In this document: positions 1 through 64,000 of the stretch, piece after piece | Position numbering within the stretch: position 1 is the stretch's first letter | How the letters are laid out: each line of letters begins with the position of its first letter | Source of the DNA: an uncultured Clostridia bacterium | GTDB taxonomy: Bacteria > Bacillota > Clostridia > DUPQ01 | Length of the DNA stretch: 64,000 nt | Reading direction: 5' to 3' | Assembly (NCBI GenBank): GCA_963766335.1 | Contig: CAVXZA010000002.1 | Location: 1,918,791-1,982,790, forward strand | Notes under the pieces: model-generated | What the model saw: only the letters and a program-made list of their open reading frames with translations | The model's database searches: none | Told to the model about the DNA's origin: nothing | Made by a program: the position numbers and the translations under genes

Positions 1-27
1 GTATGTGAATAGGAGAATTTTTGATTA

Positions 28-1041
28 ATGATAAATAAACAAAACTTTAAGATTTTAATAGTTATTGCAGCGGTTGTAATGCTTGCTTTTTCTTTGACCG
101 GGTGCATAAAAATACCAATTGAGCTTTATGGCTATATTGATAAAGACGGTGATTGGGTCATTGAACCTTATTACCACATGGCGCTTCCCAGCAGCGACGG
201 AATGCTGGCTGTCAGGGCTGGTGAGGAAGGTTACGGCAAGTGGGGTTTTGTAAATCATACCGGAGAGATTCTAATAGAACTTGAATATGATGCAGTGGGA
301 CTTTTTGAAGCCGGGATGGCACCGGTTATGAAGCTTGATGATGACAATGATGAAATATGGTGGTTTATTGATAAAAAAGGCAATAAATTGTTCAATAGAG
401 ACTTTGGAGGTGCATTGTCTTTCAGTGAAGGCCTGGCAGCCGTAATGAGCCTTGAGGATGACACAGAAGGTCTTTGGGGCTATATTAATGAAACAGGCGA
501 ATGGGTTATAAAACCTGCATATGCAGAAGCCAGTTCTTTCTCAGAGGGTCTTGCAATGTATCTCGAAGGTGCAGGTTCCGCAGGAGTAGCCGGCTATATC
601 GACAGGGAAGGCAATGTGGTTATTGAAGCCCGATATACATATGCGAGGAACTTTCACGATGGATTGGCTGCCATAAAGCTTTCCGCAGATACAGAAAAAG
701 CAGATTGGGGTTACATTGATAAGGAAGGGAATATTGTAATTGACTTCACTTACAGCTTTGCAAAGCAATTTTCCGAGGGTCTTGCGCCTGTCTATATCGG
801 GGATACTCTCAGGGGAAGCTGGGCATATATCGATGAGTACAATAATATTGTGATTCCGCCGGGCCTTTCAGAAGCCTTTAGTTTTTCCGAAGGGCTGGCT
901 GCTGTACAGACTGAATTCGATGCCGGTACAAATTGGGGATACATCGACATAAACGGAAATCTTGTACTTGGCGGATTGTTTTCAGCGGCATCGGATTTCA
1001 AAGAAGGGATTGCCCCCGTCGGTGTTATAGCGGACAGATAA
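28..1041 (+). CDS. WG-repeat (KWG-type) lipoprotein
   Basis: Lipobox FSLTGC followed by repeated WG(Y/F)I(D/N)xxG...FSEGLA units. Confidence 0.85.
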   Translation: MINKQNFKILIVIAAVVMLAFSLTGCIKIPIELYGYIDKDGDWVIEPYYHMALPSSDGMLAVRAGEEGYGKWGFVNHTGEILIELEYDAVGLFEAGMAPVMKLDDDNDEIWWFIDKKGNKLFNRDFGGALSFSEGLAAVMSLEDDTEGLWGYINETGEWVIKPAYAEASSFSEGLAMYLEGAGSAGVAGYIDREGNVVIEARYTYARNFHDGLAAIKLSADTEKADWGYIDKEGNIVIDFTYSFAKQFSEGLAPVYIGDTLRGSWAYIDEYNNIVIPPGLSEAFSFSEGLAAVQTEFDAGTNWGYIDINGNLVLGGLFSAASDFKEGIAPVGVIADR

Positions 1042-1042
1042 T

Positions 1043-3145
1043 ATGTTTGATAAAAATTGGGATTATTTAAGTTCAAATAATGAATATAAATCTATATCTG
1101 ATGAGCTTCTTAGAATCAGGGGTATAAAAGACCCTGATTCTTTTCTTATTCCTGATTTTAACAATCTGCATGACCCATTTCTAATGAATGATATGCATAA
1201 AGCTGTATCCAGGATTAGGAAGGCTTTGGAAAAGAATCAAACAATTTGTATATATGGCGACTATGATGCCGACGGATTAACTTCTGCAGCAATTTTAGTG
1301 AGATATTTAAGGAGTTTGGAAGCAAATGTAGAATACTATATTCCGGATAGGTTTGATGATGGGTATGGATTGAATATTGATAGCCTGGGTTTGATTGCAG
1401 ATAAAGGAACAAAACTTGTAATTACAACAGACTGCGGAATTAATTCAGTTAAAGAGGTGGAATTCCTTAATAAAAAAGATGTGGATATAATTATTACCGA
1501 CCATCATATGCTAATCGGAGAGTTACCGAAAGCCTATGCAGTAATTTGCTGTACCCGTGCAGATAATATTTATCCATACGAAAACCTTTCCGGGGCGGGA
1601 GTTGCATTTAAATTGGCAAGTGCTTTGAATATGTCCTTATCCATAAATGAAATCGATAAAAACCTGATTCTTTTAGCTGCCCTTGGGACCGTAGCAGACA
1701 TTGTTCCGCTGGACGGCGAAAACAGGATTATAGTCAGAAGGGGAATGGAGTTAATCAAAGAAGGAATTAACTGCGGAGTTGATGCCTTATTAGAAAATGC
1801 AGCAACCGGCAGGAAAAATATATCATCTTATACTATTGGTTTTATTCTTGGGCCCAGAATAAATGCTGCCGGAAGGATGGGAAAAGCTGATTCAGCACTG
1901 GAGCTTCTTCTTACAGATGATTTTAACAAATCCCGGGAACTTGCTGAAATACTATCAAAGCTTAACAGCAGGCGAAAAAAGGAACAGAATGATATTTACA
2001 ATAATGTGCTGGATGATTTAAGAAAAAATCCTGAAATACTTGAGTTTCCTGTTATAGTAGCGGCGGGTGAAAACTATAATAAGGGTGTTATTGGCATAGT
2101 TGCCTCTAAAATAAGCGAAATATTTAAAAAACCATGCATACTTCTTTGCATATCGGGTGAAAGCGCAGAAGGTTCAGGCAGAAGTAAGGGAGAACTCTCA
2201 CTCATTGATGCCCTGAAATATTGCAGTGGTGTTTTAGAGAGTTTTGGAGGCCATAGGAACGCTGCAGGTTTGTCTCTTGATACTTCAAATATAGTTAATT
2301 TCAAGAAAATGCTCGCTGAATATGCAATGAAAGAAGGATATCCAGGGTCGGATGGTAATAAAATGATTATTGATTTATGCATAAGCCCTGGAAACTTAAA
2401 TATAACAGAGGTTCAAAAGATAGCGGATTTTGAACCCTATGGAATCGGTAATTCAAAGCCGGTTTTTGCAATGGAAGAGGTGACTCTTGAAGACTATAGG
2501 ATTATTGGTTCGGACAGGAAGCACCTGAGCCTTAGATTTGGAAAAGATAATAAATATTATAAGGCCGTATGCTTTAATTCGTCGCAATATGAACCCTTGC
2601 TCAATTTAAAAGGTATTTATAACATCGCATTTACAGCTGAAATAAATGAATTCCGCGGAAACAGAAACATTCAGCTCATGATAATAGATATAGAATTTCC
2701 TGATTATGATGAATATATCCTTGATTTATTAATTGTTAGACTTTTGGTGCATATGGTAAAATATGAAAAAGGCAGGAGGATTCACAATAATTTAAGTGAT
2801 TTGTCTGCTAAGTTTTATGAAATAGGGATGCCTGGCGCAGCAAAAAGGATTTTAGGCAGGGGAAATGACTTTTTTATAAACCGAGAAAAAATCGGTGAGG
2901 TATATAATGAAGTCAGTAAAATAGAACCAGGTGGTGCATTTAATATTAATAATGGTTTAGGCGGGTTAATGCCTGATGAGATCTGCTTTGCTATAGAAAT
3001 TATGATTGAACTCGGCATATTAAAAGTGTACAGGGAGGGTATGTATACATACAGGGTTTTTGACAAGCCTGATATGACAAAAAAGAAACTTGAAAAATCT
3101 CTGATATATAATACTTTTAGAAAATTGGAAGGTCGGAATGGATAG
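1043..3145 (+). CDS. recJ: ssDNA exonuclease RecJ
   Basis: YGDYDADG, TDHH, LGTVADIVPL, PRINAAGR, GSGRS, FGGH motifs. Confidence 0.95.
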   Translation: MFDKNWDYLSSNNEYKSISDELLRIRGIKDPDSFLIPDFNNLHDPFLMNDMHKAVSRIRKALEKNQTICIYGDYDADGLTSAAILVRYLRSLEANVEYYIPDRFDDGYGLNIDSLGLIADKGTKLVITTDCGINSVKEVEFLNKKDVDIIITDHHMLIGELPKAYAVICCTRADNIYPYENLSGAGVAFKLASALNMSLSINEIDKNLILLAALGTVADIVPLDGENRIIVRRGMELIKEGINCGVDALLENAATGRKNISSYTIGFILGPRINAAGRMGKADSALELLLTDDFNKSRELAEILSKLNSRRKKEQNDIYNNVLDDLRKNPEILEFPVIVAAGENYNKGVIGIVASKISEIFKKPCILLCISGESAEGSGRSKGELSLIDALKYCSGVLESFGGHRNAAGLSLDTSNIVNFKKMLAEYAMKEGYPGSDGNKMIIDLCISPGNLNITEVQKIADFEPYGIGNSKPVFAMEEVTLEDYRIIGSDRKHLSLRFGKDNKYYKAVCFNSSQYEPLLNLKGIYNIAFTAEINEFRGNRNIQLMIIDIEFPDYDEYILDLLIVRLLVHMVKYEKGRRIHNNLSDLSAKFYEIGMPGAAKRILGRGNDFFINREKIGEVYNEVSKIEPGGAFNINNGLGGLMPDEICFAIEIMIELGILKVYREGMYTYRVFDKPDMTKKKLEKSLIYNTFRKLEGRNG

Positions 3146-5324
3146 TAGTTTCAGGGAACTGACTGAAAAAATAAAAAAATATAATCCGAACTCAAATTTC
3201 GAAATAATCGAAATGGCATATGAAGTTGCAAAAAAATATCATTCGGGACAGGTAAGGCTGTCCGGGGAAGAATTTGTAAAACATCCTCTTGAAGTGGCAA
3301 AGATACTGGCTGACCTAGAATTGAATTCCAAAACTATTGCTGCAGGCATCATGCATGATGTAATTGAAGATACAGATGCAGAATACCATGAGATAAAGGA
3401 GCTTTTCGGTGAAGAAATTGCCGATATGGTTGAAGGTGTCAGCAAACTGTCCAAACTTACGCTGGATACAAGGAAAGAGCAGCAGGTTGAAAGCCTGAGG
3501 AAAATGCTTATGGCAATGTCAAAGGATATCCGGGTCATCATAATAAAGCTTTCCGACAGACTGCATAATATGAGAACACTCTCACATGTTTCCAGGGAAA
3601 AACAGATTGAAAAGTCAACGGAAACCATGGAGATATATGCGCCTATAGCCCATAGGCTGGGAATGTCTGCATTTAAATGGGAACTTGAAGACCTGTCGTT
3701 CAGATATCTGTATCCGGATGAGTATAAAAGCATTGTTAAGAAGATTGCTGCAAAGAGGAAAGAACGCGAAGAATATATAACCCGCATTATCGGGGAAATA
3801 AGTGTTAATCTCAAAGAAAAAAATATAATTGGCAACATTGACGGAAGGGTGAAGCACTTATATAGCATATACAGCAAAATGAAAAGGCAAAACACAACCA
3901 TTGACCAGGTATTTGACTTGTTTGCTGTTCGCATTATTGTGGATTCAATAAAAGATTGTTATGCAGCCCTTGGAATGATACATGAGATTTTCAGGCCTGT
4001 TCCCGGAAGATTTAAAGATTATATTGCCATGCCTAAGCAAAATATGTATCAATCCCTGCACACGACGCTTATAGGTATGAAAGGACAGCCTTTCGAAGTC
4101 CAGATAAGGACGCATGAAATGCATACTATTGCTGAGTATGGTATTGCTGCGCATTGGAAGTATAAACAGGGCATTAGTAAAGCCGATGACATGGAAAGTA
4201 AGCTGGCATGGCTGAGGCAAATGATTGACTGGCAGAAAGATACGGCGGACGTTGATGAATTTTATGATAATTTAAAATTAGATTTGTTTGCTGATGAAGT
4301 GTTTGTTTTTACCCCGAAAGGTGATGTAAAGACACTTCCGGCCGGCTCAACCCCGATAGATTTTGCATATTCTGTTCATAGTGCAGTAGGGAATAAAATG
4401 ACCGGCGCAAAAATAAACGGTAAAATCGTACCGATCAGCTATATTTTAGAGAACGGAGATATAGTTGAGATAATAACATTATCTTCTTCAAAAGGCCCCA
4501 GCAGGGATTGGTTGAAAATTGTAAAGAGTGCACAGGCTAAAAATAAAATTAAACAATATTTTAAAAAGGAACATAGGGAAGAGAATATAGAAAAGGGCCG
4601 TGAAATGATTGAACACGAGCTTAAAAGGCAATCTTTGGTATTTTCAGAACTTTTCAAACACGAATATTATGAAGATATGCTTAAAAGATATAATTTTAAA
4701 TCATTGGATGATGCTTTGGGAGCTGTAGGATATTCGGGAATTACAGCAAACAAAATTATTTCTAAATTAAAGGAAAGCTATAGAAAGATTCACGGGAAGG
4801 ATCCGTCCGGAAAAGAAAAGGAACAGCAGAGAGGAAAAGTAAGCCCTGTAAATACAACTGACGAGAAAGGCATAATTGTAAAAGGTATTAATAATTGTCT
4901 CGTTACAATCGGGAAATGCTGTAATCCTGTGCCGGGTGATGAAATAGCTGGATTTATTACAAGGGGCAGGGGAGTTACAATTCACAGAAAAGACTGTATA
5001 AATGTAATTAATGATCCTAGCTTTAAAGAGAGGGAAATTGAAGTTGAATGGTCGGAAAATACGTCTTCCGACTACAAATCAGAAATTGTAATAAAGGCAC
5101 ATGACAGAAATAATCTTCTAAATGAAATAACAAATATCCTCAATGAATCAGGGACATCTCTTTCTTTTGTCGAGGGCAAGGCAACTAAAGAAGGAATGGC
5201 TATTTTTAAACTATCGTTAATTATTTCAGATAAAGAGCAGCTGTCATCTTTAATTAAAAAATTGAAGAGAATCAGCGGAGTAACTGATATAACAAGGACA
5301 AACAGAAAGGCCAAAAAGAAATGA
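3138..5324 (+). CDS. relA: Bifunctional (p)ppGpp synthetase/hydrolase Rel
   Basis: HD motif HDVIEDT, synthetase KDYIAMPK/YQSLHT/EVQIRT, TGS and ACT domains. Confidence 0.95.
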   Translation: MDSSFRELTEKIKKYNPNSNFEIIEMAYEVAKKYHSGQVRLSGEEFVKHPLEVAKILADLELNSKTIAAGIMHDVIEDTDAEYHEIKELFGEEIADMVEGVSKLSKLTLDTRKEQQVESLRKMLMAMSKDIRVIIIKLSDRLHNMRTLSHVSREKQIEKSTETMEIYAPIAHRLGMSAFKWELEDLSFRYLYPDEYKSIVKKIAAKRKEREEYITRIIGEISVNLKEKNIIGNIDGRVKHLYSIYSKMKRQNTTIDQVFDLFAVRIIVDSIKDCYAALGMIHEIFRPVPGRFKDYIAMPKQNMYQSLHTTLIGMKGQPFEVQIRTHEMHTIAEYGIAAHWKYKQGISKADDMESKLAWLRQMIDWQKDTADVDEFYDNLKLDLFADEVFVFTPKGDVKTLPAGSTPIDFAYSVHSAVGNKMTGAKINGKIVPISYILENGDIVEIITLSSSKGPSRDWLKIVKSAQAKNKIKQYFKKEHREENIEKGREMIEHELKRQSLVFSELFKHEYYEDMLKRYNFKSLDDALGAVGYSGITANKIISKLKESYRKIHGKDPSGKEKEQQRGKVSPVNTTDEKGIIVKGINNCLVTIGKCCNPVPGDEIAGFITRGRGVTIHRKDCINVINDPSFKEREIEVEWSENTSSDYKSEIVIKAHDRNNLLNEITNILNESGTSLSFVEGKATKEGMAIFKLSLIISDKEQLSSLIKKLKRISGVTDITRTNRKAKKK

Positions 5325-5770
5325 GGGCTGTCATACAAAGGGTAAAATCAAGTAGTGTTTCAGTAGCCGGCGGAGTAATAGGAAGTATCGGCAGGGGGAT
5401 GACTGTGCTTCTGGCTGTAAAGAATGATGATGATGAGTCGGACGCCAGATTCTTAGCAAAAAAGGTAATGCAGCTTAGGATTTTTCCCGATTTAGAAGAG
5501 AAAATGAACTTGTCAATACAGGATGTCAAGGGAGAACTGCTGATTATCAGCCAATTTACATTATACGGAGATTGTAAAAAAGGCAACAGACCGAGTTATT
5601 CACAGAGCGCATCTGCTGATAAAGCTGAAACCCTATATGAGTATTTCATAGGTTTTATAAAATCAAATTATGCAAATAAGGTAAAAAGCGGGGAATTTCA
5701 GGCCGATATGCTCTTAAACATTCAAAATGACGGACCTGTTACTTTAATTGTCGATAGCAGGAAACTATAG
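5321..5770 (+). CDS. dtd: D-aminoacyl-tRNA deacylase
   Basis: MRAVIQRV, SQFTL, NDGPVT motifs; follows rel. Confidence 0.95.
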   Translation: MRAVIQRVKSSSVSVAGGVIGSIGRGMTVLLAVKNDDDESDARFLAKKVMQLRIFPDLEEKMNLSIQDVKGELLIISQFTLYGDCKKGNRPSYSQSASADKAETLYEYFIGFIKSNYANKVKSGEFQADMLLNIQNDGPVTLIVDSRKL

Positions 5771-6406
5771 ATGGATAAATTAGAGATTAAGCGTTTCACC
5801 AGCAGGATGCTGGGTGCCAATACATATATTATTTATAATGATGGTGAGGGCATTATTGTTGATCCATGTACTAAAGTGCATATAATAAAAGATTTCTGCG
5901 AATTGAATAAATTAAATATAATTAAAATAGTCTTGACTCATTGCCACATTGACCACACATTATATCTTGATGAGTATATAAGAGAATTCAACACTGAATT
6001 TGCAATTCACGAATCGGGAAACAAACTGAATCAAAACGACAAGCTGAACGGTGCGAGATTATTTGGCATGAAAAAGTCATTCAGGCCTGCAGACATTTTA
6101 TTGAAAGGCGGCGATGAAATTAAAGTCGGTAATTTTAGATTGAAAATTATTGAAACCCCGGGACATTCACCAGGTTCAATATGCATTTATTCCGATAAAA
6201 TACTTATCAGCGGCGATACACTTTTTAATTTGTCAGTAGGCAGGTCAGACCTTCCGGGAGGAAATCAGGAAAAATTAACCATATCACTTCAAAAACTTAT
6301 GGATTTGCCTGAAGATACAATAATTTACCCCGGGCACGGCACTTTTTCAACTATTAAATATGAAAAAGCTAATAATCCATACTTGAATTATCCGATGGAA
6401 TTGTAA
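5771..6406 (+). CDS. MBL-fold metallo-hydrolase (glyoxalase II-like)
   Basis: THCHIDH, TPGHSPG, SGDTLF, YPGHG. Confidence 0.9.
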   Translation: MDKLEIKRFTSRMLGANTYIIYNDGEGIIVDPCTKVHIIKDFCELNKLNIIKIVLTHCHIDHTLYLDEYIREFNTEFAIHESGNKLNQNDKLNGARLFGMKKSFRPADILLKGGDEIKVGNFRLKIIETPGHSPGSICIYSDKILISGDTLFNLSVGRSDLPGGNQEKLTISLQKLMDLPEDTIIYPGHGTFSTIKYEKANNPYLNYPMEL

Positions 6407-6529
6407 AAATAAATTGGATATAACATATATTCAGTTGTTTATATATAAGAATTATGACAAAATTTATTGCTTATTATTAAATAATCAATTATAATTTTTA
6501 TATACAAAAGACAAATTGCGGAGTTACTA

Positions 6530-8440
6530 ATGAAGAAATACATATTCCTTTTAATAGTAATAATTGTTCTGGCTGTCGGGACCAGTGTAAGCGCTGAGTC
6601 TTTTTTTGCGGAAATTTCCGGTGACAAAGTACTGATGAGAAATACCGGAGATGATGGCGTCGTCGAACTGAAATCAGTAGATATATACAACCTTGAAGAT
6701 TATAAGTATTTTGGGATAAGGGCAATGGCTGAAAGCTGCGGGGCTGAGGTTAGCTGGGACGATAATACCAAAACGGTTTTAGTAATCCATAATGATCTTG
6801 TAATTTCTCTAAAAAACAACAGCAGTGATATTTTTATAAACGGTAATAAGTATAATTTCGGATATCCTGTAATTATAATAGACGGAAAATCATATGCTCC
6901 CCTTGAATTATACAAAGCTTTTACCGGTGAACTGCAGGCTTCTGTTGAAAGCATCCCGGCACTTTCATCAGATTTATATGAATCCGGCAACGGACTAGTA
7001 ATTGAAAAAGGTGAAAATTCTGACCGTATTAAAATCAAGGGAGCTGCCGAAGGATTGATTCATGATTTCCTACTGTCAAATCCCGGAAGAATTGTGCTGG
7101 ACATTGAAGATATAAATATCTCAGGTTCATTTTCAATAGGACGCACTTATACCGGAATACGACATTTCAAAGGTTCAGACGATGTTACAAGGATTGTTTT
7201 TGATTTAGCCGGGGACTATAAATATAACCTGGACTACGAAGGAAAAGATGTCGTTGTAACAATATCAGAAACCGGATATTTTGCTGCAGTTCACGAGCTT
7301 GTTGAATACAGGAACAATAGTGTGATAATAAACACATCTGAATATGATGGTTATAGAATCAGCCGGGGAACAGACCCATATACTATAAATGTTGCAATTC
7401 CCGGCATGCTGGCTGAATATTCCTTTGCATTAGATATCGAAGGTGAATTTGTCCAAAGTGTTTCTGTTTCTGCAGAATCAGCAGAAACAGTTTTCAGTAT
7501 TGAATTGCGGGAACAATGTTCATTTGAATTAGAAAAACTCACTGACTCTTTTATAATCGGCATTTATGAACCTGTTGTGATGGGATTAACGTACCACAAT
7601 TTAAATGGGAAAAAATATATATCCCTGGATTCTACAACTTCTATAGATGAAATTAAATCAATTAGAAACAACGGCGGCGAAACAATTGTAACAGTAAATG
7701 ATCCGGAGGGGTTGCTAACGAGTGGACAGGTATATATTAATGATGAAACTGTAAAAAGCGTATATGTTTCCAGAAACGGGAGCAATGCTATTATAAGAAT
7801 AACTACTAAATTCCCAAGATTTATTAGTAGTGAGCTGGTTAATGAGCAGCCTTGTCTTGTTCTATATGAAAATGATTATAGGGACTTTCTTGTAGTTATT
7901 TCGGCCGGACACGGCGGGAGTGATCCGGGAGCAATAGTCAACGGTATTTACGAATCACACCTAAATCTCAAAATAGCAGAAAAACTGAAGGAGGAACTTC
8001 AAAATTCAGGGATTTCTGTATATATGATTAGGACTGATGATTCATTTGTCTCGCTCGAAAACAGGACATATACTGCTAACAAAATGAAAGCCGATCTATT
8101 TATTTCGATTCATTGTAATACGCTTAACGATCCTGAATTCAAAGGACTTATGACACTTGTACATTCCGGATATTTAAATTATACAAATCTTAACGGAAAG
8201 ACAGCGGGAACAATCATTCATGGTGAGGTCATTAAGTCCACCGGAGCCGTTGATAAGGGTATTCGGGACAGGGATAAAATAATAGTGCTAAAAGATACAG
8301 CAATGCCCGCTGTAGAAATTGAATGCGGATTTTTGACAAATGAAGCCGAATTCGGTAAATTATTAGAAGACTCATATCAATGGAGTATAGCCAGGGGAAC
8401 CGCCGCAGGCGTCCTGAAGGTCCTTGATTTGATGGACTGA
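6530..8440 (+). CDS. N-acetylmuramoyl-L-alanine amidase (Amidase_3) with signal peptide, copper-amine-oxidase-N-like and AMIN-like domains
   Basis: AGHGGSDPGA, SIHCN, EIECGFLTN; N-terminal VSWDDNTKTV; LSNPGRIVLDI. Confidence 0.88.
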   Translation: MKKYIFLLIVIIVLAVGTSVSAESFFAEISGDKVLMRNTGDDGVVELKSVDIYNLEDYKYFGIRAMAESCGAEVSWDDNTKTVLVIHNDLVISLKNNSSDIFINGNKYNFGYPVIIIDGKSYAPLELYKAFTGELQASVESIPALSSDLYESGNGLVIEKGENSDRIKIKGAAEGLIHDFLLSNPGRIVLDIEDINISGSFSIGRTYTGIRHFKGSDDVTRIVFDLAGDYKYNLDYEGKDVVVTISETGYFAAVHELVEYRNNSVIINTSEYDGYRISRGTDPYTINVAIPGMLAEYSFALDIEGEFVQSVSVSAESAETVFSIELREQCSFELEKLTDSFIIGIYEPVVMGLTYHNLNGKKYISLDSTTSIDEIKSIRNNGGETIVTVNDPEGLLTSGQVYINDETVKSVYVSRNGSNAIIRITTKFPRFISSELVNEQPCLVLYENDYRDFLVVISAGHGGSDPGAIVNGIYESHLNLKIAEKLKEELQNSGISVYMIRTDDSFVSLENRTYTANKMKADLFISIHCNTLNDPEFKGLMTLVHSGYLNYTNLNGKTAGTIIHGEVIKSTGAVDKGIRDRDKIIVLKDTAMPAVEIECGFLTNEAEFGKLLEDSYQWSIARGTAAGVLKVLDLMD

Positions 8441-8463
8441 TATTTTACTAAGGCGGAAAAGTT

Positions 8464-9858
8464 TTGAGAAAAATTCGAAGATATGGAAAAGCAATTGTAC
8501 TTATCATATTTATAGCAGCAATTTTAGGTCTTGCTGTCTATGGACTTATTTCCTTAATGAAAAATATAGAAACTGATGACTCATCAGAAACACCTGTAAA
8601 AACCGCTGGAGTTTCTTCAGGTCCAATCACAAGCCCCGAGCCCACTGACAACGGTGCTGATTATAATAAAAGTATACCTCCTCAACAGGTTGAAATTATG
8701 GAAATAACCGCTTCTTTTGGTATTGACGGGCTTATTATTAATAATCCGGGTGCAAATTATAGCTTTATAAACCGAACCGGCATTAATGATTTAATTATTT
8801 ACCTGCCGGGAAAGACAAGCAATGAACTCGGATATAAAGAAACTCAGATATCGGAATTGGTTAGCGGATATTCCTTAAGCGAGGAAGAAAATGGTGTTCT
8901 GATTACGGTTGATGTGAATGCTCCGTTTACGGTTGAAGAAACAATTAAAGATAATCAGGTTATCTTTGATTTTATAAAACAGCAGAACACGGGTGTTATT
9001 GAGTATAGAAATGATCTTTCCCGCGTATACATGAATATTAAGAAGGCAAGGTTGTCAAAGGAATCTGATAGCTTCGTAAAAAAATATACGGAAATTTTTG
9101 ATGAGGCAAAGTTAACTTATACCATTACTATTGCAAAAAACCTGATGCCTTCTTTAGTTGATGAACTGCTTATTTTTAATGATGGTGTTATAAAAAGCCT
9201 GGAAATAATAAACAGGAATAATGATATTCAACTGATTTTCAAAGTTTTTGAGAAAATCATCATTTATCCAAATACACGGGATTATGATGCAGCATTTAGT
9301 TTTATTAAAACTAAATCAGATGATAAACCCCTTATTGTTCTTGATCCGGGACACGGCGGAATTGACGGGGGAACAACTTCCCCTGATGGCAGTATTATAG
9401 AGAAAGACATTGTCATGAACATCTGCGCTATTATTACCGATAGGCTAACTCAAAACGGATTTACTGTAATAAATCTGAGGGAAGAGGATATTTTTCTAGG
9501 ATTGATGGAACGAACGGATATTGCTAATCTTGCTAATGCAGATGCCATTGTCAGCGTTCATGTAAACTCATACACAGCTGAGTATGTGAACGGAACTACA
9601 ACGCTGTACAAGACATCAGGGGAGCTTGCAGAGGCAATACAAAGCGCAGTGATTAGTAAAACCGGTTCTAATGACATGGGTACAGTCAGGATGAGCGATT
9701 TATCGATTCTTAATAGGGCTGAAATGGAGTCAGTAATTGTGGAAACCGGATTTTTGACAAATGAATCAGAAGCGGAATTACTTAATACTCCTGAATATCA
9801 GCAGAAGGTAGCACAGGGCATCGCTGAAGGAATTGAATCATATTTTAGAGGAGAATAA
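8464..9858 (+). CDS. Membrane-anchored N-acetylmuramoyl-L-alanine amidase (Amidase_3)
   Basis: N-terminal TM helix; LDPGHGG, SVHVN, VETGFLTN. Confidence 0.88.
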   Translation: MRKIRRYGKAIVLIIFIAAILGLAVYGLISLMKNIETDDSSETPVKTAGVSSGPITSPEPTDNGADYNKSIPPQQVEIMEITASFGIDGLIINNPGANYSFINRTGINDLIIYLPGKTSNELGYKETQISELVSGYSLSEEENGVLITVDVNAPFTVEETIKDNQVIFDFIKQQNTGVIEYRNDLSRVYMNIKKARLSKESDSFVKKYTEIFDEAKLTYTITIAKNLMPSLVDELLIFNDGVIKSLEIINRNNDIQLIFKVFEKIIIYPNTRDYDAAFSFIKTKSDDKPLIVLDPGHGGIDGGTTSPDGSIIEKDIVMNICAIITDRLTQNGFTVINLREEDIFLGLMERTDIANLANADAIVSVHVNSYTAEYVNGTTTLYKTSGELAEAIQSAVISKTGSNDMGTVRMSDLSILNRAEMESVIVETGFLTNESEAELLNTPEYQQKVAQGIAEGIESYFRGE

Positions 9859-9864
9859 TGAATA

Positions 9865-10599
9865 ATGAGTGAGAGAAACATGAGGAAAGTAAAATTTACC
9901 CGGAATTATATTAAGTTTCCTGAGGGATCGGTCCTGGTTGAATTCGGAGACACAAAAGTCTTATGCAATGCTACGGTTGAAGAAAGGGTTCCGCCATTCA
10001 AAATTGATTCCGGAGAAGGTTGGGTTACCGCTGAATATTCCATGTTACCCAGGTCCACAGGAACAAGGAACAGAAGGGATATTGATAAATTAAAGAAAAA
10101 CAGCAGAGCAATCGAAATACAAAGGCTGATAGGACGTTCGCTGAGAGCTGCTGTTGATTTTAAGAAGCTTGGGGAAAGAACAATAACTATTGATTGTGAT
10201 GTTATACAGGCTGACGGCGGGACTCGAACAGCAGCCATAACCGGTGGTTATATAGCTCTGTACGATGCATGTGTTTTCCTGATGAAGCAGGGAATAATCG
10301 AGGCTTTTCCTTTGAAATGCCAGGTTGCAGCTATAAGCGTAGGTTTTGTGGGCGGAGAATTGGTAACGGACCTATGCTATTCACAGGATAGCATTGCTGA
10401 TGTAGACATGAATGTTGTAATGACAAGTGAGAACAACTTTGTTGAAGTGCAGGGCACCGGTGAAAAAGGAACATTTGATTTTAAAGGATTAAATTCAATG
10501 GTGAAGAATGCTGCAAGAGCCATAAAGAGACTTCATGCAATGCAAATGAAAGCACTTGGATCGGAGGGCGTGTATATTGAAGAAGATAATCGCGGCTAG
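9865..10599 (+). CDS. rph: Ribonuclease PH
   Basis: GWVTAEYSMLP, EIQRLIGRSLRA, QADGGTRTA. Confidence 0.95.
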   Translation: MSERNMRKVKFTRNYIKFPEGSVLVEFGDTKVLCNATVEERVPPFKIDSGEGWVTAEYSMLPRSTGTRNRRDIDKLKKNSRAIEIQRLIGRSLRAAVDFKKLGERTITIDCDVIQADGGTRTAAITGGYIALYDACVFLMKQGIIEAFPLKCQVAAISVGFVGGELVTDLCYSQDSIADVDMNVVMTSENNFVEVQGTGEKGTFDFKGLNSMVKNAARAIKRLHAMQMKALGSEGVYIEEDNRG

Positions 10600-11170
10600 C
10601 AATAATGATAATAAAATATATGAGATAAAGAAAATTCTTGATGGCTCAGGTTATAATGTAATTTCATTAAAAGAAGCAGGAATTGAAATTAATCCTGAAG
10701 AAATCAGCAGTACATTTGAAGGCAATGCACTGATAAAGGCAAGGGCGGCTGCTTCTTTATTAAAATCCATGGTAATTGCCGATGATTCCGGATTATCAGT
10801 AGATTGCCTTAATGGGTTGCCTGGTGTAAAATCCAAAAGGTTTGCCGGACCCGACTCAGAAGATTCCGATAACAATAAATATCTTATAAATCAATTGGAA
10901 ATGAAAGATTGCAGGGACTATAAAGCTCAATTCATTTGTGTAATCGCTTTAATTGATGAAAATGGCAACGAATTTACCTTCAGGGGCTCTTGCAGGGGGG
11001 AAATTGTCTTTGAACCAAAAGGTAAAAACGGATTTGGATATGATCCCTATTTTTACATACCTGAATTCAAGAAAACTATGGCTCAGATGAGCGATTATGA
11101 AAAGAATAGTATTAGTCACCGTGGGAATGCCCTGAGGAAACTAAGATTATTCCTGGAAGGCGCTGAGTAA
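10577..11170 (+). CDS. rdgB: Non-canonical purine NTP pyrophosphatase (HAM1/RdgB)
   Basis: ADDSGL, GFGYDP, ISHRG; TTG start at 10577 after GGAGG. Confidence 0.93.
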   Translation: MKKIIAASNNDNKIYEIKKILDGSGYNVISLKEAGIEINPEEISSTFEGNALIKARAAASLLKSMVIADDSGLSVDCLNGLPGVKSKRFAGPDSEDSDNNKYLINQLEMKDCRDYKAQFICVIALIDENGNEFTFRGSCRGEIVFEPKGKNGFGYDPYFYIPEFKKTMAQMSDYEKNSISHRGNALRKLRLFLEGAE

Positions 11171-11727
11171 TGAGTTTCTTATTTCTGCTATTTACTTCAA
11201 TAGCACTGGCACTTGATGCATTTGCAGTATCTGTTTCGTGCGGGATCACCCAAAGCGCAAAGACACATGCATCCAAAATAAAACTTGCAGGTTTCTTCGG
11301 TTTCTTTCAGGGAGTGATGCCTGCAGCAGCTTATTTTCTTTCCGGAGCTATAAATATTGAACTCGGTAAGTTTACGGGACCTGTGGCATTTATTATTCTT
11401 CTTGGAATTGGATTCCATATGATAAGGGAGTCATTTAAGAAAGAAGAAGAATGCGGCTACGGGGAGCTGACAATTAAAAGACTTCTATTACTTTCTTTTG
11501 CCACCAGCATTGATGCATTTGCCACAGGGATAAGTTTTTCACTACTTGATATAAATATATGGCCTCCTGTAATTATGATAGCTGCAATTACTTTTTCCTT
11601 ATCGCTGACCGGCGTTTATTTTGGGTGTAAAATCGGCTCAAGGCTTAAAAACGGGGCAGAGTTAACCGGAGGGATTATCCTTATATTAATCGGCTTGAAA
11701 ATTCTAATAGAGGGATTAATTAAATAA
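11170..11727 (+). CDS. mntP: Manganese efflux pump MntP family
   Basis: LALDAFAVS and ATSIDAF motifs; multiple TM helices. Confidence 0.88.
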   Translation: MSFLFLLFTSIALALDAFAVSVSCGITQSAKTHASKIKLAGFFGFFQGVMPAAAYFLSGAINIELGKFTGPVAFIILLGIGFHMIRESFKKEEECGYGELTIKRLLLLSFATSIDAFATGISFSLLDINIWPPVIMIAAITFSLSLTGVYFGCKIGSRLKNGAELTGGIILILIGLKILIEGLIK

Positions 11728-11736
11728 TCATATAAT

Positions 11737-11770
11737 TGCATAATGGTAAACCAACCTGTATAATTATACA
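11737..11770. promoter_or_regulatory. Putative tandem ARG boxes (ArgR/AhrC operator)
   Basis: Perfect palindrome TGTATAATTATACA (11757-11770) fits TGnATnnnnATnCA; weaker box TGCATAATGGTAAA 20 bp upstream; precedes nadK-argR-recN. Confidence 0.55.
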
Positions 11771-11795
11771 TAACCTGTATATTTTTGAGGCAATT

Positions 11796-12650
11796 ATGAA
11801 TTTTGGCGTTATTTCAAACAAATCGATAGATCCTGACAGAAAACAACTTGATTTTATCTGCAATAAAATAATAAATAAAAAAGGGAAAGTCGCATTTGCA
11901 CTTGAACTGGAAAAACATGACAACCTGAACGGGGTGCCGCTTAAAGATACTGATCTGCTGATATCGATGGGCGGGGATGGCACTTTTCTTAATATTGCCA
12001 GGCAGACCGCCGAATTCAATATTCCAATCATGGGTATAAATACCGGATCGCTTGGTTTTCTTTCCGCTATAGACATTAACGATATTGATAATGCCATGGA
12101 CATGGTTATTAATAATGAATACAGCCTTGACGAAAGAATGATGGTAAGAGCCGAAATACACAGTAGGAGCAAGCCGCCGGAATCTTACCATGCCCTAAAT
12201 GATATTGTAATAGCAAGAGGCTTATTATCAAGAATAGTCAATCTAAAGGTTTTCATCGATAATGCATACGTAGATAGTTTTCCGGGCGACGGCGTAATAG
12301 TATCAACTCCCACCGGGTCAACAGGATATTCGCTTTCAGCGGGGGGACCGGTAGTTGACCATGGCCTGGACCTGATGGTAATAACACCCATTTGTCCTCA
12401 TATAATGCATGCTAAATCCTTTATTTCAGGACCGGATTCTATAATAAAAATTTGTGTAATTGAGGAAAGCGGGTATTCGTGTATTCTTACTGCCGATGGC
12501 CAGATGGGACATGAACTTGCTGGCGGCGACACAATATTCATAACTAAAAGTGAGTTAAGCGTTAAAGTTATTAAATTTTCAGGCAGCGCTTTATTTAATA
12601 CATTAAGAAGTAAAATATACTATAGAAATGGAGAGGGGAATGAAGCATAA
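11796..12650 (+). CDS. nadK: NAD kinase
   Basis: GGDGTFL, GSLGFL, LND, STPTGSTGYSLSAGGP; ATG 11796 after GAGG. Confidence 0.93.
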   Translation: MNFGVISNKSIDPDRKQLDFICNKIINKKGKVAFALELEKHDNLNGVPLKDTDLLISMGGDGTFLNIARQTAEFNIPIMGINTGSLGFLSAIDINDIDNAMDMVINNEYSLDERMMVRAEIHSRSKPPESYHALNDIVIARGLLSRIVNLKVFIDNAYVDSFPGDGVIVSTPTGSTGYSLSAGGPVVDHGLDLMVITPICPHIMHAKSFISGPDSIIKICVIEESGYSCILTADGQMGHELAGGDTIFITKSELSVKVIKFSGSALFNTLRSKIYYRNGEGNEA

Positions 12651-13089
12651 CAGGCATATAAAAATCCTATCTATAATCCAGGAAAGAGAAATCCATACCC
12701 AGGAAGAACTTGCAGAAGTTCTGATTAGTGAAGGGTATAACGTTACACAGGCAACTGTTTCAAGGGATATAAAGGATTTGAAGTTGATTAAAGAAACAAA
12801 TGAAGAAGGCAAGGCTTCTTACAAAGCGGGCCGAAATAACAGCGATGTCATATCGGAGAGGCTTATAACTGTCCTCAGGCAATCGTACATAAGCTCAGAT
12901 ACTGCCCAGAACCTTCTGGTGGTTAAAACGCTTCCCGGGATGGCTCAGGCTGCGGCTTCCGCAATCGATGCATATGATTTCCCTAATCTGGTTGGTACAA
13001 TAGCAGGGGATGATACTATTTTTATTGCCCTCAAAACCAATGAAGACGCATTGGGGATAATGGCATTCCTTAATACTGAACTGAGGTAA
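12640..13089 (+). CDS. argR: Arginine repressor
   Basis: TQEEL, VTQATVSRDI, GTIAGDDT. Confidence 0.95.
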   Translation: MKHNRHIKILSIIQEREIHTQEELAEVLISEGYNVTQATVSRDIKDLKLIKETNEEGKASYKAGRNNSDVISERLITVLRQSYISSDTAQNLLVVKTLPGMAQAAASAIDAYDFPNLVGTIAGDDTIFIALKTNEDALGIMAFLNTELR

Positions 13090-13092
13090 ATT

Positions 13093-14790
13093 TTGCTTTT
13101 ACAAATATCAATTAGAAATTTTGCGATTTTCGAAGACGTAACCTTAGAGCCTGAAAATGGATATAATGTTATAACCGGTGAATCAGGTACAGGAAAATCG
13201 GTTGTTGTTAACGCAATGTCATTAATCTGCGGTGCAAGAGCTTACAAAGAAATGATAAGAACCGGTGCAAATAGTGCTTCTGTAGAGGCTGTATTCAGAA
13301 TCCCAAAGTACAAAAAAGGAATCATATCAGAAAAATTTAACATTACTGATGAATTACTTGTCATTACAAGAATAATACACAGAGAAAAACCATCTGTTTG
13401 CAAGATTAATGGAAAAATCAGGAATTTATCACAAATAACTGAAATTTCTTCCTACTTTATTGATATTCACGGACAATATGAAAATCAAATGCTGCTGAAT
13501 GTTGAAAACCATATAAAATATCTGGATGATTATGCAAAAGATGAACTGCTTGAATGCAAGATTAGATATCGAAAGTTATTAAGTGAGTATATAAAGCTGA
13601 CAGATTCAATAATTTCAGTATCCGGCGGGGATTCGGAAAGAGAAAGAAACAGACAGATACTTGAGTTTCAGATAAATGAAATTGATTCAGCAGGAATCGA
13701 AATGCTTGATGAAAAATTATTACTTGAAAAAAAGACGCTGCTTGAAAATGCTGAAAAATATAAAAGTGTAACAGGTACGGCCTTGAACACTTTGGAGAAT
13801 GACGGAAGCTCTGTAACTGAAAGTCTAAGGAATGCTGCAAAGGAATTGGAATCACTTCCTGTTAATGAAAATATAAAAAAGATAATTAAAGATCTAAATG
13901 ATTCCTATTATTTACTTCAGGAGGCAGCAACAGAAATTTCACGATTCAATGAAAACATTGAATTCAACGAAGAAGAATATGGTGAAATACTTGATAAACT
14001 TGAAATTATCATGGAGTTAAAGCGCAAATACGGTTCTTCAATAGATGGTATTCTGGACTTCCGTAAGAATGCATTCGAGCAGTTGAATAATATAGTGAAT
14101 TTCAAGAGAAATTACTCAAGGAACCTTGCTAAATTAACAGAATTGGAAAAAGGACTCGAAACTGTAGATAAAGAACTTACCGGGATCAGAAAGAATTCAT
14201 CGGAAAAACTGAAGGTATTGATATTGAATGAATTAAATGATATGGGAATGAAGGATTCTGTAATGCGAATCAAATTCGATAAAACATATTTAAAAAATTC
14301 ACTTGGTTTTATGGATTTTAAGAAAGATGGCAGGGATGAATGTGAATTTATGATATCCCTTAATAAAGGGCTTGAACCTGTAACACTTGGTAAAGTTGCA
14401 TCCGGGGGTGAAATGTCAAGGATTATGCTGGCCCTAAAAACAGTTTTTAGTTATAAAGATGAAACTGAAACTGTTGTTTTTGATGAAATCGACTCTGGAA
14501 TAAGCGGGGAAGCTTCTATTGCTGTTGCAAACAAATTGACAAAAATGTCAGCAGATAAGCAAATCATATGTATAACGCATCTTCCGCAGATTGCAGCTAG
14601 GGCTGGCAGCCACTTTGTAATAAATAAAAATTCGCTTAATGACCTTACTTTTGCTTCTATAAAAAAACTAAATAAAATTAAGGAAAAAATAAATGTCATT
14701 GCCTCTCTCACTGACGGAGAAAACATTACTCCTGAGGGCAGGGAGCATGCTGCAAAAATAGTTATGGAAGGCAATAAGCCCTTTAATTGA
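13093..14790 (+). CDS. recN: DNA repair protein RecN
   Basis: TGESGTGKS, DIHGQ, ASGGEMSR, FDEID, ITHLPQIAA. Confidence 0.95.
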   Translation: MLLQISIRNFAIFEDVTLEPENGYNVITGESGTGKSVVVNAMSLICGARAYKEMIRTGANSASVEAVFRIPKYKKGIISEKFNITDELLVITRIIHREKPSVCKINGKIRNLSQITEISSYFIDIHGQYENQMLLNVENHIKYLDDYAKDELLECKIRYRKLLSEYIKLTDSIISVSGGDSERERNRQILEFQINEIDSAGIEMLDEKLLLEKKTLLENAEKYKSVTGTALNTLENDGSSVTESLRNAAKELESLPVNENIKKIIKDLNDSYYLLQEAATEISRFNENIEFNEEEYGEILDKLEIIMELKRKYGSSIDGILDFRKNAFEQLNNIVNFKRNYSRNLAKLTELEKGLETVDKELTGIRKNSSEKLKVLILNELNDMGMKDSVMRIKFDKTYLKNSLGFMDFKKDGRDECEFMISLNKGLEPVTLGKVASGGEMSRIMLALKTVFSYKDETETVVFDEIDSGISGEASIAVANKLTKMSADKQIICITHLPQIAARAGSHFVINKNSLNDLTFASIKKLNKIKEKINVIASLTDGENITPEGREHAAKIVMEGNKPFN

Positions 14791-14830
14791 AATAAGAATA
14801 AAGATATAATAAATTCGCAGGGGGTAAATC

Positions 14831-16072
14831 ATGGAAAAATCTGATATTAGGGGAATTATAGAAAAATATGTTGCCGATGCAAAAATAATAGATATACACA
14901 CGCACCTTTTCCCGGCTGATTTTGACGAACTGTCACTATGGGGACCTGATGAATTAATCACATATCACTATCTTATTGCAGAGGCTGTCAGAGCTACTCA
15001 TATTGATTATGAAAAGTTTTGGTCCATGTATAAAAAAGAACAAGCTGACTTTATTTTCAAAACACTTTTCATTGACAGAAATCCAATAAGTGAAGCTTGC
15101 CGCGGCGTGTTAACAACCTTCAATGAACTCGGTATTGATTTATCTACTATGAGTTTGGAAGGATTCAGGGAATTCTTTAAAAAATTCAGTTTAGAGGAAT
15201 ATATCGATAAAGTATTTGAAGTCTCACATGTTGAAAAAGTTGTTATGACTAATGACCCGCTGAATAAAAAAGAAAATAAATACTGGGATAGCGGTTCTGG
15301 TAAAGATGACAGGTTTCTTGCTTCATTAAGGCTTGATGCCCTTGTAAATGATTACCAGACGGCAAGGTACGAACTTATCAGCGCCGGTTATAACGTCGGC
15401 AGAAGCCTTAATGGTATTGCTAAAAGTGAAATTATCAGGTTTTTAAAAGATAAGATTAAACAAATGAATGCTGTCTATATGGCCATTTCATTACCGCCTG
15501 ATTTTGTAATGCCTTCAAATACGACCAGGGATACCTTGATTGAGGACTGCGTTATACCGGTTGCGCGGGAACTTAATAAACCGCTGGCCTTGATGATAGG
15601 CGTTAAAAAGGCGGTTAACCCGGACTTATTGCTGGCAGGTGACAGTGTGGGAAAGGCAAGCATAGAAACCGTTGAGTATTTATGTAGAAAATATCCGAAA
15701 AACAAATTTATGATAACAATGCTTTCCAGGGAAAATCAGCATGAATTATGCATAGCTGCCAGAAAATTTAATAATCTGTTTCTTTTCGGCTGCTGGTGGT
15801 TCATGAATAATCCGGTTCTTATCGAAGAGACAACAAGAATGCGAATTGAGTTACTGGGCACATCATTTATGCCTCAGCATTCTGATGCAAGGGTTCTTGA
15901 CCAACTTATATATAAGTGGAAACACAGTAAAAAGATAATTGCCAAAGTCCTTGTTGATAAATATGAGGATTTGTTCGACACCGGATGGCCCTTATCCGAA
16001 AACAGTATTGAGAAGGATGTTAAGGATCTGTTCGGCGGCGGCTTTATTAAGTTCATCAGGTTTGAGTTATAG
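14831..16072 (+). CDS. Glucuronate (uronate) isomerase, BH0493-like amidohydrolase type
   Basis: DIHTHLF, DELITYHYL, VMTNDP, GCWWF, QHSDARVLDQLIYKW. Confidence 0.82.
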   Translation: MEKSDIRGIIEKYVADAKIIDIHTHLFPADFDELSLWGPDELITYHYLIAEAVRATHIDYEKFWSMYKKEQADFIFKTLFIDRNPISEACRGVLTTFNELGIDLSTMSLEGFREFFKKFSLEEYIDKVFEVSHVEKVVMTNDPLNKKENKYWDSGSGKDDRFLASLRLDALVNDYQTARYELISAGYNVGRSLNGIAKSEIIRFLKDKIKQMNAVYMAISLPPDFVMPSNTTRDTLIEDCVIPVARELNKPLALMIGVKKAVNPDLLLAGDSVGKASIETVEYLCRKYPKNKFMITMLSRENQHELCIAARKFNNLFLFGCWWFMNNPVLIEETTRMRIELLGTSFMPQHSDARVLDQLIYKWKHSKKIIAKVLVDKYEDLFDTGWPLSENSIEKDVKDLFGGGFIKFIRFEL

Positions 16073-16773
16073 TGCTTATGTATAAATTCCTGATATTTGA
16101 CGCAGACCATACTTTATATGATTTTGACAGAGCAGAGAAGAATGCAATAATCAGGATAATGACAGACATAGGACATCAATATGATGATGCTCTTTTAAAC
16201 TTGTATAAAAATATTAACATTTCTCTATGGGAAAAGTTTGAGAGAAACGAAATTACACAATCTGAAATAAAGAAAACCAGATTCAGGCTATTTTTTGAGC
16301 AGAGCGGCATCCGGGCAAACCCTAATAAAGCAGCTGAGGACTTTCTTCTATATCTTTCACAAGGTAATTATATAATCCCGGGAGCAGATGAAATAATCTA
16401 TTATTTAAAGGAAACTTATTTATTGGGTTTATTATCAAACGGCATTTCAAAAGTACAGCATCCAAGGCTGGAAAACTCTGTCTTCTGTGATGCTTTTGAT
16501 GCTGTGGTAATTTCAGGAGATGTTGGAATAAATAAACCCGACCCGCGAATTTTTGAAATTCTAACTAAAAAAGCAGGCTTTTATGATAAGAAAAGAATGT
16601 TGATGATAGGAGACAGCCTTACATCAGATATGCTGGGCGGCATAAATTTCGGTATAGATACATGCTGGTATAATCCCGGACTCAAAAAAAACACAACTAG
16701 TATAAAACCAAATTATGAAATAGCAGATCTTACCGGCATTTTGAAAATTCTGGAAAGGGATTCAGCTGTATGA
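16072..16773 (+). CDS. YjjG-family HAD nucleotidase
   Basis: FDADHTLYDF, KPDPRIF, MIGDSLTSD; start may be ATG 16078. Confidence 0.88.
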   Translation: MLMYKFLIFDADHTLYDFDRAEKNAIIRIMTDIGHQYDDALLNLYKNINISLWEKFERNEITQSEIKKTRFRLFFEQSGIRANPNKAAEDFLLYLSQGNYIIPGADEIIYYLKETYLLGLLSNGISKVQHPRLENSVFCDAFDAVVISGDVGINKPDPRIFEILTKKAGFYDKKRMLMIGDSLTSDMLGGINFGIDTCWYNPGLKKNTTSIKPNYEIADLTGILKILERDSAV

Positions 16774-17762
16774 AGGTTCTTGTTACAGGGGCATTGGGGA
16801 ATATAGGAATTTCAGTTGTTGATGAATTATATTCACGTGGACATTCTGCTGTTGTTTTTGATTTAAAAAATAAAAAGAGTAAAAAAAAGGCCGTAAAAAT
16901 AAGAAAAGTTGTTAAAAGGATACACTATGGGGATATCTTAAATCAGACCAGCATTGATCTATCCATAAAAGATTGCGAATGTGTCATTCACCTGGCAGCA
17001 GTCATACCTCCTTTAAGCGAAAACAATCCGGAACTTTGCGATGATGTGAATGTAAAAGGTACCATGAACCTTATAGCAGCTATAAATGATACAGGAAGGA
17101 ACATTCCGCTTATCTACACATCAACAGCTAGTGTTATGGGCCCTACACAATTGAATATACCGCCTGTAAATACAAGTCAAATCCCAAATCCAGTTACTTA
17201 TTATTCGAAATCAAAATTAAAAGCAGAAAATTTACTAATTCAATCAGGAATAAGGAGTTGTATTTTAAGGTTGGCAAGTGTTATGGATTCGGGTACTGAA
17301 TATTCCGACGATATGCTGAAACTGCTTTTCGATTTTCCGCTTGATGCAAGAAATGAAATTGTACTTGACCTTGATGCCGCGGCGGCGATTGTACGCGCTG
17401 CAGAATTGGCAACCAAAACCAATTTAGTTGACAACAGAACATTTTTTATAGGCGGCGGGTATAAAAACGGATGCCAAATTATAAACAAGGATTTGGTAAG
17501 CAGTCTGTTTGTTGCAATGGGAATAGGCAGACTGTCAGAGGATTGTTTCATAAAGGATAGATCCAAGTATTCAATGGACTGGTATGATACTAAAGAGAGC
17601 AATGAAATACTTGAATATCAAATGCACTCTTTTAATGATTATATAGAAATAATCAAAAAAAGAACTAAAAGCGGAGGGCCGGTAGTAAAATATATGGCTC
17701 CAAGGTTAAAAAAAGTAATGGAGCTTCAATCTCCATATTATAAAGACTCAAACAAGGAGTAA
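16770..17762 (+). CDS. NAD-dependent epimerase/dehydratase (extended SDR)
   Basis: TGALGNIG, HLAA, YSKSK. Confidence 0.85.
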   Translation: MKVLVTGALGNIGISVVDELYSRGHSAVVFDLKNKKSKKKAVKIRKVVKRIHYGDILNQTSIDLSIKDCECVIHLAAVIPPLSENNPELCDDVNVKGTMNLIAAINDTGRNIPLIYTSTASVMGPTQLNIPPVNTSQIPNPVTYYSKSKLKAENLLIQSGIRSCILRLASVMDSGTEYSDDMLKLLFDFPLDARNEIVLDLDAAAAIVRAAELATKTNLVDNRTFFIGGGYKNGCQIINKDLVSSLFVAMGIGRLSEDCFIKDRSKYSMDWYDTKESNEILEYQMHSFNDYIEIIKKRTKSGGPVVKYMAPRLKKVMELQSPYYKDSNKE

Positions 17763-17765
17763 ATT

Positions 17766-20720
17766 ATGCCATACAATTATCTTGCAATGGAAAGAAGAAT
17801 CAAAGCTGCTTTCCCCAGAATCAAAAAAAGCATTTATAGAAAAATTACTGACCTCGATGTCACTGCCTGGCTAACAAAAGAACCTGTATCTTTTAAAGAA
17901 AGAGAAACAGGAAAAATGGTCTTTTTAAAAACAGATGACAATTGGGGAGGTCTATTTGACTGCGCCTGGATGAATTTCAAAGGAAAGATCCCTGCCGGAG
18001 ATTCAAAAAAGTATGTTCTGATTATTGATATCAGCGGCGAGGGATTGATTGTTGATTCAAATGGCAGCCCTGTGCAGGGTATCACTACATTTGCTTCTAT
18101 GTATGATTTTAGATTAGGTATGCCGGGAAAAAGGATTGTTTATATTGAGGGTTTAGAAGATGAAAAAGGTAATCTTAATTTTTGGGTTGATGCCGGGAAC
18201 AACGATTTATTCGGCAATTTAAAGAATAACGGAACACTTGTAGAAGCCTATGTAGCTGAGTGTAATTTTTGTATGCTTGAGTTATTTTACGATTTTGAAG
18301 TTTTAAATGAACTGAGATCCAGAATACCTGAAAATAAAGCAAGACATCAGAAAATACTTTCATCGCTGTACAAAGCTTCACTGCAGCTGGACAAATACAC
18401 TGATGAAGAGGCAGAGAAGGCCGGTTATTACACAAAAATTGAATTGAGTAGAGTTAATGCCAATCCGCCTCTGAGTATAAACGCAATAGGACATTCGCAT
18501 ATTGACCTGGCATGGTTATGGCCGATTAGGGAAAGCATTAGAAAGGGAGCGAGGACATTTTCAACAGTTCTTAAGAATATGGAAAGATATCCGGACTATA
18601 TTTTCGGTGCAAGCCAACCTCAGCTTTATCAGTGGATAAAGAATAATTACCCTCAGTTATACAATCGGGTTAAAAAAGCGGTTGCTGACGGCAGGTGGGA
18701 GTTGCAAGGGGCAATGTGGGTGGAATCCGACACTAATATTACCGGTGGAGAAGCGCTAATAAGGCAGATGCTATATGGCAAAAAATTCTATCAAAATGAA
18801 TTCGGAGTAGATGTTCGGAATGTCTGGCTACCTGATGTATTCGGTTATTCAGCTGCTTTACCGCAGATAATGAAAAAATCAGACGTCGATTATTTTATGA
18901 CCATTAAGATTTCGTGGAGCGAATTCAACGATTTTCCTCACCATACATTTTTATGGAAAGGCTTAGATGGTTCGGAAGTGCTTGCACATATGCCTCCGGA
19001 AGGAACTTACAACAGCTCAGCTGCACCAAGGGCAATATTTGACACAGAGGAGAAATTTGCTGATAAGTTGGTTTCGGATGAATGTCTTCTGCTTTACGGA
19101 ATTGGAGACGGCGGAGGCGGTCCTGGCGAAGAACACCTTGAAAGACTGAAGCGCGAAAAAGACCTTCAGGGTCTGGCACCTGTAAATCAGGGCTTTGCAT
19201 CCGAATTCTTTAATAGAATTTCAAAAAACATTGCTGACTATAAAACATGGCAGGGGGAACTATACCTTGAGCATCATCGCGGCACTTACACGTCGGAAGG
19301 CAGGAATAAAAGATTCAATAAACTTATGGAAAACCTGTTAAGAGATGCTGAAATAATCGGCTGCATTACAGGTGAGTTTTATGATAGTGATAGAATTGAA
19401 AAAATATGGAAAGAGGTTTTATTGTATCAGTTCCATGATATTCTGCCGGGATCATCTATAAAAAGGGTTTATGACGAGAGTTTGTGCAGATATGAATTAT
19501 TGGAAAGAGAAGTTAATTCAATAATCGATTTAGGTCAAGGAGGAAATGAATCTGTAAAGACAATTTTCAACACATTATCATGGAAAAGAAATGAATGGAT
19601 CAATTGTGATGGGTATTGGAAGTATGTTGAAGCAGCTCCAATGTCGTATTTTAACATTGAGGATTCAAAAAAGAAAGATATTTTAGTTTCATTTGATGAA
19701 AAAAATGATCTTTTGGAGAATGATTTTCTTAAGGTTAAATTTAATAAAAGGGGTTTAATAACCTCAGTTTGGGATAAGAAAAATCTAAGAGAAGCCATTA
19801 AAGCCGGCGAAAAGGCCAATGAGATAAAAGTTTACCGGGATGAAGGCGATGCCTGGGATTTCCCGCATGACTACCGTGATCATTCCGTTTTGGATTTAGA
19901 GTTTGTGGATTTTGAGTATATTTTAGATGGCCCGGAGGCAATGCGCATCAATAGGTATCATATAGGTAGTTCAAAAATAATTCAGGAAATTGTACTTACT
20001 GATGATTCTGGAAGGATTGACATAAGAACAAAAATCGATTGGAATGAAAAAAATACCATGATTAGAAGCAGTTTCCCAATAAGTGTCAGTTCTAGTGAAC
20101 TAACATGTGGAATTCAATTTGGTTATATTGAAAGACCGTCCCTTGACAATACTTTATGGGATATGGCGAAAATCGAGGTTTGCGGCCAGAACTATGTCGA
20201 TATATCACAAGATGATTATGGTGTGGCAATAATAAGCGATTATAAGTATGGATACTCTTCAACAGTTGATTCCATTGACATATGCCTGCTGAGAAGCACG
20301 ACTTATCCGGATGTAGAAGGGGATATCGGCCTCCATGAGTTCACTTATTCACTTTACCCTCATTACGGTAATCACCTTAGGGGCGGTGTTATTAAAGAAG
20401 GAATCGAGCTTTCCAGGCCATTAAGACTTCTGAAGAGAAGGATACCGGATGGTTTTCCGGTTAAGAGTTTTGTAACTGTCAACAAGGATAATATTATTGT
20501 TGAAACTGTAAAAAAATCCGAAGAGGGGAATGGTTTGATAATACGACTTTATGAAGCATATGGACTGCAGACGGTTGCTGCGATTTCATTTAATAAAAAA
20601 TACTCTGAAATAAGTGAAACCAATCTTATAGAAAGACAAAGCGGCAAAAAGATAACTGCTTCGAATAAAATAAACTTAACCTTTGGCCCATTTGAAATTA
20701 AAACATTGTTATTAAGATAA
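17766..20720 (+). CDS. Alpha-mannosidase, GH38
   Basis: GHSHIDLAWLWP, WLPDVFGYS, GDGGGGP, QFHDILPGSSI. Confidence 0.92.
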   Translation: MPYNYLAMERRIKAAFPRIKKSIYRKITDLDVTAWLTKEPVSFKERETGKMVFLKTDDNWGGLFDCAWMNFKGKIPAGDSKKYVLIIDISGEGLIVDSNGSPVQGITTFASMYDFRLGMPGKRIVYIEGLEDEKGNLNFWVDAGNNDLFGNLKNNGTLVEAYVAECNFCMLELFYDFEVLNELRSRIPENKARHQKILSSLYKASLQLDKYTDEEAEKAGYYTKIELSRVNANPPLSINAIGHSHIDLAWLWPIRESIRKGARTFSTVLKNMERYPDYIFGASQPQLYQWIKNNYPQLYNRVKKAVADGRWELQGAMWVESDTNITGGEALIRQMLYGKKFYQNEFGVDVRNVWLPDVFGYSAALPQIMKKSDVDYFMTIKISWSEFNDFPHHTFLWKGLDGSEVLAHMPPEGTYNSSAAPRAIFDTEEKFADKLVSDECLLLYGIGDGGGGPGEEHLERLKREKDLQGLAPVNQGFASEFFNRISKNIADYKTWQGELYLEHHRGTYTSEGRNKRFNKLMENLLRDAEIIGCITGEFYDSDRIEKIWKEVLLYQFHDILPGSSIKRVYDESLCRYELLEREVNSIIDLGQGGNESVKTIFNTLSWKRNEWINCDGYWKYVEAAPMSYFNIEDSKKKDILVSFDEKNDLLENDFLKVKFNKRGLITSVWDKKNLREAIKAGEKANEIKVYRDEGDAWDFPHDYRDHSVLDLEFVDFEYILDGPEAMRINRYHIGSSKIIQEIVLTDDSGRIDIRTKIDWNEKNTMIRSSFPISVSSSELTCGIQFGYIERPSLDNTLWDMAKIEVCGQNYVDISQDDYGVAIISDYKYGYSSTVDSIDICLLRSTTYPDVEGDIGLHEFTYSLYPHYGNHLRGGVIKEGIELSRPLRLLKRRIPDGFPVKSFVTVNKDNIIVETVKKSEEGNGLIIRLYEAYGLQTVAAISFNKKYSEISETNLIERQSGKKITASNKINLTFGPFEIKTLLLR

Positions 20721-20762
20721 AATAGCAAAGTATTATAAGAAGAGTTTGTAAACAGAGATTCG

Positions 20763-21520
20763 ATGCATAAGATAGAGATAAATTTCAACAATATAATAGG
20801 AGAGATGAAACCCCTCCATGGAATAAACAACGGCCCGTTATCAAGAGGAGGGTCTATAGATACCGGCATGTTTTATAAAAAGCTGAACCCACCGTATGCG
20901 CGTCTTCATGACACTCATTATCCTGATTCGAAGATAAATATTCCTTTTTTGAAGTATGTGACTGAATATCAGTTACATATTGGATTTTTACACTTTACAT
21001 TGCTATAGCAATAGTTCGTAACAGGCAGATGACTTTCTAAAGACAATGCATAATAAATTATCGATGTTCGGCATGCAAAATTTACCAACATATATTACTG
21101 GATGGAATTATTCACAAAAAGGGAAGGGCGGTTTGATTTTCTGGGAAGCAATGCCTAAGGCCGATATTATAGAAAAAGCTAATATGTTTAATAAAATGAA
21201 TACAGCCGAAGGTGCTTCTCATGTCGCGATGTTCTTGTCCATATTACAGGATTCTTATGTCAACCAAGCAAATTATTAACAAGCTTCGATAGACTGTAAG
21301 TTTTCTTGTTTTACTAAATACGGGCTTCCTTTAAAATTATACTATTCTTTAATTTAATTTAAGAAACTATTTGATCTTGGGTATCAGGTCAGTGTTATAA
21401 AAGAAGCAGAAATGACCGATGGTTCTGCAATAGCTGCTATCGATGGTACTACGGGTAAAATTCTTATCAGTAATTTTAATAATGAAGAAGACGAGTATAT
21501 GATTTATTATTTTTTCCAAA
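20763..21520 (+). pseudogene. Decayed GH39-like (clan GH-A) glycoside hydrolase
   Basis: N-terminal KPLHGINNGP...ARLHD, apparent internal deletion, frameshift near 20980 (LDFYTLHCY in another frame), in-frame TAA at 21019, 21277, 21355; end approximate. Confidence 0.7.
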
Positions 21521-21552
21521 ATAAAAAGCCTGGCCCGGAAGGGCTGGGCTTA
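21521..21552. terminator. Intrinsic terminator downstream of the tRNA pair
   Basis: AAGCCTGGCCC-GGAA-GGGCTGGGCTT with an adjacent A-tract (U-tract on - strand). Confidence 0.6.
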
Positions 21553-21553
21553 A

Positions 21554-21630
<77 letters not shown>

Positions 21631-21639
21631 CAATAAAAA

Positions 21640-21713
21640 TGGAGCGGGTGATGGGAATCGAACCCACACGACCAGCTTGGAAGGCTGGGGTTCTGCCACT
21701 GAACTACACCCGC
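21640..21713 (-). tRNA. tRNA-Gly(TCC)
   Basis: Reverse complement GCGGGTGTAGTTCAGTGG...CCAGC-CTTCCAA-GCTGG...GGTTCGATTCC...CCCGCTCCA, 74 nt. Confidence 0.95.
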
Positions 21714-21734
21714 AAAAATCATTTGACTTAGAGT

Positions 21735-21763
21735 ATTATACACACTGAAAATTTTTATGTCAA
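21735..21763 (-). promoter_or_regulatory. Consensus sigma-A promoter for the tRNA-Gly/tRNA-Arg pair
   Basis: TTGACA-17 nt-TATAAT on - strand. Confidence 0.85.
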
Positions 21764-21786
21764 TATGATATTAGACTGAACTCTTC

Positions 21787-21815
21787 TTGTCTGGGACCTT
21801 TAAAAATTGTATACT
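21787..21815 (+). promoter_or_regulatory. Putative divergent sigma-A promoter
   Basis: TTGTCT-17 nt-TATACT upstream of the oxidoreductase. Confidence 0.55.
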
Positions 21816-21842
21816 ATATAAAGCTTGAAAGAGGTATTTAAA

Positions 21843-23231
21843 ATGATACATGAACTGATAATTGATAAGACCGCAAATTATGAAGTAGTTGTTTGCGGAG
21901 GCGGTATGACAGGCTTTGCTGCTGCCGTTACTGCTGCAAGGCAGGGGAAAAAAACGATTCTTATCGAAAAAACAGGATGCCTCGGTGGTGTTGCCACATC
22001 AAGTGCAGTAACGAGCCTGCTGGGTGGGATGGATTATGAGGATGGAAATTTCAGATTTGTGACAGGCGGGCTGTTTAAAGAACTCTATTATAAGCTGCGA
22101 GAAAAGGATGAATGCGTCGATATATATAAAATTAACCGAAACAGGAGTCCCCATGCTTGGTATTCAGGTCTTTCAGAAGCCATTATATATAATAATGAAG
22201 CAATGAAGCGATTGCTTGATAACTTAACCGTTGAGTCCGGTTGCGATCTTTTATACTTCTCGCAGTTTATTGATATTAAATGCGAAGGCAATAGAATAAA
22301 ATATATTTTAATAGCTAATAAAGATGGTATTACTTCGATAACAGGAAATGTATTTGTAGATTGTACAGGCGATGCCGATCTTGCGTTCAGGGCAGGGTGC
22401 ACCATTGTAAAAGGCAGGACCGAAGACAATCTTATGATGCCGGCAACACTTATTATGGATTTGGAAAATGTGGATACTGAAACACTGCTTACATACATCG
22501 AAGAGAATGACAGCCCACGTTTTAGAGAAGAAATTAAAAAGCTGCGTGAAGCAGGGGAATGGAATTTCCCTATAGAAATATATATAAGTTTCCTGCTTAA
22601 CAGGCCGGGCTCTCATATGGTTAATTCAATCCGACAGGTTGGAATTGATGGAACTGATGCAAAATCACTGACACGCGGAATGATTGAGGGACGCAGGGAT
22701 AATAAAAAACTTTTTGAAATTGTTAAGAATAACTTCCCCGGCTACAAAGACTCGGTAATTTCTTCAATGGCGGAAACTATAGGCATCAGGGAAACCAGGA
22801 GAATAGTAGGGGAATATATGCTGACTCTGGATGACTTGCTTGAAGGCAAAGATTTCGATGATATTATCTGCATATCTTCATACTGCTTTGATGTTCCTGA
22901 TCCCAAAAGACCCAGTTATCAGCCGCTTGAGGGTAAACAGATAAAGAAGAAATATGCAGAAGTACCTTATAGATGCATGCTGCCTGATAAGCTTGATAAT
23001 CTTATAGTAGCAGGTAGGAGCATCTCCGTTGAGAGAATTGTGATGGGTCCTTTGAGAGTTATGGGGCCATGCATCGGTATGGGTCAGGCTGCAGGAATGG
23101 CTGCTGTTATTTCATCAATTGAAAATATTTCATTAAGAGATGTTGATGTTTCACAATTACAGGATAGGCTGCTTGGGTTAGATTGTATAATTGATGAAAG
23201 AAATGTATGTATTGTGGAGAGAAGTTTATGA
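21843..23231 (+). CDS. FAD-dependent oxidoreductase
   Basis: VVCGGGMTG, FVDCTGDADLA, GIRETRRI, VAGRSIS; ATG 21843 after GAGGT. Confidence 0.85.
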   Translation: MIHELIIDKTANYEVVVCGGGMTGFAAAVTAARQGKKTILIEKTGCLGGVATSSAVTSLLGGMDYEDGNFRFVTGGLFKELYYKLREKDECVDIYKINRNRSPHAWYSGLSEAIIYNNEAMKRLLDNLTVESGCDLLYFSQFIDIKCEGNRIKYILIANKDGITSITGNVFVDCTGDADLAFRAGCTIVKGRTEDNLMMPATLIMDLENVDTETLLTYIEENDSPRFREEIKKLREAGEWNFPIEIYISFLLNRPGSHMVNSIRQVGIDGTDAKSLTRGMIEGRRDNKKLFEIVKNNFPGYKDSVISSMAETIGIRETRRIVGEYMLTLDDLLEGKDFDDIICISSYCFDVPDPKRPSYQPLEGKQIKKKYAEVPYRCMLPDKLDNLIVAGRSISVERIVMGPLRVMGPCIGMGQAAGMAAVISSIENISLRDVDVSQLQDRLLGLDCIIDERNVCIVERSL

Positions 23232-24874
23232 GAATAACATTTCATGGCGCTGCAAAAGGTGTCACAGGTTCAAATCACTATATAGAAACCGGAAATACCC
23301 GAATACTTATTGACTGCGGGTTGTTTCAGGGATCTTCGGCTACAAAAAAACGTAATTTCGATGAACTGCCATACAATCCGGTTGAAATTGATTTCGTATT
23401 ATTGACACATGCGCATATTGACCATAGCGGAAGAATACCCTTGTTGTACAAAAAAGGTTATAAAGGTCAGGTTTATTGCACAAAGCCAACAAAGGGATTA
23501 TGTGAAATCATGCTTCCTGATAGTGCCCACATACAGGAAGGTGAAGCAGAGTATAAAAACAGGAAAAGAATACGTTCCGGGGCAGCTTTACTGAACCCTT
23601 TATATACTATTGCAGATGCACAGTCGGCTGTGAAGAACTTTAAATCTGTACAATACAATAACATAATAAAGCTGAATGATAATGTCTCTGTACGCTTCAG
23701 GGATGCAGGGCATATACTGGGTTCGGCTGCTATTGAAATGTGGTGCAGGGAAAACGGCAAAACTGTAAAAACTGTATTTTCAGGTGATTTGGGCAAATTC
23801 GATACACCGATAATCCGCGATCCATATTTCATTGAAGAGACGGATTATCTGGTCATCGAGTCAACTTACGGAAATAAACTTCATCAATATAAGGAGAACC
23901 GTGAAAAGGCGATGTTCGATATAATTGAAGAAACGCTTTTAAAAAAAGGCACGGTTATAATACCATCTTTTGCAGTCGGTCGTACTCAGGAAATGATCTA
24001 TGGGTTTAACCGTCAGATTGACCTTAAAAACAGGTATCAAATCTTTAAAAGCATTCCAGTTTATGTAGACAGCCCTTTGGCAATTTCGGCAACAGAGGTT
24101 TTTAAGAAGAATCAAGAAGTCTTTGATGATGAAGCCAAGGAATATATATTCGATGGTGACAATCCGCTTGATTTCGAGAACCTTATTTACACGCGTACAT
24201 CAGATGAGTCCAAAGCAATAAATTTTAATAACGAACCCAAGATTATTATCTCGGCTAGCGGGATGTGCGACGCCGGCAGGATAAAGCATCATCTTAAACA
24301 CAACATTTGGAAAAAGGACTGCACAGTCATGTTTGTTGGTTACCAGGCTCAAGGAACTCTTGGCAGAAGGCTTGTTGATGGAGCTGACTCGGTCAAGATT
24401 TTCAAGGACACCATTGAGGTTAATGCAAGGATTGAAATGATTGACGGATTTTCAGGCCATGGCGACAAGGAGGATCTTGATAGATATATAGAAGGTTTTA
24501 AAACAAAACCCAAAAAAGTATTTTTGGTTCATGGAGAGGAAGAACAACTAGAAGGTTTCAGTGCTAGGCTAAGTACTAAATATAACATAAACAGCATAAT
24601 CCCTGAGCCGTCGCAATCCTTTGATATATCTTGCGAAGACTGTGTTGATACTACACCTGAACCAAACCGTGAAATAACCAAACAGAGTTTTAAACGGCTT
24701 GAATTGCTAAACATGATAAAACGCGTTAAGAATGAGATAGAAGATATGACAGACATGATTTCAAATGATATGCTTAATTCAATGGAAGATGCTGATGTTA
24801 AGAAAAGCATTGCAAAATACTCAGACATTGAAGAAGAAATATATACACTCTTAAATATATTGGAGAAGAAATAG
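23228..24874 (+). CDS. MBL-fold beta-CASP ribonuclease (YSH1-like)
   Basis: THAHIDHSG, AGHILG, ESTYG, FAVGRTQE, FSGHGD, LVHGE. Confidence 0.9.
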   Translation: MRITFHGAAKGVTGSNHYIETGNTRILIDCGLFQGSSATKKRNFDELPYNPVEIDFVLLTHAHIDHSGRIPLLYKKGYKGQVYCTKPTKGLCEIMLPDSAHIQEGEAEYKNRKRIRSGAALLNPLYTIADAQSAVKNFKSVQYNNIIKLNDNVSVRFRDAGHILGSAAIEMWCRENGKTVKTVFSGDLGKFDTPIIRDPYFIEETDYLVIESTYGNKLHQYKENREKAMFDIIEETLLKKGTVIIPSFAVGRTQEMIYGFNRQIDLKNRYQIFKSIPVYVDSPLAISATEVFKKNQEVFDDEAKEYIFDGDNPLDFENLIYTRTSDESKAINFNNEPKIIISASGMCDAGRIKHHLKHNIWKKDCTVMFVGYQAQGTLGRRLVDGADSVKIFKDTIEVNARIEMIDGFSGHGDKEDLDRYIEGFKTKPKKVFLVHGEEEQLEGFSARLSTKYNINSIIPEPSQSFDISCEDCVDTTPEPNREITKQSFKRLELLNMIKRVKNEIEDMTDMISNDMLNSMEDADVKKSIAKYSDIEEEIYTLLNILEKK

Positions 24875-26040
24875 TGCCTAACGAAAAAATTATTTATCTT
24901 GACAATGCGGCCTCAACAAAACCATTCCCTGAAGTGACTGAAAGAATGAAGGAAATTTTAGATTACACCTACGGAAATTCATCCAGTGCACATAAATTTG
25001 GTATTGAGGCTCACAGAATAATCAAGAAATCAACTGAAACACTTGCAGGAATTATTAATTGCAATCCAGAGGAGATAGTATTTACCAGCGGAGCCGCGGA
25101 AGCCAATAATATTGCAATAAAAGGATATGCATTTGCTAATATGAAATCCGGAAAAACCATTGTTACTTCAGCTTATGAGCATCCGACTGTCTTAAAACCA
25201 GTGAAAAGTCTGGAAAGATTCGGCTTTAAAAACTGTATATGCGGTATAGACTACATGGGTTATGTAAAACAATGCAATATAAAAGACAATGTGAATTCTG
25301 ATACTTTGATGGTATCCATCATGACAATTAACAGTGAAACAGGAACTATTAATGATATCGGCAGTATTTCTTCTGATGTTAAGGCTATAAATATAAATAC
25401 TGCTGTTCATACTGATTCTGTCCAGGCATTTTGCAAGTATAAGATTGATATGCATGAATGGAAAAACGTCGATATGCTGTCTGTTAGTTCCCATAAAATC
25501 AAAGGGCCGAAGGGGATGGGAATGTTGTATATGAAGAAAGGAACAAATATAATCCCCCTGATTGACGGGGGAGGACATCAGCTGGGAAGAAGGTCTGGTA
25601 CAGAGAATACAGCCGGTATTGCAGGCTTTTCACTCGCAGCTGAAATTTATTCAAGGGAATCAACAAAATATTTTCAGTATGTTCTTGGTTTGAATAGCTA
25701 TCTTAGAAAAAAGCTTGCAGCTGATATTGACGATTATCTGATTAACTCCCATAAAGATGCTAGTCCGTATATACTGAATATAGCATTGAGGGGAATTCGT
25801 TCGGAGGTAGTTCTAAACCACTTGTCAGGGAATAATATTTTTATATCCGCAGGCAGCGCATGTTCTTCAAAGCGGAAGGGGAATTCACATGTCCTGGAGG
25901 CGATGTGCGTCCCGGATGATTATATTGGCGGTGCGTTGAGGATTAGCTTCAGCCCGTTAAATACCTTGGAAGAAATTGATATCTTCGTCAATGAACTGGC
26001 ATCTGTTCTTCCCAGGTTCAGAAGCTTGAGGAAAAAGTAA
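24874..26040 (+). CDS. Cysteine desulfurase (NifZ/IscS-like, ThiI partner)
   Basis: YLDNAAST, SSHKIKGPKG, RSGTEN, SAGSACSS. Confidence 0.92.
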   Translation: MPNEKIIYLDNAASTKPFPEVTERMKEILDYTYGNSSSAHKFGIEAHRIIKKSTETLAGIINCNPEEIVFTSGAAEANNIAIKGYAFANMKSGKTIVTSAYEHPTVLKPVKSLERFGFKNCICGIDYMGYVKQCNIKDNVNSDTLMVSIMTINSETGTINDIGSISSDVKAININTAVHTDSVQAFCKYKIDMHEWKNVDMLSVSSHKIKGPKGMGMLYMKKGTNIIPLIDGGGHQLGRRSGTENTAGIAGFSLAAEIYSRESTKYFQYVLGLNSYLRKKLAADIDDYLINSHKDASPYILNIALRGIRSEVVLNHLSGNNIFISAGSACSSKRKGNSHVLEAMCVPDDYIGGALRISFSPLNTLEEIDIFVNELASVLPRFRSLRKK

Positions 26041-27209
26041 TGAAGAGAATCCTTTTAATTAAATACGGTGAAATTATGTTAAAAGGTTTGAACCGTCCTT
26101 TTTTTGAAAAACAGCTGGAAAGAAATATAAAAAAAATTCTTACAGGTGAGTTTCAGTTTGAAATAACAAAGGAACATGGGCGTTTTTTCGTTGAAATAAT
26201 AGGAGATGAGCCAGACAGACGAAAAGCCGCTGATAAAATTTCTAAGGTTTTCGGAATAGTATCCATTTCATTTGCTTACAAACTTGGCCTTGAAACGAAA
26301 GATATATACAAAGCTGCTATAGGATGTTCTGAGGAAGCGATGTCAAAGGGTTTCAAAACTTTCAAAGTTGAAACAAGGCGGCCGAATAAAATGTTCCCTT
26401 ATGATTCAATGAAATTTTCAGCAATGACAGGTGAGCAGATTTTACTTGCATTATCAGGACTTACGGTTGATGTTCATAAACCTGAATTCACAGTGCATAT
26501 TGAAATTCGAAGAAATGCATATGTTTATTTTGAATCTATTAAAGCGGGTGGCGGCATACCTGTTGGCAGCTCCGGCCGGGGACTTATATTGTTGTCAGGA
26601 GGAATCGACAGCCCTGTAGCGGCATATATGATGGCTAAAAGAGGACTTCAGCTTGATGCTATATATTTTCATTCTCACCCATACACCACTGAAATGGCTA
26701 AGGAGAAAGTAATTGACCTGACAAAAAAACTGAGTCTATACTGTGGGAATATCCGGTTACACGTCATAAATTTTACTAATGCACAGCTGGCCATTTATGA
26801 TAATTGTCCTCATTCCCAGCTAACAATCATAATGAGAAGGGTAATGATGATAATTGCTGAGAGACTGGCGGGAAAAACAGGAGCAAAGGCACTTGTAACA
26901 GGGGAATCACTCGGACAGGTCGCCAGTCAGACACTTGAAAGTCTGGGCGTAACTAATTCAGCTGTAGCCCTTCCTGTTTTCAGGCCGCTTATCGGCATGG
27001 ATAAATACGAAGTGATAAATATTGCGAAGGATATTGATACTTTCGAAACATCAATTCTCCCTTATGAGGATTGCTGCACTGTGTTTGTTGCAAAACATCC
27101 CGAAACTCGCCCTAGACTTGAAAGAATACTTGAATCTGAAAAGGCATTGGAAATAGAGGCACTTATTGAAGAATGTTTGTCCGATATTGAAATAGTTGAG
27201 GTAATGTGA
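26040..27209 (+). CDS. thiI: tRNA 4-thiouridine synthase ThiI (no rhodanese domain)
   Basis: KYGEIMLKG, THUMP domain, LSGGIDSPVA, GESLGQVASQT, EDCC. Confidence 0.95.
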   Translation: MKRILLIKYGEIMLKGLNRPFFEKQLERNIKKILTGEFQFEITKEHGRFFVEIIGDEPDRRKAADKISKVFGIVSISFAYKLGLETKDIYKAAIGCSEEAMSKGFKTFKVETRRPNKMFPYDSMKFSAMTGEQILLALSGLTVDVHKPEFTVHIEIRRNAYVYFESIKAGGGIPVGSSGRGLILLSGGIDSPVAAYMMAKRGLQLDAIYFHSHPYTTEMAKEKVIDLTKKLSLYCGNIRLHVINFTNAQLAIYDNCPHSQLTIIMRRVMMIIAERLAGKTGAKALVTGESLGQVASQTLESLGVTNSAVALPVFRPLIGMDKYEVINIAKDIDTFETSILPYEDCCTVFVAKHPETRPRLERILESEKALEIEALIEECLSDIEIVEVM

Positions 27210-28195
27210 TGGAACAAGGTAAATTGCCAAACGCCAAACTTGAAAAGCTAATTCTGAATGACCTTGTTACCAGAAGGGAAGAGACTGTACTGCGGCCTGC
27301 AGTCGGTGAGGATTGCTGTGCACTGAACCTTGGGGATAACCTTTGCGTCATATCAACTGATCCTATTACTGCTGCAGATGAAAACGCCGGATTGCTGGCT
27401 GTGCTAGTATCACTTAACGATCTGGCTGCCAGCGGAGCTGAACCGGTTGGTATCCTCACGACAGTTCTGCTTCCGACTAATATAACTGAATCAAAGATCA
27501 GGAAGTTATTTAAGAATATTAACGCTACCTGCGACAGTATGAATATTGATGTTTTGGGAGGTCATACTGAAATCACTGATTCTGTTACTAAAACAATTAT
27601 AATAACGACGGCAATCGGTAAGGTTACTCCATCAGGTTTGATTAGGTCTGACGGTGCTATGCCGGGCGACGCTATTCTGATGACGAAGGCGGCCGGTCTT
27701 GAAGGAACTGCCATTATTGCAGCTGATAAATTCTCTGAAATCAAATCGTTCCTAAGTGATAATGAGATATTAACAGCTAAATCCTTTATTAATGAAATCA
27801 GTGTTCTAAAAGAAGGGCTTCAGGCTGCAATTGATGGAGCAACTGCAATGCATGATGTTACAGAGGGCGGAATTTTAGGAGCAATCTGGGAAGTATGCAG
27901 CGCATCTGATAAAGGCGCTGAAATATATATTGATAAAATAAAAGTACGTGAAATAACACGGAAGATTTGCAGCCGGTTTAGAATTGATCCTCTAAAACTG
28001 ATATCTTCAGGCAGTATGCTTATCACATGCGGGCAAGAAAATAAAAAGAAGGTTATCGATAATATAAGGGCTCTTGGAATTGATTGTTACATTATTGGGA
28101 AAATTACAAAAGGGGATAGAATTATTGCATTGACAGGTAGGGAAAAATCCGAAGTATTGCAACCCGGGGCAGACGAACTTTATAAAGTTATTTAA
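27209..28195 (+). CDS. AIR-synthase-like (PurM/HypE family) protein
   Basis: GEDC, STDPIT, NDLAASGA, GGHTE, MHDVTEGG. Confidence 0.85.
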   Translation: MEQGKLPNAKLEKLILNDLVTRREETVLRPAVGEDCCALNLGDNLCVISTDPITAADENAGLLAVLVSLNDLAASGAEPVGILTTVLLPTNITESKIRKLFKNINATCDSMNIDVLGGHTEITDSVTKTIIITTAIGKVTPSGLIRSDGAMPGDAILMTKAAGLEGTAIIAADKFSEIKSFLSDNEILTAKSFINEISVLKEGLQAAIDGATAMHDVTEGGILGAIWEVCSASDKGAEIYIDKIKVREITRKICSRFRIDPLKLISSGSMLITCGQENKKKVIDNIRALGIDCYIIGKITKGDRIIALTGREKSEVLQPGADELYKVI

Positions 28196-28197
28196 GG

Positions 28198-28226
28198 TTT
28201 ACAAATAACGGTGATTATGTTAAAAT
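28198..28226 (+). promoter_or_regulatory. Sigma-A promoter of rplS
   Basis: TTTACA-17 nt-TAAAAT with TGn extension. Confidence 0.65.
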
Positions 28227-28245
28227 GGCATCCGTGCTTTAAATA

Positions 28246-28281
28246 GGGCGGTCCTCTGCAGCAAAGAATGCATGAACGCTA
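28246..28281 (+). ncRNA. Ribosomal protein L19 leader (autoregulatory RNA)
   Basis: GGCGGTC-CTC-TGCA...TGCA-TGAACGCT hairpin with internal loop in the rplS 5'UTR, resembling the Firmicute L19 leader (recalled, not searched). Confidence 0.65.
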
Positions 28282-28301
28282 AACGGAAGGAGGAATTTAA
28301 A

Positions 28302-28652
28302 ATGGACATATTAAAATCAATCGAACAGGAACAGATGAGAACTGATCTGACAAGGCCTGAAATAGGTGATTATGTCAAAGTCCACCTGAAGGTTATCGAA
28401 GGAAGCAGAAAAAGAATCCAGGTTTTCGAAGGAACGGTCATTGCTATTAAAGGCTCAGGACTAAAGGAAACATTTACCGTTAGGAGATTATCATACGGCG
28501 TAGGCGTTGAAAGAGTTTTGCCTTTGCATTCTCCTAAAATCACAGAAATCGAAGTTATTAGAAAAGGTAAAGTCAGACGTGCTAAGCTATTCTATCTGCG
28601 TGACAGGGTAGGAAAAGCCGCCAGGGTAAAAGAAAAAATTGTTTCTAAATAA
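28302..28652 (+). CDS. rplS: 50S ribosomal protein L19
   Basis: [30 protein letters not shown]; AGGAGG RBS. Confidence 0.97.
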
Positions 28653-28654
28653 TA

Positions 28655-28680
28655 GAAGGGGGCTTTAAGCCCCCTTTTGT
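28655..28680 (+). terminator. Intrinsic terminator after rplS
   Basis: AAGGGGGCT-TTA-AGCCCCCTT then TTGT. Confidence 0.85.
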
Positions 28681-28715
28681 ACATTTATAGGCTTAATGCC
28701 GGATGAAAGACTAAT

Positions 28716-29321
28716 ATGAAAAATAAGTTCCTAAAAGAAGTTCTACAATGGGTTGAAGCAATTGCGATTGCAGTTGTTCTGGCTATATTAATACGAGGGT
28801 TTCTTTTTGAACCTGTAATTATTGAAGGTACTTCAATGTTAAATACTCTTGAAGACAGCGATAGGGTTATCTTAAATAAAATTACCCTTGCCTTCAATGA
28901 GCCGGAACCCGGCGATGTAGTGGTAATTGAAATTGAACCGCCTTATTTTAATGTTTTGAAATTTCTTAATAACAGTGCGCTTGCAAAAAGGCTGCTTCCT
29001 ACACTTACGGGTGCGGATTATATAAAGAGAATTATCGCTGTCGAAGGCGATGTTGTTGATATAATTGACGGTTATGTTTATGTTAATGGTGTAAAGACAG
29101 ATGAGCCTTATGTTAAAGAAAATGGTGTTACGCGGCAGTTGGTTGTAGCCATGCCCTATACGGTTGAAGAAGGTAAGCTTTTTGTTATGGGGGATAATAG
29201 GGGAGCAAGTCGTGACAGCAGGACGATCGGCACTATTGATGAAGAACAGATTATTGGAATAGCAGGTTATAGGATCTGGCCTATTCATAAACTGGGAAAA
29301 ATAGACGGTTATTGGAAATGA
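28716..29321 (+). CDS. lepB: Signal peptidase I
   Basis: GTSMLNTL, YIKRII, MGDNRGASRDSR. Confidence 0.93.
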   Translation: MKNKFLKEVLQWVEAIAIAVVLAILIRGFLFEPVIIEGTSMLNTLEDSDRVILNKITLAFNEPEPGDVVVIEIEPPYFNVLKFLNNSALAKRLLPTLTGADYIKRIIAVEGDVVDIIDGYVYVNGVKTDEPYVKENGVTRQLVVAMPYTVEEGKLFVMGDNRGASRDSRTIGTIDEEQIIGIAGYRIWPIHKLGKIDGYWK

Positions 29322-30169
29322 ATATAAACTGGTATCCCGGACATATGGCTAAAACAAAAAGGCTGCTTTTAGAAAACCTTAAGCTTGTCGATATTGTAAT
29401 TGAACTTCTCGATGCAAGGGTGCCTTACAGTAGTCAGAATCCTGACTTCAATGGAATATTCAACAATAAAAAAAGAGTAAAAGTTTTTAATAAATATGAT
29501 TTATCTGATGCTGACGTATCAAGAAAATGGAAAAAGCATTATGAAGAACAGGGGATACCCTGTATTTTCATTAACAGCAGGACAGGCGGAGGATTCAAAA
29601 AACTATTAACTGAGATTGAAAATCAATTGAAGGAAAAATACGAACGCGACAAGAGGAGAGGGCTTTTAAGAAGACCTATCCGTGCAATGGTTGTAGGGAT
29701 ACCTAATGTGGGTAAATCAACTTTTATAAACAGACTTACCGGAAGAGCTGCTGCCAGGACAGGCGACAGACCCGGGGTGACACGGGATAAGCAATGGATA
29801 AAAGTAAATAATAAAATACATTTCCTCGATACCCCTGGTATTTTATGGCCAAAGTTCGAAGATAATAAAATCGGCTTGAATCTTGCTCTTACCGGAGCCA
29901 TAAAAGACGAGATCATGGATATCAGGGAAATGACCTGCAAGCTGCTGGAATTTCTAGTATCTAAATATAGGGTAAACCTAGAAACAAGATATGGAATAGA
30001 ATGCGGTCAAAAGCCGGGACATTCGCTGCTTGAGGAAATTGCACATAAAAGAGGGTTTTTAATTTCTTCGGGAGAACCCGATACTTTTAAAGCTGCTCAA
30101 ATAATAATCGATGAATTCAGGGGGGGCGTCATGGGTCGCATTTCCCTTGAGATTCCAAAGCAAAATTAG
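29318..30169 (+). CDS. ylqF: Ribosome biogenesis GTPase RbgA/YlqF
   Basis: INWYPGHM, GIPNVGKST, LDTPGILWP. Confidence 0.95.
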   Translation: MNINWYPGHMAKTKRLLLENLKLVDIVIELLDARVPYSSQNPDFNGIFNNKKRVKVFNKYDLSDADVSRKWKKHYEEQGIPCIFINSRTGGGFKKLLTEIENQLKEKYERDKRRGLLRRPIRAMVVGIPNVGKSTFINRLTGRAAARTGDRPGVTRDKQWIKVNNKIHFLDTPGILWPKFEDNKIGLNLALTGAIKDEIMDIREMTCKLLEFLVSKYRVNLETRYGIECGQKPGHSLLEEIAHKRGFLISSGEPDTFKAAQIIIDEFRGGVMGRISLEIPKQN

Positions 30170-30225
30170 TAAAAGAATCAAATAAATCATGTATAATGAA
30201 AATATCATAATCCGAGGTTTTTTGT

Positions 30226-30834
30226 ATGAGGCGTTTCTTAAAAAAAATAAAACTTAGGCACGTACTTTACCTTGCACTGATTATTATAGTTGTTGTATTT
30301 GCTCTTCTTCTTCTGTTCGGTTTTTTATATGCACCATCTAGAATTGAAGGCGATTCAATGGAAAAAACAATTTATGACGGTGATTGGCTGATTATTAAGA
30401 AAGTGAATATTGACACCGACAGTCTTTCCCATGGCGATATAATAATAATGGAAGGCGAACCTAAAAAATATACACTATTCAGCTTTTTAAACAATAGTGA
30501 TTTTGCCAAAAGGTTTTTGCCCAGCCCGATCGGCGAAGACTGGATTAAGAGAATCATAGCCATCGAAGGAGAAACTGTTGATTTGATTAACGACAGGATA
30601 TATGTGAATGGAATAGTAATTGCTGAACCGTATTTAAAGGGACAGGGCACGACATATGACAAGAGACTGATTGAGTTTCCTTATACCATTCCTGAAAATG
30701 AATTTTTTGTAATGGGTGACAACCGCCTTGAAAGCCATGACAGCAGGAATATAGGCTCCATAGGGGCTGATGAAATCATAGGTACTTCCAATTTTAGGAT
30801 CTGGCCGTTGTCAAGGTTCGGAAAGATTGATTGA
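30226..30834 (+). CDS. lepB: Signal peptidase I (second paralog)
   Basis: GDSMEKT, WIKRII, MGDNRLESHDSR. Confidence 0.92.
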   Translation: MRRFLKKIKLRHVLYLALIIIVVVFALLLLFGFLYAPSRIEGDSMEKTIYDGDWLIIKKVNIDTDSLSHGDIIIMEGEPKKYTLFSFLNNSDFAKRFLPSPIGEDWIKRIIAIEGETVDLINDRIYVNGIVIAEPYLKGQGTTYDKRLIEFPYTIPENEFFVMGDNRLESHDSRNIGSIGADEIIGTSNFRIWPLSRFGKID

Positions 30835-31576
30835 AAGATATAATATGAAAATAAGTGAAATAAAATCTATTATAGAAACAATGGACCCCAGGGATGGTAT
30901 CCGCTATGTCGCTTCACTTGAAAAAAATTCAAAAACAGTTAAGTTAAATGAAAAACTGCGTGATGAGCTCAACCGTCTTGTTAATATGCAGAAATTTGAA
31001 AATCAGGTTTTTGAACACCATCTATATAATCCGGTGGGAATAGATGAGGCCGGGCGAGGCCCGTTGGCCGGCCCTGTAGTTGCCGGAGCTGTTATTCTAC
31101 CAAAGGATTATTTGGTATATGGATTAAATGACTCAAAAAAACTATCTGAAAAAAGAAGGAATCTACTTGATGGAATCATAAGGCGCGATGCACTTGACTA
31201 TGCAGTTTATGCAGTTGATAATCATAGAATAGACAAAATTAATATTCTGGCTGCTGCGAAGGAGGCTATGCTGAATTGTGTCAGGAGTCTAAAAAAGGAA
31301 CCCGGGTATATCCTTGTTGATGCAGTACATATAGATGGTACTGATATCAGACAAGCCGGGATTATCAGAGGCGATTCAAGAAGCGTATCAATAGCCGCAG
31401 CATCGATTTTAGCCAAAGTTTACAGGGATTCGCTTATGTATGAGTACGACCGGATTTACCCGGAATATGGTTTCTGCAGGAACAAGGGATATGGAACAAA
31501 AGAACATATTGCAGCATTAAAAAAGTTTGGCCCATGCAAAATTCACAGGTCATCTTTCATCAAAAATATTGTATAA
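30827..31576 (+). CDS. rnhB: Ribonuclease HII
   Basis: GIDEAGRGPLAGPV, DSKKL, SIAAASILAKV, NKGYGT. Confidence 0.95.
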   Translation: MIERYNMKISEIKSIIETMDPRDGIRYVASLEKNSKTVKLNEKLRDELNRLVNMQKFENQVFEHHLYNPVGIDEAGRGPLAGPVVAGAVILPKDYLVYGLNDSKKLSEKRRNLLDGIIRRDALDYAVYAVDNHRIDKINILAAAKEAMLNCVRSLKKEPGYILVDAVHIDGTDIRQAGIIRGDSRSVSIAAASILAKVYRDSLMYEYDRIYPEYGFCRNKGYGTKEHIAALKKFGPCKIHRSSFIKNIV

Positions 31577-31621
31577 TCCATCTATGGGAAAAAACAGCCT
31601 GAAAAAGGCACGGAGGGATAT

Positions 31622-32918
31622 ATGTCATACCTTGAGATGGGAACCAGTGAATTATTACGAGAAAAAATCAAAGTTGAAAATCAATACAACGGTTATTTTG
31701 CCGAAAATCTTAATCTGGCAATGTCCAGAGGCATCCCAAATCATAAAATGATAGAGATTACAGCCAGAAAATTTAAGATCGATTGATGTATATACAAGTC
31801 GAATTCATAAAGATGGAACTGATTTAGGTACATACAATCAGGGCCTCATATCAGGGATAAAGGAAATCAAAGAATTGTTTTCCGAAATACTTTCAGTGGA
31901 TGAAAATAACCTGATTATAGGAGGAAATTCCAGTCTTAATCTAATGTTTGACATGTTTTCGCAGTTAATGCTTCATGGAAACTGTGACAGCAGAAAGCCA
32001 TGGTGTAAAGAGGAGAGGATTAAATTCCTTTGCCCCGTGCCTGGATATGACAGGCATTTCGCAATTTGCGAATATATGGGAATTGAAATGATTAAGGTTC
32101 CGATGACTGAAGAGGGGCCTGATATGGATTATGTTGAAAAGCTTGCTGCTGAAGATGAATTTATTAAAGGCATATGGTGCGTACCGCAATACAGCAATCC
32201 TGACGGGACTGTCTATTCGGATGAAACTGTTAAACGGCTTGCAGAAATGAAAACGAAAGCTTCTGATTTCAGGATATTTTGGGATAATGCATATAGTGTC
32301 CATCATCTATTTACAGGAACTACTAGCGTAGTAAGTAATATTTTAAAAGCCTGTATCGATTCCGGTCATGATAATAGGGTTTACATCTTTGCATCTACTT
32401 CTAAAATTTCAATGCCCGGCTCGGGTGTGGCGGCAATTGCAGCATCTTTAGAAAATGTCGATGATATACTGAACCGTATGAGAAAACAGACAATCGGTTA
32501 TGATAAGCTGAATATGCTCAGGCATGCCTTGGCATTCCCTGACAAAAATACAGTTCTTGCGCATATGAAGGAAGTAGCAGATGTACTAAGGCCAAATTTC
32601 GAAATCACACTCGAGACATTGGATAAAGAATTAGGTAGTCTGGGAATAGCCGACTGGTCGCGCCCCGGAGGCGGATACTTCATTAGTTTTAATACGCTTT
32701 CAGGCAGTGCTTCGCGGATTGTTGACCTATGTTCGGCAGTTGGGGTAAAACTTACGCCTGCCGGAGCCCCTTACCCTTATAAACAGGATCCAAAAGACAG
32801 CAATATAAGGATTGCACCGACTTTCCCTTCTTATAACGATATGAAAAAAGCTGCAGCAATATTCTGCACCTGCGTAAAATTATCAGCACTGGAAAAACTG
32901 ACAGGAGAAAATCAATGA
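31622..32918 (+). pseudogene. PLP-dependent aminotransferase (class I/MocR-like) with a one-base frameshift near 31755-31786
   Basis: GGAGGG + ATG 31622 gives MSYLEM...LNLAMSRGIP, stopping at 31786; a second frame (open from 31755) continues DGTDLGTY...PGYDRHF...YSNPDG...WDNAY...STSKI...RIAP. Confidence 0.75.
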
Positions 32919-34342
32919 GTAAAACATATGAAAGCCCATTTACGCTCAGATGGGCTTCTGAAGAAATGAGATATTTATTTTCACAGGAAAAAAAATTCAC
33001 AACCTGGAGAAAAATATGGGTTGCATTGGCCGAAGCCGAAAGAGAATTAGGTCTTGATATATCAAATGAGCAGATTAAAGAATTAAAAGACAATATCTGC
33101 AATATAGACCTTGAGAGGGCCTCTTTTCATGAAAAACAAACACGGCACGATGTCATGAGCCACATATTGACTTATGGAGAGCAATGTCCGAAGGCAAAGC
33201 CAATAATCCATCTTGGCGCAACATCTTGTTTTGTAGGTGATAACACCGATATCCTTATTATGAAGGAAAGCCTTGAAATCATAAGAAAAAAATTACTTAA
33301 AACTATGGAGAACCTGGCATCCTTTGCCTTGAAATATAAAGACATGCCTACTTTGGGCTTTACGCATTATCAACCTGCTCAGCTTGTCACAGTGGGAAAG
33401 AGAGCGACTTTATGGCTGCAAGACCTGCTTTTAGACCTTGATGAGATTGATTTTGTACTTGATAACATAAAACTTCGTGGGGCAAAGGGTACTACCGGCA
33501 CCCAGGCGAGTTACCTGGAGTTATTTGACGGCGATAATGATAAGACAAAGCAGCTGGATAGAATTATAGCTTCGAAACTAGGTTTGGATCACTCCTATGA
33601 TGTTTCAGGACAGACTTATCCACGTAAAACCGATTCAAGGATTTTAAATATACTTTCACAAATAGCCCAAAGTGCCAGTAAATTCGCAACGGATCTCAGA
33701 CTTTTACAAAATCTAAAGGAAATGGAAGAGCCATTTGGTAAAAAGCAAATCGGCTCTTCGGCAATGGCATATAAAAGAAATCCTATGAGGAGCGAGAGGA
33801 TATGCGGACTAGCGCGTTATGCCATAAACAATGCTCTCAATGGTGCAGTTACCGCCTCCGTACAGTGGTTTGAACGTACTCTTGATGATTCTTCCAACAG
33901 GCGACTTTCACTTTCCGAGTCCTTTCTGGCAGTTGATTCCATTCTCAACCTCTATATGAATATAACTGAAGGAATGGTTGTATATCCAAATGTCATCCGC
34001 AAAAGGGTAATGGAAGAGCTTCCTTTCATGGCTACGGAGATAATTCTCATGACTGCTGTGAAGAGGGGAGGGGACAGACAGGAATTACATGGAAAAATTC
34101 GCAACTGTTCAATGAAAGCTTCTGAAAATGTTAAAAAATTCGGTAAACCAAATAATCTTATTGATCTGATATCGAAAGAAAATGGTTTTGGTATGACATA
34201 TAAGGAAATAGAAGATATCCTAAAACCTGAGAATTTCACCGGACGTGCCTCACAGCAAACTGAAGAGTTCGTTAATAACGTTGTTTTACCTAGAATTTCT
34301 GGTTATGACCTTGAAAATAATAAAGTTGAGATAAATGAATGA
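32915..34342 (+). CDS. purB: Adenylosuccinate lyase
   Basis: RHDVMSH, HLGATS, THYQPAQ, GSSAMAYKRNP. Confidence 0.95.
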   Translation: MSKTYESPFTLRWASEEMRYLFSQEKKFTTWRKIWVALAEAERELGLDISNEQIKELKDNICNIDLERASFHEKQTRHDVMSHILTYGEQCPKAKPIIHLGATSCFVGDNTDILIMKESLEIIRKKLLKTMENLASFALKYKDMPTLGFTHYQPAQLVTVGKRATLWLQDLLLDLDEIDFVLDNIKLRGAKGTTGTQASYLELFDGDNDKTKQLDRIIASKLGLDHSYDVSGQTYPRKTDSRILNILSQIAQSASKFATDLRLLQNLKEMEEPFGKKQIGSSAMAYKRNPMRSERICGLARYAINNALNGAVTASVQWFERTLDDSSNRRLSLSESFLAVDSILNLYMNITEGMVVYPNVIRKRVMEELPFMATEIILMTAVKRGGDRQELHGKIRNCSMKASENVKKFGKPNNLIDLISKENGFGMTYKEIEDILKPENFTGRASQQTEEFVNNVVLPRISGYDLENNKVEINE

Positions 34343-34361
34343 AAATTCTTGACGTTTAGTG

Positions 34362-34392
34362 TGCTATAATGGATATAGTACATGTCATAACA
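34362..34392 (+). promoter_or_regulatory. Extended -10 (TGCTATAAT) and putative GntR/HutC-type operator TGTCATAACA
   Basis: Extended -10 at 34362-34370; imperfect palindrome at 34383-34392 next to the RBS. Confidence 0.4.
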
Positions 34393-34405
34393 AGGAGTGA
34401 TCTCG

Positions 34406-35155
34406 ATGAAAACCGGTAATAACATGCTTCCACTGCATTCGCAGTTGATGAATGAACTTGAAAAAGCAATATTAGCAGGTAAATATAAACCAGGGGAGTT
34501 AATTCCATCTGAAAACGAACTGGCTGCTTCTCATAAAATTTCTAGGCCTACAGTACGGCAGGCTTTTTCTGAATTAGTTGCAAAAGGTCTGCTGAAAAAG
34601 GTTAAAGGCAAAGGAACCTTTGTCGCGGAATTCAATAAAAGAACTTCCATTGACCATACAAAAGGTTTTATACACGCCCTTCTTGACTGCAATGACAGCA
34701 GCAACAGGGAATTTCTTTCAGTTTATCTTGTCGATGGCAGCGAGATATATCAAATGGATAAGATTACAGATAAATTCGGAGTTGAATTCAGTAAAGGGTT
34801 CAGTGCAAAATTTGTGAGGGCTGAATACAAATTCAAGGATGTGGATGTATATTGCGAATCATTCCTGCCTCTTACTTATTTTCCGGAAGCACCGGGTTTG
34901 CTTGAAAAAAATGCGCTTTCTTATGATTTACTTATTGGAAAGCTTCCATTGGATCCCAGGAATGCAAAATGCATAATGAATATTGTCGCAGCCGATAGAA
35001 AGCAGGCAGATGCTTTAGGCTTGAGTATCGGCGCTCCCATTATCAGGCTGGAGAGTTTTCTGCTAACAGGACGTGCTCTTACAGTAGAATATTGCGCAAG
35101 TTACTGTAAATTGCAGAATACTGAAATTAAATTTTCAAAGAATAGAAAAATTTAA
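34406..35155 (+). CDS. GntR (HutC-like) transcriptional regulator
   Basis: wHTH IPSENELA...ISRPTVRQA...GKGTFV; UTRA-like C-terminus. Confidence 0.9.
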   Translation: MKTGNNMLPLHSQLMNELEKAILAGKYKPGELIPSENELAASHKISRPTVRQAFSELVAKGLLKKVKGKGTFVAEFNKRTSIDHTKGFIHALLDCNDSSNREFLSVYLVDGSEIYQMDKITDKFGVEFSKGFSAKFVRAEYKFKDVDVYCESFLPLTYFPEAPGLLEKNALSYDLLIGKLPLDPRNAKCIMNIVAADRKQADALGLSIGAPIIRLESFLLTGRALTVEYCASYCKLQNTEIKFSKNRKI

Positions 35156-35191
35156 CTTTTTCAGGCTATTCTTCGGGAGTAGGGGAGGGCG

Positions 35192-35222
35192 AAGGAGCAG
35201 GTGTATAGCTTGTTCCTTTTTT
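35192..35222 (+). terminator. Intrinsic terminator after gntR
   Basis: AAGGAGCAGG...CTTGTTCCTT followed by a T run. Confidence 0.65.
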
Positions 35223-35460
35223 ATGTCCGCCGCCATATAAAGGATCGCCGTCAAGGAACCTGTCTTTTATAAAATCACAGGATGATAGTAGAAGCATAAG
35301 TATAATAAGTGCTATAATTAAGAGTTTTTTCATTACAACCTCCGGTTACCATTTTAATCATTATAATATAAATTATCAAATTGTAAAATATTATCATTTA
35401 TGTTAATATCTAATTAATATAGATAAGGGAATGTTATTAGTTTGAATAAGGGGCCTGAAC

Positions 35461-37092
35461 ATGCTGGATAAGGCAGTTGAGAATGCTAACATCGAAATGA
35501 TTTTGGTCAACAAGAACGGGGATATTGTTTACGGCAATAGTCTTTTTGTTGCACATCATGATTATGATGCCGGCAGAACTACAATCTATGACATCTTTAT
35601 TGAACTTACCCATAGCAAATGGAAAGAAGAATGGAACCTGCTTCAAAAAAACGGTACAAATAAGTACGATACTTATGTAATGCAGATAGAAGGACATGCA
35701 AACAATTATGAAGTCCTTGAAAGCATGATGAAGATAGATGAAAACAAACTTGTTTCAATCTATTTGATCGATATAGAAAACCGCAAGGAACTTGAAGAAA
35801 ATCTTATTCATTCAGTTACCCATGACACACTGACAAGCCTGCCTAACAGAAAAGGCATGGATAAAGTCATAAACAGGATGCTAAAGTATGAAAAAGGCGC
35901 CGTTATGTTTATTGACCTTGATAATTTCAAGAGGGTTAATGACATATACGGGCATGAATCGGGCGATGAACTTATTAAAAATGTCGCTGACAGAATAAAG
36001 AGCATACTTCCGGAAAATGCTGTCCTTGGCCGACAGTCAGGCGATGAATTCATTCTGGTTCTTAAAGACATTGAAAATTTCAAAGAAGGAATTCGTCTTG
36101 CAAAAAAACTGACAGACACTTTAAAATTACCATTCAACATTAATAAAAATATATTATATCTAAGCGCCAGCGTCGGCACTGCTTTTTATCCTGAACACGG
36201 CCGGAGCAGGGCGGCTATTTTGTCCAGCGCAGATATAGCAATGTATAAGGCGAAGGTCCAGGGCAAAGCTCGTTTTGTTCTTTATAACAATGAAATGAAA
36301 TATAATCTAATTGATAGGCATAATATGTATGTCGAACTTGAAAGAGCCCTTGAAAATAAGGAGTTTGAGTTGTATTTACAACCAATATATAACGTAAAAT
36401 TGTCAAATATAATCGTACTTGAATCTTTTATAAGGTGGCAGCACCCTGAAAAAGGAATAATATATCCCAATGAATTCATACCTCTCGCTGAAGAAACAGG
36501 TTTAATTATAGAAATAGGGAAGTGGGTTCTCAAGGAATTATCGCGCATAATGAGGTATTTTAGGGAAAACGGCATTAAAAAGCTAAGTTTTTCAGTAAAT
36601 CTCTCTCTATTCCAGCTGGATGATCATGGATTTGTCGAATTTATTAATAAACAGTTTGAAAAGAACGGGTTGAAAAAGAAACGGTTGTGTTTTGAAGTTT
36701 CTGAAGAGCTTGTGCAAAATATATCACATGTCGAAATAGATAGGTTAAAGGAACTTCGTGAAAACGGTTATAAAATAGCTATTCACGATTTCGGTTATAA
36801 ATATGCACTCATGTCAATCCTGGACAAAATAGAGCCGGATATTATTAAAATTAATAAACTCCACAACAAGATACACGACCTGGAAGTACAGAAACAAATA
36901 ATTGAGAATTTAAAAACCCTGTCAGACTATATGGATATCAAATTATTCTGCGAAGGCGTTGAAACAGAGCTGCAGTTTACAACGTTCAAGGAAATAGGCA
37001 TCAGATATATGCAGGGATTTCATCTTGGCAAACCTCAAACTGTTGAGAACAGCTTGAAAACCCTTAGGGAAGACAGGCTGACAGCCATTTGA
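35461..37092 (+). CDS. PAS-like/GGDEF/EAL c-di-GMP signalling protein (SGDEF; degenerate EAL)
   Basis: HDTLTSLPNR, FIDLDNFK, RQSGDEF; ESFIRW, HDFG, EGVE, QGF. Confidence 0.9.
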   Translation: MLDKAVENANIEMILVNKNGDIVYGNSLFVAHHDYDAGRTTIYDIFIELTHSKWKEEWNLLQKNGTNKYDTYVMQIEGHANNYEVLESMMKIDENKLVSIYLIDIENRKELEENLIHSVTHDTLTSLPNRKGMDKVINRMLKYEKGAVMFIDLDNFKRVNDIYGHESGDELIKNVADRIKSILPENAVLGRQSGDEFILVLKDIENFKEGIRLAKKLTDTLKLPFNINKNILYLSASVGTAFYPEHGRSRAAILSSADIAMYKAKVQGKARFVLYNNEMKYNLIDRHNMYVELERALENKEFELYLQPIYNVKLSNIIVLESFIRWQHPEKGIIYPNEFIPLAEETGLIIEIGKWVLKELSRIMRYFRENGIKKLSFSVNLSLFQLDDHGFVEFINKQFEKNGLKKKRLCFEVSEELVQNISHVEIDRLKELRENGYKIAIHDFGYKYALMSILDKIEPDIIKINKLHNKIHDLEVQKQIIENLKTLSDYMDIKLFCEGVETELQFTTFKEIGIRYMQGFHLGKPQTVENSLKTLREDRLTAI

Positions 37093-37171
37093 AAAATATA
37101 CTTACTTAAGACAAAATAAAAGTTTTGTCTATATTAGAGGATTGATTATGCTCGAATAACCTTATTTTAAC

Positions 37172-37195
37172 AAAAAGCCGCTTTTGCGGCTCTTT
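37172..37195. terminator. Bidirectional terminator between convergent genes
   Basis: AAAAAGCCGC-TTTT-GCGGCTCTTT. Confidence 0.75.
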
Positions 37196-37264
37196 CCATA
37201 TCTGAAAGCTTATTGTTTATTACTTTATGTCTTCTTTTTCTTTTTGCTTATGAATAAATTATTC

Positions 37265-38614
37265 TTATAAATTCAGAAGCCGCATAGCAACACTGAAATA
37301 AATTAAAACAGTAACTGCATCAACTATAGTTGTTATCAACGGAGCCGCCATAATTGCCGGGTCCAGTTTTAATTTTTTTGCAATTATAGGCAGGCTTCCG
37401 CCGACAATCTTTGCAACGAAAACCGTTATTATCAAGCTAACGCTTACCGCTGTTATAATGAAAATATTATTGATCCTGTCAATCAAATACATTTTAATAA
37501 AGTTAATAACGGCTAAGAAAAATCCTACCATCAGCGATACACGAAGTTCTTTCCAGATGATTCTGAAGAAATCGCTTAACTCTACAGTACCCAAAGCCAA
37601 TCCGCGGATTATCAAAGTGCTGGCCTGGCTGCCGGCATTTCCGCCTGTGCCCATCAGCATCGGTATATATGCCGTCAGAATGACATATGTAGCCAGCATG
37701 CTTTCATAGCTGCGTATAATAGCCTGTGTAAAAGTAGCTGTTATCATCAGGACCATCAGCCATACAAAACGTTTGCGAGCCATGCTAAATGTTGATGCTT
37801 TAAGATATTCTTCTTCCAAAGGCAAAATAGCTGCCATTTTTTCAATATCTTCACTGACTTCTTCCTGAACGATATCAAGTATATCATCAACCGTTATAAT
37901 TCCGACCAATCTCTGTTCGCGATCAGTAACCGGCATGCTCAATGCGTTGTATTTCCGGAATAAAAGCGAAATTTCTTCAACATCCATAGATGTAGGTATA
38001 TTAATGATTTCTACATCTTCAGACATTATTTCAGATATTTTTTTTGAATTATCTGCCAATACCAGATCTTTAAGTGTAACTTCGCCTTCAAGGATTCTAT
38101 TAGGACCGATTACATAACATGTATTAACAGTTTCTTTATTAATGCCGATCCGCTTGATTCTTTCAATGGACTCCCCCACCGTCATTTCTTTTTTAAGATC
38201 CATGAATTCTATTGTCATGATGCTGCCGGCACTGTCCTCGGGATAATTAAGGAACTGATTTATAATTTTTCTTTTTTCATTATTGGTATTTCTTAAGACT
38301 CTTTTGACAACAATTGCAGGTAATTCTTCTATGAAATCCACTGTATCATCTATAAAAAGCATATCAATCAACTGCTGTATTTCACTATCAGTAATTGATT
38401 GAACTATAAATTCCTGCATATCCGAATCGAGGTTTGAAAAAACCTCTGCAGATATATCCTTAGGCAACAGACGAAATAAATACAGCATCTGTTCATCCGG
38501 TATATCGCCCAGGAATTCTGCGACATCAATCGCATTCATTTCAAGAAGCAAAGCATGCACATCAGCATACTTCTTCTGATCTAATAGTTCAATTATGTAT
38601 TCTTGCAAAGCCAT
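37265..38614 (-). CDS. mgtE: Magnesium transporter MgtE
   Basis: YPEDSAGSIMT, CBS pair, GTGGNAGSQ, DPAIMAAPLITTIVD. Confidence 0.95.
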   Translation of the reverse strand: MALQEYIIELLDQKKYADVHALLLEMNAIDVAEFLGDIPDEQMLYLFRLLPKDISAEVFSNLDSDMQEFIVQSITDSEIQQLIDMLFIDDTVDFIEELPAIVVKRVLRNTNNEKRKIINQFLNYPEDSAGSIMTIEFMDLKKEMTVGESIERIKRIGINKETVNTCYVIGPNRILEGEVTLKDLVLADNSKKISEIMSEDVEIINIPTSMDVEEISLLFRKYNALSMPVTDREQRLVGIITVDDILDIVQEEVSEDIEKMAAILPLEEEYLKASTFSMARKRFVWLMVLMITATFTQAIIRSYESMLATYVILTAYIPMLMGTGGNAGSQASTLIIRGLALGTVELSDFFRIIWKELRVSLMVGFFLAVINFIKMYLIDRINNIFIITAVSVSLIITVFVAKIVGGSLPIIAKKLKLDPAIMAAPLITTIVDAVTVLIYFSVAMRLLNL

Positions 38615-38665
38615 AACTGCCTCCTCAGGACCTGGGACGCAGCTGGTTAAATCGCGTCTTAGTCC
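38615..38665 (-). promoter_or_regulatory. Mutually exclusive sequestrator/anti-sequestrator hairpins over the mgtE RBS
   Basis: Segment 38628-38644 pairs either with 38654-38665 (contains the uORF stop) or with 38615-38628 (contains the GAGGAGG RBS); paired by hand. Confidence 0.6.
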
Positions 38666-38706
38666 ACTTTATTTTTATTACGCCGTTTCGGTAACGGGAC
38701 TTCCAC
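38659..38706 (-). CDS. Putative MgtL-like leader peptide MEVPLPKRRNKNKVD
   Basis: GTG start 6 nt after AAGGACGGTG; two CCG Pro codons then KRR; stop 44 nt before the mgtE ATG. Confidence 0.65.
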   Translation of the reverse strand: MEVPLPKRRNKNKVD

Positions 38707-38843
38707 GATTTTCACCGTCCTTAAAATTACTCTTTTATTATGTTATCTCATAATATTAATTAAGACAAGTATAAAATATTTCCTGCAATTCAGATTGCCA
38801 ATGATTTTCATATTAAAATAATAAATAAAGCTTTCAATATATA

Positions 38844-41222
38844 CTATTTTTTTAAATTGACTACTGTTACCCCGGTTTCGCCTTCGCCGTATTTCCCGAG
38901 CCTGAATGAATCGACGTGTGTGCTATTCCTTAATAAATCATGAACAGCTTTACGAAGCACACCTGTTCCTTTGCCATGTATAATCTGTACTTCTTCAAGA
39001 GAGTTCATTGAAGCATTATCAAGGAATTTGCTAACTTCCATATCAATTTCATCACTTGCATAGCCCCTTATATCAAGTTCCAGCTCTAATTTAACGGTTT
39101 TACTTACTTTATAAGTATTAAGGATAGTTTCTTCTTTATTCTCATTTTCTTTTATCTCAAGATTTTCAGATTTAATCCTGATTTTCATAATCCCGGCCTG
39201 AACAAGTACTTCGCCGTTCTTATCAGCAGGTTCAATAACTGTCGCTTTTTGATTTAAATTAATAATCCTGACATCATCACCGGCCTTTAATGCTAAATTC
39301 CTGCTATTGTTAAAATTTTCTCTTGTAATTACAGGCATGTCGGGAGAATCCTCCTCCAAGACTTGTTTATATTTTGTCCTGAATGCAGCTTCGATTTTAG
39401 CACTGCCTTTAATTTCTCCTGACTTCTTTAATTCGTTAAGCTCATTAAGAAACTCATCGGCTCTTTCCCGGCTTTGTTCAATTATTCTGCGCGCTTCTTT
39501 CTTTGCTTCATTAATTATCCTTGTTCTTTCTCCCTCTACCTTTTTAAGGCGCCTGTTTAATTTATCTCTTATATCATTGGTTTCCCTGGAATTGTTTATA
39601 GCTTTAACTTTCTCTTTTTCTATACGCTGACGGCTTTTTTCAAGCGATAGGATAACATCCTCATAATCAAGATTATCTCCGTCAATGAATTTCTTTGCAT
39701 TTTCTATAACCCTTTGGTCCAAACCAAGGCGTCTGGAGATATATAATGCGTTGCTTTTACCTGGAACACCTATAAGTAGCCTATATGTAGGCCTAAGTGT
39801 CTTGACATCGAATTCACAACTCGCATTCTCTATTCCATCCGTGACCGAAGCATACATCTTTATTTGCTGGTAATGAGTTGTGGCAATGGTTGTACACTTC
39901 TTCTCCATCAAACGTTCTAAGATAGAAAGCGCCAATGCCGAACCTTCGGAGGGATCAGTACCTGCTCCAAGCTCATCAAATAAAACCATGGAATCTTCGC
40001 CGCATTCTTTCAAAACTGCGATAATATTTGTTAAATGTGAAGAAAAAGTACTTAAGCTCTGTTCTATGCTTTGTTCATCGCCTATATCAGCATACACATC
40101 ATGATAAACCGACATTACTGTTCCTTCAGATGCCGGAATCGGCAATCCGGCCTGTGTCATGAGTGTCAGCAATCCAATAGTTTTAAGCGAGACAGTTTTT
40201 CCTCCTGTATTTGGACCTGTAATAACAAGGGTGTTAAATGAGTCACCTATATGAAAATCAATAGGTACGACAATTTTAGGATCCAATAATGGGTGACGCC
40301 CTTTAACAATCCTTATTTTCTTTTGTTTATTTACTTCCGGGATCATGTATTTCTCATTTAGAGCCATTATGGCTTTTGAAAATGTTACATCTGCATATAT
40401 CAACAATTTAAAATTTAAATTGAATTCAATGATGTAATCACGTGCCATATCGGATAGAACACCCAGGATTCGCTCTATTTCCCTCTTCTCTTCAATACCA
40501 AGTTCTCTTATATCGTTATTCAAATTAACAACATCCATTGGTTCAATATAGAGGGTTGAACCGCTTGAGGAAGTGTCATGAAGCATTCCCTTAATGTTAT
40601 TTCTATATTCCTGCTTAACCGGTATAACATAACGGTTACTGCGCATCGTAATCACATTATCCTGGATGTATTTACTGTACTTTGAGCTTCTTATATAGTC
40701 ATTCAACCGGTTTCTTACCTGATCCTGTTTAGCAAGGATTTTTCTTCTTAAATTATGAAGGTCGGGACTGGCATCGTCAGCCATTTCTTCCTCACTGATA
40801 ATGCACCTTTGAATCTCCTTTTCAAGAGAATTAAATGAGAAAAGACCCTCCAGTTTAGTTTTAATATTTATAGCATCGTTATCATAATCAATGTTAGATT
40901 CCTTTAGATATCTTTTCAGACGGTCGGCTACATAAAGGTTATCCCTTAATGAAATAAGTTCCTTATTATTTAAATTAGCTCCGATTTTCAATCTTCCGGT
41001 GATTTTGGAAATATCTTTAATTCCGGACAAAGCAGGGTTGCCTTTTCTTTCAATAAGACTTATAGCATCCTTAGTTTCAGCAAGCAAATCATTAATTGCA
41101 TCCAAATCAACCAATGGTTCAAGTTTATCTATGAAATCGGAGGTAACCTCAGACCCTGCATATTTCTTTAATATGCCTAGAACTTTGTAATATTCCAGTT
41201 TTTTTAAATATATGTTTTTCAT
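38844..41222 (-). CDS. mutS2: MutS2 (endonuclease / ribosome-collision splitting factor)
   Basis: ITGPNTGGKT, DIGDEQSIEQSLSTFSSH, DELGAGTDP, Smr IIHGKGTG. Confidence 0.95.
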   Translation of the reverse strand: MKNIYLKKLEYYKVLGILKKYAGSEVTSDFIDKLEPLVDLDAINDLLAETKDAISLIERKGNPALSGIKDISKITGRLKIGANLNNKELISLRDNLYVADRLKRYLKESNIDYDNDAINIKTKLEGLFSFNSLEKEIQRCIISEEEMADDASPDLHNLRRKILAKQDQVRNRLNDYIRSSKYSKYIQDNVITMRSNRYVIPVKQEYRNNIKGMLHDTSSSGSTLYIEPMDVVNLNNDIRELGIEEKREIERILGVLSDMARDYIIEFNLNFKLLIYADVTFSKAIMALNEKYMIPEVNKQKKIRIVKGRHPLLDPKIVVPIDFHIGDSFNTLVITGPNTGGKTVSLKTIGLLTLMTQAGLPIPASEGTVMSVYHDVYADIGDEQSIEQSLSTFSSHLTNIIAVLKECGEDSMVLFDELGAGTDPSEGSALALSILERLMEKKCTTIATTHYQQIKMYASVTDGIENASCEFDVKTLRPTYRLLIGVPGKSNALYISRRLGLDQRVIENAKKFIDGDNLDYEDVILSLEKSRQRIEKEKVKAINNSRETNDIRDKLNRRLKKVEGERTRIINEAKKEARRIIEQSRERADEFLNELNELKKSGEIKGSAKIEAAFRTKYKQVLEEDSPDMPVITRENFNNSRNLALKAGDDVRIINLNQKATVIEPADKNGEVLVQAGIMKIRIKSENLEIKENENKEETILNTYKVSKTVKLELELDIRGYASDEIDMEVSKFLDNASMNSLEEVQIIHGKGTGVLRKAVHDLLRNSTHVDSFRLGKYGEGETGVTVVNLKK

Positions 41223-41225
41223 AGA

Positions 41226-41987
41226 TTATTTATATGGTGCAGTGAGTTTCATCAATGTCCTTGCATCCCTGTAAAACCCTTCTTCACTATTATCCTTAAT
41301 AAATTCAAGCAAGCAATAGCGCATCTTCCATGTATTTACAAGTAAAAAATAGTCCTGCCAATGCTCAAAGCCGTCTTCCAGCGGCATTCTCTCCCGGCCT
41401 TTCCAGGTAAAAGTGTGAATATTTGAAATATGTCTCTTTAACATTTTAATATCGTGTAAATTTTCTTCATGTGACAAACCTACGGGAGGCTGCCAGTATG
41501 TTGTAAGATTTGCAGCATTAACTTTTGCTAAAAGCCTTAGTGTATCCGTACAATTGTCTGTCAATGTATTCGCGTGATATTCGAGTGCAACATCCTTACC
41601 TTCATGTGATGTCATACTGCATATAAGTTTTAGTTCCTTTGCAATTAATTCCCAGTGCTCCTTGTCTGCTTCTTTCGTTGGCAATACACCTGCCCATACC
41701 CTTATGACATCAGACTTTAAGGCGACTGCACAATTTAATACTTTCTTATATTCTGCTTTGGGATCATCATACTCCCCTACTCTGTAATAACTGCCGTATG
41801 AGGGACAGCTAATGTCATTCAGCCCACAGGCATGCATTACTATTTCCGCCTTATACACATCTCCGTGAGGAACATGAACATCACCACCCCACTCTATTGC
41901 ATCAAGCCCTGCCGATTTGACCATTTTTGTTATCTGATCAGTAGTCAAATCCCTGAAACTTATTGAAACCAACCCTGTCTTTAACAT
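41226..41987 (-). CDS. Sugar phosphate isomerase/epimerase (xylose-isomerase-like TIM barrel)
   Basis: GLVSISFR, IEWGGDVH, SYGSYY, IRVWAG, EYH, YWQP. Confidence 0.8.
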   Translation of the reverse strand: MLKTGLVSISFRDLTTDQITKMVKSAGLDAIEWGGDVHVPHGDVYKAEIVMHACGLNDISCPSYGSYYRVGEYDDPKAEYKKVLNCAVALKSDVIRVWAGVLPTKEADKEHWELIAKELKLICSMTSHEGKDVALEYHANTLTDNCTDTLRLLAKVNAANLTTYWQPPVGLSHEENLHDIKMLKRHISNIHTFTWKGRERMPLEDGFEHWQDYFLLVNTWKMRYCLLEFIKDNSEEGFYRDARTLMKLTAPYK

Positions 41988-41989
41988 TT

Positions 41990-42514
41990 TCAGTTCCTCC
42001 GAAAAAATTTACTGAGCCTACCGTTATAAAATACCATGGCCAAAGTATATATATAATCATAAATAAATACAAAGGCTGAGGCAACAAGCAGAATTATATA
42101 TAATTGAAGTCCCTCGCCGAAGAACCCCGGCAAAAACGAAGCTGCTAAAAAGTAATTTAATATTACAGCTGCATTTATAAATACAATTTTTAGAATAAAA
42201 CCGATTAATTTAGATTTAATTTGCTCTATATAATATTTAACTATTCCGAAATATCCGAAAAAACTATAAAAGAGTAAAAAAGATAATTTATTTACCGGTA
42301 AAACTAAAGAAAATGCAACTGTTGCCGCAAAGAAAAGCCATGCCCAACTTTCATTTCCCTCCTGTAGTAGTATTCCTGTAAAGAATGATATCAGGATATA
42401 TATGGAAAAATCCAAAAAGGGCAAAAGGGTTTTTAAATAAAGCAAAGCAATCGCCAAGCCAAGCAAAACCCCGGCAAATGCAACAATTCTCGTTTTTTGA
42501 TCAGCAGCATGCAA
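41990..42514 (-). CDS. Conserved hypothetical membrane protein
   Basis: About 5-6 hydrophobic helices, FFGYFGIVKYYIE; likely TTG start at 42514 after GGCGGTGA. Confidence 0.75.
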   Translation of the reverse strand: MHAADQKTRIVAFAGVLLGLAIALLYLKTLLPFLDFSIYILISFFTGILLQEGNESWAWLFFAATVAFSLVLPVNKLSFLLFYSFFGYFGIVKYYIEQIKSKLIGFILKIVFINAAVILNYFLAASFLPGFFGEGLQLYIILLVASAFVFIYDYIYTLAMVFYNGRLSKFFRRN

Positions 42515-43100
42515 TGCAATCACCGCCGAAACATTCACAGCAGGTATCGGCACAGCATAGGCATGAGCAGGTGCTGCATAAATCGGGACTTCCGGTGCCG
42601 TATCCCCTGTTATATACATTTGTCCTATAGTTTCCCGATCTTGATTTCAGTTGATTGAAAACATTCATATATTCAGAATTTGAAGGTTCCATTGAAACAG
42701 CTTTCTCAGCATAAGAAAAAGCCTGGTCATACCATCCCTGGTTCATAAAAACCACTCCCATAAGAAAATGCCATTCAGCTGTCCGATTGGTTGATGCCCT
42801 GAGAATTTGATCAGCCGACCTAAAATCGCGTCTATTTATTAAATCCCTTACTTGCTGGAAGTCACTTGAACTTTGCGAAGAGTCATATCCGCCGGTGCGC
42901 TTGCGCCCGTTCGTGCTCACGATTGTATCGTAGGCATGATTGATTTCCCGCAACTTCTCGTCAGCCAGGTCTTTTAAAGGATTATCTGCATATCTATCGG
43001 GATGATACTGCTTAACCAAATCCCGATATGCTTTTTTTATTTCTTCCTCAGAGGAGTATTCATTAACCCCTAGAACTTCATATGGATTTTTTTGTGCCAT
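42501..43100 (-). CDS. J-domain protein with TPR-like region and Cys-rich tail
   Basis: NPYEVLGV...YHPD; AEWHFLMG...PSNSEY; ends CSTCSCLCCADTCCECFGGDCIACC. Confidence 0.88.
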   Translation of the reverse strand: MAQKNPYEVLGVNEYSSEEEIKKAYRDLVKQYHPDRYADNPLKDLADEKLREINHAYDTIVSTNGRKRTGGYDSSQSSSDFQQVRDLINRRDFRSADQILRASTNRTAEWHFLMGVVFMNQGWYDQAFSYAEKAVSMEPSNSEYMNVFNQLKSRSGNYRTNVYNRGYGTGSPDLCSTCSCLCCADTCCECFGGDCIACC

Positions 43101-43965
43101 TAATGCAGTCTCCATTCAAAACTTTCTCTGTTACACTATACAATCCTTCATACAATATGTTCTTAATTATACTTGAATTGACGCTTTTATCAATTAAGTC
43201 ATACGCTTTGGAGGCTTCGTTCAGTGCAGAATAAAGTATAAAAGCCATCCTGTCCCTAATGTCTGTTTTATATTCATTAAGCGAATCTTCTTTGGCTTTT
43301 GGGAATCTATTAAGAATCGGATTATATCTTTGTTTCTTTAAATCGCCTTCAATATCCTCGAATGCATCAACAATATATATCCACCTTCCAACATTATATC
43401 CCAACCATTCAACCGCATCCCTAATTAATGAATCGCATTTTAGTTTTTCAGTAAAAATCAGGCTATATATCCTGCCGTAGCAATCAGCTGTTTCATCGAT
43501 GCTATCGGAATTCTTTTTCTCGAGGATAGTTAGCTTATTAAGTTGTTCTTCTATTTTTTCTTTTAAACCTTTAATTTCATTAACTGATTTTTTATATGCA
43601 CTTTTGAAGGCGCCCGCACCTATTCTTGCCATAACACTATTTTCATCATTAATATCATCAATAAGTTTTTTATATGTTAAAAAGACTGTTATGTCGGCAA
43701 TAAAATTTATAGAGTCACTGTTAATGCACCTGATTTTCTTTTTTACCGGGTGGAGTATGCAGCGGAAGTTTTCGAAGTCGGATGTTATTTCATTTACAGA
43801 ATCCATTGCAATCGATAAAAACACTGCATCATAATTAAGAAGATTCCTGAATACAAGACCGTATCGGTTCCCCAGGGCTTTGCAGATACCGCAGTAGTAG
43901 GCATTATAAATCTTGAAGTCTTTCATTTTAAGTTCGGGTTTGTATATTTTAACGTAGCCAATCAT
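43078..43965 (-). CDS. DUF5685-like conserved protein
   Basis: MIGYVKIYKPELK...YYCGICKALG...YD, RCILHP, GRWIYIVDA, YNP; family recognised from memory. Confidence 0.75.
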   Translation of the reverse strand: MIGYVKIYKPELKMKDFKIYNAYYCGICKALGNRYGLVFRNLLNYDAVFLSIAMDSVNEITSDFENFRCILHPVKKKIRCINSDSINFIADITVFLTYKKLIDDINDENSVMARIGAGAFKSAYKKSVNEIKGLKEKIEEQLNKLTILEKKNSDSIDETADCYGRIYSLIFTEKLKCDSLIRDAVEWLGYNVGRWIYIVDAFEDIEGDLKKQRYNPILNRFPKAKEDSLNEYKTDIRDRMAFILYSALNEASKAYDLIDKSVNSSIIKNILYEGLYSVTEKVLNGDCINGTKKSI

Positions 43966-44507
43966 CCGGCTGTACCTGCTTTTTCCTCTGCTTCTCTTTT
44001 TAGTTTGAAGTATCTCTTTGTATAAAGAGCCAGTGCTACAAGTTCAGATGCCATTGCAATTGCAATAAGAAGATTTACCCAAAAGTTATTTAAATTAAGC
44101 ATTAGTATCCAAAAAACAGACCCATTCAGCAATAAAGTAGCGGCTTTTCCATACCATACGGCATAAACAACTATCTTTTTCTTATATAGGAGATACGAAC
44201 CGTAAACCATTAATCCTTCTTTTATTCCAAGTACTATAATAAAGGCAAAATGAAGTCTTCCAAGTATGCATAATAATAGTATTGCGCATATCTGGATAGC
44301 TTTATCAGCAAGCGGATCCCAAAGCTTGCCGAAATTTGATACCACCTTCCACCTTCGGGCTAAAAATCCATCCAGCATATCCGAAAGTGCGGCTACTAAA
44401 AAAATTATCGCTGCTGCAATAAAATTTCTCTGAACCATAAATACTACAAAAAGCGGTATCATTAATAACCTTGAACCTGTAATGATGTTTGGAATGTGTT
44501 TTTTCAT
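43962..44507 (-). CDS. pgsA: CDP-alcohol phosphatidyltransferase (PgsA-like)
   Basis: PNIIT, SDMLDGFLAR, GKLWDPLADK. Confidence 0.85.
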   Translation of the reverse strand: MKKHIPNIITGSRLLMIPLFVVFMVQRNFIAAAIIFLVAALSDMLDGFLARRWKVVSNFGKLWDPLADKAIQICAILLLCILGRLHFAFIIVLGIKEGLMVYGSYLLYKKKIVVYAVWYGKAATLLLNGSVFWILMLNLNNFWVNLLIAIAMASELVALALYTKRYFKLKREAEEKAGTAG

Positions 44508-44515
44508 AAATGCAC

Positions 44516-45487
44516 CTATATTGAAATGATTTTGGCCAGTTTAAGCATGCCTACCTCGATTTCCTTTTTCATCGACAGTGCTTCCTCAATATCGTAATCA
44601 ACCAGCTTGTTGCTTACCAGTGAAATAATCCTGTTTATACGGCCTTCCTGTATGACATCAATTGCTTTGGCGCCCATACGGCTTGCCATGATCCGGTCCC
44701 TGGCTGAAGGACTTCCACCCCTCTGGACGTACCCCAGAATTGTTGCCCTGGATGTAATGCCTGTTTTTTCAGTTATTATGCTGCAAAGTTCCGTAGCATT
44801 GCCAACGCCTTCCGCAACAATTATACAATAGTCTTTTTTCCCTCGGTTTCTGCATTCGAGTATGGGTTTTATTACGTCGCGGTCAACATCAAATTTAACT
44901 TCAGGAATCAGAATAACATCCGCTCCTCCCGCAATACCGTCATTTACAGCAATAAAACCGGAATCCCTGCCCATGACTTCAATTACGGTACATCTCTCAT
45001 GCGAATAAGCCGTGTCTCTAAGCTTATCAATAGAATCCATTACTGTATTTAATGCTGTATCATAACCAATTGTATATTCTGTTGAACTTATATCGTTATC
45101 AATAGTGCCGGGCAAACCAATAACCGGCATTCCCTCTTTTGAAAAGTCAAGAGCTCCGCGGTAGGAGCCGTCACCTCCGATTACTACTACTAAATCGATG
45201 CCAAACACCTTACAGATATCATATGCCCTCTTTCTATGATCCCTATCAAAGAATCGCGGACACCTTGCTGTCTTTAGGATTGTACCGCCGTCCTGCAGAA
45301 TTCCGGATACATCCCTTGGTTCCAATTTTTCAATCTCGCCGTTAATAAGCCCTTCATAACCCCGGTAAATACCAAAGATATTATATCCGTAATAATACCC
45401 CGACCTTACAACAGCTCTTATTGCTGCATTCATGCCCGGGGCATCACCGCCGCTTGTTAAAACGCCTATATTTTTAATTCCAGTCAT
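44516..45487 (-). CDS. pfkA: ATP-dependent 6-phosphofructokinase
   Basis: TSGGDAPGMN, GGDGS, PGTIDND, EVMGR. Confidence 0.95.
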   Translation of the reverse strand: MTGIKNIGVLTSGGDAPGMNAAIRAVVRSGYYYGYNIFGIYRGYEGLINGEIEKLEPRDVSGILQDGGTILKTARCPRFFDRDHRKRAYDICKVFGIDLVVVIGGDGSYRGALDFSKEGMPVIGLPGTIDNDISSTEYTIGYDTALNTVMDSIDKLRDTAYSHERCTVIEVMGRDSGFIAVNDGIAGGADVILIPEVKFDVDRDVIKPILECRNRGKKDYCIIVAEGVGNATELCSIITEKTGITSRATILGYVQRGGSPSARDRIMASRMGAKAIDVIQEGRINRIISLVSNKLVDYDIEEALSMKKEIEVGMLKLAKIISI

Positions 45488-45490
45488 GTT

Positions 45491-45709
45491 TTACTCCTGA
45501 GTGCTTTGTTTTAAGCTGAATATAATGTCATGTGCCTTATTAATATCATTTTCAAGGACGCCAACTTCATATAGGACATCCTCAGAACCTGTTTCAGTTG
45601 AAGTCCTGTAAATCATTCTAATATTATTTTCCCTTAAGGCAGATATCAAAGTTACCGCCATACTTTTATCATATGTTGTATATATGGATGTATAGCCGTC
45701 CTCAGTCAC
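45491..45709 (-). CDS. Small hypothetical protein
   Basis: 72-aa ORF tightly packed between mtrB and pfkA. Confidence 0.65.
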   Translation of the reverse strand: MTEDGYTSIYTTYDKSMAVTLISALRENNIRMIYRTSTETGSEDVLYEVGVLENDINKAHDIIFSLKQSTQE

Positions 45710-45926
45710 CTGAAACCACTTCCCCGCTTGATGAAAGGATCTTAGCCTTTCCCTTAATTTTAATTGCCGCTGTAAATTCAGTAAATTGAACCATCAGCAC
45801 ATCACCCTTGTCCATTTTTTCTATATGGTGGAATTTTGTCGACTCGCCCCTGGTCAATCCAATAATGCTGACACCGTCCTCCAAGGCTTTTATTAAAATC
45901 GGTTTACCATCAGTATAACAATCCAT
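45702..45926 (-). CDS. mtrB: trp RNA-binding attenuation protein TRAP
   Basis: IKALEDGVSIIGLTRGESTKFHHIEKMDKG...QFTE..AIK. Confidence 0.9.
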   Translation of the reverse strand: MDCYTDGKPILIKALEDGVSIIGLTRGESTKFHHIEKMDKGDVLMVQFTEFTAAIKIKGKAKILSSSGEVVSGD

Positions 45927-46135
45927 TAACATCACCGCCCTCTGCAATATAATATCACAATTATAAAATTATAATATATAGTCCGCTTATTTAAACCTTA
46001 TCAACTATGCCTTATTTTATCAAAATATAATAATTTTATAAACATATATCTGACTTCAATTTATTGTTAACAAAATTATAGAAAATTATCAAAAGCAAAA
46101 CAGTGAAAACCTAATTTTCATTCTTTTTGAAGTTT

Positions 46136-49100
46136 TCATCGCTTTACAAACATATTTTCAGGACCAATTGCTTCAGATAATTCATAAATTATTTCCTTTG
46201 AAGAATCAAGTGAATATCTATTATCAAGCAATTTTTGGAACTTAATACCGTTTTCTGTTCTCCTTAGAATTATTGAAGTATTTCCGCTGCCGCCGAAGTA
46301 ATTTATAAATGCATCAAAGCGCGCCATGTTAATTTTGTCTGCATTGATATAGACACAAGTAGCTCTGCCTTGTAGAGGAGTCCGAATATCCATCTGTTCC
46401 GAGGTATCAGTATCAACATTGCCCGTACTAGTAATACCGCTTTTCAAAGGATGGATTTCATCGCAGATTATCTTTATATCCTCTTCCTCGCGAAGACTTA
46501 ATTTACCTTTAACGACAATCTTCGAATCATCGGTTATCAAGGAAGAATATTTATCAAGTACATTCGGGAAAACAACCAATTCCATAGACCCATAAATATC
46601 TTCAAGTTCAACAAACGCCATCATATTGTTGTTTTTGGTTACTTTCTTAGTTATCTGACGTATTAAACCGGCACAGGTTACGCCTTTACCGTCATAGAAC
46701 TGGTTCTGGTCCGTATTCTCATCAATTCTCTTCTGACTACTGAAAAATGTCGCTTTTTGAAGTATTATACCTTCAAATTCATCAAGCGGATTCCCCGTCA
46801 CATAAATACCAAGCAGTTCTTTTTCCATATTAAGAAGCCTTTGCTTATCGAAATCTTCTATATCAGGAAATTCATAACTGAAGTTATTCTTCCTGCCTGC
46901 CCCGGCATCAAATAAAGAAACCTGTCCTTCTATATTATTTCTTTTTTCTTTTGCTATGGACTCGAGTATTGTTTCGAATGAGGAAAGAAGCTGCCGTCTG
47001 TTAACAGGAAATGAATCGAATGTGCCGCATTTAATAAGGCTTTCGACACATTTTTTATTTACCGCACCATTTGCAAGCCTTTTGCAAAAGTCAATGAATG
47101 AAGTATAGATACCGTTTTCTATCCTATCATCCCTGATTGCATCAGCCGCTTTATGACCTACATTCTTTATCGCAGCAAGTCCGAATCTTATATTTTCACC
47201 ATCCACTCCAAATTTTCGTCCGCTTGAATTAACCTCAGGCGGCAAAACAGAAATACCAAGGCGCCTGCATTCTTGAATATACAATGAAATTCTTTCCGTA
47301 GAACCCATAAAACTGTTCAGTGTTGCTGCCATGAATTCAAGAGGAAAATAAGTTTTAAGATAAGCAGTCTGATAGGCTACTACTGCATATGCAGCGGCAT
47401 GCGATTTATTAAAGGCATAAGAGGCAAAATCCGTCATTTCATCAAAAATCAAAGAAGCAGTCTGTGGCGGTACTTGCCTACCTACAGCACCTTTTATAAA
47501 GATCTCCCTTTCTTTCTCCATTGCTTTTCGCTTCTTTTTAGACATAATACGTCTTACAAGGTCAGCTCTGCCCAATGTATAGCCGCCGACATCCTGTACT
47601 ATCCTCATGACCTGTTCCTGGTAAACCATACATCCGTAGGTGACACCAAGTATGGGTTTTAGCAGAATATGGTGATATTTTACATTTTCCGGATTTTTTT
47701 TATATTTCAGATATCTAGGTATTTGTTCCATTGGCCCGGGGCGGAATAATGAGATGCCGGCTATTATGTCTTCAAGGTTTTCCGGCGCAAGCTCTTTCAT
47801 AAAAGATGTCATTCCTGCGCTCTCAAGCTGGAATATGCCTGCTGTATGACCGTCGGCAATTGTTTTGAAAACTTCCGGATTTTCATAGTCCATTTCATCT
47901 ATATTAATCTCAATATTATGATTTTCCTTAATAAAAGTTATTGCATCCTGGATAACCGTGAGAGTCCGAAGTCCGAGAAAGTCCATTTTAAGCAACCCGA
48001 GATCCTCAAGTCTTTCCATTGTAAACTGGGTGACTACAGCTTCGTCATTTTTCTGAAGCGGTACATATTCATCTACGTTTTCCCTTGTAATTACAACACC
48101 GGCAGCATGTGTTGATGCATGTCTTGCCATACCCTCAAGCAACATTGCAGTGTCAATCAGTTCCCTGACTTGTTCATTATCGTCATATATGCCGTGAAGA
48201 TCCCTGTTTACCTTGAGAGCCTTTTGAATGGTCATGTCGGGTTGGTGAGGAATCATCTTAGCAACTATATCCGTCTGGGCATAAGATACATTAAGTGCCC
48301 TTCCTACGTCCCGGATTGCTGCCCTTGCTGCCATAGTACCGAAAGTAATTATCTGGCACACCTTATCCGCACCGTATTTTCTTGTGACATAATCAATAAC
48401 TTCCTGTCTTCTCTCATAACAAAAGTCTATATCTATATCAGGCATTGAGATTCTTTCAGGATTCAGAAATCTTTCAAATAGCAAATCATATTTTATAGGA
48501 TCAATATTGGTTATCCCCAGACAATATGATACAAAGCTTCCTGCTGCGGAGCCCCTGCCCGGCCCTACCATTATGTTTTTAGATTTCGCATAATTTATAA
48601 AATCTGAAACTATAAGGAAATAGTCGGTATAATCCATTTTCTTAATGACAGACAACTCAAATTCAAGCCTCTCCTGCAGAGTTTTTCCCGCAGCATCACC
48701 AAACCGTTTTTTCAAACCTTCATAAACGTTTTTTTTCAAGTATTCATAATGGTCTGTTTCACCTGCTAAATTGAAAGCGGGAAGATGCTTGCCGCCTATG
48801 TCAAGTTCGACATGGCATCTTTCAGATATTTTTATAGTATTTTCAATAGATTCCGGGAATTCCATGAAAAGTTCCTGCATCTCGCTGGAAGATTTGAAGT
48901 AAAACTCATCAGTTGGAAAACGCATTCTGTCGGGTTCGTCAACGGTTTTACCTGTCTGTATGCACAATAGGACATCATGCGGCCCTGAATCACTTCTGTT
49001 TAAATAATGCACGTCATTGGTCGCGACAAGCGGAATGCCTGTTTCACGGGATATTTCAATGACACCCTGGTTCGCTATGTTCTGACTGTCAATTCCATTA

Positions 49101-49630
49101 TTCTGCAGTTCAAGGAAAAAATTCCCATCTCCGAATATTTTATTCAGTTTTTGGGCAATCTCCATCGCTCCGTTTCGATTCCCCTCCAGAATTGCCCTTG
49201 GGATAGCCCCGGCAAGACAGGCGCTGAGTGCTATTAATCCTTCGGAATATTGTTCAAGCAGTTCATAATCAGCTCTGGGTTTATAATAGAAACCCTCGAG
49301 ATGGGCTTTGCTTACAATTTTCAGAAGGTTTTTATAACCGGTCATATTTTCGGCCAGAAGTACCAAATGATTAGGCTCATTATCATAAATATGTTCTTTA
49401 TCAAACCGACTTCGCCTGGCCGTATAGATTTCACAGCCCAAAATAGGATTCAGACCTTTTTCTTTGGCTGCTTTATAAAAATCAACTGCACCGTACATAA
49501 CGCCGTGATCAGTCATTGCGACGGCTGGCATTCCGAATTCTACGGCTTTTTCCATTAGGTCGTCAATCCTGACAGCACCATCAAGGAGGCTGTACTCGGT
49601 ATGCAGATGAAGATGTGCGAATTTGCTCAT
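46136..49630 (-). CDS. dnaE: DNA polymerase III alpha subunit (DnaE)
   Basis: PHP HLHLHTEYSLLDG, GRGSAAGS, MPDIDIDF, KMDFLGL, YAFNKSH; OB fold. Confidence 0.96.
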   Translation of the reverse strand: MSKFAHLHLHTEYSLLDGAVRIDDLMEKAVEFGMPAVAMTDHGVMYGAVDFYKAAKEKGLNPILGCEIYTARRSRFDKEHIYDNEPNHLVLLAENMTGYKNLLKIVSKAHLEGFYYKPRADYELLEQYSEGLIALSACLAGAIPRAILEGNRNGAMEIAQKLNKIFGDGNFFLELQNNGIDSQNIANQGVIEISRETGIPLVATNDVHYLNRSDSGPHDVLLCIQTGKTVDEPDRMRFPTDEFYFKSSSEMQELFMEFPESIENTIKISERCHVELDIGGKHLPAFNLAGETDHYEYLKKNVYEGLKKRFGDAAGKTLQERLEFELSVIKKMDYTDYFLIVSDFINYAKSKNIMVGPGRGSAAGSFVSYCLGITNIDPIKYDLLFERFLNPERISMPDIDIDFCYERRQEVIDYVTRKYGADKVCQIITFGTMAARAAIRDVGRALNVSYAQTDIVAKMIPHQPDMTIQKALKVNRDLHGIYDDNEQVRELIDTAMLLEGMARHASTHAAGVVITRENVDEYVPLQKNDEAVVTQFTMERLEDLGLLKMDFLGLRTLTVIQDAITFIKENHNIEINIDEMDYENPEVFKTIADGHTAGIFQLESAGMTSFMKELAPENLEDIIAGISLFRPGPMEQIPRYLKYKKNPENVKYHHILLKPILGVTYGCMVYQEQVMRIVQDVGGYTLGRADLVRRIMSKKKRKAMEKEREIFIKGAVGRQVPPQTASLIFDEMTDFASYAFNKSHAAAYAVVAYQTAYLKTYFPLEFMAATLNSFMGSTERISLYIQECRRLGISVLPPEVNSSGRKFGVDGENIRFGLAAIKNVGHKAADAIRDDRIENGIYTSFIDFCKRLANGAVNKKCVESLIKCGTFDSFPVNRRQLLSSFETILESIAKEKRNNIEGQVSLFDAGAGRKNNFSYEFPDIEDFDKQRLLNMEKELLGIYVTGNPLDEFEGIILQKATFFSSQKRIDENTDQNQFYDGKGVTCAGLIRQITKKVTKNNNMMAFVELEDIYGSMELVVFPNVLDKYSSLITDDSKIVVKGKLSLREEEDIKIICDEIHPLKSGITSTGNVDTDTSEQMDIRTPLQGRATCVYINADKINMARFDAFINYFGGSGNTSIILRRTENGIKFQKLLDNRYSLDSSKEIIYELSEAIGPENMFVKR

Positions 49631-49636
49631 AAAAAA

Positions 49637-49647
49637 ATTATAACACA
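49637..49647 (-). promoter_or_regulatory. Extended -10 promoter directly before the dnaE start (leaderless candidate)
   Basis: TGTGT-TATAAT then six T then ATG; no SD. Confidence 0.55.
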
Positions 49648-49787
49648 TTGCTCAAATTCATTAACAAGATATTGCAATTAATTTGTATAAAATTACTAAT
49701 CTTAATATCTTAGTCTGTTTTATCTTAAATTGAACAGAACTAAGAGTTGTGCTAATATCAAAATAGATTAGAATTATGGAGTTTGAT

Positions 49788-50423
49788 ATGAGTATTTACT
49801 TTTCAACACATAAAAAAAAGAAAAATTTCCCTTTTGCTTTATTTGGATTTCTTGCCCTGCTTGTATGGACAGGCATGGTTATCTATTTTCTTCAAAAAGG
49901 TTATACACTCAGTGACTTTGCAGCTGCTGATTCCGGGAGTGAAGTTAAAAATATCCTAGGATTTGTCATTATTGTTTCTTCATTCCTGCTTTATCTGCTG
50001 GGGCTGGGAATAAACCGCGAGCTAAAAACAAGGTTCAAGTTCCCGCTTTACGTTATGCAGTTTATCTTTCTAGCGCTTTCAGCAATATCCGGTTATTTTT
50101 TATCATCATATGCTTTTCCTGAATTAATGAACTTCCTTATGATAAGCGCCACCTTGTATTATCTTACCCTGCTTATTTATTTTTTGCTTCAGCACCGGGT
50201 ATACTCACGATACTTCTCTAAAACAATAATGATAATATCATCGCTTCCTTTAATACCGTTCATTTATGGCGTTTATAATTTCATTGCAGGAAAAAGCATG
50301 ATTTTTACACAGGAGCCCTTTAGCTTTGACAACTTTGCTATATATGCATTATTATTTACAATGCTGCTGTATACAATTGCCAATAGTGTATACCTGAGTT
50401 ACATAAACAGAAGGGTCTATTAA
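49788..50423 (+). CDS. Hypothetical multi-pass membrane protein
   Basis: About 6 hydrophobic segments; GGAG before ATG 49788. Confidence 0.7.
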   Translation: MSIYFSTHKKKKNFPFALFGFLALLVWTGMVIYFLQKGYTLSDFAAADSGSEVKNILGFVIIVSSFLLYLLGLGINRELKTRFKFPLYVMQFIFLALSAISGYFLSSYAFPELMNFLMISATLYYLTLLIYFLLQHRVYSRYFSKTIMIISSLPLIPFIYGVYNFIAGKSMIFTQEPFSFDNFAIYALLFTMLLYTIANSVYLSYINRRVY

Positions 50424-50424
50424 A

Positions 50425-51294
50425 ATGAAATCAACCATTGATTGTATATATTGTTATTTAAGGCAGGCTGTAAACTGCATGAAACATGCTAAAATCCCTG
50501 AAGAAGACCAGCCGGAAATCCTATATTCTCTTATGGATGTGATAAAAGAGCTGGATATCAATGAAAGCCCATGTTTCAATTCAACATTCACTATCAGAAA
50601 AACGTATGAACTAAGCAATTGTATGGATCCTTTTAAAAAAGAGAAATTTGAATCTAATCAAAAAGCCATGGAACTTTTAAACCTACTTGGGGACTCCATC
50701 GACTCCTCTGATTTACACAGTCTCTTCGTTCTGTCTTCGGCGGGCAACATTATTGATTCTGGAATCATCTTTGAATATGATATTGAAAAAACCATTAAAG
50801 AAACCCTTGAAAGCGGGTTTTCAATTGACGACTATCAGACTTTTGAAGAAAAACTTAAAAATGCTGAGAGTGTTTTGTATTTAGGCGATAATTGCGGTGA
50901 AATTGTCTTTGACATGCCCTCCGTGCGCTTTTTAAGCGAATTAGGTAAAGATGTTTATTATGCGGTAAAATCCGCTCCAATCCTAAATGACGCCCTTAAA
51001 GAAGATGCAATATTTGCAGGAATAGATAAATATGCAACTGTAATTGAAACCGGTTCAGGTTTCCTGGGTGTAAATCCGGATGATTCTTCCAGTGATTTCA
51101 TGGAACTTCTAAACAGCACTGACCTTATCATTTCAAAGGGGCAGGCCAACTTTGAATCCCTGGACGACTATCCTGGCGGCAAAGGCAGGATTTTCTTTAT
51201 TTTAAAAATTAAATGTGAAGGAATTACCGAACGGATTCCCGGATCCCATTACGGTGATTCAGTGTTTTATACAGCCGGCGGTTATGTAACATGA
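50425..51294 (+). CDS. DUF89/ARMT1-like damage-control phosphatase
   Basis: DCIYC, GNIID, LGDNCGEIVFD, PILNDA, SKGQANFE. Confidence 0.88.
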   Translation: MKSTIDCIYCYLRQAVNCMKHAKIPEEDQPEILYSLMDVIKELDINESPCFNSTFTIRKTYELSNCMDPFKKEKFESNQKAMELLNLLGDSIDSSDLHSLFVLSSAGNIIDSGIIFEYDIEKTIKETLESGFSIDDYQTFEEKLKNAESVLYLGDNCGEIVFDMPSVRFLSELGKDVYYAVKSAPILNDALKEDAIFAGIDKYATVIETGSGFLGVNPDDSSSDFMELLNSTDLIISKGQANFESLDDYPGGKGRIFFILKIKCEGITERIPGSHYGDSVFYTAGGYVT

Positions 51295-52250
51295 CAATAT
51301 TCTTTTCCATACTGCTATTTATTTTGGGACTTGCCTTGATAATCAAAGGCAGCGATTGGTTTGTAGATTCTACCATCTGGATTGCACGGACGCTTAACAT
51401 CCCCGAATTCATCATTGGGGCAACATTGGTAAGCGTTTGCACTACCCTGCCCGAGCTTTTGGTTTCCACCGGTGCCGCAGTAAACGGAGATACTTCAATG
51501 GCACTTGGTAATGCTGTTGGAAGTGTCGCTTGCAATACCGGTCTTATTTTAGGCACAGTAATCGTTTTTTCAATGCCGAAGCTTTATCACCGGAATGCAA
51601 TCAGACTTAAATCAACTTTTATTTCAGCAGCTTTGGCCGCATATCTTTTAATTGCTTTAATATTCGGTGGATTCAACTATATTATCGGGATTATATTCAT
51701 GTTGATGTCTGGAATCTTTGTTTATTATAATTATTACGAAGCGAAGAAATACCGCGAGAATCAGGAACAACAGCCTATTACTGACAAATCCAGAAAAACT
51801 GTTACAAGGAATATTCTCATTTTTGTCATAGGCCTAACAATGACTATTGCCGGCTCTCAACTTATGGTTATTTATGGCGAACGGATTGCCATTTCACTGC
51901 AAATACCGTCAATTGTCATAGGTGTTACAATGACTGCCCTCGGTACAAGTCTTCCTGAACTTGTGACGGCAATTACCGCTTTGCGCAAAAAAGCTTCCGC
52001 GCTTTCTGTTGGAAATATCTTTGGGGCCAATATCCTTAACCTTACGCTTGTCCTGGGCGGCACAGCAATAATAAAACCAATTGTTACAGAGGGGAATGTA
52101 TTGTCATTCCACCTTCCTTTTATTCTGGGCATTACACTCATCGCCTCACTCAGTACCCTGATATTAAAAAAGAAGTACCCGCGTTTCATCGGGATACTTC
52201 TTCTGTTATCTTACTTTTCATACATTACTTTAACCTCTATATTGGTATAA
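51291..52250 (+). CDS. Calcium/sodium antiporter (YrbG-like CaCA)
   Basis: Alpha repeats TTLPEL...GNAVGS and GTSLPEL...GNIFGAN. Confidence 0.9.
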   Translation: MTIFFSILLFILGLALIIKGSDWFVDSTIWIARTLNIPEFIIGATLVSVCTTLPELLVSTGAAVNGDTSMALGNAVGSVACNTGLILGTVIVFSMPKLYHRNAIRLKSTFISAALAAYLLIALIFGGFNYIIGIIFMLMSGIFVYYNYYEAKKYRENQEQQPITDKSRKTVTRNILIFVIGLTMTIAGSQLMVIYGERIAISLQIPSIVIGVTMTALGTSLPELVTAITALRKKASALSVGNIFGANILNLTLVLGGTAIIKPIVTEGNVLSFHLPFILGITLIASLSTLILKKKYPRFIGILLLLSYFSYITLTSILV

Positions 52251-52261
52251 AATTGCCAGTC

Positions 52262-53179
52262 TTATACATATAAATCAGTTGAAATATATCTTTCTCCTGT
52301 ATCGGGGAATACAACAACAATATTCTTACCAGGATTTCTGCCTGCTGTTTCTACAGCTGCATAAAGAGCTGCGCCCGATGATATGCCGCAAAGTATCTTT
52401 TCTATTTCAGCTGCTTTACGGGCAAACTCCCTGGCTTTTTCAGTGGGAACTTTTACAATTTCATCGATGACTCCGGTATCAAGTATTGCAGGAATAAAAC
52501 CTGCCCCGATTCCCTGTATGCCATGCTTGGAGGGCAACTCGCCTGAAAGCACAGCTGATTCCTCCGGTTCTACTGCTATAACTTTGATTTTATTGTTTTT
52601 TAATTTTAGGTAACTGCCGGTTCCTGTTATCGTCCCTCCTGTACCTACTCCTGCGATGAATATATCAACATGACCTTCAAGATCAGTGTATATTTCCCTT
52701 GCAGTCGTATCAAAATGGGCAGCGGGATTTGACGGGTTCTCAAATTGCATGGGGATAAACGAACCTTCGATTGATTTACTTATCTCTACAGCTTTTTCTA
52801 TGGCCCCTTTCATTCCCTTTTCAGGAGGCGTCAGGACCACTCTGGCGCCATATGCACGCATTAGCGCAATTCTTTCAGCGCTTAGTGATGACGGCATGGT
52901 AAATATGACATTAAGCCCATATTTGGCAGAAGCGAGGGCCAGGCCGATTCCCGTATTACCGCTTGTTGGCTCAATGATGGTAGATCCTTTTTTTATCTTA
53001 CCACTGCTAAATGCATCTGTCAGCATCCTCAATGCAGGCCTGTCTTTAACGCTACCACCGGGGTTAAAAGATTCAAGCTTTGCATAGATATCGGCATCCA
53101 GGCTGAATAATTGTTTTATTTTATTAAGTTTTACCAGCGGTGTTCCGCCTATTGTTTCTTCTATGGAATTAAATAACAT
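52262..53179 (-). CDS. cysK: Cysteine synthase A
   Basis: KLESFNPGGSVKDR, EPTSGNTG, GVGTGGT, HGIQGIG, PDTGERY. Confidence 0.95.
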   Translation of the reverse strand: MLFNSIEETIGGTPLVKLNKIKQLFSLDADIYAKLESFNPGGSVKDRPALRMLTDAFSSGKIKKGSTIIEPTSGNTGIGLALASAKYGLNVIFTMPSSLSAERIALMRAYGARVVLTPPEKGMKGAIEKAVEISKSIEGSFIPMQFENPSNPAAHFDTTAREIYTDLEGHVDIFIAGVGTGGTITGTGSYLKLKNNKIKVIAVEPEESAVLSGELPSKHGIQGIGAGFIPAILDTGVIDEIVKVPTEKAREFARKAAEIEKILCGISSGAALYAAVETAGRNPGKNIVVVFPDTGERYISTDLYV

Positions 53180-53181
53180 GA

Positions 53182-53730
53182 TTATACCTCATATAATTTT
53201 TTTTCTGTCAGAAGGTAATCCATTTTAATATCATGACTTTCAGTCGGCAGCGGTATGTCGCTAATCTGGAATTCATAGCATGCACCGATTTTAATAAAAT
53301 CAGATTCAGCTAGAAACCGGTCATAATAGCCCTTTCCGTAACCCATTCTTACACCGAGATTGTCAAATGCGACTCCCGGCACTAAAACAACTTCTATATC
53401 ATCAGGATTGACATTTTTGCCTTCTGACGGTTCTGGTATATTGTATTTACCCAGGGTTACGTTGATGAAATCACTAAAACAAATCGGGTCAATTTTATCA
53501 TTTTTATTTACTGAAGGCAGCGAAAGCTCTTTGCCATCAGTGAGCAATCTTTTTAGCAGGGGTATTATCGGGGCTTCATTGTTTATAGGATAATATGCCA
53601 TGAAAGATTTTTTCTTCTGAAGTCCGCTATTTAAAAATGCATTCAAAATCCCCTCCCCTGCTTCTTTAATAAATTCAGGGGAAAGATCATTCCTTTTTAT
53701 TATGTTAATCTTCCGTATAGAAGCTTTCAT
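53182..53730 (-). CDS. 5-formyltetrahydrofolate cyclo-ligase
   Basis: IPEP, VPGVAFD, RMGYGKGYYDR. Confidence 0.9.
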   Translation of the reverse strand: MKASIRKINIIKRNDLSPEFIKEAGEGILNAFLNSGLQKKKSFMAYYPINNEAPIIPLLKRLLTDGKELSLPSVNKNDKIDPICFSDFINVTLGKYNIPEPSEGKNVNPDDIEVVLVPGVAFDNLGVRMGYGKGYYDRFLAESDFIKIGACYEFQISDIPLPTESHDIKMDYLLTEKKLYEV

Positions 53731-55520
53731 CAGAATATCATATTGTCTATATATTCATTGGTAAATCCGGGATCTGTTGTTAATTCTATATATTCGACCA
53801 GCTTTTTGATTTCCTCGGCTTCTTCAATGTATTTATGCGAAAGCAGGCACATTGATGCTCCGGCTCCGGCAGTATTCCCGGAGGGTATTACATTTTCCAG
53901 ACTGAGTTTAGGCAACAATCCTATGGCCATTGCGCTTTCAACATTTAAATAATTTCCAAATCCGCCTGCCAGATATATCTTTTTAACATCGTTCGGCATT
54001 ATATGATATTTCTTAATAAGGGTCGAAATTCCTGCAGCTATAGCAGCCTTTGCATTTTGTATTTCCCTGACATCTTTCTGAGTTATACAGATTTCATCGA
54101 TTATCCTGAATGCCTTTATCCCCTCAAATTCAAATAATCTTTCAGCAAGCTCTCCTGAGACCATAATTTCGTCGTCGTCATAAAAACGGCCTGTTTCATC
54201 AATTATGTCATTTTTAAGCATCTGGGCTACGGCATCAACAATTCCGGAGCCACATATCCCTACAGGATCTTTTTGGTCAATGGTAGTAAAACTGACTTTT
54301 CCGTCCATTATTGAAACAGCATCTATTGCACCGGATATGCCGCCGGTTCCAAACCTAATATTTGCCCCTTCAAAGGCTGGCCCTGCTGCAGTTGAACATG
54401 AAATCATCCTCTCTTTATTACCAAGCACCATTTCCCCGTTTGTACCTATATCAATTAGCAGGGATATTTCGTCTTCAGTTCTTAGTTTGCACGCAAGCAG
54501 ACCGGCTATAATATCGGCACCGATATATGCGGAAACCGAAGGCAAACATAAAGCATGGCCGAATTTATTGATTTTTATCCCAAGTTCAGCAGCCGGAAAA
54601 TCATGCATCTCAGTACTAACAGGTATAAAAGGAAGCTTTCCGATATTTATGGGGTCAAGCCCCATGAGGAAATGCATCATTGTTGTGTTGCCGGCAAGTG
54701 TAATCATATAAATGTCATTCGTTTTCAGAGCATGTTCCTTGCAAAGCTTTTCAATTAATTCATTTAACTGATTAACTAAGACAATATTTAACCGGCTTAG
54801 TCCTTTTTCCTCTGTCTGGGCATAATTAATTCTGGATATTACATCAGCCCCAAATTGTTTCTGATTGTTGAGTTCTGATACAACACCGGTAAAATCACCG
54901 TTTTCCAGACTGTATAAATATGCAGCCATTGTTGTTGTTCCGATGTCAATCGCTATACCGAAGAAATGTCCGTTTTCTTTATTTTCAACACCCTTAATAA
55001 TATCATAATATGAAATCACAGTCGGCTCATTGCTGCTCGAAGATAAAGCCTCCGTAATATCCTTAAGCAGAGGAAGGTTATTTTTATCAACTTTCATATT
55101 GGAATTATGCAATATATTGCTTATATCAGAAACCTGCCTGTCGAGGTGCGGAATCTCTGTTTTTATTTTCTTCAGTCCTATTGCAGGCCTGAAAGAATCT
55201 ATTTCAAGATTTGAATTGGTGAGGATTTTATTTTTTGCGCTTTGTGCCGGGACTTCTACTACCATCCCGTCTTCCCCCTTTATAAAGCATGCAAGTCTAA
55301 ATCCCTCATCTATGTTTTTCTTTCCCAGAAGCCTTATCTCCTCATCATCGGGGGGCTGTGTAATTGCAGTGGTCTTAACCAGGCACTTCCCGCATTTTTT
55401 CATTCCGCCGCAAGGAGCGATGATTTCAGCATTGCTTTTTTGAATGATTTCAAGAATGGTTTCGCGGCCGTTTGTATTTAGATTGTAATCAACTTTTTCG
55501 CTTATGATCTTAATTTTCAT
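53730..55520 (-). CDS. ASKHA-type ATP-dependent corrinoid reductive activator (RACo/DUF4445) with N-terminal [2Fe-2S] domain
   Basis: CGGMKKCGKC...RLAC, DIGTTT, GADVISRI, DIGTNGE, AAGPAFEG, GICGSG, LAGGFG. Confidence 0.88.
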   Translation of the reverse strand: MKIKIISEKVDYNLNTNGRETILEIIQKSNAEIIAPCGGMKKCGKCLVKTTAITQPPDDEEIRLLGKKNIDEGFRLACFIKGEDGMVVEVPAQSAKNKILTNSNLEIDSFRPAIGLKKIKTEIPHLDRQVSDISNILHNSNMKVDKNNLPLLKDITEALSSSSNEPTVISYYDIIKGVENKENGHFFGIAIDIGTTTMAAYLYSLENGDFTGVVSELNNQKQFGADVISRINYAQTEEKGLSRLNIVLVNQLNELIEKLCKEHALKTNDIYMITLAGNTTMMHFLMGLDPINIGKLPFIPVSTEMHDFPAAELGIKINKFGHALCLPSVSAYIGADIIAGLLACKLRTEDEISLLIDIGTNGEMVLGNKERMISCSTAAGPAFEGANIRFGTGGISGAIDAVSIMDGKVSFTTIDQKDPVGICGSGIVDAVAQMLKNDIIDETGRFYDDDEIMVSGELAERLFEFEGIKAFRIIDEICITQKDVREIQNAKAAIAAGISTLIKKYHIMPNDVKKIYLAGGFGNYLNVESAMAIGLLPKLSLENVIPSGNTAGAGASMCLLSHKYIEEAEEIKKLVEYIELTTDPGFTNEYIDNMIF

Positions 55521-55571
55521 AATTTCACCTTATCAACAGTCTATTAAAAATTATAAACAAATTAAACTTGT

Positions 55572-55600
55572 TTGACTATTGTTTTTTGAAATATTATAAT
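55572..55600 (+). promoter_or_regulatory. Sigma-A promoter of gltX-glnS-xer
   Basis: TTGACT-17 nt-TATAAT. Confidence 0.75.
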
Positions 55601-55626
55601 TTTAATATTAACTAAGGGAGTATTTT

Positions 55627-57081
55627 ATGACTAAGGAAGTACGCACAAGATATGCACCCAGCCCTACAGGTTATATGCATATAGGCAATCTGCGTTCTGC
55701 AATTTATGAATATCTCGTCGCAAAAATAAACGGCGGTAAATTCATTCTGAGAATTGAAGATACAGATCAGGCAAGAAAAGTAGAAGGTGCTGTTGAAGTT
55801 ATCTACAACACATTGAAAACTATTGGCATTCTGCATGATGAGGGACCGGATGTGGGCGGTCAATATGGACCGTATGTTCAATCTGAAAGAAAAGAAATGT
55901 ATCTTCCTTACGCTCAGCAGCTTATTGAATCAGGTGATGCATATTACTGTTTCTGTTCAAAAAGGCGGTTGGATTCACTTCGCAGAGATGCTGATGAAAA
56001 TCATGTTCAATATAAGTATGACAGGCACTGCCTGCATCTTTCAGGTGCTGAAATACAGGATAATCTGGATTCCGGCATGAATTATGTAATAAGACAAAAA
56101 TCACCCGATAAAGGTTCCACCACATATCATGACGAAGTATATGGTGATATCACATTCGGCAATGAAGGTCTTGAAGACCAGATATTAATTAAGTCCGATG
56201 GATTTCCTACATACAATTTTGCGAATGTCATTGATGATCATACTATGAATATCACTCACGTTGTAAGAGGAAGCGAATATCTGTCATCTACGCCGAAATT
56301 CGTTCATCTGTATAGAGCATTTGGATGGGAAGTACCTGTTTTTGTACACCTCCCCCTTGTCGTAAAGAGTGACGGAAGTAAAATTTCAAAAAGAAACGGC
56401 GATGCAATGTTTGACGATATGATCAAAGCTGGTTATCTGCCGGATGCCATATTGAATTATACTGCGATGCTGGGATGGAGTCCCGGAGACGAACGTGAAT
56501 TTTTTACTTTAAAGGAACTTGAAACAGATTTTACAGTTGAAGGCATCAGCAAATCCCCTTCCACCCTTGATTATGACAAACTTAAATGGGTAAACGGAGA
56601 ATATATCAGACGGATGACCCTGGGTGAATTCACCGAAACAGCTGAAGAATGGATAAAAAAAGCCATAGGTAGTAAAAATCTGAATATTAAGAAAATAGCA
56701 GCTATGCTTCAGAATCGAACAGAGATTTTAAGCGATATACCTTCTTCGATTGACTTTCTTGTAAAAGTGGATGATATTAACCCTGAATTGTATTTCCACA
56801 AGAAAATGAAAAGTGACACCGAATCCGCAAAAGCGCTTCTACCGCTTGTAAGGACAACATTGTCGGTACTCAGTGACTGGGGACATGATGTTATTTATAA
56901 CGCCCTTGTTGAAACAGCACGGCAAAACGAAGTTAAAAACGGAAAAGTCATGTGGCCGCTTCGAGTTGCACTAACTGGAAAACCTGTAACTCCGGGCGGA
57001 GCCATTGAAATTGCAGATATACTGGGTAAAGAAATAACACTTCAGAGAATTGATGCTGCCATTGAGCAGCTGGAGGCATAG
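55627..57081 (+). CDS. gltX: Glutamate--tRNA ligase
   Basis: RTRYAPSPTG, HIGN, LRIEDTD, KISKR. Confidence 0.95.
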   Translation: MTKEVRTRYAPSPTGYMHIGNLRSAIYEYLVAKINGGKFILRIEDTDQARKVEGAVEVIYNTLKTIGILHDEGPDVGGQYGPYVQSERKEMYLPYAQQLIESGDAYYCFCSKRRLDSLRRDADENHVQYKYDRHCLHLSGAEIQDNLDSGMNYVIRQKSPDKGSTTYHDEVYGDITFGNEGLEDQILIKSDGFPTYNFANVIDDHTMNITHVVRGSEYLSSTPKFVHLYRAFGWEVPVFVHLPLVVKSDGSKISKRNGDAMFDDMIKAGYLPDAILNYTAMLGWSPGDEREFFTLKELETDFTVEGISKSPSTLDYDKLKWVNGEYIRRMTLGEFTETAEEWIKKAIGSKNLNIKKIAAMLQNRTEILSDIPSSIDFLVKVDDINPELYFHKKMKSDTESAKALLPLVRTTLSVLSDWGHDVIYNALVETARQNEVKNGKVMWPLRVALTGKPVTPGGAIEIADILGKEITLQRIDAAIEQLEA

Positions 57082-58761
57082 ATGGACAAGATATTTGAGT
57101 CAAGCAATTTTATACACAACGAAATTGATGAGGATCTTAAAAAACATCCTGACCTTAAAATTCATACACGGTTCCCTCCGGAACCCAGCGGTTATTTTCA
57201 CATCGGTCATGTAAAGGCAATAGCCATCGACTTCGGCACAGCTGAAAAATATGGCGGCATGTGTAATCTCAGAATGGATGACACTAACCCGGTGCTTGAA
57301 AAAACGGAATATGTCGAAGCAATAAAAGAGGATATTTCATGGCTTGGGTTCAAGTGGCATGAACGCGTTTTATATGCATCAGAATATTTTGATCAGTGTT
57401 TTGACTATGCAATTGAATTAATTAATAAGGGACTCGCATTTGTCTGCAGTCTTTCTTCTGAAGAAATGCGGGAATACCGCGGTACGCTGACTGAACCCGG
57501 AAAGAACTCCCCGGACAGGAATAGGTCTATTGAAGAGAATCTTAAGCTTTTCAGTGAAATGCGCGACGGTATATATCCTGACGGCGCAATGACATTGAGG
57601 GCAAAGATTGATATGTCTTCTCCGAATCTTAATATGAGGGATCCTGTTATTTACAGGATAATGCATGTTACCCATTCAAATACCGGTGATAAATGGTGTA
57701 TATATCCGATGTATGATTATGCTCATCCGATCCAGGATGCAATTGAGGGAATCACTCACTCCCTGTGTTCCCTTGAATTCGAGGACCACCGGCCGCTATA
57801 CAACTGGGTTCTGGATAATCTTGGCTACGGGGAATTTCCAAAGCAAAGGGAGTTTGCACGCCTGAATATCTCATACACTATTACAAGCAAGAGGATCTTG
57901 CGTGCAATAGTTGAAAGTGGGCTTGTTTCAGGCTGGGACGACCCCAGGATGCCTACTATTGCAGGTTTGAGGCGCAGGGGTTATACACCATCTTCACTAC
58001 TCGCATTCATAGATAAGGTAGGTGTTGCAAAAACATACAGCGTTGTTGACATGGCTCTTCTGGAACATTGCATAAAGGATGAACTGAATAAAAAAGCCCA
58101 TAGGGTCATGGTAGTTATGGATCCTTTAAAAGTGATTATTACCAACTACCCTGATGGGAAGACCGAGATGATGGAAACGGAAAATAATCCCGAAGATCCC
58201 GAATCCGGCACAAGGGAGGTACCCTTTACCCGCGAAATTTACATTGAAAGGGCTGATTTCATGGTGGAACCAGTAAGGAAGTATTTCAGGCTATCTCCAG
58301 GACGAGAGGTCAGACTGAAAAATGCATATTTTATAACCTGCAATGATTATAAGACTGATGAAAGCGGCAAAGTTTTGGAACTTCACTGCACATATGATCC
58401 TGCCTCGAAGGGCGGACACTCCCCTGACGGCAGAAAAGTCAAGGGCACACTTCATTGGGTATCTTCCGAATATGCAATTGATGCCGAAATTCGACGGTAT
58501 GACAGGCTTACCCATCTTGAAAGTCCCGGTTTGCTTCCGAGGGAAACCCCTATTGAAGAAATGATAAATCCTGATTCACTGCATGTTTTTAAGAATGCCA
58601 AACTTGAACCTTCATTGTCAAATGTTAAGGAAGGCAATAAATTCCAGTTTATCAGAAACGGATATTTCTGTTGTGATGCAGACTCGAAGCCCGGTGCAAT
58701 AGTATTCAACCGCATAGTTCCTTTAAGGGATTCCTGGGCAAAAATCGCAAAGAAAGGCTGA
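57082..58761 (+). CDS. glnS: Glutamine--tRNA ligase
   Basis: TRFPPEP..HIGH, DDTNP, IYPMYD, CSLEFEDHR, GWDDPRMPT, TLHWVS. Confidence 0.93.
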   Translation: MDKIFESSNFIHNEIDEDLKKHPDLKIHTRFPPEPSGYFHIGHVKAIAIDFGTAEKYGGMCNLRMDDTNPVLEKTEYVEAIKEDISWLGFKWHERVLYASEYFDQCFDYAIELINKGLAFVCSLSSEEMREYRGTLTEPGKNSPDRNRSIEENLKLFSEMRDGIYPDGAMTLRAKIDMSSPNLNMRDPVIYRIMHVTHSNTGDKWCIYPMYDYAHPIQDAIEGITHSLCSLEFEDHRPLYNWVLDNLGYGEFPKQREFARLNISYTITSKRILRAIVESGLVSGWDDPRMPTIAGLRRRGYTPSSLLAFIDKVGVAKTYSVVDMALLEHCIKDELNKKAHRVMVVMDPLKVIITNYPDGKTEMMETENNPEDPESGTREVPFTREIYIERADFMVEPVRKYFRLSPGREVRLKNAYFITCNDYKTDESGKVLELHCTYDPASKGGHSPDGRKVKGTLHWVSSEYAIDAEIRRYDRLTHLESPGLLPRETPIEEMINPDSLHVFKNAKLEPSLSNVKEGNKFQFIRNGYFCCDADSKPGAIVFNRIVPLRDSWAKIAKKG

Positions 58762-58764
58762 TTA

Positions 58765-59736
58765 ATGGCTTTTGACCTGAACGAACTTCCCGTATTCGCC
58801 AGGGATTATCTGGCTTATATGGATACTGTCAGGAATTGCTCTGAAAATACTATCAGGGAATATTTTTATGACCTTAGAATATTTCTCAAATTCATTAAAC
58901 GCCATAAAAGCGGTATGAAATTCCCGCTTGAAGATATATCTGTTGTAGAGGAAAAGGTTTCTATCCTCGACGATGTTTCTTTGAGCGACCTCTATGCATA
59001 TATGACATTCCTCAATAGAGAGAGGGGCATGTCGTCACGGTCCAGGGCACGCAAGGCGGCATCAGTTAAATCTTTTTATAAATACTTATTCAGCAAAGCA
59101 AAAGTTATTAAAAGCAATCCGGCTATGGAACTTGAATCCCCTAAGCTTGCCAAGGAACTTCCCCGCTACTTAAGCCTCGATGAAAGCAAACGCCTTTTAT
59201 CAGTTATTGACGGCCGTTATCATGCAAGGGATTTTGCAATTATTATTATTTTCCTAAACTGCGGCCTTAGGATATCTGAGTTAGTTGCAATTAACACAAA
59301 TCACATAAGAGACAATGATACTCTTGTGGTAAGGGGCAAAGGCAATAAAGACAGGACTATATATTTAAATGATGCCTGTATATTTGCCATAAACAGGTAT
59401 CTTAATGTACGTCCTAAATCAGCTCCGGAAGACCCGAATGCCCTTTTCCTCAGCATGAGGGGAAGCAGGATAAGCCGCAAAACAATACATGTAATGCTTA
59501 AAAAATATTTTATGAAAGCCGGTTTGGACGCGGAAAAGTATTCTGCGCATAAGCTTCGGCATACTGCTGCAACACTTATGTACCGCCACGGAAATGTTGA
59601 TATAAGGGCTCTTCAAAGCATACTCGGTCATAAAAGCATAGCAACTACTGAAATATATACTCACGTGGATAATGAAAAAATCCGCGAGGCAATCAATGCC
59701 AATCCACTAGCAAACACAAAACCTGATCTTCCCTAA
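58765..59736 (+). CDS. Xer-family tyrosine recombinase
   Basis: GLRISEL, GKGNKDR, SAHKLRH, LGH, TTEIYTH (R-K-H-R-H-Y intact). Confidence 0.92.
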   Translation: MAFDLNELPVFARDYLAYMDTVRNCSENTIREYFYDLRIFLKFIKRHKSGMKFPLEDISVVEEKVSILDDVSLSDLYAYMTFLNRERGMSSRSRARKAASVKSFYKYLFSKAKVIKSNPAMELESPKLAKELPRYLSLDESKRLLSVIDGRYHARDFAIIIIFLNCGLRISELVAINTNHIRDNDTLVVRGKGNKDRTIYLNDACIFAINRYLNVRPKSAPEDPNALFLSMRGSRISRKTIHVMLKKYFMKAGLDAEKYSAHKLRHTAATLMYRHGNVDIRALQSILGHKSIATTEIYTHVDNEKIREAINANPLANTKPDLP

Positions 59737-59743
59737 ACCCATT

Positions 59744-59776
59744 TTTAACAAAGTATCCGTCGGATACTTTGTTAAA
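59744..59776. repeat. Perfect 16-bp inverted repeat with 1-nt spacer (terminator or binding site)
   Basis: TTTAACAAAGTATCCG-T-CGGATACTTTGTTAAA. Confidence 0.85.
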
Positions 59777-59799
59777 TGAAAATATTTCTAATAAAACAC

Positions 59800-59830
59800 A
59801 AAAAAACCGACTTAATAAAAGACGGTTTTT
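59800..59830 (-). terminator. Intrinsic terminator for the LCP gene
   Basis: AAAAACCG...CGGTTTTT stem with flanking A/T runs. Confidence 0.6.
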
Positions 59831-59840
59831 CTATAAAATT

Positions 59841-60815
59841 TTATCTTATACCTTTAAAGTTTGAGTTAATAATTTCTTCAATTGCATCACGTTCGGGAAT
59901 TAGATGAATGAAGTTTTCGTCATCATGTGTCGGCAGTTTAAAAAATTCTATATTGTTAAGATCCGCTTTCAACACATCAGGGAGATATTTTACGATTTCC
60001 TCAGGTTTAATATTTGTATTAAGGTTATCGAAAATCAAGCCGATTATACTATTGATTTTCGTTGCATAAAACAGCTTGCCTTTCTGCTTAATCAGAGCCT
60101 GTATGAATTCCTGTTGCAAATTGATCCTGTTTATGTCAGAGCCGTTCCAGTAATCCTCCTCAACATCATCATTATTTTGTCTGAATCTTAGGAGTTTTTC
60201 TGCATCCTCACCGTCAAAATGCTGGAGTCCAGGTTCGAAATAGATGTGAAGATCCTGGTACGGGTCATCATAATCCATTAGGGCCGGGACATTGAAATCC
60301 ACCCCTCCAAGCTGGTCTATTATCTCACGGAATGCATTCAGCTTCATAACTGCACCATATTTAATATTACAGCCCAGTTCATTCCCGATATATTCCATTG
60401 TTTTTTCAATATCCAGATCATGGTTCGCATAAACCATGTTCATGATGTCATTCTCTATTCCATCCTTATTCAAATCCGTTGAAGTTATTGTGTCCCTTGG
60501 AATTGACATGATGCTAATTTTATTTTTTATGGTATCGAGGTTAACAAGCATTATAGCATCTGTATTCGCACCTACTTTGTCACGAACCAATATCAATGCA
60601 TTAAACGGATCGGTACCGAAATAATCATCAAATACATCGTCGTTTTCCTCAGGTTGATTTTCAATGGGATCAAGCCCTTTGTTTATAGCTTCTATTTTAT
60701 CTTCCAGCGCTTTGGCTTCGGCAGAATTGATTACCTGTATTAAAACAACCCCTGCCCCGACAAGAAAACAGAATACAATTATTGTGAATGTCATGAAAAA
60801 CTTTTTAACAGCCAT
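59841..60815 (-). CDS. LCP (LytR-CpsA-Psr) family cell-wall glycopolymer transferase
   Basis: N-terminal TM; NTDAIML, MSIPRDT, LGGVDF, LLRFR, SDINRINLQQ. Confidence 0.9.
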   Translation of the reverse strand: MAVKKFFMTFTIIVFCFLVGAGVVLIQVINSAEAKALEDKIEAINKGLDPIENQPEENDDVFDDYFGTDPFNALILVRDKVGANTDAIMLVNLDTIKNKISIMSIPRDTITSTDLNKDGIENDIMNMVYANHDLDIEKTMEYIGNELGCNIKYGAVMKLNAFREIIDQLGGVDFNVPALMDYDDPYQDLHIYFEPGLQHFDGEDAEKLLRFRQNNDDVEEDYWNGSDINRINLQQEFIQALIKQKGKLFYATKINSIIGLIFDNLNTNIKPEEIVKYLPDVLKADLNNIEFFKLPTHDDENFIHLIPERDAIEEIINSNFKGIR

Positions 60816-60953
60816 CTAAACCTCCATACGCATCATAGTCTTTAAACGAAGACATGATGCAAAAAGTTCCTTTAATATATTACATAATGATTCTCTAAAA
60901 GTAAAGGAACAAGAAAATCAAGGGCACGCCACCGAAGTGCCTGCCCTTATGGA

Positions 60954-62372
60954 TTATACTGATTTAAAAAATGCTTCATATGCCTTATAGCACATGATAA
61001 TGTCAACTTTGCTAGCGACTTCATAAGGGGAATGCATCCCAAGCAGAGGCACGCCTATGTCAAGTACATCAATGCCGAGCTTAGCTGCGAATTTTGCAAT
61101 GGTTCCTCCCCCGCCTTCATCAATTTTACCAAGTTCGCCAACCTGCCATACAATGCCTTTTTCATCAAGAAGATTAGTAATTTTATACATAAGTTCAGCG
61201 CTTGCATCACTTGCGCCGCCCTTGCCCCTTGAACCGGTATACTTGGCAATTCCAACACCTTTTCCAAGGAATACAGAATTATTTTTTTCATATACATTTT
61301 TAAATGCAGGATCATAAGCTGCGTTAACATCTCCTGACAGCATTGTTGAGCTGTACATTACCTGTTTAAGACGGACGTCGCCTGCTTTTTCTTCAGTTAA
61401 ATCTAAAAGCATAGCTATGAAATATTCAAGCATATCCGACTGGGCCCCAGTGTTGCCTACGCTTCCAATCTCTTCTTTGTCAGCCAGATAACATAATGTG
61501 GTCTTTTCCCCCATGCCTGCGCTTAGAATCGCCCTGAGAGCCGCATAGGAGCAAACCCTGTCGTCATGGGCATAAGAACCGATCAGGCTTCTGTCAAACC
61601 CAATATCACGCGCCTTAAGCGCCGGTACTACCTGTATTTCGGAATTGATGAAGTCTTTCTCTGTAATGCCATATTCGTTGTTAAGGTACTCGAGCACCTT
61701 TAATTTTACCGTTTGCTTTATATCATCATCTTCAAATGGTATTGAACCTGTCAGTATGTTCAGGCTTTCGCCGGGGAATGCCTCACTAAGCTTTTTCCCA
61801 TTCTGCTCCTTTGCCAAATGAGGAAGAAGGTCGGGTATAATAAAAACGGGATCGCCTGCGTCTTCTCCAATATTGATTTTAACCTCGCTGCCATCTTTTT
61901 TTATCACAGTGCCATGTATGGAAAGTGGTATCGATAGCCATTGGTATTTCCGGATACCTCCGTAATAGTGAGTCTTAAGATATGCCAGTTCCATTTCTTC
62001 ATACAGCGGAATAGGCTTAAGGTCCAGGCGGGGTGAATCTATATGCGTTCCGACCATATTTATTCCCTTTATAATGCTTTCTTTGCCAACTATTGAAATT
62101 ATTATTGATTTTTTCCCCCCGATAGAATACACCTTGTCGCCCGGATGTATCTTCTGACCTGATTCGAAGGCATTCTTCAGCGATATAAAACCAAGCCTGT
62201 CCAGCAACTTAACTGTATTATCTAAAAATTCTCTCTCGGTTTTCGATAAATCAAGGAACTCCTTGTACTCCTCACAGAAAGCATTGGTTTCTTCCATTCC
62301 TTTCTCGCCAAGTGTTTCCCATGCATTTTTTCTCTTGTAAAACAATCCCTCGTACTTGCTTTTTTCAGCCAT
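60954..62372 (-). CDS. M18-family aminopeptidase
   Basis: THIDSPRLDLK, HYYGGIRKYQW, HDDRVC, DKEEIGS, GMHSP. Confidence 0.9.
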   Translation of the reverse strand: MAEKSKYEGLFYKRKNAWETLGEKGMEETNAFCEEYKEFLDLSKTEREFLDNTVKLLDRLGFISLKNAFESGQKIHPGDKVYSIGGKKSIIISIVGKESIIKGINMVGTHIDSPRLDLKPIPLYEEMELAYLKTHYYGGIRKYQWLSIPLSIHGTVIKKDGSEVKINIGEDAGDPVFIIPDLLPHLAKEQNGKKLSEAFPGESLNILTGSIPFEDDDIKQTVKLKVLEYLNNEYGITEKDFINSEIQVVPALKARDIGFDRSLIGSYAHDDRVCSYAALRAILSAGMGEKTTLCYLADKEEIGSVGNTGAQSDMLEYFIAMLLDLTEEKAGDVRLKQVMYSSTMLSGDVNAAYDPAFKNVYEKNNSVFLGKGVGIAKYTGSRGKGGASDASAELMYKITNLLDEKGIVWQVGELGKIDEGGGGTIAKFAAKLGIDVLDIGVPLLGMHSPYEVASKVDIIMCYKAYEAFFKSV

Positions 62373-62385
62373 TTTTCCCTCCATA

Positions 62386-63411
62386 TTAAATAATTACTCC
62401 CCCGCCGGACAATATATTACCATCATAGATGACAGCGGACTGCCCCGGGGTTGCAGCGCGTAATTTATCTTGAGTGGTTATAACAATATTCTCTTTATCC
62501 TCTTCAAGGCCTGTAATGCGCGCTGATGCAGTACTATATCTAATTTTAACATACATATCCGTCGATTTGGGAAGCTTACCATTAATCAGATTAATTTCAG
62601 ATATAGTAATTTTATTCGTGTATAAATCTTTTTCATCCCCGACTGTTATATTCCCGCTGATAGGATTAATTGATATGATATATCCGGGTTTGCCTAATTG
62701 CAGCCCAAGTCCTTTCCGCTGCCCGATAGTATAATTTTGAATACCGAGATGCTTTCCTATTACAGAACCGTCTTTCTGAATAAAATTACCGGTCTTTGAC
62801 TTAGCCCCAAGCTGATTAGCAAGATATGATTTGTAATTCTCAGGCACAAAACATATCTCCCTGCTTTCTTTTGAGTTAGCCGGTAATATTCCTGCATTTT
62901 CGCAAATCCTACGAGCTTCGGACTTTGGAACGCCGTTAAGCGGGAACAGTATTCTTTTAAGTTGCTCTTCTTTCAATACATACAGAAAATAAGTCTGGTC
63001 CCTTGTTTCATCCGATGCCTTAGAAATATAGAAACGACCGGCAATCTCTGTAATTGCAGCATAATGACCCGTAGCAGCATAATCAAAACCCTTATTAAGT
63101 GCATAGTCATAGATAAACCCAAACTTAATGTCCCTGTTGCATCTGATGCAGGGATTTGGTGTTCTTCCGTTTTCATATTCATTTTTAAAATACCGAATAA
63201 CTTTTTCGTTGAATTTTTCAGTTATATCATAATATATATGGGGTATTCCGAGTTTTTCGCAGATAACAGATGCTCTTTCTACCGCATCTGAAGTCACATC
63301 TTTTATCCTGAAGGTATAACCGGTTACATCATAACCTTCTCCCATCAGGATTACCGCGGCTGCACTGCTGTCTATTCCCCCGCTCATTGCGAGAAGGACT
63401 TTCTTCCCCAT
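62386..63411 (-). CDS. mnmA: tRNA 2-thiouridylase MnmA
   Basis: AMSGGIDSS, TPNPCIRCN, ATGHYA, DQTYFL, EICF, YTIGQRKG, TPGQ. Confidence 0.95.
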   Translation of the reverse strand: MGKKVLLAMSGGIDSSAAAVILMGEGYDVTGYTFRIKDVTSDAVERASVICEKLGIPHIYYDITEKFNEKVIRYFKNEYENGRTPNPCIRCNRDIKFGFIYDYALNKGFDYAATGHYAAITEIAGRFYISKASDETRDQTYFLYVLKEEQLKRILFPLNGVPKSEARRICENAGILPANSKESREICFVPENYKSYLANQLGAKSKTGNFIQKDGSVIGKHLGIQNYTIGQRKGLGLQLGKPGYIISINPISGNITVGDEKDLYTNKITISEINLINGKLPKSTDMYVKIRYSTASARITGLEEDKENIVITTQDKLRAATPGQSAVIYDGNILSGGGVII

Positions 63412-63413
63412 TC

Positions 63414-63827
63414 CTAACCCCTGCAGCAATTATCGCATTTGTGATATGCTTCAATGTCAACGCCTTTATCACGGAGATAATTGCATATTGCTTCTTTTAT
63501 AGCTTCTTCAGCAAGTACCGAACAATGCATTTTAACCGCGGGAAGTCCGCCAAGCGCTTCAGCCACTGCTTTATTTGTTAAGTCAAGTGCATCGTCAATA
63601 TGTTTCCCCTTGACTAATTCCGTCGCCATGCTGCTTGTGGCAATCGCAGCCCCGCATCCGAATGTTTTGAATTTAATTTCTTTTATTATGTCATCTTCAA
63701 TTTTCATGAAAATCTTCATGATATCCCCGCATTTTGCATTGCCTACCTGTCCGACGGCATTTGCGCCTTCGACCTCACCTACATTCCTGGGATTTGAAAA
63801 ATGATCCATTACTTTGTCACTGTACAT
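63414..63827 (-). CDS. iscU: Fe-S cluster scaffold IscU/NifU
   Basis: MYSDKVMDHF, CGD, FGCGAAIA, KMHCS. Confidence 0.93.
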   Translation of the reverse strand: MYSDKVMDHFSNPRNVGEVEGANAVGQVGNAKCGDIMKIFMKIEDDIIKEIKFKTFGCGAAIATSSMATELVKGKHIDDALDLTNKAVAEALGGLPAVKMHCSVLAEEAIKEAICNYLRDKGVDIEAYHKCDNCCRG

Positions 63828-63829
63828 AT

Positions 63830-64000
63830 TTATACCTCCGATGGGTTGTTCTTAATAAAATCTTCATATAGCGGGGACATATCCCTCAGTCGCGAAACTA
63901 CCTTTTTGATAGTTTCAACTATATAGTCAATATCTTCCATTTTACTTCCGGTTCCGAAAGAAAGCCTAAGCGAGCCATGGGCTATTTCATGAGGCAGCCC
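63830..64000 (-). CDS. iscS: Cysteine desulfurase IscS/NifS, 3' end (truncated by window edge)
   Basis: Hand translation GLPHEIAHGSLRLSFG...LRDMSPLY...SEV*. Confidence 0.88.
   Translation of the reverse strand, partial: GLPHEIAHGSLRLSFGTGSKMEDIDYIVETIKKVVSRLRDMSPLYEDFIKNNPSEV

Follow-up and report, generated by a model that had tools for sequence, protein, structure and literature searches.

The mgtE gene of an uncultured Clostridia bacterium is preceded by a short upstream ORF (uORF) and by RNA helices that recur at mgtE in other genomes; we studied this leader in a stretch of 64,000 nucleotides of the bacterium's DNA (the window). The presence of the uORF and its helices upstream of mgtE is confirmed, and it lies far beyond chance. 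The leader is neither a member of the MgtL/mgtA family nor an M-box. We favor, if only slightly over all other readings taken together, the interpretation that it is an ermC-type translational attenuator driven by an N-terminal peptide that resembles those of MgtL and the IRD sequences.

In Gram-positive bacteria, textbooks assign the control of Mg2+ uptake to the M-box, an aptamer of 160–170 nt that has a terminator and needs no translation. Mg2+ sensing by a leader peptide through the ribosome is, to our knowledge, known only from the enterobacterial mgtA and corA genes. The first-pass annotation of the window named no description of such a system in Clostridia, and none of an mgtE leader-peptide switch was found in the full-text literature outside subscription journals and supplements. 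The ‘mgtE motif’ of the Breaker laboratory was considered as the same element and rejected: it is unrelated and, in the portion of the source that we cite, is reported only from Thioalkalivibrio (PMC11109978).

The mgtE locus and its leader ORF

The mgtE gene is the sole MgtE match in this genome; it lies downstream of mutS2 on the same strand, and the two genes are separated by a spacer of 229 nt (Table 1). The spacer region contains a predicted promoter of the sigma-70 type, with 17 nt between its two boxes, whose distance is constant in all but one of the 12 related leaders compared (the exception is L004, where it is not evident), and the uORF sits between this conserved predicted promoter and mgtE. 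Given the conserved position of the promoter, the transcript is predicted to start at approximately 38733, that is, within a conserved AAAAGAGT and about 25 nt 5′ of the GTG of the uORF. No terminator-like site was found on the minus strand.

The uORF had been annotated as an SD sequence followed by a GTG-initiated reading frame, and rereading the sequence returns exactly this structure. The gap between the SD and the GTG is 5–6 nt, and the codons are GTG GAA GTC CCG TTA CCG AAA CGG CGT AAT AAA AAT AAA GTG GAC TAA. The N-terminus of the encoded peptide, M-E-V-P-L-P, is acidic and proline-rich directly after the Met, although weaker in this respect than the EPDP of MgtL. We infer that the uORF of the window is translated.

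Table 1. Features of the mgtE leader and its flanking genes (positions in the window)
Feature	Position	Strand	Remarks
mutS2	38844..41222	-	Pfam MutS_V, Smr, MSSS
-35 box TTGTCT, predicted mgtE-leader promoter	38763..38768	-	CTTGTn at equal distance in 11 of 12 related leaders
-10 box TAACAT	38740..38745	-	Relatives with TATAAAAT, TGTTATAAT or TGTTATAGT at the equivalent position
uORF SD region AAGGACGGTGA	38712..38722	-	AAGGAGGTGA-like sequence before the uORF start in the 41 aligned leaders
Segment 1, GGU + AAAUCGUG + AGUCC	38697..38716	-	5′ strand of P1; uORF spacer, start codon, codons 2-4
uORF MEVPLPKRRNKNKVD	38659..38706	-	GTG start, 15 sense codons and TAA
Segment 2, GGACU-AA-GACGCGAUUU-AACC	38645..38665	-	Spans the uORF stop; partner is segment 1 (P1) or segment 3 (fold A)
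Segment 3, AGCUGCGUCCCAGGUCC, anti-SD strand	38628..38644	-	Partner is segment 2 (ON) or segment 4 (OFF)
mgtE SD GAGGAGG	38620..38626	-	
Segment 4, CUGAGGAGGCAGUU	38615..38628	-	Contains the mgtE SD; runs to the base preceding the ATG
mgtE	37265..38614	-	ATG at 38614; Pfam MgtE_N + CBS + MgtE

Four RNA segments with competing pairings

Two mutually exclusive folds had been proposed for the region between the uORF and mgtE, and both exist. In fold A, segment 2 pairs with segment 3 (2:3; GGAC..GACGC with GCGUC..GUCC, −11.5 kcal/mol); in fold B, segment 3 pairs with segment 4 to form an SD hairpin (3:4; −16.4 kcal/mol) that covers the GAGGAGG to within 3 nt of the mgtE ATG. The two folds share nucleotides, so they cannot form together. 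The two-fold design overlooked a third helix, the long-range P1 (1:2; −16.2 kcal/mol), in which AAAUCGUG (spacer and start codon of the uORF) pairs with CGCGAUUU and AGUCC (codons 2-3) pairs with GGACU just 5′ of the uORF stop. Because segment 2 is common to P1 and fold A, the leader is a candidate four-segment attenuator rather than a choice between two folds. Its ground state combines 1:2 with 3:4 (−32.6 kcal/mol), and the mgtE SD is then buried; formation of 2:3 leaves the SD free. The minimum free energy of the whole leader is −37.1 kcal/mol (z = −2.31), a value that 3 of 200 shuffled sequences equal.

In ermC and cat attenuation, a leader ORF with its own SD is associated with four RNA segments, the OFF state consists of 1:2 and 3:4, and the inducer is a ribosome-bound antibiotic. 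The mgtE leader has this architecture: a leader ORF with its own SD, segments that can form 1:2, 2:3 and 3:4, a segment 1 located inside the leader ORF, and a 3:4 helix that sequesters the SD of the regulated gene, here mgtE; in addition, if a ribosome paused early in the uORF, segment 2 would become available to segment 3. The differences are that no drug-resistance gene is involved, that the proposed stall signal is intrinsic (Mg2+), and that segment 1 includes the start codon of the uORF.

The leader in close relatives

A search of 41 related genomes identified MgtE in 34. The seven other genomes of the genus all have a uORF and helices equivalent to those of the window, as do two of the four sister-genus genomes; each carries a single copy, invariably at mgtE. 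We built a covariance model (R1) from 10 leaders of two genera; it matches once per genome, and 10 of the 10 matches are at mgtE. R1 is too narrow for use at greater distances: among 97 loci outside the source genera it identifies only L033 (E 0.032) and L027 (E 0.35), along with a chance match (L024), and it matches none of the eight genomes of genus g3, which carries its own subtype. Other R1 matches in the genome of the window (E 0.157, 2.12 and 7.83) were taken as chance; the best of these, L112, is without such a uORF. Such a leader was also not found at the corA-like gene of this genome. A pattern scan of metagenomes yielded 26 loci, comprising six real leaders (four of them new variants) and 20 chance matches inside coding regions.

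The conservation of the uORF that the first-pass annotation would lead one to look for is found among these relatives: the start codon, the SD and the reading frame are kept, and insertions and deletions are in frame (e.g., an insertion of 6 nt in the uORF of relative G007). The helices are conserved as well, with segments 1, 2 and 3 changing together within the genus; their interacting bases are GUCC/GGAC/GUCC in the window, GUUC/GAAC/GUUC in two genomes, and AUGUU/GGCAU/AUGC in one other. Across eight leaders that align well, pairing stands at 95.5% for the OFF pairs (three of them doubly changed) and at 91.4% for the ON pairs (one doubly changed); these covariation counts are modest because the group of eight leaders is shallow. 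In the same eight leaders, 100% of the cells in the SD helix of segment 4 are paired. Both of the folds proposed earlier, A and B, are conserved, and compensatory changes occur in them.

A wider family of mgtE leader peptides

The next sample consisted of 110 mgtE loci (related genomes, 30; named contigs of Clostridia, Tissierellia and a few others, 80); the loci are partly related and not all independent, so all counts are inflated. The survey covered the 350 nt that precede mgtE and included every uORF of 8–60 codons there that follows an SD. At residue 2 of the 138 surveyed uORFs, D is found in 51 and E in 24; the runner-up, W, is found in 10. An SD-preceded M[D/E] uORF is present at 71 of the 110 loci, compared with 2 of 110 for the reverse complement and 1–7 of 110 for 20 shuffles. 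For the stricter pattern M[DE]x0-3P, the count is 49 of the 110 loci, compared with 1 of 110 (reverse complement) and 0–4 of 110 (shuffles). The carriers of M[D/E] uORFs include the gut genus Ruminococcus, Oscillospiraceae and Tissierella; Tissierella praeacuta DSM 18095 (L045) and Ruminococcus bromii (L098) are culturable examples.

The 68 distinct peptides from this survey resemble one another at their N-termini (the set leaves out four: the in-frame upstream alternative starts of L013 and L060 and the second matches in L033 and L063). Residue 3 is small in 99% of the peptides and residue 4 in 84%, compared with 46% at positions ≥13; D, E or P occupies 31–43% of residues 4, 5 and 7 and 21% of residue 6, compared with 9% at positions ≥13. 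Residues 2–7 contain between one and four D/E/P residues; the EPDPTP of MgtL has more. Pro is enriched at residues 4–7, and an early Pro is absent from about one third of the peptides. The ‘PLP(K/R)RR core’ that the first-pass annotation read in the window peptide is thus not the conserved feature of the family; the conserved part is M-[D/E]-small-small together with the Pro enrichment. Conservation of both Pro and Arg codons had been proposed as a check, and it holds for Pro in the form of this enrichment, whereas KRR is confined to the genus of the window. The codons themselves vary, with ATG (22), GTG (16) and TTG (9) as start codons and CCC (18), CCT (15) and CCG (14) as Pro codons; the stop codons vary also.

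Conservation of the ORF, its SD and its start is what would be seen if the uORF encoded a micropeptide with a function of its own, such as regulating MgtE, and the helices merely tuned its co-expression; an M-box-associated uORF peptide in mycobacteria is discussed as possibly functional in the section of PMC12810186 that we cite. However, only the first five to seven residues are conserved across the peptide family, the lengths range from 13 to 40 aa, and the C-terminal parts vary from highly basic (as in the window) to hydrophobic; we find a functional micropeptide scarcely credible.

The alignment of the leaders (A4) leaves out L019, L049, L056, L070, L022, L051 and L031, as well as L024 (short upstream sequence); because its mean column identity is only 56%, it was not made into a sequence-only model. 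The A of codon 2 is invariant in this alignment; of 35 leaders, only 8 have this base paired in P1, compared with 20–30 for its neighbors; pairing of the RNA therefore does not explain the invariance, but a GAN codon does. The Pro codons are paired in P1 in 22–25 of the 35 leaders, so the conservation of Pro may be partly at the RNA level.

Leader-specific pairing across the family

We compared the pairing of each leader's own segments with that of swapped partners for 35 leaders with an early Pro, using 5000 permutations; the leader set is without L022 (a near-duplicate of L016), and this comparison is also without L062 (no SD pairing in its local fold). For 1:2, the energy is −16.28 kcal/mol with the leaders' own segments and −11.8 ± 0.48 kcal/mol with swapped partners; for 2:3, the corresponding values are −14.15 and −9.5 ± 0.47 kcal/mol; in neither case does any of the 5000 permutations reach the observed value. 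The result is the same for 21 diverse representatives, hand-picked as one per peptide or sub-family type (1:2, −18.26 vs −12.38 kcal/mol; 2:3, −14.71 vs −9.44 kcal/mol; 0 of 5000 permutations each). In 33 of the 35 leaders, the part of segment 2 that pairs with segment 3 shares 4 nt or more with the 3′ strand of P1. We also folded 12 leaders whose types lack an early Pro; judged by eye, most have both the long-range helix and the SD hairpin.

M-box and other known RNAs

Rfam holds a family, Mg_sensor, for the enterobacterial mgtA leader. A permissive scan of positions 38400–39000 with Rfam 15 gave six matches, all at chance level (E 1.1–9) and none to a Mg2+ leader. For the M-box (RF00380), our criterion was a covariance-model match of at least 44 bits; no match at E ≤ 10 was found in 38400–39000, and the M-box is absent from the whole genome (97.65% complete), although the control genomes of B. 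subtilis and L. lactis do match. The leader thus has neither an Rfam match nor an M-box, and the region matches no known riboswitch, in line with the first-pass annotation. At the other loci, scans at the gathering threshold identified no family on the leaders except for M-boxes located farther upstream.

A complete M-box is present upstream of mgtE at 15 of the 110 loci, and in nine of these 15 a uORF lies between the M-box and mgtE. In all four tandems inspected (L013, L015, L033 and L060), an intrinsic terminator separates the M-box from the uORF module. The tandem arrangement places the uORF within the mgtE transcript in those relatives.

Stacked regulatory elements often integrate two different signals, so the position of the module behind a complete M-box in nine of the 15 M-box loci raises the question of whether an attenuator of the same architecture responds to a signal other than Mg2+, such as the supply of prolyl-tRNA or amino acids, the status of EF-P or ABCF proteins, polyamines, or general translation capacity. 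The Pro enrichment near the N-terminus points in the same direction, and the mgtA leader of Salmonella is said, in work by Park et al. from 2010, to sense proline as well as Mg2+. Against this, the module is seen only at mgtE (every R1 match, including the single one in this genome), early Pro is missing from a third or so of the peptides, and in a genome without an M-box the module would be the only recognizable Mg2+-related control of its sole mgtE; we regard a different signal as decidedly unlikely.

Equilibrium folding and the proposed switch

The first-pass annotation suggested folding with ribosome-footprint constraints, and this calculation predicts no switch for the window, where 3:4 is more stable than 2:3. 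In the equilibrium partition function, the probability that the mgtE SD is unpaired is 0.20 without a ribosome, with a ribosome at the Pro codons, and with a ribosome at the stop codon. Elsewhere in the family, ribosome-masked equilibrium folding opens the SD by >0.3 in only 9 of 36 leaders; when transcripts end before segment 4, the pairing of segment 3 increases by >0.3 in only six of 35 leaders (the mean changes from 0.61 to 0.71). The accessibility of the SD is 0.35 in leaders with a uORF and 0.34 in mgtE leaders without one (Mann–Whitney p = 0.75). Because fold B beats fold A at equilibrium under every mask, the ON state would be kinetic or 30S-assisted.

In the attenuator that we favor, about 25 nt would separate the start of the transcript from a 15-codon uORF with a strong SD. 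The OFF state would be the relaxed RNA, with segment 1 on segment 2, segment 3 on segment 4 and the mgtE SD buried; this fold, the thermodynamic ground state, would also hide the start of the uORF. If a ribosome occupies the first codons (M-E-V-P-L-P) as segments 2 and 3 emerge, 2:3 would pair and the mgtE SD would be open (ON); if the ribosome instead reads to the stop, it would cover segment 2 and erase 2:3, and the RNA would return to OFF. As in ermC, the key variable would be whether a ribosome occupies the beginning of the uORF, since segment 2 is held by segment 1 by default. The first-pass annotation had proposed that the leader peptide controls access to the mgtE SD through a ribosome that blocks fold A on reaching the stop codon or, by stalling at PLP-KRR, allows it; peptide control is retained as the best reading, but early-codon occupancy would matter in addition to blocking at the stop codon.

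The signal would be low cytoplasmic Mg2+, which would lengthen the dwell of the ribosome on the N-terminal acidic, small and Pro codons, as in MgtL and other N-terminal IRD sequences, and would then increase the synthesis of MgtE. Mg2+ is the proposed signal in view of the gene that is controlled, the frequent stacking of the module behind an M-box, and its likeness to the published properties of MgtL and IRD sequences; the switch would operate in the direction described.

The same ground state would also be OFF in a switch in which the RNA acts first, that is, one in which P1 is the sensor (e.g., stabilized by Mg2+) and hides the start of the uORF; on its opening, translation of the uORF would unwind the leader and bring ribosomes to the mgtE SD by termination–reinitiation (positive coupling), and the peptide would be secondary. 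P1 does cover the uORF spacer and start codon, with positions −10 to +3 of the uORF paired in 18–30 of 35 leaders. In 10 of 36 leaders the uORF stop falls within or past the SD hairpin, a position compatible with attenuation as well as with positive coupling, and it does so in four of the four leaders examined that have a terminator-bearing M-box; in L012, the uORF stop overlaps the mgtE ATG. However, in 25 of the 36 leaders the uORF ends upstream of the hairpin (in the window, 14 nt 5′ of its base), and termination there would leave the hairpin closed. An RNA-first switch also leaves unexplained the leader-specific complementarity of segments 2 and 3, the acidic/small/Pro N-terminus, and the invariant but unpaired A of codon 2, and we judge it unlikely.

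Discussion

The mgtE leader resembles the MgtL (mgtA) and CorL (corA) systems in several respects. In each, the leader of a gene for a Mg2+ transporter contains a short uORF that encodes an acidic residue directly after the Met together with prolines, and the leader can form mutually exclusive structures; in the enterobacterial systems, according to the part of PMC11552253 cited here, the translation of the uORF is inversely related to the expression of mgtA and corA. The passages of bioRxiv 10.1101/2021.02.02.429294 on which we draw report that the EPDP after the Met of MgtL aborts or slows translation within six residues, that low Mg2+ strengthens the effect, and that small residues favor it. 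The IRD sequences (Chadani et al.; same passages) have D/E and P near the initiator Met with small neighbors, as do the clostridial peptides, and they occur on genes for Mg2+ homeostasis (mgtL and ybeX/corC); the clostridial peptides, with one to four D/E/P in residues 2–7, are compared with them by composition only, and their hosts are not E. coli.

There are also differences from MgtL/mgtA. No homology in sequence or structure is seen and no Rfam family matches, Mg_sensor included; the gene encodes a channel, MgtE, instead of a P-type ATPase; the predicted output is sequestration of an SD, that is, control of translation, instead of Rho-dependent termination; the start of the uORF lies in a helix; and the hosts are Bacillota. 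With the M-box (RF00380), the module has in common that it is found at mgtE, which the M-box controls in Bacillota, and the two share a leader at nine of the 110 loci; they differ in that the leader of the window, like the whole genome, is without an M-box match. In mycobacteria, the M-box's own translational platform controls uORF2 (Rv1805A), with Rho termination, and the peptide is reported to be mycobacteria-specific (PMC12810186, in the section cited); in contrast, the clostridial module also occurs without any M-box.

We advance a broader proposal more tentatively, at a little less than an even chance: Clostridia and Tissierellia may contain a widespread class of ribosome-based Mg2+ sensors, in which an M-(D/E)-small-small-(P) peptide would report cytoplasmic Mg2+ by way of its own early elongation and would switch an ermC-like four-segment RNA that gates the translation of MgtE. 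This class would have originated independently of MgtL, and the M-box would be either stacked with it or, as here, replaced by it. If so, it would be a second, unrelated class of leader peptides, and the use of the ribosome as a gauge of Mg2+ would have evolved more than once. With a length of approximately 110 nt, the leader would be a natural test bed for the disputed question of stalling vs destabilization on N-terminal acidic/proline peptides. The tandems of M-box and uORF are natural examples of a gene with two sensors stacked in its leader; in some lineages they would provide two-layer control by Mg2+, at transcription and at translation, and in others the module would replace the M-box. 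The module would then explain how mgtE is regulated in those Clostridia that are without an M-box and have only one mgtE.

The uORF module in other mgtE loci

In four loci (L033, L060, L013 and L015), a complete M-box aptamer (the Mg2+ riboswitch RF00380) with an intrinsic terminator comes first, the uORF module starts 10-25 nt further downstream, and mgtE lies last; thus, a single gene carries two stacked control elements. In all four of these tandems the uORF ends inside the SD hairpin, the helix that buries the mgtE SD.

The MDAGP-type leaders retain P1, the long-range helix that joins the uORF start region to the region around its stop, and place an additional 120-220 nt, strongly folded, ahead of mgtE; in L018, L023, L024 and L064 neither an M-box nor any other Rfam match was found. 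Close to mgtE, three unrelated loci carry a TPP riboswitch, a T-box and a glmS ribozyme, one each; these are ordinary neighbors.

In L039, the automatically called mgtE start is wrong: the start apparently lies immediately 3' of the SD hairpin, and the protein has an apparent long acidic N-terminal extension (roughly 80 residues).

Genome context of mgtE

A gene for c-di-GMP turnover (GGDEF-EAL) is convergent with mgtE in the window. On the other side, 229 nt separate the end of mutS2 (MutS_V, MSSS and Smr domains) from mgtE; a pattern scan of this spacer found no terminator-like site on the minus strand, so transcription from mutS2 may read through into the mgtE leader. An Smr-domain C-terminus is likewise located upstream of mgtE in several relatives.

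The sole CorA-family gene of the same genome has a plain SD, and its leader contains neither a uORF nor a structure like that of the mgtE leader.

Upstream of mgtE, Ruminococcus bromii ATCC 27255 has a uORF that belongs to the type lacking an early Pro and begins MDADGNKGAVPGRS; this named gut species could be a usable experimental system.

Coordinates of the features described (negative positions are relative to mgtE)
Feature	Locus	Position	Strand
M-box, uORF module, mgtE	L033	1177-1515	
M-box, uORF module, mgtE	L060	351-694	
M-box, uORF module, mgtE	L013	2818-3154	-
M-box, uORF module, mgtE	L015	2821-3185	-
uORF, MDAGP-type leaders	L018, L023, L024, L064	-335 to -120	
uORF, R. bromii ATCC 27255	L098	-183 to -99	
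TPP riboswitch	L018	2964-3073	
T-box	L068	3967-4196	
glmS ribozyme	L053	164-319	
Region of the apparent mgtE start	L039	1139-1455	
GGDEF-EAL gene	window	35461-37092	+
mutS2	window	38844-41222	-
CorA-family gene	L115	G000:C2:1498808-1499665
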